DNA from: Octopus vulgaris
Lineage: Eukaryota
Assembly (NCBI GenBank): GCA_951406725.2
Contig: OX597817.1
Coordinates: 175,398,001-175,462,000, forward strand
DNA: 64,000 bases
Direction: 5' to 3'
Shown one piece after another: positions 1 to 64,000 of this stretch. Positions within the stretch are counted from its first letter, which is position 1. Each line of letters starts with the position of its first letter. Below the pieces are notes generated by a model that saw only the letters and a list, made by a program, of their open reading frames with translations, did no database searches and was not told where the DNA came from. A program made the position numbers and the translations under genes.

Positions 1-520
1 TTGAGTATGCATGTGTGTGTGTATACATGTATATTATATGATAATAATAATAAATAAATGTATATATATATGCGTGTGTGTGTGTGTGTGCGTGCGTGCG
101 TGTGCATATATGGGTTTAGGACGTCAACTGTGCAAACAACATGAAATACGTAGACAAATGAGTTAAATATGTAAACGAGAGAAAAAATGAAAAATTGGAC
201 AAATAAACACAGAGAAACGACCCTTCATCAGTTGTCGGCTGTCTATCTACTCGTTTCGAGCATTCTATGACAATGTGACTTTCCAAAAGCAGTTGCTCCC
301 ATAAATTCTAAAATGAAATTTAGGATTTATGGAGGGTCAAAGTTGAGAACAGAAATAGAACATTGGAGACATACGAGGAAACTGAGCGAAAAGAAACATG
401 GAGGGTCGTTAGACCAGAAAGAGAAGAAAAATAGTGAACGCTGGGAGAAATATTTTCTTTAAAAAGAGAAAACTGCTTTGAGCGTCCGTGCAGGTAAAGA
501 ACGATGGTCACATGAGGAAA

Positions 521-521
<1 letters not shown>

Positions 522-616
<95 letters not shown>
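522..616. repeat. (TA)n microsatellite
   Basis: Near-perfect TA run. Confidence 0.97.
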
Positions 617-618
<2 letters not shown>

Positions 619-683
619 TAGAAATGGTAAAACAACAAAAGAATGAAAGTGACCTCGATATTATGTAAATAAAGGAATTTATC

Positions 684-743
684 TGTAAATATAATTTGTG
701 ACAATTATTCGGTAGCCATTAATTGTCACATATTATATTTACA
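684..743. repeat. Short inverted repeat (24-bp arms) between two TA tracts
   Basis: tgtaaatataatttgtgacaatta (684-707) pairs with taattgtcacatattatatttaca (720-743), 1 mismatch. Confidence 0.85.
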
Positions 744-1215
744 CACACATACATATATATATATACAATTTAAAAATAGGATAAAATCATTATAAGAAAT
801 TATCAAGCAGTTAGCGTGAAAATCCTCATAAGGAAAAATTTATTAATTTTTCCCTTTAAATATATTTATTGATATTAAGGACATTACTATACATAAATGC
901 CTCACGCTAGGAGGGACTCTTAAAGCAAAAACTACCATAATAAACACATTGTACCGAACGCGAGGGAATGCAACTCTCGAAGCGAGCTTTTTAAAAACAG
1001 ATTCAGCTGCAGATCATATGATTTTATAATTAGTACACAAAATGCACTTTTTAATCGTCAGTGCATGCATAATCAAGAGACATAAAAATGAACAGAAAAT
1101 CAACATACTAGACGAACACCAAATGTATCCAGCATAGTACATAGAATTGTTCACACTTATATATCTATGTACACGTGTTTATTCAGAATAAAATTCAGCA
1201 CTGAATATGTTCCGG

Positions 1216-1252
<37 letters not shown>

Positions 1253-1273
1253 TATATATATATATATATATAT

Positions 1274-1460
1274 TCTTTTGTTCTTTCAGTCATTTAACTG
1301 CGGCCATGCTGGAGCACCATCTTTAGTCGAGCAAATCGACCCCTGGACTTTTTCTTTGTAAGCCTAGTACTTATTCTATCGGCCTCTTGTCGAAGCGCTA
1401 AGTTAGGGGACGTAAACACCAGCATGGGTTGTCAAGTGATGTTGGGCGGGACAAACACAT

Positions 1461-1501
<41 letters not shown>

Positions 1502-1663
1502 ACGGGCTTCTTTCAGTTTCCATCTACCAAATCCACTCAAAAGGCTATTGTCGGCTCGAGGCTATAGTAGAAGACACTTGTCCAAGGTGCCACGCAATGG
1601 GACTGAACCCGGAACCATGTAGTTGGGAAGCAATTTACTTACCACACAGCCACTCCTGCGCCT
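1274..1663 (-). mobile_element. tRNA-derived SINE family B (internal microsatellite)
   Basis: Reverse strand reads ggcgcaggagtggctgtgtggtaag...ggttcagtccca...caccttggacaagtgtcttct, then (TA/TG)n, then the 3' half ending gactgaaagaacaaaag. Matches the copies at 19933 and 23637. Confidence 0.9.
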
Positions 1664-1849
1664 ATATATATATATATATATAGATAGATAGATAGACAAA
1701 CAGACATGTGTGTCTGAGCATGTGTTCTATATATATATATATATTATTTCGTGTGTGCGTGTGTGTGTTCTACTTAAGACGACAGGACATGCTTTGGGGG
1801 ACTTTTGGTTACTGTTTCTAGCAGATTGAGCAACTACACACAAGCTCTT

Positions 1850-1888
<39 letters not shown>

Positions 1889-2329
1889 ATCGTAGTCTGT
1901 GTTTCGTATTTTACAATTGTGGTTGAACAGGCGGGAAAAAATATGAATAAGTAGATTATTTCCGCGAGAGTGTTAATTTCCTAATGACTCATTCATTACC
2001 TTAATTGAAGGATGTAATTTGAGGAATGCTTGGTTGCTAACCCGAGTAAGTCAAGCGGTAGCAACCGCACAAAGTTGTTCTCTCCTTTATTTGAAGTAAA
2101 TTTGGTTGTTGTCGCAAAATCTTAGATGAGTCGTAATGAGACAAAAACTGAGAAAAAGTGTTTCAGTTGTGACGACCTCATTGTTTTGTAAATGTAGAAC
2201 GAAGTTGCTTAATACAACTTTTATTTAAGGTGGTACACTATGATTTGTGAGATTTGGCTGCTACTTCGAGCCGGTCGGGCGATCATTTGTTAGATGAGTG
2301 AAAAGAAACTGTCAACCGCTAGTTACACG

Positions 2330-2371
2330 CTCTCTCCCTCTCTCTCTTCTTCTCTTTTCTCTCTTTCTCTC

Positions 2372-2416
<45 letters not shown>

Positions 2417-2557
2417 TTCATCTCGCATCCTCTCTCTCCCTACCTTACTCTATTCACTCAGTATTTCTGATTTAGCTCGCAAAAGCGACAAAAAGATTTT
2501 TCATAAAATCTTTCTATCGTCCTCTCTAGCCAAATCAGAAATATAGAGTGAGGCACG

Positions 2558-2617
<60 letters not shown>

Positions 2618-2762
2618 GAGAGAGGGAGAGAGAGAAAAAGAAGGAAAGAAAGAAAGAAAGAAACGAAGGAAGGAAGGAAGGAAGGAAGAAAGGAAGGAAG
2701 AAAGAAAGAAAGAAAGAAAGGAAGGAAGAAAGAAAGAAAGAAAGAAAGAATGAAAGAAAGAG
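2330..2762. repeat. (CT)n and (GA)n/(GAAA)n/(GGAA)n simple repeats
   Basis: Direct reading; these account for the low-complexity ORFs at 2298-2895. Confidence 0.95.
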
Positions 2763-3019
2763 ATCTGAAAGTGAGGGTGGGCGGGTTGATGGGGTAGCCC
2801 AATGGCAGACAAGTTTGTTTCCTCTCATTTGACAAATGGTCGCTCGACTTGCTGAAATTGCTTAGCCACACATCCACACCTGCGCTTATGACCAAAACAT
2901 ACTATATTATTGTTGCCCCATGAGTAAAAAGCACGCTTGGCAACCGCTGGTCGGCAGAGGATTTGTGTAGTAGAAATAAAAGTTTCCGTTTATTAAAACG
3001 ATACCAATACCGTATGTGT

Positions 3020-3794
3020 TCACTACCGTTGTTTGCAGCAATGCTTGGAAGGAAGGTGTGTAGCGTGTGACCATCGCATTGACCATGATAGAGGAAGTTG
3101 TCTTGGCGATACCTGCTCAGAGGCCTACGCAAGGTTGGAGAAAGTGTAAGGAGAGAAAGTGCACGAGTGATTCAAACGTTACCAAGATGGCCGAAGAAAA
3201 TGTCGATATTGACGAACGTTCTGGAAGACCCGCAACCAGTAGAGCTGAGAAAGACATCACAGATGTTTCATGCGGCTGTGAGGGGAAATCATCAAATCAC
3301 CGGCGGCGAGCTGGCAGAATCGTTAGCACGCCGGGCGAAATGCGTAGCCGTATTTCGTCTGCCGCTACGTTCTGAGTTCAAATTCTGCCGAGGTTGATTT
3401 TGCCTTTCATCCTATCGCGGTCGATAAATAAAGTACCAGTTACGCACTGGGGTCGATATAATCGACTTAATCCCTTTGTCTGTCTTTGTCCCTCTATGTT
3501 AGTTAGGGTTCAGTTCAGTCCATTATCACTGAAGATTTGGGTATGAGATATGTGTCTGCCAATTTTGTGCCAAAGCTGCTTTCAGATGACCAAAAAGGCA
3601 CTCGGGTTTCAGTTGCACAAGATCTTGATTGTGTCGAGAACAATGAAAACTTTGCCTAGGCCTCTGAGCAGGTATCGGCAAGCTTTTGACAAAATTTGAA
3701 GCAGATTCTCTGCTCAACTTCCTCTGTCAGGTCAATGCGACGATCACACGTTACACACCTTCCTTCCAAGCACTGCTGTAAACAGCGGAAGTGA
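3020..3794. mobile_element. Mariner 5'-half relic followed by an inverted copy of its own 5' end; interrupted by a SINE
   Basis: + strand fragments translate as VDIDERSGRPATS and SVQSIITEDLGMRYVSANFVPKLLSDDQK (mariner HTH/WVP linker region). 3651-3794 is the reverse complement of 3020-3131 and encodes EEVEQRICFKFCQKL. Confidence 0.8.
3301..3500 (+). mobile_element. tRNA-derived SINE family A
   Basis: ggcggcgagctggcagaatcgttagcacgccgggcgaaatg...gagttcaaattc (B box)...gcctttcatcct...gtcgataaataaagtaccagttacgcactggggtcg. More than 20 related copies in the window. Confidence 0.92.
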
Positions 3795-4029
3795 GATAGA
3801 ACGCTAAAATTTAGTGCGCATGCACAGCAGAGTTCAAGGTCAATCTGAACCGAGTGGCTTCACTCTGCGTGCTTTAGCTTTGTTACTATGGCAACAATCT
3901 GGATACTTATTGATCAGGCCAGTAATTGATTGTATTGTATGGTTACATAACGAAATAAGGTGTACAATATTTACATTATTTACATTATTTACATTCGACA
4001 GATATTTGTCCTCGTCTTGTTTGTTGTTA

Positions 4030-4073
4030 ACACAACGTTTCGGCTGATGTACCCTCCAGCCTTCTTCAGGTGT
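4030..4073 (-). ncRNA. Minimal type I hammerhead ribozyme motif
   Basis: acac-CTGAAGA-a-ggctg[gagggtacat]cagcc-GAAA-cg-TT-gtgt. Stems I and II are perfect, stem III is reduced to palindromic ACGT, triplet GUU. Confidence 0.78.
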
Positions 4074-4270
4074 CTTGGGGAAATTTCGAACCCGTGGGTA
4101 TATGGTGTAGTGGTTAAGAGCGCGAGCTACTAACCCCAAGATTCCGAGTTCGATTCCAAGCAGTGACCTGAATAACAACAACAACAACAACAACAACAAC
4201 AATAATAATAATAATAATAACATCGAAAAATACCTTAGGAATGAGAACCCAGGTTCGAAATTTCCCCAAG

Positions 4271-4314
4271 ATACCTGATGAAGGCTGGAGGGTATATCAA
4301 CCGAAACGTTGTGT
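4271..4314 (+). ncRNA. Minimal type I hammerhead ribozyme motif
   Basis: atac-CTGATGA-a-ggctg[gagggtatat]caacc-GAAA-cg-TT-gtgt. One stem II mismatch and one G-U pair in stem I. Confidence 0.75.
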
Positions 4315-4419
4315 TAACAACAAACAAGATGAGGACGAATATCCGTCGAATGTAAATAATGTAAATAATATAAATAATGTACATAATTCCTCATCCATTA
4401 AATGTAGAACTGAAATAAT

Positions 4420-4632
4420 GTCTCCCTACCAGCAATTAGCATCATCTTTTCGTATCATTGCAACATTGCTTAGAAAGCAAACATGCTTATTAAAAAAAAA
4501 TGTTTGTTATGAAGAGGTTAAAAATGATATTTGACTCCGAAACTGGAAGAATTTTATGCCTGATGGATCAATGATTTACCAAATAGATAAGATTATGTTA
4601 TCAATACTGAGGGCAAATATTTTCTTTATTAA
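4420..4632 (+). pseudogene. Mariner transposase C-terminal relic
   Basis: Degenerate translation ...YEEVKND...EFYA*WINDLPNR*DYVINTEGKYF resembles the mariner C-terminus (FY..GI..L..RW...I...G.Y). Confidence 0.55.
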
Positions 4633-5136
4633 ATACGTTAAGGTTTCTGTGGTTGCTTTCACTCTTTCAGTGACAGACACCGACCCCTCATATTACGAAG
4701 ATTACAATAGTTTTTGACGCCGCTACAGGCGTTTTCATCACACAAAATAGCAGCAATATAACTTAATAAACAAGGACATCGAATCACAGATTACGTTATG
4801 TAAGTCCAATTTTATATTTACCTTTCTGGAGGAAGACACTTAACGCTATATTACAAGGTGTAGTTAGTTCATTGAAATGTTAGACATAGAAACCACATGA
4901 TTAGCATCTGGAAACATTCTTAGGTTTTGTGTCAACTTATCTTCTTCAGTATTGCATTTCCTTGTAAAAATAAGTCTGTGGAAGTTGTTGGGTTAACGTA
5001 CGATTAACAAGCCTTAGAAATGCATCATGGGCGGCAGCGTGGTGTCGGCGTTGTCGGCGTTGGCGCTAGCGTCATTGTCGTCGTCGTCGTCATCATCATC
5101 ATTAACATCAAAACCACCACCACCACCACCACTTCT

Positions 5137-5195
<59 letters not shown>

Positions 5196-5279
5196 AATCA
5201 CAGTTTACAGTTTAGACGATTACAACGTTTCATCAGAATTTGGCCTCGTCAGACTGTCTATTCGTATATATGTATGTAT

Positions 5280-5353
<74 letters not shown>

Positions 5354-5521
5354 GGTGTGTGTGTAAGAACATTTTATCTTGAATAAAAATTGTACTCAAT
5401 ACTAAGTGACTTGATTGAATAAATATTTCAGCATGGGCTTACTATTTTGAGATCTTTTTGGCTGGGTGTGGTCTCGAAATGCATACATATATATATACAT
5501 ACATACATGATTTTATATACG

Positions 5522-5548
<27 letters not shown>

Positions 5549-5553
<5 letters not shown>

Positions 5554-5770
5554 TAATCCAAACAAGAAAACACAGAAAAAAAGAGAAAAAAAACACAGCA
5601 ACGCAGGACGTGGAACAATTAAAGTATTATTGACGCTCAGGAAAGAAGGGAAGGAGGGTTTAACGTTTCGAGCGGAGCTCTTCGTCGGAAACAAGGAGAA
5701 GGAAAGATCCCAAGAAGGGAAGACAGAGGAAAAAATATTTGAGCTGGTGGTGCTCAAGAGATCACATGTA
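5549..5770 (-). mobile_element. Short HHR-bearing element between two (TA)n tracts
   Basis: Flanked by TA runs at 5522-5548 and 5785-5845; carries the HHR at 5658-5692; related to the copies at 43735 and 58678-59130. Confidence 0.65.
5658..5692 (-). ncRNA. Minimal type I HHR-like motif (U4C core variant)
   Basis: gttt-CCGACGA-a-gagc[tcc]gctc-GAAA-cg-TT-aaac; both stems perfectly paired. Confidence 0.65.
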
Positions 5771-5780
5771 TATGTAGCTA

Positions 5781-5848
<68 letters not shown>

Positions 5849-5872
5849 TGTGTGAGAGTGTCTGTATATATA

Positions 5873-7210
5873 CAGGGTGTCCATAAAGTCTCTTTGCAAT
5901 TTTAAAATTTTATTACAAAGGCAGTTGACAAGATATCTTAACCAGATTTGTTTTATTGTAATAATTGTTTATGAAAGTTTTTTAACTGTTATTTAATAGA
6001 CCTCAATATGGGTACCATTAGTAGCACGAAGCACATCAAGATGGTACTCGATTTCTTGCTATGTTCGCTGTAGGATAGCCTCATCAACGGTGGTAATGGC
6101 ATTACGAATCCTTTGCTTCAAGTCAGCAATACCCTGTATCTTTGTTTGATACACGATATATTTTACATAACCCCATAAAAAGAAGTCCAAGTGAGTGATA
6201 TCTGGCGAACGCGGTGGCCATGGAATTGGCCCATCCCTTCCAATCCATCGGTCTGCAAATGTTTGATTGAGGAACTGGCGAACATGCCATCCCCAATGTG
6301 GTGGTGCACCCTCTTGCTGGAATTTGATGGTTGTTTGTAAATCAATCAGTTGTGGTGCTACATATTCGGTCAGAAGGACGAGGTAAACATCTGCAGTAAT
6401 TGTTGCCTCGTTGAAGAAAAATGGACCAATTATTCGATTGGACATGATTCCAAACCACACATTCCCTTTTGGACTATCCCGTTGAAGCTCCCTAGTCACA
6501 TGGGGGTGTTCTGGTGCCCAGATTCCCACATTGTGTCTGTATATTTTCCCTGAAACATGAAAGTCGCCTCGTCACTAAAACAAACTCGCTTGAGGAATGC
6601 TTCATCCTCAGAAATGCGTTCCAGCATATTGAGTGCAAACTCTTTCCGTTTTTGCTTATCATTTTGCTCAAGTGCCTGTAACAGTTGGACTTTATAAGCG
6701 TACAACCGTAAGTTCTTGTGGAGGACCTTGCGCACTGTTGAACGTGGTAGTTGCAACTGTCTGGCAGCAGTGCGGATGGACTTCGTAGGAGAACGAGCAA
6801 AGGCTTTTGAAACACGATCCATGTTTTCATCAGATGTTCTTGGTCGCCCGCTCCTCCCTTTATCCAACACCGTCCCTGTCTCCATAAATTTCTTGTGCCA
6901 TGCACGAATTGAAGGACGCAATGGTGGATCTCTTCCATACTTAGTTCTGTAGTTTCGTTGAGTCTGAACATCCGATTTTGTCTCAATAAACCAGGATACA
7001 CATTGTGCCTTTTCATGAGGAGTAGCCATTTTATAGGGGTTCAGTGAATCAGTTCCCTTCCATCAACAGAGTGTCTGAAACACAAAAAATTAATATCAAT
7101 AAAAACTTTAATAAACAATTATTAAAATAAAACAAATCTGGTTAAAATATCTCATCAACTGCCTTTGTAATCATTTTTTTTTTATATTGTAAAGAGACTT
7201 TATGGACACC

Positions 7211-7213
<3 letters not shown>
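5873..7213 (-). mobile_element. Tc1/mariner DNA transposon, DD41D (rosa/Visitor-like), full length
   Basis: About 110-bp TIRs starting CAGGGTGTCCATAAAGTCTCTTT at both ends, TA at 5871-5872 and 7214-7215, internal transposase. Confidence 0.95.
5993..7029 (-). pseudogene. DD41D transposase, frameshifted near 6555 with a premature stop at 6059
   Basis: ORF 6496-7029 (HTH, GRPR, FSDEATF) joins ORF 6059-6529 (FQQEGAPPH...WPPRSPDITHLDFFLWG). 41 residues separate the second (D>E) and third catalytic positions. The frame continues QEIEYHLDVLRATNGTHIEVY* to 5993. Confidence 0.9.
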
Positions 7214-7268
<55 letters not shown>

Positions 7269-7339
7269 GTAAGATACTGCACGAGTGGAATTATATATGA
7301 AAGAAGGTTTGAAAATGCAATTTTAAAAGATGTTTATTC

Positions 7340-7381
7340 ACTTGACCAGTTTCACTTTTTTAGAAAAAGATTGTCAAAAGT
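7340..7381 (-). ncRNA. Decayed HHR-like motif near a (TA)n tract
   Basis: actt-TTGACAA-tcttttt[ct]aaaaaagt-GAAA-ctgg-TC-aagt; two core substitutions. Confidence 0.4.
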
Positions 7382-7824
7382 TAAATGTAAAAGCTTTGTT
7401 GTGTTAGGTACTGGTTATCACATAATATTACAATACATATATACATTCTTATGAACAGCTGTGCACATGTGGCCAATAAAATCACATGTGCACACACACA
7501 CACACACACACACATACACACACACACACATACACACACACACACACGCTTGTTTATAAATTACTTTATAAAGACAGATGGTTACATTTCATTAAAGCCA
7601 GTCAAGTTCGTTACAGATACAAATTGTTTACAAAGGATCTATCGCTGACAGAAACAATATACAGAATGGCAAACAGAAACAATATTGTTATTTCAGTATC
7701 TTCATGAACTTTCTATGTGTATTGAAGCGCCATTTTGTTTATATATCAGGACGAATGTAAACAAAAAGTCATATAATTTACCCTCTGTAATCCGAAATAA
7801 TTTATCCGATGTTATACCTGTTAT

Positions 7825-8405
7825 CTTTTACTTGTTTCGGTCACTGGGCTGCGGCCATCCTGGGGCAACACCCTGACGTGTCTTGATCGAACAGATCGAT
7901 CCTAGTGTTTTTCTTTAAGTGTGGTACTTAATCTATCGGTCTGTTTTGCCGAACCACTAAGTTACCAGTGACGCAAGCAAGTCAAAAGCGTTTGTCAAGC
8001 AGTCGTGTGTGTGTGTGTGTGTGCGTGCGTGTGGAGAGGAACAGATGCAAACAGAAAGACACACACATATACATATATGCGGTGAGCTTCCACACAATTT
8101 CCGCCTACCAAATTCACTTAGAATGTATTAGTCGGCCCGGGGCTATAGTAGAAGACACTTGCCCATAGTAGAAGACACTCGCGTAGTGGGACTAAACTCG
8201 AAACCATGTGCTTGCAATGTGTGTCCTTGTGTCTGTGTTTGTCATCACCCCCGCTTGTACCTAGCGGTTCAGCAAAAAGGCCGATAGAATAAGTACCAAG
8301 CTTTAAGAAAAAATATAAATACTGGGATTGATTCATTCGACTAAAATTCTTCAAGGTGGTGCTCCAGCATAGCCACAACTGAAACAGAAGAGTAAGAGAT
8401 AAAAG
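7825..8405. mobile_element. Two SINE family B fragments (minus copy, then plus 3' half)
   Basis: Shared motifs gctatagtagaagacacttgccc, agcggttcagcaaaa..ccgatagaataagtac and ggtgctccagcat. Confidence 0.8.
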
Positions 8406-8445
8406 TATATATGTTATTGTACAAATTCTCGCTGTTCACTGTGTA

Positions 8446-9020
8446 CAAGGCGGTGCTGAAAAGTTCCTGAGTCTGGGTAAAAGTACAGAGAGTAAAAGTA
8501 CAGAGGGATCAGTTAAAGGGTAAAGACCCTTTTGGTCATGAATGACCATGGGATTGCACCTAGAAAGTTCCCCTCCGTGGCACAAGTCCGGGTAAGGTTG
8601 TTTATGGAAGACCAGCAGTTGCTCAATGCGTACAAGCTTCACCTCTTTACTTATCCAAGAGAAAGGCAAAGGGGCCGATACAGCTTGGCACCAGTGACGT
8701 CGCAACTGATTTCTAAAGCTGAGTGAACTGGAGCTAAGTGAAATAAAGTGTCTTGCTCAAGAGCACAACACACAGCCCGGTCCGAGAATCGAACTCACTA
8801 CCTCATGATTGTGTGTCTGACGCTCTAACCACTGAGCCATGTACCTTCAAGGAGGATCAGACAATTACGATTTTATTCAACATATTCCCCTGTTTGATTC
8901 ATACAGTTATTGCAGCGGTCTTTCAGTTTTTCTATGCCCTGTAAAAGAACTCAGAAGGTTGGGCCTCCAACCCGGCTTTCGCGATACCCTTCAAGCCAGG
9001 AACTTCTCAGCAGCCCCTCA
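8446..9020 (-). mobile_element. Non-autonomous mariner derivative (MITE) with a nested SINE
   Basis: Imperfect TIRs caaggcggtgctgaaaagttcctg / caggaacttctcagcagcccctca with TA on both sides. 8860-8990 resembles a mariner C-terminus (LEAQPSEFFYR...GEYVE*). Confidence 0.75.
8520..8849 (-). mobile_element. tRNA-derived SINE family D (CORE-like)
   Basis: Reverse head tggctcagtggttagagcgtcagac...gagttcgattctc...gtgctcttgagcaagacactttatttcac; second copy at 17010-17290. Confidence 0.85.
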
Positions 9021-9034
9021 TACATGGCGGTTTA

Positions 9035-9255
9035 TCAGAATCGTTAGCACGCCGGGCGAAATGCCTAGCGGTATTTCATCTGCCGCTACGTTCTGAGTTC
9101 AAATTCCGCTGAGGTCGACTTTGCATTTCATCCTTTCGGGGTCGATTAAATAAGTACCAATTACGCACTGAGGTCGATATAATCGACTTAATCTGTTTGT
9201 CTGTCCTTGTTTGTCCTCTCTGTGTTTAGCTCCTTGTGGGTAGTAAAGAAATAGG
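9035..9255 (+). mobile_element. SINE family A
   Basis: Matches the 3301 copy; 3' end ttgtgggtagtaaagaaatag. Confidence 0.9.
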
Positions 9256-9844
9256 TTTATCAGATGCATTTGGTTTATGTAGCATTAATACATTATATTG
9301 TACCATCAAAAAATTCTACAAATTAGATTAGCATTTTTAACTGATTTGGTATAAGAAGGGTTTCTAATCTTGTTGACAAAGTTATATTGTTGCTTATTTT
9401 GCAACAGACGAAGAAACTTTATAGCAGTTGGTTCGGCATCAACCATCTCTAATTACATTTGAGAGATATTAAGTATATCTTACTACACCCGAAATGTCTT
9501 TATGAGTGACTCATTTAATCATTGCTCCCACTCATCATAAATATAAGCAGTTACTCATGTACAAACATTGTTATTTTCTGCATGGTTAAAAAAGGGAGGG
9601 TTAAAATAAACAAAAATACCTTTTTGTTGTTTTGTTTTTTTCTTTCGAACTTCTAATGTAAATAGTAAACTTTCGTAAAACTAAACACGTGTGTTACGAT
9701 GGGTAGTGAAAATTCAGTTGTTTTAAACACGGGATTGTCTTCTTTGAATCAGTCAAGCTCACTTGTCTAAAATATCTATACTCACCTCCCCTTATGGAAC
9801 ACACACATACGCGCGCGCACGCCCACACCGCCAGGAACATTATA

Positions 9845-10280
9845 GGCGCGGGCGTGGGTGTGTATGTGTGGTTAAGAAGCTTGCTTCACAACCATGTGAT
9901 CTTGGGTTCAGTCCCACTTCGTGGCACCCCACGCAAGCGTCTTCTATTGTAGAGCAGGGCCGACCAAAGCCTGGTGCATTGATTTCGTAGGCGGAAACTG
10001 AAAGAAGCTCGTCGAGTATAAACACACACACACACACATACATACACCCCCACACACCCCACACACATGTGAATAATGTGTATCTGAGTTACATTTGTCT
10101 CTCTCTACCACTTGACAACTGGCGTTGGTTTGTTTCCGTTCCTGTAGTTCGGTAAAGAACGAGAATAGGTACTAGGCTTAAAAAATATATACTGGGTTCG
10201 ATTTGTTCGACTAAACCATTCAAGATGTTGCTCCCAGCATGGTCGCAGTCTAATGACTGAAACAAGCAAAAGATAAAAGA
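9845..10280 (+). mobile_element. SINE family B
   Basis: ggcgcgggcgtgg...gggttcagtcccac...ggaaactgaaagaagc, (CA)n, 3' half ending gactgaaacaagcaaaagataaaag. Confidence 0.85.
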
Positions 10281-11314
10281 TTCCTAAATACCGCAAGTTC
10301 TTGTAGATAACTTTAGGTTGCATGCATAGCTGTGTTCACTTTGCAGCCACAACTGTCGGAGTTCGATTTTCTCTGTAATTACTGAAGTAACACTCTTCTG
10401 CTGATTCTCGACCAAGCCAATAAACTGGGAGTGGAATTTAATGGACGGAAACTGCGTGGAAGCCCACTATGTGCCTACATACAAACATGAATACATACAC
10501 GGTTTGTCGACATTGTTCTGTAAATAGCATAGAGCCGGTTTCCCGGTTTCTCTTGGGTATATATTTCTCCCTGGACGGGACGCAAATTCTTTTTTTCTCA
10601 CGAATTCCGGACCCCAGTAATGAACTCATTTGCATACTGCCAATCAGAACTCACCGTAACCTTGTTGTTCGCAAACAAGGTCACGTGACCTACGCAGAGG
10701 CAGCCATACAGATAACGAAGTATCAGATCCGTTCAGCTCCCAGATTATGCCTAGACGCAAAGCCCAACATAACATTCATGAATGTGTTAAAAAACAACCA
10801 ATCTATTGGTAAAGCACACTCTACCAAGTAAACTCAAGACGAAGAACGGTGTTGTAAGTCGAACGATCGCCAAGTTTATGCCTGATTTTAGAAGGAGACA
10901 AGTAATTAGGTAGATTTGCATCTAAACCTAATATCGGATTTTGTTAGAGTCCGATATGGTAAAGGTGTAGATGGGAAAAGCGTGGGTGTGATTTACAAAG
11001 TAAACAACAACACAAATAATTACGCAGAGGTAGCCATGGTTGAAAGAAGAACACGAACAACAAGCATTATCAAAAGAGAAAAGAAACATGGTCATTCCTT
11101 ACCCAAGTGACCTAATCTTATCGCCCATTACTTGTTATGCGCTCATAAATTAGTTTGATAGTTGAGCTCTGATTGGCTGTATGCAAATGAGCTCATAACT
11201 TATGGCAAAAAAAATTCGCGGACGGGATGCTGGTCCGTCGCTGGATTACTCTCATTTTACCAGCTGAGTGAACTAGAGCAACGTAAAATGACATGTTTTA
11301 CTCAAGAACAACTA

Positions 11315-11942
11315 AGGCGGTGAGCTGGTAGAATCGTTAGCACGCCGGGTGAAATGCTTAGGGGTATTTCGTCTGCCGTTACGTTCTGAGTTCAAACTGC
11401 GCCGAGGTCGACTTTGCCTTTTATCCTTTCGGGGTCGATTAAATAATTACCAGTTACGCACTGGGGTCGATTTAATCGACTGTCCCTCTCCCCCAAAATT
11501 TCGGACCTTGTGCTTAGAGTAGAAAAGAAAAGAGCACCCAAGGCAGCGAGCTGGCAGAATCATTAGCAAGTCAGGTGAAATGCTTAGCGCCATTGCGTCC
11601 CCTCCCACAAAATTTCAGGCTTTGTGCCTTTAGTAAAAAGGATTATTATTATTATTTTCCTTCTTTCTTCAAATCCGTTTCTCGCCGAGTCTTTTCCATA
11701 CACCTAGGGCAGAGAAGCTCATTGTATGCATTCCCAGATTACACACGCAAATTCACAGGTAAAATATGTATTTAATAAATAAATAAATAAATGCATAAAT
11801 ACATAAATAAATTCATGAATGGATGTTGTTTTCACAGCGATAATGCTCTTCTCAGTACATGAGTCGTTCCAGTTAATACGATTTTTTGCACTTCCTGTAG
11901 GGATGGTAAGCCTGGTATCATTTTCAAATAGGTTTCAATACC

Positions 11943-12000
<58 letters not shown>

Positions 12001-12460
12001 GCTCTGTTGAGGACGGTGAACTGTCGGAGTCGTTATGACGCCGGACAAAATGCTTAGCGGCACTCCGTCCGTCTTTCCATTCTACTTCAAATTCCACCGA
12101 GGTCGACTTTCCCTTTCGTCGTTTCCGGGCCAATGAAATAAGTGCCAGTCAAACATTGGAATCGATGTAATCGACTTGGTCCCTCCCACAAAATTCCAAA
12201 ATGCCTTGTACCTGTATTAGAAAGAATTATTAATATTATCGAGGACGGCAAACTGCCGGAATCGTAAGAATGTCGGATAAAATGCTTTGCAGTATTTCTT
12301 CTGACTCATAACGTCCGGAGTTCAAATTCAGCCCAGGTCAATTTTTGCCTTTCGTCTTTTTGCTGTCGATGAAATAAAAATCAATTGAGCTTTAGGGTCG
12401 ATGTAATCGATAAGCCCCCTCTCTCCCAATTGCAGGCCTCGTGCCTATAGTAGAAAAGAT
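11315..12460 (+). mobile_element. Cluster of about 4 SINE family A copies
   Basis: Heads at about 11315, 11540, 12010 and 12241, some preceded by (TAT)n. Confidence 0.85.
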
Positions 12461-12619
12461 TTGATATTATTGAATTTTTACATTCAGTATCAGAATATTT
12501 TCGTTGCTTCCCTATAATCAAATCATACGAGTATTACGTTCATCTGTGTTTTAAAGGCGTCGTTTTGTTTATATATGTTGCTAGGCACTGCCAATCGCTT
12601 TAGTTTATGTGTGCATGTA

Positions 12620-12656
12620 TTCGTGTGTGTACGTGTGTGTGTATATATATATATAT

Positions 12657-12699
<43 letters not shown>

Positions 12700-12700
12700 C

Positions 12701-12731
<31 letters not shown>

Positions 12732-12746
12732 CATACATACATACAC

Positions 12747-12780
<34 letters not shown>

Positions 12781-12813
12781 ATACATATGTATATGTATAT
12801 GTATATATATATG

Positions 12814-12870
<57 letters not shown>

Positions 12871-12935
12871 ATGTATGTATGTATATATGTACATGTATAT
12901 ATATATATATATGGAAGAGAGAGAGAGAGAGAGAG
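12620..12935. repeat. Compound (TA/TACA/TATG/GA)n microsatellite
   Basis: Direct reading. Confidence 0.95.
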
Positions 12936-13399
12936 TTTGTAGTTGTGGTTAGCATTCTTATGTGCGTAGGTGTGTGTGTGTGTGTTTGCTCGGTGTCAAA
13001 TAAACAGAAATTTGAACAATACAGTGTATTTGCCAGATTAAGAGACAGAGCAGATATAAATTCTCTCACACGTACACACACACACACACACGCACGCACA
13101 AAACACACGATCACATGGAAACACGCCCACATACACGCGTACCTAACTCTTCGCATAAACACACAAACATCCCCTCCCCAACACATAAGAAGGCTCACTA
13201 CAACAAGCTAACAACTACACACATACATGAACACACACACACTTAAACTATTGGCAACAGCATGTCAACAAGAAGGCTCTATTGTAAAAGACAATTAAAT
13301 TCATTACTCATACGACAAGACTACAGAGTTGTAACGAAAGTATTCTTTCATAGAATGAAAAGTTCAACAACAACAGTTATGATTGTTCTTTCTAATTTT

Positions 13400-14980
13400 T
13401 GGCACAAACCCAGCAATTTTACGGGAAGGGATTAGTCAATGACATCGACACCCGTGTTCAACTGGACGAAGGTAAATTCGCCCACTGCAGAATTTGCTCT
13501 CAGAACCTAACGACATAAGAAAATCCGCTAAACATTTTGCCCGGCATATTAATGTTTCTTATTTCTTTACTAACCACAAGCGGCTAAACACAGAGAGGGC
13601 AAACAAGGACAGACAAACGGATTAAGTCGATTTTATCGACCCCCAGTGCGTAACTGGCGCTTATTTAATCGACCCCGAAAGGATGAAAGGCAAAGTCGAC
13701 CTCGGCGGAATTTGAACTCAGAACGTAGTTGCGTACTGTGTCGATCTAATCGATTGGCCCTCTCCCACCAAATTTCGGGCCTTATGCCTATAATAGAAAA
13801 GAAATTGTAGAGCGTCAGAGAGATGTCTTATGGTATTTATTCTGGCTCTTCGTGCCCTGAATTCTGAGACGGTTGACTTAATCTGTTACCTGTGTGTATG
13901 TATGTATGTATGTATCGGGAAGTGGGTAAGTCGATTACGTCAACCTCAGTGATGAACTTGTACTTATTTTATCAACCTCGAAGGATGAAAGGCAAAGTAG
14001 ACCTTGGTGGAATTTGAACTCAGAACGTAAAGACGGACGAAATGTTATTGAAGTACGCTTGGCCTTCGGTTACAATCTTACGCTTGCAACTTAGTGTCAG
14101 GGGACACAACTCTCTCTACAAATTCCGCCGAGGTCGACTTTACCTTTCATTCTTTCGGGGTCGATAAATTAAGTACCAGTTACGCACTGGGGTCGATATA
14201 ATCGACTTAATCCCTTTGTCTGTCCTTGTTTGTCCCTTCTGTGTTTAGCCCCTTGTGGGTAGTAAAGAAATATATTAACTCCCAGCCATCGGTTTCTCCT
14301 TGAATAAACTGTACACCTGCGTTAAATTTTCGTTATTTTCTTTTCATCCTGTTTTTGACACGTTCAGTTCTGAAGATAAAAAAAAAAAGGATGGGGGTAG
14401 AAAAAAGAGAAAAAAAACGCATTTCATATGGAAAGTATAAAGAAGCAACAATTTATTTTAAAATTAAAAATTTAGAAACAGAATATAGAAGACTTAGGCA
14501 TACCTGGTTTTGTTTTACAAAATTATGCAAAACATGTTTACTCAAGAATTTTAAAATTTGGTAAGAATTTTTTTAAAGCGTTAAAATATGTTTTTAATGG
14601 CCTGCAACACAGCTTTGCGATGTGCCTTTGAAAATCACTACAGTAGAATGGCAAGTTACCTGTAGTATGAGTTTCGGATTTTGGCACAAGACCGGCAAGT
14701 ACCAGTTACGCACTGGGGTCGATGTAATTGACTTAATCCGTTTGTCTGACTTTGTTTGTTCCCTCTGTGTTTAGCCCCTTGTGGGTAGTAAAGAAATAGA
14801 TATTTCGTCTGCCGCTACGTTCTGAGTCCAAATTCCGCCGAGGTCGATTTTGCCTTTCATCCTTTCGGGGTCGATTAAATAAGTACCAGTTACGCACTGG
14901 GGTCCGATGTAATCGACTTAAACCCTTTGTCTGTCCATGTTTGTCCCCTCTATGTTTAGCCCCCTGTGGTACTGAAGAAA
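13400..14980. mobile_element. Cluster of SINE family A copies and fragments in both orientations
   Basis: Minus copies at about 13400-13730 and 13920-14045; plus fragments at 14120-14272 and 14697-14980. Confidence 0.85.
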
Positions 14981-15223
14981 TTAATATACGTATGGTCAGT
15001 GACCGGGGGTAGAGGAAGTAAGTTGGAGTCAGCTAGTCTGGCTTATTTCAGAGACTGAAGAAGATGTGTAGGCAATTGTAGGGACCATACATATATTACA
15101 CCCTCTCATGCCCACAACAAACAATTTTTGTTGGTTTTTCTCACATTTCACGGTCAGCTTCGGCTGGCTTCAGGTATGTTCCCACTATTTTCTTGGGATA
15201 ACCTATTGTTTTGAAATTATGTT

Positions 15224-15306
15224 TCATCTAATGATTACGGTTTTTTGAAGTGATGTAATACACTCATTCTTCTACTTAGAAAATGCGTAAGAAACAGCTG
15301 TTATGA
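15224..15306 (+). ncRNA. Type I HHR-like motif with long stem II loop (G5A variant)
   Basis: tcat-CTAATGA-ttacg[46 nt]cgtaa-GAAA-cagctg-TT-atga. Stem III is palindromic ACAGCTGT; a TA tract starts 35 bp downstream. Confidence 0.62.
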
Positions 15307-15339
15307 GCTGACAATTATCCATCGTCTGTTATTCATTTG

Positions 15340-15433
<94 letters not shown>

Positions 15434-15436
<3 letters not shown>

Positions 15437-16180
15437 CCTTCCTCCTGCAACTCAACTTGATTTCGAGCCGGGTCGTCTGCTGCTGGAGAGGACCGATCAG
15501 GTAAAGGACCTGGGTATCTTGGTGGATTCCTCCTTTTCGCCTTCGGCCCAGTGCGTCCATGCTGCCAACAAAGCACGCGGAATTCTGTTCTTGATTCGAC
15601 GGTCATTCGGAATGCTCACAGCAGCCATATTCCTACCACTCTATGTCACGCTGGTGAGACCCATATTGGAGTACGGGATTCAAGCCTCTTCTCCTTATCT
15701 CCTCAAAGACATACAGCATCTTGAAAGAGTCCAGAAGCTGGCTACCCGCATGGTTCTTGGTCTCAAAAATTTGTCCTATGAAGAAAGGCTAAGGACGCTC
15801 GATCTTTATTCTCTAGAAAAACGCCGCCGCCGTGGTGGTCTCATTCTCGCCCACAACATCAGAAGCGGAAAGTGTAACCTCTCGAAATAGCTGTTCTTCA
15901 CTCCTGCTCCAGAGCGTCGGCTGCGGGGTCATTCCGAAAAGCTCTACCTGCAACGATTTCATCTCAATCGAAGGAGAGGAGCTTTCTCCGTCCGGGTTGC
16001 TGATCCGTGGAACAAGCTGCCAGACGAGATGGTGAAGATGCCGACGACCGCTTTGTTCAAAGCCTCCCTTGACCTCAAGTGGCCTGAACTCTTTACATGA
16101 ACACCACCCTGTACTTAACTCCATGTCCCCCTACATGGCCTTGCTATTTGCTTTTGAGCCAAATTAACTAACTAACTAAC
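15434..16180 (+). mobile_element. 5'-truncated CR1-clade LINE inserted in (TA)n
   Basis: ORF2 C-terminus KDLGILVD...LYVTLVRPILEY...LERVQKLATRMV..LSYEERL..L.LYSLEKRRRRG. After an internal stop at 15888 the frame continues LRGHSEKL...FSVRVADPWNKLP to 16100. (TAAC)4 tail at 16165-16180. Confidence 0.92.
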
Positions 16181-16501
<321 letters not shown>

Positions 16502-16682
16502 TAATTAAGGGTTAATTGCAACAAGTTGCTCAAAACCACATACCGAAAATATTAGAAATAGCAGCCAAATTGATTACTATTTCTTCTACTAATACAAAAC
16601 CCCCACAAACAAGCAAATAGAATTTGTAACCTGTATATGGCAAAAATGGAAGAAAATAACGAAATCCCAGCCTATGGATTAA

Positions 16683-16738
16683 TTATAGACGAATCGTTTC
16701 TGGATTAGAACCGAAGGCTCATTTCCTCGTCAATATAA
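16683..16738 (-). ncRNA. Type I HHR-like motif (C3U variant) in a TA-flanked element (about 16500-16965)
   Basis: ttata-TTGACGA-gga[aatgagccttcggttctaa]tcc-a-GAAA-cgattcg-TC-tataa. 5-bp stem I, quasi-palindromic stem III, triplet GUC. Confidence 0.65.
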
Positions 16739-16962
16739 TATTTCCTATAAATCTAGAAATGCTAGGGGAAAAAACTTACCCGTTACACCAGCACGATCAG
16801 CGACATCGAACGATCTAACGAAACTGCTAGCATTCCTACACTTATACAGACATGCGAATTCGTATCTCCCTCCAAAATTACCACGTGAGCCACAAAAAGA
16901 TTTCTTGTAAGGGAGCAATAGTATTCAATATGCAATAAAGGGTGGAATATATTCCACCCTTT

Positions 16963-17004
<42 letters not shown>

Positions 17005-17374
17005 AGAGAGAGTGACCCCCTTCGGTCAGACACTGATCATGGGTTTGCACCTAAAGAGTTACCCTCCGAGGCACAAGTCTGGGCAAGGTTGTTTTTTTTT
17101 TATGGAAGACCAGCAGTCGCTCATGCATACCGGCCTCCCCTCTCCACGTCACCGATGTTGTCCAAGGGAAAGGCAAAGGGGCCGATACAGCTTGGCACCA
17201 GTGACGTCGCAACTCATTTCTACAGCTGAGTGAACTGGAGCAACGTGAAATAAAGTGTCTTGCTCAAGAACACAACACGCAGCCCGGTATAAATACACCC
17301 CACATACACACATACATATATGTGTGCGTGTGTGTGTATGTATGTGTGTGTGTATGTGTGTGTGTGTGTGTGTA

Positions 17375-17735
17375 TGGAGGCGCAGTGGCCCAGTGGTTAG
17401 GGCAGCGAACTCGTGGTCGTAGGATCGCGATTTCGATTCCCAGACCGAGCGTTGTGAGTATTTATTGAGCGAAAACACCTAAAATTCTACCAGGTTCCGG
17501 CACGAGAAAGTGGTGAACCCTGCTGTACTCTTTCACCACAAATTTCTCTCACCTGTATTTCAAAGGGGCAGCCTTGTCACACTCTGTGTCACGCTGAATC
17601 TCCTGGAGAACTACGTTAAGAGTACACGTGTCTGTGGAGTGTTCAGCCACTTGCACGTTAATTTCACGAGCAGGTTGTTCCGTTGATTGTATCAACTGGA
17701 ACCCTCATCGTCGCAACCAATGGAGTGCCACGACG
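17375..17735 (+). mobile_element. tRNA-derived SINE family C
   Basis: ggaggcgcagtggcccagtggttagggcagcgaactcg...tttcgattcccagacc...ggagtgccacgacgacg. Related copies at 18555 (head only), 45502-45880 and 53700-54016. Confidence 0.88.
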
Positions 17736-17769
17736 ACGATCTAAATAAATATAGATATATATGTGTATT

Positions 17770-18041
<272 letters not shown>

Positions 18042-18110
18042 CATATTACTCTACCACTGGTATTTGAGTACTCTTTTTTCCACCTTGTTTCACATTTATG
18101 TGTTTACTCC

Positions 18111-18150
<40 letters not shown>

Positions 18151-19565
18151 TAGATAGATAGATATTAGGAAGATTTGCTTGTGATAAGAAATTGTAAAGA
18201 AATTAGATATATTCCAATAGCAAGAATAAAATGGGTCGAAACTTCTTACAGGAGACGTACTCTATTTTATTCCTCAATCGAGAGCACAGAATGATCAACC
18301 GATGAATAAAGCAGGCTTAATTTGCTTTATATTTGTGCTTTAGACGACTTATTACCAATTAAACAGTTTAATACAATGTTTATATTTCCATTATTTCAGA
18401 AGAAATAATTGAATCCTTTTTTTTGGCTAATTGTGCCGCATTTCAGTTTCTGAATTTAAAAAATATCTGCTTGAAATAAGAGGACCTCCATGGGTACAAC
18501 CATTTCCATACGGACAGTAAAACGTGGACATCACAGGGGCAAGCGTGGTAGTGTGGCGAAATGGCCTAGTGGTTAGGGCAGTGGACTCGCGGTCGTAGGA
18601 TCGCAGTTTCGATTCCCAGACCGGGCGTTGTGAGTGTTATGCCTAAATGGCAAATTCTATGAAATAAAGAAGCTAGCTTCCCAACCACAGTCCCACTGCG
18701 TGACAACCTTGGGCAAGTGTCTTTTATTATTATAGCTTCGGGCCGATCAAGGCTTTTTGAGTGGATTTGGTAAGCGGAAACTGAAAGAAACATGCCGTGT
18801 ATATATTTATGTGTTATTGTGTGTCAGTCTGTCTATCCACCCCCATCACCGCTTGACAACCGGTGGTAGTGTGTTTACGTTCCTGTAACGTAGCGGTTCG
18901 GCAAAGAGACCGATTGAATAAGTACCAGGCTTAACAAAATGAAGTCCTGCGGTCGATGCCCCAGCATGGTCGCAGTCTAATGACTGAAACAAGAATACGA
19001 TAAAACATAAAATATTGATTTTTAACATCAAAATATAGCTCCCATGGTGAGGACGCATATCATAGGGATCGGTATTTTTCACTCATGATCAGAAGACCGC
19101 GATTTCGATTCCTGGACTAGGTGGTGCTTTGTGTATTTATGCAAAATCCTTAATTTCACGCTGTTCCAGTTCATTTAGCTGTAAATCATTTCCGGCAATA
19201 GCTGTGAGGTAAACCATGCGACGGACCGGCGTCGTTTTCAATGCGAGTAGTGTAATTTCAATCACTTATACGCCATGGAAGCCGGCTTAAGACTCGGTCT
19301 TATAAAACCTAATGCTCATGAAAATAAATAAACGAATGAATGAATAAATAAATAAATGCTTTCAAAGTCCACCAAAAGAAGTTCAAGAGAGAAGGGGAGC
19401 AGAAAATAGAGTGAAAAGAGGATGAAAAAGAGAAGTAACGAAGTAATACTTTAAGTAATAATTTCTTTAAATATAAATGCTGGAAGCAATTCAAAATCCT
19501 TTTGAAAATTTAACAAAAGGAAATAAATAAATATCATTGAGATGAAAATAGGGAAATACGTATAT

Positions 19566-19800
19566 TATTGTATGTAGATTTTGCTGTGTCTGGGGAGAGT
19601 CAAATTGTCTTATTGCCTTATTATCTAACACACTCACCGATTCGATTTTCACTCATTTATTATTTTTATTTTTTATTTTAAAATTTTTGCTGCTTTTGCA
19701 ACCTTGTCAATAAGTGGAAATCGAATTGGTGAATGTGTTAGATAGTAAGGTATTAAGACAATATGACTCTGCCCAGATACAACAAAATTTGCTTCAACAC
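19566..19800. mobile_element. MITE-like element with about 80-bp imperfect TIRs
   Basis: ttttgctgtgtctggggagagtc...aacacactcaccgattcgatttt mirrored by aaatcgaattggtgaatgtgttag...gactctgcccagatacaacaaaa. Confidence 0.7.
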
Positions 19801-19932
19801 ACGAATTCACATAAAGAATCTTGCGAACTAAATACAAAAACAAAATAGCAGGTAGAGTTACCTACATTTATAAGTATTCAAAAGGAAAATATTTAGGAAA
19901 AAGAAATAGTTTCAATTCATATGTGATTACAT

Positions 19933-20094
19933 AGGCGTAGGAGTGGGTGGTAAGTAGCTTGCTTACGAACCATATGGTTCCGGGTTCAGAACCACTGCGT
20001 GGCACCTTGGGCAAGTGTCTTCTACTATAGCCTCGGTCCAACCTAAGCCTTGTGAGTGGATTTGGTAGACAGAAACTGAAAGAAGCCCGTCGTA

Positions 20095-20157
<63 letters not shown>

Positions 20158-20310
20158 GTGTGTGTGTGTGTGTGTGTATATGTTTGTGTGTCTGTGTTTG
20201 TCCCCGTAACATAGCGGGGATAAGTCCTGGGGTCGATTTGCTCGACTAAAGGCGGTGCTCCAGCATGACCACAGTTACATGACTGAAACAAGTAAAAGAG
20301 TAAAAGAGTA
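19933..20310 (+). mobile_element. SINE family B
   Basis: Head, gcaccttgggcaagtgtctt, internal (TA)n(TG)n and 3' end gtaaaagagtaaaagag. Confidence 0.9.
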
Positions 20311-20329
20311 TATGGGATTTCTCATTAGC

Positions 20330-22620
20330 CGGCGAGAATCGTCAGCACGTTGGGCAAAATGTTTAGAAGTATTTCACCCGTCTTTACGATCTGAGTTCAA
20401 GTTCTCCCGATGTCGATTTTGCCTTTCATCCTTTCGGGGTTGATAAAGTAAACACCAGTTGAACACTGGGGTCAATGTAATCGATTTACCCCACCCCCGA
20501 AATTGCTGGCCTTGTGCCAAAATTTGTAACCAATATTTAGTAATAAATTAAGTCAGCGTGCTGGCAGAATCGTTACCGTGTCGGACAAAATGCTTAGCGG
20601 TATTACGTCCGTCTTTGAGTTCGAATTCTGCTGTGGTTGACTTTGCTTTTTATCCTTTCGGGGTCGATAAAATAAGTACCAGCTGAATACTAGAGTCGAT
20701 GTAATTCGAATAGCCCCCTCCCACATAATTTCAGAAAGGATATGAGAAACCAGAATGAATTCCATAAGACATCTCTCTGACGCTCTACAATTTCTTTTCT
20801 ATTATAGGCACAAGGGCCGAAATTTTTTTTTTTGGGGGGGGGCAGCCGATTAGATCGACCACAGTACGCAAATGGTACTCAATTTATCGACCCCGAAAGG
20901 ATTAAACGCAAAGTCGACCTCGGCAGAATTTGAACTCAGAACGTATAGACAGACGAAATACAGCTAAGCATTTCGCCCGGCGTACTAACGATTCTGTCAG
21001 CTCACCGCTTTTCACTTAATGCCCCCCCCCCGGTGGCAAGGCGAGCACGCAAATGGCGTATAAGTGGCTGATACTCGACATTCTCACTAAACGGGATGCC
21101 AATCCGTCTCAGGATAACCAATTGAGTTGAGTGAAATGGAACAACATGAAATAAAGCTTTTCGCTCAAAAACACAAGGCACCACCCGATACGGGGATCGA
21201 ATCCCCGATCGTGAGATCGTGGATACGATACCTTAACCACTAGACCACTCGCCTTCATATAGAATCTTCTACATATCTCAGAATGCTAGATACAACAGCC
21301 ATTTTTTTCTTCAAAAAGAACTCAACAACTTCATGCATGTTTATACGTTTGCTTGAATCAAAGAGCAAGATCTTCCTCAAACTTTCGGCTTCTGTCTCAT
21401 GCCATTTCAATACAATACCCAGTTACTACCGGGTACCTCAGTTTTTCAGAAACTAAACTAAAAGAGTAGTGTTAGCAATTAACATGTTTCAATATTTCAA
21501 TATTCTTTTCTACTCTTGGCACAAGGCCCGAAATTTGGGGGAATGGGGCCTGTCGATTAGCTGACCCTCGTACGCAAGTGCTACTTAATTTTTCGACCCC
21601 GAAAGGGCTCACCGCCTTGCACATGTATCAATATTAATAATAAAACTAAAGCGGTGAGCTGGTAGAATCGTTAGCAGGCCGGACAAAATGCTAAACGACA
21701 TTTCGTCTGTCAATACGCTCTGAGTCCGACTTTGCCTTTCATCCTTTCGGGGTCGATTAAATAAGTACCAGTTACGCACTGGGATCGATGTAATCGACTT
21801 AATCCGTTTGCCTGTCCTTGTTTGTCCCCTCTGTGTTTAGACCCTTGTGGGTAGTAAAGAAATAGGTGTTTCGTCTGTCTTTACGTTCTGAGTTCAAATT
21901 CCGTCGAGGTCGACTTTGCCATTCATACTTTCGGGGTCGATAAATTAGGTACTAGTTACGCACTAGGGTCGATGCAATCGACTTAATCCCTTTATCTGTC
22001 CTTGTTTGTCCCTTCTATGTTTAGCCCCTTGAAGGCAATAAAGAAATAATAATCGTTAGCAGGCCGGACAAAATGCTTAGCGATATTTCGTCCGTCAATA
22101 CGTTCTGAATTCAATATCCGCCGAGGTCGACTTTGCCTTTTATCATTTCAGGGTCGGGAAATTAAGCACCAGTTACGCACTGGGGTCGATGTAAAATTTC
22201 CCTAAAATTTCAGGCTTTGTGCCTATAATAGAAAACTATTAATAGTGAAACTAAAGCGATGAGCTGGTAGAATCGTTAGCACTCCGAGTAAAATGCTTAG
22301 CAGCATTTCGTCCGCCTGTGCTTTCCGAGTTCAAACTCTAGCGAGGTCGACTTTACATTTCATCCTTTCGGAGCCGATATAATAAATACCAGTTGAATAC
22401 TGGAGTCGATATAATCGACTTAGTCCTTTTCTGTGCCAAAATACGAAACCAATGTAAATAGTAAATCTCCGTCAGTACGTTCTGTGTTGAAATGCAGCCG
22501 AGGCTTTGCAGTTTCATTCTCTTAAGATCGATAAAATAAGTACCAGTTCTGCATTAGGGTTGGTGTAATCGACTCCCCCTCCCCTGAACTTACTGGCCCT
22601 GTGCCTAAATTTGAAGTCAA
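20330..22620. mobile_element. Dense SINE field (about 10 family A copies, one CORE-like at 21050-21260), including a head-to-tail array at 21650-22620
   Basis: Repeated gaggtcgactttgcctttcatcctttcggggtcga..aagtaccagttacgcact motif. Confidence 0.88.
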
Positions 22621-23636
22621 CATTTAATAATAAAACTACAAAGAAATATAATTTTGATAGTTATTTTGTAATTTTTTTTATCGTTTATTTGTTTCAGTCA
22701 TTGGACTGCAGCCATGCTGGGATAGTGTCTTGAATGCGATTGTTGAACAAATCGATCCCATTTCATTCTATCGGTGTGGATGGAGACGTAAACAAACCGA
22801 TATAGGTTTCAAGTAGTAGCGGGGGATGGGAGCGGTTGGCAAACTCAAGCACAAACACACAGAGACAAATACATGTGCGTGCGCGAGTATGCATGCATTT
22901 AAAAGCATAACATTTTTTAAAACAGACACCTAAAAACCCATCCTGAAGTGGAAAATCAAATAGCGTAGATGCGAAAATATGTAAAAATCATTTATTAAAC
23001 TAAGCTAATATATTTTTTAAAATATTTTTTCGTGCTACCACTTTTTTATTATGAACCAATACCGACGTAAGTTGAAATATACCTGTATTTTTCTTAAATC
23101 ATATACAGAATATTTTTCACTTTAACTATTTATCTCGGCAAAAGAAACACACACACACACACACACACACACGCCAAAACGAAAATTAATGAACGAAAAA
23201 ACACATAAAATTTCAACTGCTCAATCTCATATTTTATTTAGAATGGATAATAAATAACAATATTTAACAATCAAATTAGAATACGGATATGGTATTAGAT
23301 CATTTTATCATTAACTGGGTATTTATTTTTATAAATCTAGTTTGGAAATTCGTTTTATTGTAATATAATCAATATTTTAGGAAAATGGAGTCGAAAACGT
23401 AATGTTTAGCTAACAGGCTAAGGGAAGCAATCAAAAACTAACTGTTCTATAAATCTACGGAGTTACTTCCCTTGCATTAATAAGTTCGCTTTTTGGCATT
23501 TTCGTTTCACCAGTTGACAATCGCTTTGTTTATTCAGCTATTTCTAAACTTTGAATCAGTTTTCTTGTAAAGAAATTCCATTATACAAAGGTAAAACAGT
23601 GTACATATACATAATAACACCCTTATATATATTTTA

Positions 23637-24070
23637 GGCGCAGGTGTGTCTATGAGGTAAGAAGCTTGTATTCAACCACATGGTTCTAGGTTCAGTCCCA
23701 CTGCGTGGCATCTTGGTCAAGTGTCTTTTACTACTGCCTCGGGTCGACCAAAGCCTTGTGAATGGATTTGCTAGACGGAAACTGAAAGAAGCCCGTCGTG
23801 TATATGTGTGTGTGTGATGTGTGTGTGTGTGTGTGTGTGTGTGTATTTGTGTGTTTGTGTCTATGTTTGTCCTCCCATCATTGCTTGACAACCGATGTTG
23901 GTGCGTTTATGTCCCCGTAACTTAGCGGTTCGGCAAAAGAATTCGATAGAATAAGTACTAGGCCTACAAAAAAATAAATCCTAGGGTCGATCTGTTCGAT
24001 TAAAACCCCTTAAGGCGGTGCTACAGCATGGCTACAACCAAATAGCTGAAACAAATAAAAGAATAAAAGA
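23637..24070 (+). mobile_element. SINE family B, full length
   Basis: All diagnostic blocks present. Confidence 0.9.
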
Positions 24071-24123
24071 ATATATATATATATATATATAAATATATAT
24101 ATATAGCATAATTAAATCTCAGA

Positions 24124-25082
24124 ATGAGAAACTATAAGGTTAAACATAATAATGTAGGGCAAAACAGTGTACATAAAGGAGTGTACATAAAAGTGTAATG
24201 TTATACAATAAGTAAAATATGTATAAGAGAAAATAAATATAAGTACACATAGATATAAACATAGACTACATCTTACAGCTGTTTCGGCCATGTAGATAAG
24301 TATGTCTCATTTTACTTATATTAGCCATTTATGGTAGGTCAATATGTAGTTATAAATGAGACATTTACAAAAATATCCTAAGGCCTCTTTGGAGATTATG
24401 TGACACAAATCAGATTACATACATACTTATATAGGTGTGGGTACATACCCATAATAAAACATATACATATACATATGAGTGCATATACTCATACTCCCAT
24501 GACAATGATAATGATGCTAACATTAATGACATTTTGGAAATTAATAAGAATTAATATAATGTACTCTTGACTCTGTATATCTGCATTTAGGCATTAATAT
24601 GTGTATGTTTTTCTACATTGTAATTATCACAATATTAAGTTGAAAAACTGTAACATTGAATGTGGAACATATGTATGTTTATTAATTTATATTATTTATA
24701 TCATTATGTATATGTATATTTATATGTATAGGAGTATGAGTATATGCACTCATATGTATATGTATATGTTTTATTATGGGTATGTATGTAATCTGATTTG
24801 TATCACATAATTTCCGAAGAGGCCTTAGGATATTTTTGTAAATGTCTCATTTATAACTACATATTGACCTACCATAAATGGCTAATATAAGTAAAATGAG
24901 ACATACTTATCTACATGGCCGAAACAGCTGTAAGATGTAGTCTATATTTATATCTATGTGTACTTATATTTATTTTCTCTTATACATATTCTACTTATTG
25001 TATAACATTACTCTTTTATGTACACTCCTTTATGTACACTGTTTTGCCCTACATTATTATGTTTAACCTTATAGTTTCTCAT
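24124..25082. repeat. Large inverted repeat (arms 24124-24497 and 24731-25082) in a TA-flanked element (about 24106-25344)
   Basis: The arms are near-identical reverse complements of about 350-370 bp, with a 233-bp spacer. Confidence 0.95.
24810..24936 (+). ncRNA. Type I HHR-like motif with a 92-nt stem II insertion (mirror copy at 24270-24396 on minus)
   Basis: attt-CCGAAGA-ggcc[92 nt containing atgtctcattt/aaatgagacat]ggcc-GAAA-cagctg-TA-agat. The minus copy has a perfect stem I (atct/agat) but core CCAAAGA. Confidence 0.68.
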
Positions 25083-25338
25083 GTGGTGGTTTAATAAAGT
25101 ATGTGATTGAGTATTATCTAGTAATTGATATTTGATTTCGATGTATTTCTCCATTTTCTTATTTTGTATTATGAATTTGTGGTAAATCATTTTGCCTTTG
25201 CTCATATAATACTGTAAATGAATTAATTGCATCGCAATTCTTAACATTTATATATTAACTTTGTTGGGTACTTCACTAGCAGTATATTGGATATATGTTA
25301 TCCCATGGAGGGTTGCATTTACAACCCCTATCTCAATT

Positions 25339-25400
<62 letters not shown>

Positions 25401-25925
25401 TGAATTGCGTTTTTACCGCTTGGATCGCTTTCAATGCCACTACATCCCGTCCGATTCGCTCCAAAATTTACAGGGACACGTAGAATGAGGTGACGATGCG
25501 CGTGGGCTACCTTAGAAATCCCTACCTTAAAAGGTGTGGTTGCTAGGGGCCATCTTCCTCACTCACCCTACTTTCTCCAGTACTCTCTCACTTCTCTTCA
25601 TTTGACAATGCCACTACGGTTATTTAATGTAAAGTCTTCCTCAAATCACTCTCTCGCTGTTTCCTCTCTTCCAAGAACATTTTCACTCACTCTTATCTCT
25701 TAGCTTCCCATACATTTTACTCATGTATCTATCAGTTTCATAGACAGAAACAAATATTACATCGCCATCGCCATCGCATTCTATTGTCTACCTGTCAACA
25801 CACACACACACACACATATACATATATCTAATATTATATTTTTATTTTTATGTTTTTGTTTTTGGTTTTTTACTGTTTCATTTCCCTATTAGTGGTTTTA
25901 TCTCTAATTTAATTTCTACAGCGTG

Positions 25926-25957
<32 letters not shown>

Positions 25958-26554
25958 TATGTGGCCCCAGTACACCCGAATGAAATCGGGTTCTCTTCAT
26001 CAAAATGTGAAAAGGGGTCTACAATTATCATCGCCACAACTTATGTATGTCTTCCTCACTCACTCACTCACTCTTTTTCCTAATGATAATTATCATCGCC
26101 ACCACCAACACACAATCATGATAATCTTTCTCTTAAAACAAATCATGTTTACATTGCAAACTATTTCATTTTCCCGTCCTCTCTTTCATATATCACCTTT
26201 TCTTTCCCGAGCTCTCTCTTTTTTCGCCGTCTCTATTTATTCTACAACGAGTCTATCAATGACAGCCGCAAAAGTTTCAATATTCCTACTTCACCTCTTT
26301 CAGAAACGCAACAGATATATATTTTTTTTGCCGGGGTTAAAGCCCACTACATCCCGTCGGATTCACTCCAAAATTTACACCTTCTCTTTCTACCTCTAAC
26401 TCCCATTCAATTTCTCTTTATCTCCATTCTTAAAGATAATTATCATCGCCGCCACCACCACCAACACACAATCTGGACAATCTTTCTCTTATAACAAATC
26501 ATGTTTACATTGCAACGACGTCTGCCACCTCCGCCGTCTCTATTTATTCTGCAA

Positions 26555-26751
26555 ATGACCAGAACTCGGGAAACTTGGTTTAGTGTTCTATGGTCTATGA
26601 CCAGAACTCGGGAAACTTGGTTGAGTGTTCTATGGTCTATGATCAGAACTCGGGAAACTTGCTTGACTGTTCTATGGTCTATGACCAGAAATCGGGAAAC
26701 TTGGTTGAGTGTTCTATGGTCTATGACCAGAACTTGGGAAACTTGGTTGAG
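26555..26751. repeat. 42-bp minisatellite, about 4.7 copies
   Basis: Unit atgaccagaactcgggaaacttggttgagtgttctatggtct at 26555, 26597, 26639, 26681 and 26723. Confidence 0.97.
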
Positions 26752-27440
26752 TCCTCATCTTATAAAATGTGGCCCCAGTAGACCCAAATGAAATCGGGTT
26801 ATATTAACCAAAAGGTGAAAAGGGGTATAAATGGGGCTGGAAGGGGATTAAAATTTAAAGGAGCGGGTGTTTAGCAATTCTCTGTTACATCAAGCTAAAA
26901 AATTTACGCCAGCCTTTTAATCGTCAATGTGTTGCCGTCCATGATGAAGAAGTTTTGAATGCTTGCCATCGTGAGTCTACTGTCGTGAGAAAGAATCAAG
27001 TCAAAACTTGGTTTTTAGGGATTTTCTTTTACATCAAGTTCAAAATTTTACGCCAGCCGTTGAACTGTCAATACGCTGCTGTCCGTCGTTAAGAAATGCC
27101 AGCCATGGTGACTCTACTATCCTCAAATTCTATCCCTTCAAACTTTGGTTTCCAATATTTTATTATTTTTATTCAGCTCGCAAGTTCGTCTGTCCCTTTT
27201 AAATGTTAGTGTTTTGCTGTCTGTCTTGAAGCAGACCTTTCCTTTGTAACTGCCTGATATTTATGATTGATCTTTCTAAATATTTTATTTCTCAACTTAC
27301 TCAAGATCTTTTGTTGTTTATAAATGGGAGAGAGATACATAAATATAGAGAGTAAGAGAAAGCGAGGGAGAGTCCGAGAGAAAGGAAGAGTAAGAGAGTG
27401 GGAAAGTGAGAGAGAAAGGAGAAAGAAACAAAGAGGGAGA

Positions 27441-27752
27441 ATCATCATCATCATCATCATCGTTTAATGTCCGTTTTCCGTGCTAGCACGGGTTGGACAG
27501 TTTGACAGGGGTCTGGGAAGCCAGGAGGCTGCACCAGGCTCCATTCTGATCTGGCAGTGTTTCGACAGGTGGATGCCCTTCCTAACGCCAACCACTCTGT
27601 GAGCGTAGTGGGTGCTTTTTTCGTGCCGCCTGCACAGGTGCCAGGGGGCTGGCAGCGGCCACGATCGGTTGGTGCTTTTTACGTGCCACCAGCACAGAAG
27701 CCAGTCAAGGCGGCGCTGCAATCCGCCACATTCGGATGGTGCTTTTTACGTG
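27441..27752 (-). mobile_element. SINE family E with RTE-like 3' end and (GAT)n tail
   Basis: ggatgcccttcctaacgccaacc, internal ggtgctttttacgtgcc subrepeats and an (atc)n tail. Related copies at 29540-29690 and 30340-30790. Confidence 0.7.
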
Positions 27753-27820
27753 CTGAAAGGAAGCAACAGAAAGTAACAACCACACTCATACCCGCGCGTA
27801 GAGCGGGTCACCTTCAGCTA

Positions 27821-27864
<44 letters not shown>

Positions 27865-28104
27865 TTGTGACTAAGGGTGCATATTAGCACTAGCATTGCT
27901 AGAAATACGATTCAAGACGGACAAGCACTTATCTACTAACTGAAAAGTGACTGTAGGGCGCTTGTCTCCCTTGTCAGTCATTAGATAAGCGCTTACTCGT
28001 GGCTGCTTCTTATTTCTGATGCTAATATGGACCCTTATTGACGTTTGTACTTGTGCCTCTTGGTTGTAAATTGCGAATAGAAACATTAATAATAGGAGAA
28101 AGAA

Positions 28105-28875
<771 letters not shown>

Positions 28876-29029
28876 TATATATATATATATATATATATAT
28901 TTAGAAGCAGAAATATCCGGCGTTGCTCGGGTTAAAGAGAATAATGAAATTTAAAAACGCCGTCTAGATTATGCAGGTCTCAACTTCTAGTAGCCGAGAT
29001 ACCAACTTTCTACGTTAATAACTCTTCAA

Positions 29030-29120
29030 GACACCTTGGGTAAGTGTCTTCTACTATAGCCTCGGGCTGACCAAAGCCTTGTGAGTGGATTTGGTAGACG
29101 GAAACTGAAAGAAGCCCATC

Positions 29121-29205
<85 letters not shown>

Positions 29206-29510
29206 TGCGTCTGTGTTTGTCCCCCTAACATCGCTTAACAACCGATGCTGGTGTGTTTACGTTCCTGTAACTTAGTGGTTCAGCAAAAGAAAGACCGATA
29301 GAATAAGTACAAGGGTTACAAAGTATAAGTCCTGGGGTCGATTTTCTCGACTAAAAGCGGTGCTCCAGCATGGCCACATTCAAATGACTGAAACCAGTAA
29401 AAGAGTAAAAGAGTAAAGAGTTAATTCAATTTAATAAAGAATACTCTTCGAGGTGGTGCCCCAGCATGGCCACAGTGTAATGACTGAGACAAGTAAAAGA
29501 CAAAAGATAT
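29030..29510 (+). mobile_element. SINE family B (5'-truncated) plus an extra 3' fragment
   Basis: Diagnostic blocks present. Confidence 0.88.
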
Positions 29511-30051
29511 TGTCATATCATGTTATATTCTGTAAAGTGTTTGGCATTAGGAAGGACACCCAACTGTAGAAACTATGTCGAAGCCGACAGAAGAGCTTCA
29601 TGCAGCCTTCTGGTTTACAGGTCGTCAAACCATCCAACCCATGAAAAAATGGTCGTTAAATGATGATGATGATGACGATGATGATGATTTTTATGTTATG
29701 AATATAATCCCCAATGGGGTGGGTATGGGGTGTTTTGGCACAGTTCTTTTGGTGCCACTTATTTGGCATCACTGATTCAACACTGATTTATTTGACATCA
29801 GATATTTTAATGCTTCGTTTTTTTTTTTGCGGCGGGGGGCGTTTCTCTAATTCTCTCGCTCCCTCTCTCCCCTTCTATTTGTTTGTTTGTCTATCTGTCT
29901 GTCTTTGCCTGTCACTGTCTGTCTGTCTGTCTGCCTGTCTCTCTATTTTATGTGTGTGAACACATTCCTTATTTTGTGTATAAAGAAAGGGCAACTGCTT
30001 ATGCCAACTGTGTCCAGTTAATACATTGCAATCTCTCTCTCTTTCTCTTTG

Positions 30052-30122
<71 letters not shown>

Positions 30123-30354
30123 TTCTATCACTCTCCCATTAACTTTGTGTGTGTGTTTGACTCTTGTTCACAAAAAGTACTGTTGTTCTATGTCCAGTTA
30201 ATCGTGCTAAATGACCAGCGTCCAAACAGCTGTGCCTAATCATTTCATTCCACAATAGGGTTCATTTAATTTTCATACTTTCTGAGTTTATAAAATAAGT
30301 AGCAGAGGAGTAGTGGACCAACCTAATAGATTATATTCATCTAACCTGGTGGTG

Positions 30355-30662
30355 CTTAAAAGGCACCCGTGCCAATGACTCACAAAAGGCACCTGTGCCA
30401 GAGACATGTAACAAGTACCTGTGCCAGTTATACATAAAATACACTAATGCCAGTGACACATAAAAGGCCTCCTTACCAATTATGTGCAACAAGCACCTGT
30501 GCAGTGATACATAAAAGACACCCATAACGTTAACAAATAGCAAGCACCTGTACTAATGACATGTAACAGGCACCTGTACTGGTGAAACACATAAAAGGCA
30601 CCCATGCCAGTGACAAATAAAAGGCACCCGTGCTAGTGACATGTAAAAGACACCCTGTACAC
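30355..30662. repeat. Degenerate minisatellite of about 27-30 bp inside SINE family E
   Basis: About 10 copies of aaaggcacc(c/t)gtgccagtgacacata-like units. Confidence 0.8.
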
Positions 30663-30802
30663 TCTAGGCAGTGGTTGATGTTAGGAAGAGCATCTAGCAA
30701 CAGAAACCAAGCCAAAACTGGTGCAGCTCTCTGGCTTACTAGTTCCAGTTGAACCATCTAACCCATGGAAAACATTATGACGTTGATGAGATGATGATGA
30801 TT

Positions 30803-30835
<33 letters not shown>

Positions 30836-31429
30836 GTGATGGTGATGATAATGATGATGATAGTGATGGTGATGATAATAATGGTGATCATTACATTTTA
30901 TTCCTCAAAATTGCTGGTCATTTTCCCTATATTAAAAATTATTATATTTGCTCTATGCTTTCTTTGTTCAAAGTCTTGCTATGACCTACTCAGTTGACAG
31001 TTTTAGCCCAGCACCCAGTTTAACACTACAACTGGTATTCGGTGCCTTTAGTTGAATCTACTCTGATGTAAGCATTTAAATGAAGTTTCTGGTTCTATAA
31101 TACTGTCCTCCTTCCCTTCCACGTGTGTTAGAATCCCTGTAATGGGTCATAGATATTGCCTTACTTCTAATTAAAAAAAAAGAAAGAAATCTTTTATCTT
31201 AAACTTGTTTCACTCACTAGACTGTGACCATGCTGGGGCACATTCTTGAATCGTGTTAGTCAAATTAACCGCAGAATTTAATGATTTAAAATAAAAAACC
31301 TGCTTCTTATTCTATCTGTCTCTTATTCTGAACAACTAAGTTACAAGGACATAAACAAACCAACACTGGTTTTCAAGTGGTAGTGAGGAGAAAAACACAA
31401 ACACAAAGACACACACACAACCACACACA

Positions 31430-32185
31430 CATTTTCGGTCAAAATTTTCAAAAAATTGTTGGTGAAAATTTTCGAAAAATTTTTGGTGAAACTTTTCGAA
31501 AAATTTTTGGTGAAAATTTTCGAAAAATTTTTGGGTAAAATTTTGGGTGAAACTTTTCGAAAAATTTTTAGGTAAAATTTTGGGTGAAAATTTTCGAAAA
31601 ATTTTTGGTGAAAATTTTCGAAAAATTTTTGGGTAAAATATTTGGTGAAAATTTTCGAAAAATTTTTGGGTAAAATTTTCGGTGAACATTTTCGGTGAAA
31701 ATTTTTTCGAAAAATTTTTGGTGAAAGTTTCCTGTAAAAATTTTCGAAAAATTTTTGGTGAAAGTTTTCTGTAAAAATTGTCGGAATAATTTTTGGTGAA
31801 AATTTTCTGTGAAAATTTTGGAAAAATTCTTGGGGAAAATTTACGAAAAATTTTTGGTGAAAATTTTCGAAAAATTTTTGGGTAAAATTTTGGGTGAAAC
31901 TTTTCGAAAAATTTTTAGGTAAAATTTTGGGTGAAAATTTTCGAAAAATTTTTGGTGAAAATTTTCGAAAAATTTTTGGGTAAAATATTTGGTGAAAATT
32001 TTCGAAAAATTTTTGGGTAAAGTTTTCGGTGAACATTTTCGGTGAAAATTTTTTCGAAAAATTTTTGGTGAAAGTTTCCTGTAAAAATTTTCGAAAAATT
32101 TTTGGGTAAAATTTTCGAAAAATTTTTGGTGAAAGTTTTCTGTAAAAATTGTCGGAATAATTTTTGGTGAAAATTTTCTGTGAAA
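31430..32185. repeat. Tandem array of about 12/24-bp units (aaaattttcgaaaaatttttggtg) with a higher-order duplication of about 350-370 bp
   Basis: Landmarks ggtgaacattttc at 31681 and 32028, and tcggaataa at 31781 and 32152. Confidence 0.93.
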
Positions 32186-32331
32186 TAATTCAATCACGAC
32201 ATATATTTAAATTCAACATGGATGAATTGAAATATTATTTTTTCAGTATTTTATAAGGTAAAATCTTAAATTATTAATTGACACATTATTACTTATCTTA
32301 TAACAGCAATGTCTGGAAAAATCATGGATTA

Positions 32332-32828
32332 CATGGAAAAATGCAAGCATCAAAAATAAGATTCTTAAGATTATAAACCCGGAAAAGTACAGGACAAGTT
32401 ATTACACCTGTAAGAGTATAGGACAAGCTATTACTTCTAGTATAAGAAACTTTTTACTTAAAATATTGCAGCTAAAATTAAAATTTGAATATTAAAAATT
32501 ATTTTATTATAGTTTTCAAATAACACTATACATATTTAAGTACAATTTGGCTACTTTACTACTTTAAATACAGAAAATAGCGACTAATTAGAAAAACTTG
32601 CAAATTAGCCGAACAGTTTTGCGCAATAAAAGATGAGAACTCTAAAGAGTGATAAATTAGAAGAACTGGCATTCTTTGCTGCAATATTTTTAGTAAAAAG
32701 TATCTTATTCTTTATTTTACTTGAAGTAGTAGTTCGTCCTATACGTTTACAGGTGTCATAACTTGTCCCGTACTTTTCCAGGTTTATAATCTTAAGAATA
32801 TTACTTTTCATGCTTGCATTTTTCCATG
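32332..32828. mobile_element. TA-flanked MITE with about 140-150-bp TIRs
   Basis: ta|catggaaaaatgcaagcat...aatattgcagc (32332-32472) mirrored by gctgcaatatt...atgcttgcatttttccatg|ta (32678-32828). Confidence 0.8.
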
Positions 32829-32919
32829 TATATATATATAAATACATGACAGTACATGAAGTTTGTTTAAAAAAAAGGGGATCATGTATATAGCTCCTGG
32901 CTGTTGAAATTATAACACC

Positions 32920-35450
32920 TCGTTGTAAACAATGTTCCTTGTTTTTCCTTGTGGAGCATATACAAAAAGGTTTCTTTTGGTTCCTACTCTTGAGCAGCCA
33001 ACATACAGTTGCCCATGCGAGAAGCAAGAGAAGACCAGCTACAGAGAGGGTTTGACCCTGAGATTTGTTAATGGACATGGCAGAGCTGACACGAAGGGGG
33101 AATTGCAGTCTTCTGAATGTAAATGGAATTTCTGCTCCTGATGGAGTAAGATGAATTCTTGGAATAAAGACGTCATCACCTTTTCCACATCCAGAAAGAA
33201 TGATCGCCTCGATAACGTGTGACATCATTTTCTTTATCACCAGTCGTGTTCCATTGCAAAGTCTTGGTGGTTCCAGTTTGCGGAGTAGCATTACAGGAGT
33301 TCCAACTTTAAGTGCTAATATGTGTGGAGGTAGTCCAGGAGGCTCCAGTGAATTGAGAAATTCAGGAGGATAGTTCACAACTCCATTTATATCTGGAATT
33401 GTATCAACAGATTTGTAAGTGTGTATAGTGCTGGGAAGAGAATGCATTAGCTGTTGATTAATTTTGTTAACAGCGACGTTTTTGGGAGCTAGTATTGCTC
33501 TTTCACACAGCCAATTGTGATTTTGGTAGTTTTGTGTGAAGTTGGGAAAGACTTCGTTTTTGAGGTCATCTACAGAATTAACAACAGAGGAAAATGACCA
33601 CACTTCCATTTGTCCTGCAGCATCGAGAGGCATCGCCTTCACCAAGTGTCAAAATGTCCTGTGCAAACTTTGTGGACATTTCGTCGCCGTGTAGCTGAGC
33701 TCTCATGTTAGTGGTGAGACTGAGGATTGTAACATGATGCCACAGGGTAGAGGACTTTAGGCATGCTTGGACTTCATCTGCTCTAGTGCCTTTCGGAATG
33801 ACAGGAAGAGCTTGCCTGAAATCACCTGACAACAGAAGTGTTACACTTCCCATTGGTGCCTGACAGTCTCGGATATCTTTCAGGGCTCTATCTAATGCTT
33901 CCAAAGCTCCCTTGTGAGCCATAGTGCACTCATCCCAGACAATTAGATGACACATTTTAAGTACTTGTCCCTGATCTGAGCTTTTGTTGATGTTGCATGA
34001 AGGCATTTCGGATGCTGCTAAATTGAGAGGGAGTTTAAAAGTTGAGTGTGCTGTCCTGCCACCAGGTAACAAAGTAGCTGCAATGCCAGAGGAGGCTACA
34101 GCTACTGCAATGTCCTGATGCTACCTAACTTCTGCAAGGAGAAGCTTTGTAATAAATGTTTTTCCTGTCTCCCCAGGAACACCGAGGAGGAAGATTCGTC
34201 CCTCACGTTGGCGTACACTGTTAAGAATAGTTCTGTAGGCCTGCAGCTGGTCCGGAAGTAATTTAGGCTCATTTTCAACAATGTACATTGAAAGCGCTTG
34301 AGTGTCGTAGGTTGTTTCACGAATGACAGCAGTGGGAAGGCTATTTGACTCTGACCTGAATGCTTGTGGCAGGCCATACGTCGACAATTCATTTCCACCC
34401 AGTTTAGCAATTCTGTCTTCAATGTCAATGAGTGTTTTGTTATATATTTCATTGTTGATACCCTCCATGTCAGGATAGAGTAGTTGAGCTTGGCGCTGAA
34501 AGTCTTCAGCCAGGTTGTCTCTATATTTGAGCCATAGAGTGGCCGGATCACAAAGTTCGCATGCCTGAAGTAATACTGCAAATAGTGCCCTGAGACTTTT
34601 AGGTGATTGTAATAAAGCAGCCTCTCCTAAAGTTGTATCCCATTGTGCACCATCTTCTAACAGACCTTGTCGATAGCAGGCTTCTCTGTATGTTGTGCAG
34701 ACATGTCCATGAACGGTTTTTAGGGCCTGGAAAGACGTTGGCCCTCTGACCTCATGCAGTAGTAGACGAAGGTAGAAGCACTGTTGTTGAGTGGAATGCA
34801 CTGTGTATACTCGCCCAAAGCAAGTGTGAAACTTAATGCCAGGGTATCCATGAACATTTTGATTTGCTTTCCGTGGGGCCCATTTTTTTCCAAGTGTAGT
34901 ACGATGAAATCTGTGGATACAGCAAGGTTTGAGCGAATGGATCCACTTGACAAAGCTTGAAGAATGCAGTGAGTGTGCTATCCCTTGGTTCCTCTGGCAA
35001 CAGAGAAGCATTAGTATCGGTGAAGTACACTCTTTGACCATTTTCCAGGTGCACTGCAAGCTGTTGAATGGCGGGGTGTCGTTGGTGAATTGGAAAGCCA
35101 AAGATGCGCCAGAAAGCCTCGTTGCTACTTATGTACCGTCCCACCTGATAATGCGTCACCTCATCCTGGCAGTATTCTTGTTGAAGTCCAAACATTGCAG
35201 CGTCAGAACCCTTGTTTACATATTTGCAAACGTACTTGATGGATTTAACGGAGTTGCAAAACTCAACGTTGATGTGGGCATTGAAAGTCTTTGACAGGAA
35301 TGGGCAGTATGGAACAATCCATCTATTATCAATGTCGTGCTGCCCGATCTTGTCCTCCCTCTTGTATAGAAGTGTACGGCTGCAGTGAAATTAATTTTTG
35401 GACTTTCTTCTATCGAAGGCATTTTAACAAAAATGCTTCCGTAAAGACGG
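32920..35450 (-). pseudogene. Helitron RepHel relic (Rep C-terminus plus Pif1 helicase) with multiple frameshifts
   Basis: AHINVEFCNSVKSIKYVCKYVNKGSD (Rep YxxKY motif), RYISSNEAFWRIF, YLRLLLHEVRGPTSF, GETGKTF, GGRTAHSTFKLP, WDECTM, GDFRQALPV, LCNGTRL, QFPLRVSSAMSINKSQGQTL. Confidence 0.95.
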
Positions 35451-36111
35451 TGAAAATATTGTCAATTTCCCCAAACAGGGACACAATTCAATTTTTAAAC
35501 AATAACCAAAGACCCTTCTCTGAAAGGGGGAGGGTTACGGTTTACAATTATTTAACAAATGCAACACAACAACGTTTCCCTGACGAGGAACCAACAAACG
35601 TGATTACAATAGTCAAACAGTAATAATAATAACAAACCTTTTTAATTTATCCTCATTTACGTGAAACCACTTATTCAAGTTCAAGTCATTGATGCAATTT
35701 TATACGAATTGCTAATACACACACACACACACATAATAAGGATGAAAAATTGAATATTAATTTGATTAATATGAATTGAAAACCAGTGGTGTAGCATATA
35801 AGACCACAACGGATCTTCTTCTAGCAAAAAGGATGACCATTGTTAATGGTTCATCCCTGTTATATAATACTTTCACTTTAATCACTTTAAGTAAAAGTGT
35901 CTGCATTACAAAAGAGAGATGTTTTTGTTTCACTTTTAACACATAATACTGAAATAGTGGAGAAAATATATTGCTGTGGGGTCGCCCTAGGGAAAAAGTT
36001 AAGTAAGGCATGTGTAAAATTTGAATGAAATTGGTTGTGTACTTCTCAAGTTTTAGGGAAACACACAGACAGAAAGACAGACACACATTCTCAGTTTTAT
36101 ATATATAGAGA
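35451..36111 (-). mobile_element. Helitron 5' terminal region
   Basis: Minus strand reads a|TCTCTATATATATAAAACTGAGAATGTGTGTCTGTC from 36111, a Helitron-style TC start after an A, upstream of the RepHel relic. Confidence 0.65.
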
Positions 36112-36124
36112 TTATTATTGAGTT

Positions 36125-36668
36125 AATGAGAGAGCAGTGCATGTCATCAAAATGATACTGGGTAAAATATGCGAAACCCAGTATACCCACCATGACTACC
36201 CGTCTGACAAGGGTACACCAGGAACATGCATCATAACCATATGTGCGCGACATGGTGATCTCATATCAAGATAAACAGGGCATGACCTTGCAGGTGGGCC
36301 CAATTAGAATTTTCTTCAGGTCGAGCTGCCTATCCCACTCAAAAGGTCCCTGAAAAAGGGTTGTTTAAGGATGTTAAACGAAACACTCATGTTTCCAGAG
36401 GTGAATTATCCAAACCCCCAAAGAATTTCTCTCAACACATGGCTATGATGCTTCCCCACTATTTCTGTTCCTTATTAGAGATACGCATATCTTCAGCCAC
36501 TAAAGGACATGCTCAACTGGGTAAGGTCAAGCAACTGACAAGTAAATCTGTGGTATTGAGCAGAATATTTGCTGTAGCCCGTTTTTTATACCAAGACAAA
36601 ACAATGTACGTGATAACACTTCCAGTCAGCTAAGATCAGAAGCCATGAGAGCCACTGCTTAGTACTGC
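36125..36668 (+). mobile_element. Interspersed repeat of about 540 bp, unclassified
   Basis: Close reverse-complement copy at 63466-64000. The strand label is arbitrary. Confidence 0.85.
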
Positions 36669-36726
36669 TATTATTGTTGTCATCATCATCATCATCATCA
36701 TCATTATGTAATATTGGTTTTCTTCG

Positions 36727-37110
36727 TACTGTTGTTCAGTTTCTCTTTGCATTCCCGTATATGCACACACTCACACACATACACGTACACATGCAAATAC
36801 TCATACTGATATATACATACATATATACATACATGCATACACACATGAATATATACATGCACTCATGCGTAGATACATGCATGCATATATACATACCTGC
36901 GTACGTATATGCATTCATTCAAGAGTACGTACAACATACAAACATGCATAATGCACATGCATGTATATATATATACTGTTGTACAGTTTCTCTTTGCATT
37001 CCCGTATATGCAAACACTCACACACACGTACACACATATATATTCATACACATGTATACATACATATATTCATACATGCATACACACATGAATATATACA
37101 TACACTCATG

Positions 37111-37115
<5 letters not shown>
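36727..37115. repeat. Local tandem duplication (period about 247 bp) in CA/TA-rich DNA
   Basis: tactgttgt.cagtttctctttgcattcccgtatatgca at 36727 and 36974. Confidence 0.85.
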
Positions 37116-37186
<71 letters not shown>

Positions 37187-38393
37187 CACATATACACGCA
37201 TATGTATGCATGTATATATGTATGTATGTTTGTATGTATATATGCGTGTGTGTATGCATGTGCGTCATATGTACATATACATACACGCACCCACATATGC
37301 TGGTGATTCCTTAGTTTTTTTCCTACTGTTCTCTTGTGTATATCTGCATACGAAGGCTGTGAATATATTATCTCAGCAAAATGCTGTCGTGATTGTTTAA
37401 TGTACGTATACACCCATACAGGTGTGTTTAATGTACGTATACACCCATACAGGTGGTTCTAATTTATGCAAATAAATTCGATTAATGTTTCATAGGGAAA
37501 ATAAAAAAGGAAATAAATATCAAGTATTTTTACCAAAGAATGAAAAAGATGAAAGAATTCAAGATGGTTTGGAACCTAATGGTTGTGTATAAAGAGACTG
37601 AATTGAAACATAGAAAAGATTCTTTGAGTTTTACTCGATATATCAAAGGCGATCACTTCGTAGGAGGGGAAAAAGAAATACCTGATGGAAAAATATATAG
37701 TTGTTGGCAAAATTGAATAAAATTTCAAATTTTATTGTTGTTGTGGTCTGTGGTAATAAAGAAATTTTTTGCTGAGAATAATTTATTCTAATATTGGCAA
37801 TTAACGTCATTGCTAAATATTGGAAAACATTTCAGAATAAAATACCGTTATGTATAACATTTATAACGCATATGTATACCATATATAAGTGGAACGGCAT
37901 CAGGTATAATATTTTATCGTAGAGAAACATCTTAGAGACACGTCTGTGTCTCTTAAGAAAGCAGGGCTTCGCCCCGCTAGTGCCGTCCCTCGCTTTACAC
38001 GTTTACTCTTTTACTTGTTCCAGCCATTTGACTACGGCCACGCTGGAGCACCACCTTATAGGGTTTTAGTCGAACAAATTAACTATTTCCCAGCAGCTTC
38101 TCGTCGCTGACGCCACCAAAGGGGAACAATATTATTGTTAAAGGTGTGAAATTGATACGATCCTTTGGACAATAACTGTTGAGGAATTAGCGACTTTTTA
38201 AGTATTTTTCTTTTTATTCTTTTTGTTTGTACTCTATACAATTTTAAAACATATTATTTAGTGTAACGTCAAGCACCTTCTTATTTTGTAAACATCCTGT
38301 TTACATACTTTTTTGTGCGACGTCTGTTTCTTCCCTCTTTTCTTCTTTTCTCTTCCTTTTGCCTCCTCTCTCTCTCTCGCTCTCTCGATACCT

Positions 38394-38467
<74 letters not shown>

Positions 38468-38839
38468 GCATATGTATAGTGAGAATTTACAAAAAAAATG
38501 TTTTAGTCATTGTACTGCGGCCATGCAGGGACACCACCTTGAAGGGTTTTTAGTCGAACATATCGATCTCAGTATTAATTTTTAAGTCTGGTATTTATTC
38601 TATCGTACCCATTTGTCGAATCGCTAAGTTATGGGAACGTGAACAAATCATTACAGGTTATGAAGTGGTGGAGGGAAACAAACTCAGTTACAAAGACACA
38701 CATATCGTTTGGTAAGAAGCATTCGTAATGTGTAACCGCTTTTAACCGTTTCCATCTTGTTAAGCACACGTGTTATAAAGCAATCCGTGTAGAAGTAATT
38801 ATTTCAGTTGCGCTGTTGACTAACTTGGCTTCGTTTAGG

Positions 38840-39040
38840 ATTAAGAATTCCATAAAGTATTCTTTTGCTTTTAGAAATCGATAATTTTCTTTCCTTATTT
38901 TTCATTTGCACAAATTCTAGAGGCTCACTTCATGAAACATTTCTAAAAGACAAATGCTTGATTTGTTGCTTATGTATCCTAATCCGATGAGTTAATTTTA
39001 GTCCTGTTTGGCTGATATAATTCTCATTGCAAGCTTCAGG
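38840..39040 (-). pseudogene. GIY-YIG endonuclease fragment, Penelope-like element type
   Basis: CNENYISQTGLKLTHRIRIHKQQI fits the PLE pattern C...YIGQT...L..R...H...I. The downstream RFLKAKEYF is in another frame. Confidence 0.65.
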
Positions 39041-40091
39041 TCGACTAAAGCCCTGTAAATAAAAGGGTTGATGGAGGTGTTGCAGACCACTTGGTGTATT
39101 GCACCAGTAATGCAAAGGCACGACCATGTCACACTGTGTGCCATACCGATTCTGATAGAGAATTACATTAATGGCACACATGTCTATGGAATACTCAGTC
39201 ACTTAGGTGCTAATTCAATGAACAGGTGTTCAGGTGTCTAGGTGAATATTCATCGTCGAAACTGACGGAGATTCCTTTTTTTATTTACTAATACTTAAGA
39301 GAAAATGGATGACAAGTTTCAAATACATTATATGGTTTCCAGTTTAAGCATAAAGCTAAAAAATTTAAGAGAAATAGTTGGCCCCATTACTTTTATCGAC
39401 CCTAAAAGGATGAAAGGCAAAGCTGGCTTTGACGGTATTTGAACTCAGAACATAAATACCGCCTGGGATTTTCCTGTGGTACTAATGATTTTGCAAGCTC
39501 ACCGCCTTTCAAAATACATTATATAAAAAGTGAATGATAAAAAGAAACGACATAAAAGGGATGAAGGAAACTAGGATTTCTACAGAAATATTGATGTCAG
39601 CAGCCTCACAGATGTAATAAGTAGCTGTCCACGAAGCACGAAGATGAAACAAGCGTTGCCTTCCTTACATCCTAACATGAAAGATTAAGCTTATTGATTT
39701 CCTAGAAGGACGGAAGACAGTTTTATTCTGATGGAACCGTAGTTTCATTTTGAAATCTTATCTATTCACCTACTTTTTCAAATATCTCTTATTTTAAAAT
39801 TTTATTTCTTTTCAGATTTTATCAGTTTTTGCATTATATTTAGTTTTCTAATAATAAAAATTTTAAGTATTTTTCATAATTATTGTTTTAGAATTTTATT
39901 TAGTTTCTTTATTTCATTTCATTGATTTTTAAGGTGCAATGACAAAAAAAAAAAAAGAAATGAAGAAAACTTGAGTGGCATTTGAACCCAGGGCGAAGAC
40001 TTTTGAAATATTAAAAGGTTACAGTGTTCTAACGAAGACAATCAATGCAACTTTAGCAGCGTTAGGTAACGTTCTGATTTGTCTACGCATA

Positions 40092-40619
40092 CAGCGGCGG
40101 AGCTAAAAGGGGAACAGGGGGACCGACCGCTCCTCACGAGCACATTTTTCAAAATTGACGCCTTTTCAACAATTCCTTTTAACTCTTTTCTTCACTTTTG
40201 CAATGAAAGCTGAATTTTCTTTTTTTTCTTTGTAAATCACATGACTTTGGAAGAACTTTCTGGAGTTATTACTGTATTTGACCAATCTCCTGTGTTTTTG
40301 AACTGTCTGTTCAATCTCCTGCGATGTGTTGGTGGCCGCTAACATCCGAAGAAGCAGGACAAACCCTGACGTCATAACCTCTCGACGCTGGACGATCCAG
40401 TGGAGTTTCATCTTTTTCACGTCACAAACTATATCAGTAGTTGTGAGTTTCATACACAATGACAAGAAATGAATGAATGTAGAATACATTTATGTAGAGA
40501 TTAGCTAAGGAAATATTTCGCGTAATATGAGACGAATGAATTAAAAATTATCTTGTATGTGTCACAGCGCCTTTTTTATGCGCTCATCCCATTAATTTTA
40601 GAACCTGACTACGCCTCTG
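40092..40619. mobile_element. hAT-type MITE
   Basis: Termini CAGCGGCGGAG / CTACGCCTCTG. The flanking 8-mers tacgcata (40084-40091) and tgtgcata (40620-40627) look like a decayed 8-bp TSD. Confidence 0.72.
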
Positions 40620-40624
40620 TGTGC

Positions 40625-40672
<48 letters not shown>

Positions 40673-40683
40673 TTTGTCTTAAT

Positions 40684-40728
<45 letters not shown>

Positions 40729-40931
40729 TTTTACACTTCTACTTGTTTCAGTCATTTGACACCGCCTTTAGTCGAACAAATCGACCCCAGGACTTATTAT
40801 TTGTAAACCTAGTACTTATTCTATCGGTCTCTTTTGCCGAACAGCTAAGTGACGGGGACATGAACACACCAGCATCGGTTGTCAAGCGATGTTGGGGGAA
40901 CAAACCATGTGGCTGGTAAGCAAGCTACTTG

Positions 40932-40974
<43 letters not shown>

Positions 40975-41469
40975 CATGTTATGTAGTTAATTTCGCCGAA
41001 TTGTAGCAAGTGAGCAATGAAAAAAATTGTTAGTAAAAGAAATGAGGGTGATAATTTAAAATGTTTGAGAAGCAGAGGTAAAGAGTAAGCATTATACACC
41101 AATAAACCCTAGAATTGATTGGTACTTTATTTTATGAATCTCAGAAGGATGAAAGACAAATTTGACCTCGTCACTATTGTGAACTCAGAACGCAAACGTA
41201 GGCAACTAATCATCATAGAGTGTTTCGTCGATCGCTCCACCGATTTTTATTCTTTATCACTTGATCACTTTATAAAGAACTAAGATGTACACAAATACTG
41301 AAGGCAAAAAATTATTTCTTGTCAGTAAATGCAAATATTTGCGTTATATTCGTATAGAAGTGTGAAAAACTTATGGTCTAGTGCTTAGCGTGTTCGTCCT
41401 TATTGCAGGAGAGATTTTTTTAATCTCTCAAACGGTAACGCCAGAGAAATAAAAAACACAAACTTTTCA

Positions 41470-41505
41470 TTACCTGAAGCAGTACTTTGTCTGAAACGTC
41501 GGTAA
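41470..41505 (+). ncRNA. Decayed minimal HHR-like motif downstream of a tRNA-like A box
   Basis: ttac-CTGAAGC-agtactttgtct-GAAA-cg-TC-ggtaa; A-box-like TGGTCTAGTGC at 41374-41384. Confidence 0.4.
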
Positions 41506-41698
41506 CTCTCCTTATAATGGCATACCAGTTTAATTTTTCTCTTATACCAATAAACACAATTTTTGGCAAGGTAGGCCTCTACAAGTTTCCTGAATTCTGG
41601 TTTTCACACACGTACACACACACACATACACACACATATATCTTTGCTACTCGACACACACACATATATACGTATATATATATATATATATATATATA

Positions 41699-41749
<51 letters not shown>

Positions 41750-42358
41750 AAGTCTGTTACAAAACGAGAAAAGCAAAATATTCTTATCAAATTCAGTCAA
41801 CTGATAGATGCGAATTTCGCTTCCAAATTCAACGGAAAGGAAAACTTTATTAGATTTGCTTTCAGAATCTACAGGATTATAACGTGATTATGGGTTCACA
41901 TTTCTATCAATAATCACTGGCTCACGTCTTTGGCATCATAAATGTAACCCTTGAAAAGTTAAATTTCCTGTTAAAGGAAAAGAATATATCAACGAAACAT
42001 TTCTGAGTTATATGTATCCTGTCGATTTAATTTGACACGGAACTGGAGAAATATGCACAATATTTTACGAAGTCCATCCAAAAATGATATTAGTTTAATC
42101 TTGCTAGAGTTATTGTATAAGAAAGATATATTATCGAATTTTATCGAAGACCTAGGCCTATATTTATTTACTGTTCCATGAAAATTGATTTTTAATATAG
42201 CCACAAGGTAACGAATTTATATGAGAAATAAGGTTTGGCGATTTAATGAATCTAGAAAATAAAATTCAAAGAGAAAAAGTGTTGCAGTACACAAATCATA
42301 CATATATGCCCGTATGTACGAATGCTTGTACGTCTGTACGTACATATGAATGTATCCG

Positions 42359-42477
<119 letters not shown>

Positions 42478-43069
42478 TAATCAATTACTTTATCTTTCTA
42501 TCTGTCTGTCTGATGTCTGTGTACACATTAGTGTGTTGGGTTCATAAAAATAAGACAGCTGGTTCGATTACCGGAATGGGCGGGACATTATCTCCGTAAG
42601 TTACGCATTCCATTTTACATTACTCCAGTCTACTCAGCTGAGCGCAAGTCCCGACCCAGCGACTGTGCTGCTCATCTCTCTCTCTCTCTCTCTCAAGACA
42701 TCTTGGTTCTTCCCCTGGGCTAAGCGTTACAGGGCCAAGAGAATGTCTTTGCCAGCTCGGAATTATATTGGCACCTAAAACAATTAGTGAAAACGTAGTA
42801 CATAGTACATGGTAGCGAGTCCTAATTGCGAGGGACAGCAGCTATACTTCGGTTACCTGTCTGCTGCCAGCACACACGAGCGCGCGTGCATACATTCAGT
42901 AATAAAACACATATGTACTCCTGAAGGTACACCACGATCAGTCTTAGCAAGGATTCGTTCTCTAAACGTGCTAATCAAATATTGAACGAATACACAGAAA
43001 GAGAGCCAACCACAGATGTGCAGACACAGACACACAAACATATACACGTACATACATACATATATATAT

Positions 43070-43250
43070 ATATATATACATACATACGACGGACTTCTTT
43101 CAGTTTCCGTCTACTAAGTCCACTCACAAGGCTTTGGTCGGTTCGAAGCTATAGTAGAAGACACTTGCCCAAGGTGCTAGGCAGTGGGACTGAACCCAGA
43201 ACCATGTGGTTGGTAAGCAAGCTACTTACCACATAGCCACTCCTACGCCT
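43070..43250 (-). mobile_element. SINE family B 5' half
   Basis: Diagnostic head and CORE-like block. Confidence 0.88.
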
Positions 43251-43734
43251 ATATATTAAAAAAATCCTATTGTATTTTTATAATTAACTATTATTAGGAA
43301 TTGTATGAAAAATTGAAATATTTTCTATATTGAAGAAATATAAGCAATTTATTGCAGATAAATTTTAATAGCAAAATTTTATATGGACCGCCAAGGACCA
43401 AAAGGACCCCAGTTGAGAATCGCTGTACTAAAAGGCACAAGGCTTGAAATTTGTGGGGAGGAGTTAGTCGATCGCAGAGACCCCACTGCTCAACTGATAC
43501 TTATATCATCAACTTCGAAAGGATGGAAGGCAAAGTCAGCCTTAGTGAAATTTCGCTTTGTCATTCACGACTGACATTGATATCATGTCACCAAACCCTG
43601 CAATATTACTTAAATCAACAGTTATCGAAATATTCCGTCAATTTAATTTTCTCTTATATTGAATTCAAAATCTCTTTAGGTGCTTTCGAATAGTATGAAA
43701 AATGAATGTAAAAAACAAATATAACACCATCAGT

Positions 43735-43930
43735 CGCCATGATAGATCAGTAGCCACTACACACATTTTTTTCCTCTCCTTGTTTTTTTTTTCTTTGTGT
43801 CCCTTTCTGTAGAAGAGTGTAGGCTCGAAAGGTAAAATACTTTTTTCTATTCCTGAGCGTTATACTAACACATGTGTTTGTTTTGTACACCACCTGTCTT
43901 CGTCTTTTGTTTTTTGTCGTGAACTCTATC
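43735..43930 (+). mobile_element. HHR-like short element, same family as 58678-59130
   Basis: cgccatgatagatc...cttt-CTGTAGA-a-gagt[gtag]gctc-GAAA-gg-TA-aaat (motif at 43803-43838). Confidence 0.65.
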
Positions 43931-45189
43931 TGTTTTGTCGTGAACATCTGTCTGGGTAGAAATCCATCAGAACTTAATTTATTTCGAAAGGGATTCCCGT
44001 GGGCAAAAACGTGCGAACAAACTTTCAAATGGATGTGTGCTAGGTAAGAGACCTTTTTTGCAGGATTGCAGGGAGAATGGATGGTAGTCATGGTTATTCC
44101 TAGTCAAGGATGGCTGTAGGAAATGTCCTGCCCAGTAGGTGGGGGGGGGGGGGCTTACAGCTATTGGAATAAGCAGGCACCTTTCGTTATTACAAAAATG
44201 GCTGCTATTTCATTACTTTTAGTCAGTTGAATTTCAAATGATAGAGTTGACCTGGGTTAAACAACAATAGCGACAACAGCAGAAGCAGCAACGATAACAA
44301 CAACAACAACAGTAACAGATTTTATTAAAAATGCGTTACTCGAAGACGATGTCCAATAATGTATTTGCAATACCAGAACTGTTACCAAGATTTTAAGTGT
44401 ATAGAGAAAACTCACACTATTGATATTAAAATCAGCCAGTTCTAGCATAAATTGGAAACCCCATAAATAGATAAATAGTCACAGCAACATATTCTGTTTC
44501 AGAATAAAATTCAAGGAAAGCGACATACGATTAGTGAGGACAGCTCTTCAATATCATATCGTATCATTCTAACGGCATTCACTGAGAAAATTGATATCGA
44601 TCCTGGGCCTAAATTATCTTAAGAAAACAAAGTACTATGTGTCATTCAAATACTATGTATTATTATCAGTACCACTAAGATTAAATAACCAACAACAAAA
44701 CATAATAATGAATCGACATGCTCTAATTTAAAAAAAAAAAGTCGTTGAAAGAGGTATACGACTGGTTTGGACAGTCTTTCAATGTCAGATATCAATCAGA
44801 CGAAACTGAGAAAATAATAACGGTGTTTGGGCCTATATAATACACTTTAAAATACAGTGTATTATATGAATACCATACCACGTATTATGAGTACCCGTCA
44901 TTTTATTATTGAATTTAGTGAAAAAAGTGTGTATTATACATGTAGATTTACGGTACATAGAAACATATAGATCAACTAAACGCTCAAAGTGATGAGAGTA
45001 ACATTCTGCGAGTCATAAGTAAAAAAAAAAAAAAAGAACCCAATAAATACACTTTGGAGCGGTTTCATGCCATTTCAGAACAGCTGGAGGGATCTACTTA
45101 TTGGAACCTCTAAATGGTCGCTCAACAAGCTAGATAGAGCAGCCAAATCTCACCTCATAATATTCTATATCTTCATAATTTTTTATATG

Positions 45190-46665
45190 GTGAACCCATT
45201 AAACTAAGCAAAGAGAATATCTGTCATGTTATTCTTTATGAGTTTGATTGAGATTCTAATGCAAACGAAGCAGCCAAAAATATTGAAAGGTCTTCTCGTC
45301 AAGATGTACCGAGTGAAAAAAACTTGTAGAAGTTGTTTTGAAGAATTCAGATGTGGCAGTTTCAATTTGCTTCATAACCCCAGATCGAGACGTCTTTCCG
45401 AATGGGATGACGAAATTCTAAAGGTAGAACTTGCAAGAAATTCCGCCGTGGCGGTGAGAGAGCTTTCCAATGAATTTAATCATAGCTTTATGACTATTCA
45501 TCGTGGCACTCCGTCGTTTACGACGACGAGGGTTCCGGCTGATCCGAATCAACGGAACAGCGTGCTCATGAAATTAACGTGCAAGTGGCTGAGCACTCCA
45601 CAGAAAAGTGTGCCCTTAACGTAGTTCTCGGGGATGTTCAGCGTGACACAGAGAGTGACAAGGCTGGCCCTTTGAAATACAGGTACACAGAAACAGTAAG
45701 AAAGAGAGAAAGTTGTGGCGAAAGAATACAGCTGGGTTCGCCACCATTCCCTGTCGGAGCCTCGTGGAGCTTTAGGTGTTTTCGCTCAATATACACTCAC
45801 AACGCCCGGTCTTGGAATCGAAATCACGATCCTACGACCGCGAGTCCGCTGCCCTAACCACTGGGCCATTGCGCCTCCACTTACAATTCATAATCCTTTG
45901 AAGAAGCAAGGAAAATTGGTTCCTCACTCTTTCATTGACAAATTGTCTACAATGCATTGACTGCTGGGAATTGCTCCATACACGTAACTGCCAAGCACGT
46001 TTTAAAATCGCGTCTCGACTGGAAATGAGAACTGGATTCTTTACCGCAATATTAAGTATTTCAGACAGTGACTAAACCCGAATCTAAAACATACATACAT
46101 CCATAAGGGAAACTTCACCCAGAGAAAATTTTACTGGGTATTTGGTGGGATATGAGAGAAAGGGACTATTCATTATGAGCTCCTAGGATGGAATCAAACT
46201 ATCTCTTCTGAAATATATCAGCAATTTCACATTTTGAAGACTGCTTTGGATTGAAAACACACCGCTCTAATAAACTGCAAGAACGGTGTTCTCTTTCATA
46301 AGGATAATGCTCAACATCACAGCAAATAAATCACCGAAAATGTTCTTGAATTTTTCGGATGAGAAAACATGCTACATCCTCCATATTCCCCTGATCTTGG
46401 TCCATAAGGTTTCTTCTAATTTAGATCTTTGAAAAACCATTTAGAAAGGAAAACATAGCCGGCAGGGAATACAAAGAATTTTAATTACGTATATTGCAAT
46501 TAAAAATCCAACAAAAAGTTTTAAACCAGGCTTTAAAAACTTTGAAAAACCCTTGAGTGACGTGATAAAAAAAGAAGGAAGCCAAATTGATTATTGATGC
46601 TTAAATTTCCAGTATTAGGTATCATGTTTGTTAATTGGATACTAAAAACTGGACAGAACTTTACA
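45190..46665 (+). pseudogene. Heavily decayed mariner (DD34D-type) transposase interrupted by a SINE
   Basis: ENICHVILYEF, FRCGSFNL..PRSRR, GKLVPHS, TGNENWILY, HPEKILLGIWWD, IHYELL..NQTI, LFHKDNAQHH, LHPPYSPDLGP. Confidence 0.88.
45502..45880 (-). mobile_element. SINE family C with a probable 9-bp TSD
   Basis: Flanks actattcat (45493-45501) and acaattcat (45883-45891). Confidence 0.88.
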
Positions 46666-46707
46666 CACACACACATACACGCACACAAAGGTATGTATGT
46701 ATGTATG

Positions 46708-46744
<37 letters not shown>

Positions 46745-47287
46745 ACATTTGCATATATGCAAATAATTTTTGCCGATGTAGATTACCTCTAGTTTCCTCG
46801 ATCTCTGATTTTCTTTACAAACAGAAATAGACAGACGATTGTAAGCTCCAATATTTCTTAGACATCACCTGACATTTAAATTAATTTCAAACACTACTAA
46901 TTACAATTTGCCTTCTAACCACTTTAAGATTCTAGAAATCCATATTTCCCAATAAATATCAAAGCTGATTTGGTTTTATCATCATTTAAAAAAAAAAAAA
47001 AATTGATATATACATACATTCATGCATGAATACATGCATACACACAGACACAGACACTCGCACGCGCGTACACACACACATGGCAATGTGAGCATTATGT
47101 TTGATCTTTAGAATTCTAATTTTTAAAAAATTACGGTTATAAATGCCACAAATGATATAACTTTTGTGTAGATTTATTTAATTATCCAATCATATAACTA
47201 ACTAATTAACTAACTAGTTATGCATATATGAATATATATATATATATATATATACATATATATATACATGTGTATATACATATGTAT

Positions 47288-47325
<38 letters not shown>

Positions 47326-47386
47326 TTATATGTATGTATGTATGTATGTACGTATGTAGGTATGTATGTATGTATGTGTGCGCATG

Positions 47387-47419
<33 letters not shown>

Positions 47420-48006
47420 GTGCGCATGTATGTATGTATGTATGTATGTATGTATGTATGTATCATAAAGGTGTGAATGTCTGCAGCTATCTAGATTTCT
47501 ATGCCACACGAGCAGTGTCACAGATTGGTTTCCTCTATGCTTTGATGTAGTTTGACAGTCATTGAAGCCAGTGGAGATCCAACTAAGAACAAATTGATAT
47601 GGTAATGACACAAATTTAGATGTTCAGATATTACGTTAGAATATTTGGGATGTTAGATTTTTAATGATTCCTACATAGAAACCATAGATTTCGGCGTTGT
47701 AGTCAAGCTAACGATAGTGTCACTGTACGGCCACACGATCTGCTAGAACCAGCAACCAAATACCTTCAAATAATACCCAAACCTTCTTGAAAATATGGAC
47801 TGGCACATTTGATAATTGAAGTCTAAAATATGCAAAAAATGGTATGGTCCCACTGGAACGCGTTTGATCATATCATACATACGTCTGATAAGGACAGTTC
47901 TTGAACGAAACCACAAAAATAACAAGTGTCACTGGGACATTAGTTGCTCCTGTAGAAAGAAGAGTGACAGTCATGAAAAAAATATAAATTTTATTTCGAA
48001 AAACAG

Positions 48007-48111
<105 letters not shown>

Positions 48112-48112
48112 G

Positions 48113-49162
48113 GGCGGCGAGCTGGTAGAATCGTTAGCACGCCGGGCGAAATGCTTAGCGGTATTTCATCTGCCGCTACGTTCTGAGTTCAAATTCCGCC
48201 GAGGTCGACTTTGCCTTTCATCCTTCGGGGTTGATTAAATAAGTACCAGTTACGCACTGGGGTCGATGTAATCGACTTAATCCGTTTGTCTGTCTTTGTT
48301 CGTCCCCTTTGTGTTTAGTCCCTTGTGGATAGTAAAGAAATAGGTATTTCGTCTGCCGTTACGTTCTGAGTTCAAATTCCGCCGAGGTCGACTTTGTCTT
48401 TCATCCTTTCGCGGTCGATAAATTAAGTACCAGTCGCCGGGCCCCCTTCCTTCAAATTTCAGGCCTTGTGCCTATAGTAGAAAGGATTATTATTACTATT
48501 ATTAAAGTGAAGGCGGTGAGTTGGCAGCATCGCCGGGCAAAAGGCTTGGCGGCATTTCGTCAGTCTTTACATTCTCAGTTCAAATTCCACCGAGGTCGAC
48601 TTTGTCTTTCATTCTTTCGGGATCGATAAGTACTAGTCGAGCACTGGGGTCGATGTGATCGACTTGTCCACTCCCCGAAATTCCACGCCTTGCGCCTATA
48701 ATAGAAAGGATTATTATTATTATCATTATTAGAACGGTTGATAAGCAAAATCATTGAAGTATCGGAGAAAATGATTGACAGTATGGCAGTATTTGTTTCA
48801 GCTCTTTATGATTTAAATTCAAACCCTGCTGAGTGAGGTAAGTTTTGCCTTTCATTCTTTCGGGGTCGATAACATGGAGTACCAGTCAAGAATAATGATC
48901 AATGGTATCGAGTTACTCCCTTCCTAAGGCGGCGAGCTGGCAGAGTGGTTAGCACGCCGGGCGAAATGCTTAGCGGTTTTTCGTCTGCCGTTACGTTCTG
49001 AGTTCAAACTCCGCCGAGGTCGACTTTGCCTTTCATCCTTTCGGGGTCGATTAAATAAGTACCAGTTACGCACTGTGGTCGATATAATCGACTTAATCCG
49101 TTTGTCTGTCCTTGTTTGTCCTCTCTGTGTTTAGCCCCTTCGTGGGCAGTAAAGAAATAGGT
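48113..49162 (+). mobile_element. Head-to-tail cluster of about 5 SINE family A units after (TGT)n(TAT)n
   Basis: Heads at 48113, 48511, about 48730 and 48927; (TAT)n between units. Confidence 0.9.
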
Positions 49163-50069
49163 ATCGAGTTACTCTCTTCCTTCGAAGCTGTTGACTCTGT
49201 TTCTCAATCTGAAACAATTATTCTTGGGTGGTGGACTGGCAGGATCGTTAAAGCACCGAAGAAAATATCTGGCTGTATTTGCTGATACAGACATACATAC
49301 ACATACAACGGAATCAACAGAAAATATAATATAAAATGAATTCATGGTAAGCTGTTGAACAGTTTGAAAAGAAAAAAAAAGACCATTGAGTTGTAACAGC
49401 AAATATGGCAGCTGCGGATTGTGACAACATGACTACACAGCCAAAAAAAATAAAAAGCAAAAAAAAAAAACTGACGTTTTTCTTTTGTTAAAATCACTAC
49501 ATAGGCATAGAATTGATGTTACGGACAATATAGTGATTTCATAGATCGATATACACACAACAATCAATACTTCCCTAAATGCTCTGAATTCATGTCCTAG
49601 TTTTATGCAAAAATATTTTATCTCTGCTTCCAGTATCCCCAATTTTTTTGTATCTTCCCTAAGCTCTTGATATCGTGAATTTCTTAAGCTAACTCCATTT
49701 ATTGATACAATTTATCTTCCATCATTCATTATCCACCTGTTTTCCTATTATTTATTTGTTTATTTATTATGATATTGCTTCGTAATGTTGACATCCCCTC
49801 CCTTTACAGCTTGTGCATGTTTTGTCGAAATTACATGTTTCCTTTGATCTTTCTTTTGGTATAAGTATTATGCTTGCTTTTAAAGGCGACGGGCTGGCAG
49901 AATCGTTAGAACGTCGGACAACATGCTCAGCGGAATTTCATCTGGCTTTTCTTTCTAAGTTCAATTGCCGCTGGTATCAGCTTTGCCTTTCTTCCATTCG
50001 GGGTCAATAAAATAAGTACCAGTTGAGCACGGGGATGAATGAAATCAGCCATCCTCCTCTCCTGAAACC

Positions 50070-50343
50070 GCGACCCAACTTTTCGTCCGATGTCACTTTG
50101 TCAACATCTTTTGGTCCGACATCTTTTTGTCCGATAATTTTTTTTTTGTCCAACAACTTTTTGCCCAATTTTAATTAAACTATTTAGAAAACAAGGTGAA
50201 CATCAAAATTAAATAATCATTGAGAACTTTATCAATAGGATTTGTTGTTGGACAAAAATTATCGGACAAAAAGACATCGGACCAAAAGAAGTGGACAAAA
50301 AGACGTATGACGAAGTGACGTCGGACAAAAAGACTTGGCACCC
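50070..50343. mobile_element. Foldback-type MITE whose TIRs are built from about 15-bp subrepeats
   Basis: Left tttt(c/g/t)gtccga repeats mirrored by right tcggac(a/c)aaaag repeats. Confidence 0.75.
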
Positions 50344-51266
50344 TTGGAACTGCTAGTCTTTTGCCAAAATTTGAAATTGCTGTTGTGTTGTCTTTTTTTA
50401 TTTTTACAAAATTGTGGGAATATGTCTAAAATCTTGGAAATTCTTCCATGAATTTCACCTGTCGTTTTATCAAACATGTTACTATTTAGTTTTACCTTTA
50501 TGTTCTATATTAAAATCTTAATGTTTCTTTGACTTGTGTGAGTCCATTATAAGGTATATCAAAGGTATACCAGTGTTATTTTATTAACATCCGGTTAGAT
50601 CTCACATGCTCAGGACATCGCAAGTGCCGTAATGAATTTTGATCCTCGAGGTTTTATTGTGAAGATGGACGTGTTAAGCAGCATCTGCATAAACGAAAGC
50701 CTTCACTGTTATAGGATCAGATACATCGCATATCGGGAAATACGAGATAGTAATAAAAGAAATATGCAGTGATAACCTTTTTTTAAAGTATTTTAAAAAT
50801 GCTTTATTTTTACTGTCGACTAAACAACAAATCACATCTTAAATTATAAGAAACAGGAGGAAAAGAAAGATAAAAAAGGAAAAGAAAGAAAAAAGCTGTG
50901 GGTAAAGCAGCAGAAGATGGAGATGGAGGGGGCGATGGGCTACACACACTGGAGCAAATGCTGTGCTCTTTCATGCCCTGTAGTTATGATCGCGATGGCA
51001 TTGCCGCAGGGAGTAGCCACCGATACTCATTATATCAGACACTCCACCTCGCGGAGTTCATTTCTCAGACGGGCCGCCGTTATCTCGATTTTTGCGGAGG
51101 AAATCGGTTGTACGGGGTCCAAGAATATCTGACCCCTCGATTAACGTAAACGAGTTGATGAATTTCCAGCTCGATACATGAAAATGCATAGCAATACGGG
51201 TGAGTGTTTGTCACTGGCTTGAGAGGTTGGTTAAAGTCCTCAGAGTCAGACTTGGTTAGGCTTTTT

Positions 51267-51298
<32 letters not shown>

Positions 51299-52450
51299 CA
51301 TACACGCACACATACAAACACACACACACACACACACACAGAAATGTCTCAAGAGAAGGCTATGAGTATGGGGTTGAGATAGACTGGTGGTTACCTCCCT
51401 TGAGTCAGAGTTCATTAATGCATGACCGCCATTTGTTGACGCAAATAACAGACCAGAATTGGGAAAAAGGACATGTTCCCTTGATCAGAGAATCAGCTTA
51501 AATGAAGTGGGGTGTGGGCGCTGATTATGTGCCGGCAGGTATTGATATTTGGCAGCTTTGGTGAAAAGGTGAGTTTTGTGTATGAGATTCAAAGAGTCAG
51601 AGCAGAGTGTTTTTTTTTTCTCCAAAATTTCCACAACTTCTTTAAATGTAAACTTGATTTTAGATTGCTAAAACTGCTTTCCCACGATGAATTGGCAGAT
51701 GATCGTGAAAAAGTATTGCGGAATTAACTCTGATTCCTCGCATTCTGAGTTCAATTTACTTCTTTTCATATTTTTTCGGGATCGATAAAAAACAAAATAT
51801 CAGCCAAGTATTAATATTTATTTGTAGATGGTATCGACTCTACAACTCCTAAAAATTGTTGGTCTTGCGTCTAAGTTAGAAACCAAAACGTTGCATCTAT
51901 TCTAAAAAAATTTAACCTTAAAAAATAGAGGAATATTCTGCAGACCTTTGCGAATTCAATTTCTAAATCTCCAAATTAATGAAAAGGAAATTGAAATATT
52001 GTAATTTAAAAGAAACCACTGCCCCCCCACACCTCACAAGAAAAAAATATGCTGGTAAAAGTTTAATGCTATTCTATAATTGTGTTGTAGATACATAATG
52101 AGATTAAGTAATTTTTAACATATTGATACTAGCAGACGAACGTATATGCATGCATCACAGATATGCAATCGTTATCTATCGTTAGGAAAGAAAAAATATT
52201 AAAAGAAAATATATATCTATAGAAATCAAACTTGTATCTAATAGATAATTCACGTAACTGGGATGTATTCAATAATCTATAATTAATATAGTCATATGCA
52301 TTATTTTCCTTTTAAATGAGATTTGGAGATGAGAGTAAAATATATGTTGTACTCGATACTTCTAGATCACAAAGCGTATCTAATCCAGGAATTATCATGC
52401 AAAACGTATTGCATACACCACTGATGTATACATTTCTCTCTCTCTCCCTC

Positions 52451-52525
<75 letters not shown>

Positions 52526-52788
52526 TATATATGTGTATACATACACACACACATATATTGAAATATATATACATATACATAATATATAAATATATAGCTA
52601 TATGTGAACCTGTATATATATATATGTATGTATGTAACATTTGGTATAGTTATAAACAGGGCAAATTTTAGCTATTTCTACGCAGACTTGAAACATACAT
52701 ACATACATACATACATACATACATACATACATAGATACATACATATATATATATATATACATACATATGTATTTCAATATGCATATGT

Positions 52789-52823
<35 letters not shown>

Positions 52824-52882
52824 CCTCTTTTTATCTATTTATCTGTACATACCTGATTCATATAACGTCAATATATATGCCT

Positions 52883-52939
<57 letters not shown>

Positions 52940-53699
52940 GCTCTATGCATTAAGCAAAAATCGAAATGATACACAAAGGCATAATTTTCCTTGAAATCTA
53001 TCTAAAATTAGAGATGTTGCTGCCTCGTCTACCTTTGATCAATTACAACCTATTATCATGATTGGATTGCCTATTCATATTTCCAGTGGATTTGGGATAG
53101 AAGCTCCCAAATGTTTATACCTGGATATCCTTTGGCCTCGTTAATTTTCAAGAGTTGTACAACAATTTTTTTTTTACTCTTAGTTCTGATTTTAAATATC
53201 TACTCTATTCGCCATAAGAGGCATTATTTAGTTTTTTTCCCCTTAAAATGTATTGTTTGTTTTTTCCCTTGCTTAAAAAAACGAACAGGAATTTTAATCG
53301 ATTGAAATTACGTGTATAATTGGAAGAGAGTGAATTTGGTTTCATATGCTCCGACCTATTAAACCTCCTTAGCAAAGCACATCTAAGATACCGGTGCCAG
53401 ATAACAAAATGACTTAAAAAGTATTTGAAATGATTTCATTTGCACTAATGACCTTTCTTCTCATTACGGATATGATTTTACTCAAATTATATTTTTAGCT
53501 CGTTTCATAAAGTTTGCTATTCTACACTTTAGTATATGCTCTTAGAACAGAATATTTTAAATTGCTTTATCAACGATTTATCTTGACTCATAGCTATCGA
53601 TGATCTGCGTCATTCCACTCTGCATTTCTCCATTGAATACAGTGGCCTCCCTTGCCAACTTTGAAAACTTCTATTAATGCTGACACTTGTCATTACATA

Positions 53700-54016
53700 T
53701 TTGTTTTTGTTGTTTTGTTTGTTCCTTCTCGAGCTACGCCTGGCTCATAAGGGCCGGTTTCCCAGTTTCCCTGGCGTATAGGTCCCCCACCTGGACGGGA
53801 CACCGGTCCGTCGCAGGTGAGCTGCAAGCTACAGGAGGAAAGAGTGAGAGAAAGTTGTGGCGAAAGAATCAACAGAAGTTTGCCATTACCTTCTGCCGGA
53901 ACCGCGTGGAACTTAGGTGTTTCGCTCATAAACACACACATTGCTCGGTCTGAGATTCGAACCCACAATCCCTCGACCGCGAGTCCGCTGCTCTAACCAC
54001 TAGGCCATGTGCCTTC
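53700..54016 (-). mobile_element. SINE family C variant
   Basis: Reverse head tggcctagtggttagagcagcggactcgcggtcg...ggttcgaatctc. Confidence 0.85.
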
Positions 54017-54019
54017 ATC

Positions 54020-54779
54020 TCATTACATGTTGGGCACGTTTTATCAGTATTTCTTAGGGATTTATCATTTCTATACACTAACATAATCGGGCTTGCATCT
54101 CCAACTTCTTTGTTATAGTCACACCATTTCGGCCGTTGCATCATCCGAGTGTCTTCAAACGTTTGTCGTATTCAGTAAGGCTCTCGGAATCTATTGTTGA
54201 ATCGTTTATTAGATCCATGGGGATAAATTGATCTTATTCCGTTGTCCATATCAGTGATATTCCCCTAATTAGTTGTCCTCCTATTTGTGATGTCACTGGT
54301 TTGCTTCGCTTTGAACCAAACATGTGTAGTTTATATGACACATCATTTGAACTCAAGCCTACTTGCTAAACTACTACAATTAACAGTTACATTAATTTTC
54401 TAAATATCCTGTAGAGCAACTGCATAGTGAAAATTATGAACTTTAATCCTAACGTATTTTTATGGTTGCAAGTTTAAAGTTGTTCCCTTAAAGGCCCCTC
54501 TTTCAGCCTGCTTAAAAAGGTAGCATATTCCATCCAGCGTATACGCTAATTGTTTCAGTTGGTATAATTTCAACTGATTAGAAAATCTTTTAGGTTCACT
54601 ACATCAAATGCACTTTTTCCTTGTCTGTTCATGACTTTTCTTGACCTACGAATTATCACTAAAACGCATCCCACAGAAGACCATGCCCATACACAGAAAC
54701 ATTACGTCATTTATATCTTAGATTTTGATCTGAACTTTAACGATTTCATATTTATTAGCCCTTACTAGACCTTCCTTCG

Positions 54780-54817
<38 letters not shown>

Positions 54818-56090
54818 AAGCAACAAGACGGGTAAGGGTGATTAGGTGATGGTCTAGGGCTTAGGGGCAGGAGACCCCAGACCTTGGAAAAAAAACTTTG
54901 GTTGTCTTGTTGTAGTCGAGGGCTCTTCGTTGATGCCTGACACCACTGGGAGGTGGCCCTCGAAGTCGCTGGAAATGGAGATCTCCAGATCCAAATTCTT
55001 GAACGGCAGACATTCCTTCACGCTCAAACGGCGGGAAAGGATTGCATAAATGTGTGTGCCAAACGACCAAAAAAAACAACAAAAGATATTTCTTTTTCTT
55101 AATCCATATATGCCCATAAAAAATTCACTGTATTTAGATTAAACTTTACGGTAAGCTTTCATAATGTGGAAGAGAAGGACAGTATGCAACTGTTAGCTAC
55201 GGGTGTCGACTACCTACCAAGCATTTCGTATGTTCAGTCAGATCCTTTCCGGTGAGTTCATCTCCAAACAAGTAGGAGCAGGTTTTGCGTTGCGAAAACG
55301 CAACCAGGGGTTTTAAAGGTAATTTTAAAACCTATTTTCTCTTTAAATAAATACAAAAGTATAATAATTGTTAACCTCAAGCAAAAAAAAAATACTATAC
55401 CAAAATAGAAAAGTGCCACAAAATTTTTACTTTCCTTTGATGATGGCGGTATCCATTTAAAATCTTTGAAACATCAAATGATGATGTCCGCTGTTGACTA
55501 CATTGAAATTATTGAAAATGTTTTTAACAAAATGATTTTGATATGTCCAACTTTATCGCCCACATATTCTATAAGATAGAAAGCAAAGATTTCAGAGTAG
55601 TTTAAAAGAAAACAGGCATAGCTGTGTGGTAAGATGCTTGCTTTCCAACCACATGATCCAGGATTCAGTCCCACAGCGTGGCACTTTGGGCAACTAGATT
55701 GTGAAAGCTTACCACAATGTTTAATCTAAATACAGCGAATTTTTTTATGGGTATATATGGATTAAGAAAAAATATCTTTTGGTCATTTAGCACACACATT
55801 CATGCAATCCTTTTCCGCCGTTTGAGGGTGTAGCAAGGGCTAGTAAATATGAAATCGTTAAAGTTCAGGTCAAAGTGTAAGATATAAATGACGAAATGTC
55901 TCTGTGTATAGGTATGGTCTTCTGTAGGATGCATTGTAGTGATAATTCGTTGCTAGAAGAGACAGTTTCTCAAGGTGCCAGTTGAATCATTTTGCCATGC
56001 ATAGGCGAGTCTATGAAGAAGTTAAAAATATGTTCCTCAGTTGAGTAATGTCCCCAAATCTGTTATGGATTCGACCATTGATTTCATATA
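54020..56090. pseudogene. Decayed L1/Tx1-like LINE ORF2 C-terminal relic present as two head-to-head copies
   Basis: Minus-strand translation NFLWAYMD..GRLAH...GLINMK resembles the post-RT FLW..R..GGLGL.N region. 55697-55951 mirrors 54648-54775 plus 55016-55165. A further piece lies at 62730-62850. Confidence 0.45.
54779..55007 (-). mobile_element. Short retroposed insertion with an (AAC)n tail and a 12-bp TSD
   Basis: agaccttccttc (54767-54778) and agacattccttc (55008-55019) flank it; (gtt)n starts at 54779. Confidence 0.7.
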
Positions 56091-56474
56091 AATGCTAGAT
56101 TTATATGGAAAGGAGCAGAAAAAATTGTACATCTGCAGAAGATTGATCGGAGTTCGTAGCTGATAGAAAAAATGTTAGCTCGCCGGGCCAAATGCTTAGC
56201 GGTATTTCGTCTGCCGTTACGTTCTGAGTTCAAATTCCGCCGAGGTCGACTTTGCCTTTCATCCTTTCGGGGTCGATTAAGTAAGTACCAGTTACGCACT
56301 GGGGTCGACTCAACCTGAAAGCTTACAGCTGCAAATGTGGTTCACTGTGCAGAAGCGAAATCTTAAATAGAAAACCGAAAGAACTCTCCCTACATATACG
56401 TGTCTCTTTCTTTTCTTCCATATCCCTCTCATTACTCGCCTTCCACCACTATCGCTGGCACCACCACCACCACC

Positions 56475-56544
<70 letters not shown>

Positions 56545-56696
56545 ATACTGCTGCTGCTGCTGCTGCCGCCGAAACCAGTCCTAGTGAGAGGCACCTTGGG
56601 CAAGTGTCTTTTGATATAGCCCCAGATCGATCAATGCTTTGTTACTGAATTTAGTAGACGGAAAGAGTGTAGAAGACCGTCGTGTATGTATGTATG

Positions 56697-56756
<60 letters not shown>

Positions 56757-56799
56757 GAATGGCCGCGGTCTTCGGGCTAGAACATTTTTAAGGATTTAA

Positions 56800-56833
<34 letters not shown>

Positions 56834-56838
<5 letters not shown>

Positions 56839-57042
56839 GAAATGAAGAAAATGCTGACAAATAATTGAAGTAATTTAAGTAATTTAATTAGGTGAAAGTT
56901 CTTTTTACCGGTTGCGCATTTGTTATGCTTATCAAAACAAATGCTTATCATAACAAATGCGCAACCGGTAAAAATAACTTTCACCTAATTAAATTACTTA
57001 AATTACTTCAATTATTTGTCAGCATTTTCTTCATTTCCTTTT
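56834..57042. repeat. Inverted repeat, 94-bp arms, 21-bp spacer, TA-flanked, with a decayed HHR-like motif
   Basis: Arms 56834-56927 and 56949-57042. Minus strand 56902-56938 reads TTGATAA-gcat[aacaa]atgc-GCAA-ccgg-TA-aaaa. Confidence 0.93.
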
Positions 57043-57082
57043 TTATATATCACCACTCGTGTTCGACATCTCCTTTTTTTAA

Positions 57083-57131
<49 letters not shown>

Positions 57132-57611
57132 CATGTATATATACATACATATAAAAATAACCCAACAATTGCTGCTTCGGCCAGGGTCAAGATACAGGAC
57201 TCTTGACCTGTCCAACAAAGCGTGATGCCTAAACCAATCAGCTCAACCAACCAATCAGCTTAAGTAATTGAGTGATACTACACACTGATTGGTCAGAATA
57301 CAGTTTGCAAAACCTAGCACTCTGGAGTCTACCCAGCTGTATTTATAGCACAGAATCACTCATCTTGCTACAGTCAAAAATTGTGAAGCATGACTGTCAA
57401 CACTACTACATGAACCCGAAGATTGCAGAATTCAATGCATGAAAGTACTAGTTCAATCAGAATGAATATTTAACATTCTACTATTTCATTTTATTTTATT
57501 CAATTATAATATATTATCTTATAATATATCATTATAAGATTGTAAATAAAACGTGAAAATCAGACAAGGTTGGAATTCTTTTTATTTATATATATATATA
57601 TATACACAAAC

Positions 57612-57649
<38 letters not shown>

Positions 57650-58677
57650 TATATACATATGTATATATATATATATACATATATATATATACATACACAC
57701 ACACACACACATATATATATATATGTATATATACATATACACAAACATATGCATTTATATATATATATACACGCACAAACAAGCACATAAACACAGAACA
57801 CACACAAACACACACACACACACATATATATATAAGCATGTATGTATACATGTATGTGCCTATGTGTTTGGTTTGTATTTGTGTTTGTCCCCAATAGCTT
57901 AGCGGCTCGGCCAAGAGAGCGATAGAATAAATACCTGATTTAGACAAAAAACCAAAAAAAACATAGAATTGGGTTTGATTTGTTCGACCACAATCTTCAA
58001 AGCGCTATCCCAGCATGGTTGCAGTCCAATTTCTGAAATCAGTAAAAGATATAAGATTTACAGCGTTTAAAATGTTTAATTTTCTTCCTTGTTTCAATTT
58101 GACTAAATTATTGTCAATTTCTCGTTCGCCAAAATGTCTTACTTTGATACTTTGATAGGTTTCGGCCATTATTGGCCCAGGCCATGTTTAACTTAATAGC
58201 ACCACCTGGCATGCATTTTTGTATATCCTTTCCTATAAGTTACATAATTGCAATATCGAAAATTAAAATCAATTAATCAAACAAGCAAAAAATAACTGAG
58301 ATATATTTAATGACTTATTAATTTTTTGTGCTCATTTATTAAAATAAAATTCTCGCTGGTCACTTAAGGGTGAAGCTTGCGTATCATTTGTATTAATTTT
58401 TTACTTCTTATTTGCATAAGAAATTAAAAAAATAAAAAATGAAGCATTTCACATACACACGCACATAGACACACAGACACACAGACACACACATACACAC
58501 ATACACACGTACGTATGCACACACATACACACAGCCACACATGCACACATACACACATACATGAGCAATTATACATAGAAACACGCGCGCAAACACACAC
58601 ATATCTGTGTCTCTGTGTGTATGTATATATTTGCACACGAATATATACAAACATACCCACATATATCTGTATAAATA

Positions 58678-59130
58678 CGCCATGATAGATCGCTATCCAC
58701 TAAACCCATTTCTATTTTCTCTCCCTGTTTATTTCTGTGTTCCTTTCTGTGGAAGAGCGTAGGCTCAAAACGCAAAAGACTTTCTCACTCCCCGAGCCTT
58801 AAACTAATACACCTGTTTGTTGTTTACACACCCGTCTTCGTCTTTTGTAAATTCTCACTATCTTTATATATATATATATATATATGTACGGAGAATTCAC
58901 ACAAAAAAAAAGGCAGGTGGTGTAGACAACAAATAGATGTATTAGTATAACGCTCTGGAAGTGAAAAAGTCTTTAACGTTTCGAGCCTACGCTCTTCCAC
59001 AGAAAGGAACACAGGAAGAAACAAGGAGAGAAAATAAAGAATGTGTAGTGGCTTGTGATCTATCATGGCGAAGGCCGGACAGAAGGGTCACACAGGAGAG
59101 CTAGGGAGAAGGGGAGATAACAAAGTGGTG
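58678..59130. mobile_element. Two diverged copies of an HHR-like element, tail-to-tail across a (TA)n tract
   Basis: Plus copy at 58678-58860 (motif 58743-58778, GAAA>AAAA). Minus copy at about 58890-59130 (motif 58971-59006: cttt-CTGTGGA-a-gagc[gtag]gctc-GAAA-cg-TT-aaag). Confidence 0.75.
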
Positions 59131-59177
<47 letters not shown>

Positions 59178-59456
59178 TTAATAAGGGTGAGAGAATTAGA
59201 TACTAATTTAATAGCATATCTATTCAACACCAAGTGGCCCAGTGCCTCGAGAAACCTGGATTATTATAATATTTTATAATATATTATAATATTTTATACA
59301 AAAATAAATATAAGAGAGTGGTCACTATGTGGCTCATTCTAGCACTAGAAAATCCAAAAGGTTTCAACCACAAAAATACGTTGTTTCCTATGAAAGTCAG
59401 TACGATTGTTAGCTCACACGAACAGGGCAAATAAAAAATAACAAAAATACAGATTA

Positions 59457-59537
59457 TTTTGGGACAATTGTTTCGCTATTAATGAATTAAATGTAATTTT
59501 ACTTACAAAAAACCCACTTGTAGCTCCTCAGCCAAAA
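59457..59537 (-). ncRNA. Canonical type I hammerhead ribozyme motif (left arm)
   Basis: Exact mirror of 59724-59804. Confidence 0.85.
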
Positions 59538-59723
59538 CTATCTGGATGAAATCCACTCAATCACACGCCAGATTTTACCATAACGATAAATACACGTGTG
59601 GTTCAATTGATTTGTTGGTAAGGGCATTTGAATTATAACGTCGGATGTAATCAATTGAACCACACGTGTATTTATCGTTATGGTAAAATCTGGCGTGTGA
59701 TTGAGTGGATTTCATCCAGATAG

Positions 59724-59804
59724 TTTTGGCTGAGGAGCTACAAGTGGGTTTTTTGTAAGTAAAATTACATTTAATTCATTAATAGCGAAACAATTGTCCC
59801 AAAA
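59724..59804 (+). ncRNA. Canonical type I hammerhead ribozyme motif (right arm)
   Basis: ttttgg-CTGAGGA-gcta[42 nt]tagc-GAAA-caattg-TC-ccaaaa. 6-bp stem I, complete CUGANGA/GAAA core, G10.1-C11.1 pair, palindromic stem III ACAATTGT, GUC site at 59796-59798. Confidence 0.87.
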
Positions 59805-60071
59805 TAATCTGTATTTTTGTTATTTTTTATTTGCCCTGTTCGTGTGAGCTAACAATCGTACTGACTTTCATAGGAAACATGTATTTTTGTGGTTGAAACC
59901 TTTTGGATTTTCTAGTGCTAGAATGAGCCACATAGTGACCATTCTCTTATATTTATTATTTATTTTTATTTTTATATATATATATATATATAATGCCAGT
60001 GCCGAAGCATGGGCACAGCTCATGAGCTGAAACTAGATAAAAAAAGATATATATGATAGAGCGAGTGAGAA

Positions 60072-60147
<76 letters not shown>

Positions 60148-60588
60148 CAAGTGAAAGAGAGAAGATTATAGTTTATAGGATGCGTTTTGAAATAAGTTAA
60201 AACTGTTTCAGAAAGTGAAGCAAATGCAAGGTAGAGATAACAGCCTGAAAACTGGAGCAAACAACCTAATTAGTAGTTTGGACGTTTACCTTATATTTTG
60301 ATAACTCTAGTTTTTTTAACCCCGGAATATTGGAATATAAGAGAAAAAGAGAGAGGTACACACAGACACACATATATATATATACAAGCATTCATAGATG
60401 TGTCTGTATATGTACACATACATATGTACATCCGTATTAAAACGTGTATGCATACATTTATGTATTTCTGTCTATGTGCACCACTCTCTCTCTCTCTCTC
60501 ACTCTTTCTCTCCCAGTACGAATACTTATATATATATGCATATCTATGTATTCACACACACACATATCTATTTTTCTTTCTATCTGCG

Positions 60589-60673
<85 letters not shown>

Positions 60674-60794
60674 CTATTTATCTATCTATATATCTATCTA
60701 TGTTTCTATGTCTGTTTGTCTATCCAGATCTCTCTCTCTCTCTCTCTCTCTCTTTATATATATATATTTACATATATACATATATAAATATATG

Positions 60795-60859
<65 letters not shown>

Positions 60860-61569
60860 GTATGTATGTATGTATATATATATATAGAAATCTGGATAGA
60901 CAGATATATTTATATACATACATGCATACATTCACACAGAAAACACACTCACATATACACACGTTTATGAATGTGAACGTAAACTCAATAACGATTTACA
61001 GAATTAGCCATCGTTTTAGATCATTTATGTTTCCACGCACCAAAGGCAATAAATATTCGTTTCGCGTACCAACGACAAGCAATGCAACAACCTTTCAGGT
61101 CACACAACAACCGATACACACACTACGTATTGTATCATACACAAGAACATGCAGTGTTGCAGTAGATTTCATTATCCATCGAATCAAAGAGATCGATCGT
61201 TAATGCTGTAGTGGACAAAATTTCTTTTTGACACCTACTAACAAAACTAATAGTTAGTGACAACCGAAGCTGTCAGAAAATCGTTTAGGCTGTCTGCATT
61301 ATCGGTTCTTGCAATATGTTTATTAGTGATAATAGTCTTGTTTCGTATTATTAAACCCTTTCATTGAATTAAGCTGCTCGGATCAATAATTGTTCTAGCG
61401 TGCCACAAGAATCCTTGCTCTCCTATCGCTATCCTTTAATTTGACTGGCGAAAGAGATGTATCGAAATCTGTTTCATGTTAAAAACCTAATATCTAATGA
61501 TATTATATATATATAAAGTGCATTTTTTAATACATTTAATGCGTAAACTTGTAGCTGTTGTTGTTGTAG

Positions 61570-61780
61570 GTGATTGTGATGGTAGTGATGAATACAATGA
61601 TGATGATGATGATGGCGATGGTGATGGTGGTGGGGAGGTCGATGGTAATGATGGTGATAATGTTGGTAGCTGCTCTTGACGACGACTACGATGATGATGA
61701 TACTAATATTAATGATGATTCTGATGATGATGGTGATGATGATGATATCGATGATGATGATGATGATGATATCGATGATG

Positions 61781-61812
<32 letters not shown>

Positions 61813-61875
61813 GATGATATCGATGATGATGATGATGTTGACAATAATGATGACGGCGACGATGACGACAACGAC
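61570..61875. repeat. (GAT)n-rich trinucleotide repeat
   Basis: Direct reading. Confidence 0.93.
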
Positions 61876-63056
61876 TTTTTAATGTCTTTTTTTTCTTCTA
61901 TATTCTGAAATATTTTGGAAGTGTTGATAGTTCAAGTGATGGAGTATTTCATAAGAGACTTAAAAAACAACAACAACGCCCCCACCCCAAAGCAAAGCAA
62001 AGATTAGCTTATTAATGCTCGTATAATTCTGAAAAAAAAAAAACAACAGAAAACAAAAAGGGAAAATCCGAAATAGGATGAGAAATTTGTAAATGAATAG
62101 CAATGTTTGAAAGAAACCATTTTATCACATTCATGGTCAAAAGGAATCAGTTGGTAATTATTTTTCAATGGAATCACCATTAAATTGAAACTCTGAAGAA
62201 AACCTTTTTTCACATTTGTTAGCCAAAATGTTTGCTTTATTCCACGTTGGAGCGAAGAAAAAACGAGAAACTAAACGAGCAAAGTATTTGTTTCTTTAAA
62301 ACAGCATTATTAATATGTTGGGAAAATACGATTTGTCACGTCCACGCTTTTTTCAAGTACATTGGAAATATAATTGAGACGGAATGGATTTAGCCAGAGC
62401 TATATAACAGAATGAAAATTGTCTTTTTTATGCATACATATACACACACATGCAGACACATACGCGCACAGACGCACGGTGGCATTCACGTACATACGTA
62501 CGCAAGGACTCACGAACGCACGGATGCATGGAGTTGCGGACGCACACACTGAAGGACGGACGCACAGACACAAGCGCGGAAAGCCGGACGGTTCTATGGA
62601 CGTGCACATACGCGTGCAGATGCACGGAGGCGTGCATATCCACTCGCACGCACGTACGTACGCACGCATGGACGCCGGCATGCACACATGCCCATTCCAC
62701 GTATTCTCGAAGATAAAAAGAAAACAATTGTTGAATCGTTTATTAAATCCACGGTGATAAATTGATCTTATTCCGTTATCCATATCAGTGATATCCTCCT
62801 TATTAGTTGTCCTCCTATTTGTGATGCCACTGGTTTGCTTCGCTTGAAAGCACATTCAATTCGAATACGGCACCTCCTTAGCTACACAGTTCATGTATTA
62901 CTGTTATCTATTATTTGATTGTTTACTGGTGAAAAAAAAACCCGTTTCGATCTTATTGATGTCATCAGGAGCGGCCGTCGTTTTCGATGAAACCAACATG
63001 AGCGAAATGGGACTCCAATCCACAGAACCAAACATTTAACAACAACAACAACGACA

Positions 63057-63410
<354 letters not shown>

Positions 63411-63428
63411 AATAATAATAACAACAAC

Positions 63429-63465
<37 letters not shown>

Positions 63466-64000
63466 TGCCCTGATGCAGTACCAGGCAGTGGCTCTCATGG
63501 CTTCTGATCTTAATTGATTGGAAGTGTTATCATGTACATTGTTTTGTCTTGGTATAAAAGATGGGCTACAGCAAATATTCTGCTCAATACCACAGATTTG
63601 CTTGTCAATTGTCTGACCTTAACCAGTTGAGCATGTCCCTTAGTGGCTGACGATATGTGCATCTCTGATCACGAGCAGAAGTAGTGGGGGAGCATCATAG
63701 CCATGTGTTGAGAGGGATTCTTTGGGGTTTGAATAATTCACCTCTGGAAACACGGGTGGTTCTTTCAACATCCTTAAACAACCCTTATTCAGGGACCTTT
63801 TGAGCGGGATGGGCTACTCAACCTGAAGAAAATTCTAACTGGGCCCCACCTGCAAGGTCATGTGCTGTTTATCTTGATATGAGATCACCATGTCGCGCAC
63901 ATATGGTTGTGATGCATGTGCCTGGTGTACCTTTATCAGACGGGTAGTCATGATGGGTATATTGGGCTTCGTATATTTTACCCCAGTGTCACTTTGATGG
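63466..64000 (-). mobile_element. Second copy of the roughly 540-bp interspersed repeat
   Basis: Reverse complement of 36135-36668; truncated by the window end. Confidence 0.85.

Follow-up and report, generated by a model that had tools for sequence, protein, structure and literature searches.

Head-to-head palindrome of a young, non-coding 535-nt hammerhead repeat in Octopus vulgaris, likely inserted in trans by a Penelope-like element

The canonical type I hammerhead of animals and its action as a dimer were defined in PMC4209133, the available part of which also describes dual motifs lying ~100-700 bp apart on opposite strands in Penelope-like elements (PLEs). Insertions of PLEs carry an inverted pLTR, have a tail of 30-40 bp on one end and are biased towards microsatellites (PMC3846280, PMC8557442; accessible sections). 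For an anole PLE, the accessible text of PMC11167929 reports cleavage of both strands in vitro, two RT start sites that delimit the tail and a predicted dimer; insertion in vitro did not need the ribozyme. Non-LTR retrozymes were defined in PMC7229834 and 10.64898/2026.07.22.740005, the sections available proposing PLEs as their mobilisers and leaving the mechanism open. Eight of nine Xenopus dimers failed to cleave in vitro (PMC7229834 / 10.64898/2026.07.22.740005; same sections). Here we describe a palindrome in Octopus vulgaris that has likenesses to each of these systems.

The window was a 64-kb stretch of DNA (64,000 nt), and the genome searched comprised 2.8 Gb in 227 contigs. An initial annotation of the window had marked a young palindrome with arms of ~310 bp at 59303..59957. 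These arms were recovered: the alignment of 59300/59303-59612 with 59649-59957/59960 contains two substitutions and a single indel, complementarity is perfect over 231 bp, and 36 nt separate the arms. The extent originally given was too short, the left arm running on for another 131 nt, to 59169. Searches of the genome showed the arm to be a copy of a young repeat (1326 first-look candidates, the best 40 of which scored 98-100% identical), and mapping of 40 loci yielded a head-to-tail unit of 535 nt. Unit positions were numbered m1-535 on a reference copy, in which the ribozyme cut falls after m373. Two 3' end positions were designated site A (~m535) and site B (m131); site B lies 131 nt downstream of site A.

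Mapped onto the unit, the left arm (59169..59612, - strand, 444 nt; L001 1039-1482) runs from m224 through m535 to m131 and has its 3' end at site B. Its outer 131 nt (59169..59299, - strand), corresponding to m1-131, form a one-sided tail missing from the right arm. Beyond this tail lies a (TA)n run (59134..59168), the likely target microsatellite, as 3' ends of the family adjoin (TA)n. The right arm (59613..59960, + strand, 345-348 nt) covers m188-m535 and has its 3' end at site A. The 36-nt 'spacer' (59613..59648, + strand) is the repeat's own sequence, m188-223, and belongs to the right arm only. The 5'-to-5' junction, 59612|59613, is blunt, with zero microhomology. At the site-A end a short reiterated A/T stutter gives way to (TA)n (59958..59992, + strand); comparable stutters occur at other site-A ends, and this one likely arose when initiation slipped, with the target microsatellite lying beyond it. 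Each arm holds less than one unit, with one ribozyme motif per strand, and the two together lack m132-187 (56 nt of the unit). The flanks are not mirrored, the arm ends are unequal and the arms differ at three places, one of which, m517, has two alleles that both segregate in the family.

A recent origin, proposed in the initial annotation, was borne out by the ~1% divergence of the arms and by the identity of the best 40 of the genomic candidates. PMC13282606 quotes 0.09 substitutions per 25 million years; if that scale applies here, three differences per 310 bp would correspond to an age of roughly 1-1.5 million years. The copy may be younger, because one of the arm differences is a family polymorphism.

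A structure-based scan confirmed the hammerhead reported for each strand. The + strand motif spans 59723..59805, with C3 at 59730, where the core begins, and a cut predicted after C59798 from scan and folding; the - strand motif spans 59456..59538, with C3 at 59531 and a cut predicted after 59463. Both have a helix I of 7 bp, a helix II of 4 bp and an intact core. On the + strand, GAAA lies at 59787-59790, a palindromic helix III at 59791-59796, and helix II bears a long structured extension. The conserved core of type I hammerheads (CUGANGA / GAAA / UH), three helices and G10.1-C11.1 were all present, following the definition in the available part of PMC4209133. The description 'fully canonical' holds for the core; the 3' strand of helix I had been misread, containing four A and not five. 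The scan of the 64-kb window found no other well-formed hammerhead, a single third match at 36496 being weak. Rfam hammerhead models gave no match, neither at the gathering score nor at E<=10, likely owing to the long helix II extension. Sub-threshold matches to Rfam microRNA hairpins were rejected, being produced by the palindromes.

The 101-nt segment 59715-59815 folded at -25.6 kcal/mol (z -4.2), and none of 200 shuffles was equally stable. Helix III consists of one Watson-Crick pair around a 6-nt palindromic loop, and the monomer is for this reason predicted to be weak. In the computed energies, the helix III hairpin came to +2.4 to +4.1 kcal/mol vs -3.0 to -6.4 kcal/mol for the two-strand duplex, so that the short helix with its palindromic loop favours a dimer. 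Other hammerhead families in the Octopus genome have different palindromes in helix III. Dimeric cleavage, earlier read from the palindromic stem III, fits the animal type I as given in the available part of PMC4209133, but not as a dimer within the palindrome transcript: the two motifs are on opposite strands and are unable to dimerise in one transcript. The context for the dimer is the family's tandem arrays, not this palindrome.

Exact 24-mers over the core matched 679 sites genome-wide, of which 264 have G at position 7 and 415 a different base there (A or C among the matches listed), and a reversed-control 24-mer matched none genome-wide. Position 7, a free position, has three common alleles, whereas G8 changes numbered 7 vs 679 intact, a contrast that depends on few founding events. 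Polymorphic sites made up 2/40 positions in the ribozyme core and stems vs 34/402 in the rest of the unit, a non-significant difference (p=0.76), so that selection on the ribozyme core is suggested and no more.

The wider family is non-coding. Besides the unit, 20 of 20 ten-kb loci had no common sequence over 600 bp; no frame of at least 110 aa was found across the element, nor any shared coding flank, and the 535-nt repeat has no RT + GIY-YIG endonuclease ORF of the kind that marks an autonomous PLE. When the segment lying between site B and the ribozyme was used as the query, unit copies alone were matched. The unit has a GC content of 31.6%; its monomer, taken from cut to cut and folded as a circle, is predicted to be strongly self-paired (z -6.7 vs 40 shuffles). 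Across the family, units are repeated head-to-tail with a type I hammerhead motif in consecutive units, and pure arrays of 2-22 units are scattered on many contigs. By its anatomy, the repeat would be classed as a non-LTR retrozyme family. The array of ~22 units (11.9 kb; G000:C9:19855041-19866987, fetched as L115:8042-10000 + L116:1-2988) begins 16 nt ahead of the cut site, has its other end at site A within (TA)n and resembles a single long insertion; of its 21 full units, 20 are identical.

This genome contains three or more additional repeat families that bear hammerheads (L079:1-560 with L197-L221; L104 and L074). The L079 family (2430 first-look candidates) also forms head-to-head palindromes in (TA)n, with a one-sided tail of ~100 nt. 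Compared with shuffled sequences, the similarity of the 535-nt repeat to a second family of this kind (L079, L104) showed no significance (49 vs a shuffled maximum of 60; 36 vs 50).

Insertion ends were scored in two samples, both biased: 51 insertions that were top matches to queries from the window's subfamily, and 45 loci from core-pattern matches on contigs C1-C5, their ends unseen beforehand, partly chosen for neighbouring matches on both strands. Duplicate windows on one insertion (L133, L140, L143, L168, L263 and repeated loci of the C9 array) were removed before counting. In the first sample 35/51 insertions were head-to-head and 16 single-direction. Thirty-one of these 35 paired one end at site A with one at site B (A+B), and four had one atypical end, two still in (TA)n and two entering unrelated sequence. 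The second sample contained 28 head-to-head insertions among its 45 loci (26 A+B, 1 atypical, 1 running past the fetched stretch), and longer stretches resolved this last one and one further insertion as A+B. In total, 59 of 64 head-to-head insertions were A+B, five had one atypical end, and none was A+A or B+B. Insertions face outwards, and any target-site duplication is unreadable within (TA)n. Inverted 5'-truncated head-to-head copies, a tail at one end and an AT-rich or microsatellite target together constitute a PLE-like footprint. Literature searches covering few subscription journals gave no account of the 535-nt family or of a rule that strictly pairs one end of each kind.

Junction position and arm lengths varied from locus to locus, each insertion having its own junction, and the overlap at the junction was 0-4 nt in 27/35 head-to-head insertions of the first sample. 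The 5' ends were dispersed over the unit with no enrichment at the cut site (3/85 within m365-380, ~2.5 expected). Head-to-head copies had up to 8 units in one arm. The ribozyme cut site was crossed by 133/151 arms, which argues that the template would have been a ligated circle or an uncleaved multimer and not a cut linear monomer.

Such regularity bears on whether the inversion could be an artefact of assembly or of chimeric reads. Short-read contigs from three studies list no piece bridging the exact 59612|59613 junction, as such an artefact would have it. The same contigs contain the 535-nt family and its arm-to-arm joints at many other breakpoints (15/20 among the joints listed), with the reservation that one run may be the assembly's source. 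Together with the unmirrored flanks, the three arm differences and the unequal ends at the locus, and an end rule of biological character obeyed across 64 loci, this makes an artefact extremely unlikely.

The two arms of an insertion appear to share one template. Opposite arms diverged by 1.03% vs 2.47% between insertions in the first set, and by 0.29% vs 1.20% between insertions within the subfamily in the second. Twenty-five alleles confined to one sampled insertion occurred on both arms, in 18/58 insertions and often in every unit; 'private' here means private among ~95 sampled loci, and the compared pairs are not independent. Gene conversion could contribute to the similarity of the arms. 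The near-identity of the arms and their common private alleles would also be accounted for if the second arm came from a single cDNA that folded back and primed itself, or from inversion and gene conversion at a later time, and the accessible part of PMC3846280 puts forward self-priming as the origin of PLE inversions. At the palindrome, however, the right arm has m188-223 and the left arm m1-131, each missing from the other; neither arm therefore copies the other, and, judged by length, the same is true of 20/31 A+B insertions. The outer ends of both arms lie in (TA)n and are exact ends of the initiation type, and the short junction overlaps in 27/35 insertions likewise speak against fold-back, which we regard as improbable compared with separate priming of the two arms.

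Two arrays mixed intact and broken cores. In a head-to-head insertion on contig C3 (G000:C3, ~179746900-179753700; L274:4944-8501 + L253:1-4919), the long arm reads intact, dead, dead, intact, dead, intact, dead, intact, dead, intact, the dead units being G8A. This near-alternation, with one break, fits a dimeric circle of 1070 nt cut only at the working ribozyme. The second array, also head-to-head (L275:2243-8308, G000:C1), has 12 ribozyme units, 9 of them U4C, mixed without period on both arms; this points to a multimeric template of mixed units, or to conversion afterwards. A circle of one monomer is therefore not a sufficient explanation.

A transcript from either strand of the palindrome contains the antisense copy before the ribozyme, as the initial annotation had stated, and the competition it had proposed between hairpin and ribozyme was reproduced in predicted folding: helix I and helix II each had a probability of 0.99 when the right arm was folded by itself, falling to 0.00, on either strand, once the full or the nascent palindrome was folded. 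This predicted loss of all ribozyme folding from the full palindrome, and cores intact on both strands, would suit a selected regulatory device in which the hairpin controls whether a host or element transcript cleaves itself, the reading implied earlier. Against this, no two loci are alike in junction position and arm lengths, many palindromes have the ribozyme on one arm only or several per arm, youth alone would leave the cores intact, and 11 self-palindromes of at least 80 bp lie in the 64-kb window. We consider a regulatory device very improbable. The idea of a special or purposeful arrangement was not supported; with 35/51 first-sample insertions head-to-head, the palindrome is a routine footprint. 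The locus itself is ordinary; it is non-autonomous and behaves like a PLE insertion. This copy is likely a dead end: it is without m132-187, has one ribozyme per strand, and its read-through transcript is predicted to form a 310-bp hairpin without a ribozyme fold.

Many RT+GIY-YIG elements are present in the genome (GIY-YIG family search; 6136 and 15858 first-look candidates). Among them is a young coding PLE family (L102-L107) with many open RT+GIY-YIG frames of 781 aa, an upstream frame of 360-400 aa for which no Pfam match was found, and, within the 3' repeat, a minimal hammerhead variant bearing U3-A8; this family is a candidate source of the enzyme. Coding RT+GIY-YIG elements have 3' ends in (TA)n, with optional tails of ~30 nt, or ~55 nt in a second family, and two coding copies (L101, L109) are head-to-head inversions. 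Comparison of 64 PLE loci (14 extended, plus the second family) with the 535-nt unit gave no significant match, weak AT-rich stretches only. We infer the partner PLE from the footprint, because none of the compared loci shares significant sequence.

The unit could alternatively be the pseudo-LTR of an autonomous PLE not yet located, its loci being 5'-truncated stubs of that element. Target, inversion and tail behaviour of the unit do match those of coding PLEs, and the comparison covered 64 PLE loci out of 6136 and 15858 first-look candidates. However, what lies upstream of the unit was always unit, inversion or flank and never shared coding sequence (20 ten-kb and ~75 shorter loci), pure 2-22-unit arrays are spread across many contigs, and the unit's hammerhead is of the canonical helix-III type vs the degenerate motifs of the coding families examined. 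A pseudo-LTR origin thus seems unlikely.

The palindrome is, with good confidence, a partial head-to-head insertion of a young non-coding 535-nt hammerhead repeat, likely pasted into (TA)n by a PLE RT-endonuclease acting in trans. In the mechanism we propose, the PLE protein would nick both strands of (TA)n, and cDNA synthesis on one RNA would be primed at site A from one nick and at site B from the other. With a ligated circle or uncleaved multimer as template RNA, both cDNAs would proceed upstream over the cut site and halt at random points, and the two would then be joined at their 5' ends with 0-4 nt of microhomology. In tandem arrays the ribozyme would cut multimers, probably as a dimer, to 535-nt monomers able to circularise.

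A broader reading, which we advance tentatively and hold to be somewhat short of probable, is that the family records the mobilisation of a retrozyme by a PLE enzyme, probably acting as a dimer, with obligatory A+B priming and with both polymerases circling the same ribozyme-made circular RNA. If so, this priming and circling together would explain arms of several units (up to 8) and the occurrence of private variants throughout the units of the two arms, and the near-alternating intact and dead units of one array would follow from a dimeric circle in which the working ribozyme alone is cut. PLEs in general would owe their inverted pLTR and their tail at one end to the same priming step.

The window holds other features. 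A 5'-truncated terminal piece at 57151-57590 (+ strand) is 99.5% identical to the 3' end of the coding RT+GIY-YIG element L109, ends in (TA)n and has a degenerate hammerhead-like motif near 57413-57455. At 56826-57050 a small head-to-head palindrome (92%) lies between TA runs; it has near-identical copies, seven fetched loci matching, and is likely another PLE-type stub. At 58678-59070 two copies of an abundant repeat lie tail to tail around a central (TA)n; the pair is older (82%), and a degenerate minimal hammerhead-like motif was seen by eye in each copy. Eight further self-palindromes of 100-1000 bp were recorded (662-765, 2331-2661, 17892-18046, 19578-19788, 20560-21001, 24111-25095, 28371-28515 and 28561-28664), palindromes being common in the window. 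Open frames at 6059-7062 (- strand), 15312-15890 (+ strand) and 32605-35390 (- strand) were judged by eye and are presumably remnants of a Tc1/mariner transposase, a LINE and a Helitron helicase, respectively.

As a short, young and abundant substrate, the 535-nt family bears on which enzyme mobilises animal retrozymes, and on how PLEs produce inverted copies tailed on one side. The strict A+B rule and the variants shared between arms lead to sharply defined predictions for the PLE assay already available in vitro. Palindromes of this kind, if read through, would yield long double-stranded RNA.

Compared with known systems, the locus resembles the paired PLE hammerheads of PMC4209133 in having cores ~200 bp apart, a palindromic helix III and predicted dimeric activity. 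In the available part of that paper, however, the dual motifs are minimal, without helix III, and belong to coding PLEs, whereas the helix I of 6-7 bp, helix II of 4 bp and short helix III found here correspond to what it terms the 'canonical' animal type. With animal non-LTR retrozymes, as described in the accessible sections of PMC7229834 and 10.64898/2026.07.22.740005, the family shares non-coding units repeated head-to-tail, each with one type I hammerhead, forms from monomers to multimers, low GC, a strongly self-paired predicted circle and the presence of PLEs in the same genome. Its unit of 535 nt exceeds the 170-400 nt reported for invertebrate retrozymes and falls within the 51-972 bp of Li et al. 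2026, in the sections of these sources available, and its long structured helix II extension is a difference from retrozymes as described there. PLE-type footprints (inversion, one-sided tail, (TA)n) are clear here and were not found described for retrozymes in those sections of PMC7229834 and 10.64898/2026.07.22.740005. Likeness to PLE insertions (PMC3846280, PMC8557442, PMC11167929; parts available) extends to 5'-truncated head-to-head copies, a tail at one end, a microsatellite or AT-rich target, two fixed 3' ends that match the two RT start sites, and a hammerhead near the 3' end. The 535-nt family differs from PLE insertions, as they are described in these parts, in having no ORF, a tail of 131 nt vs 30-40 nt, arms of up to many units, and junctions that are blunt or of short microhomology where PLE insertions have short palindromes.
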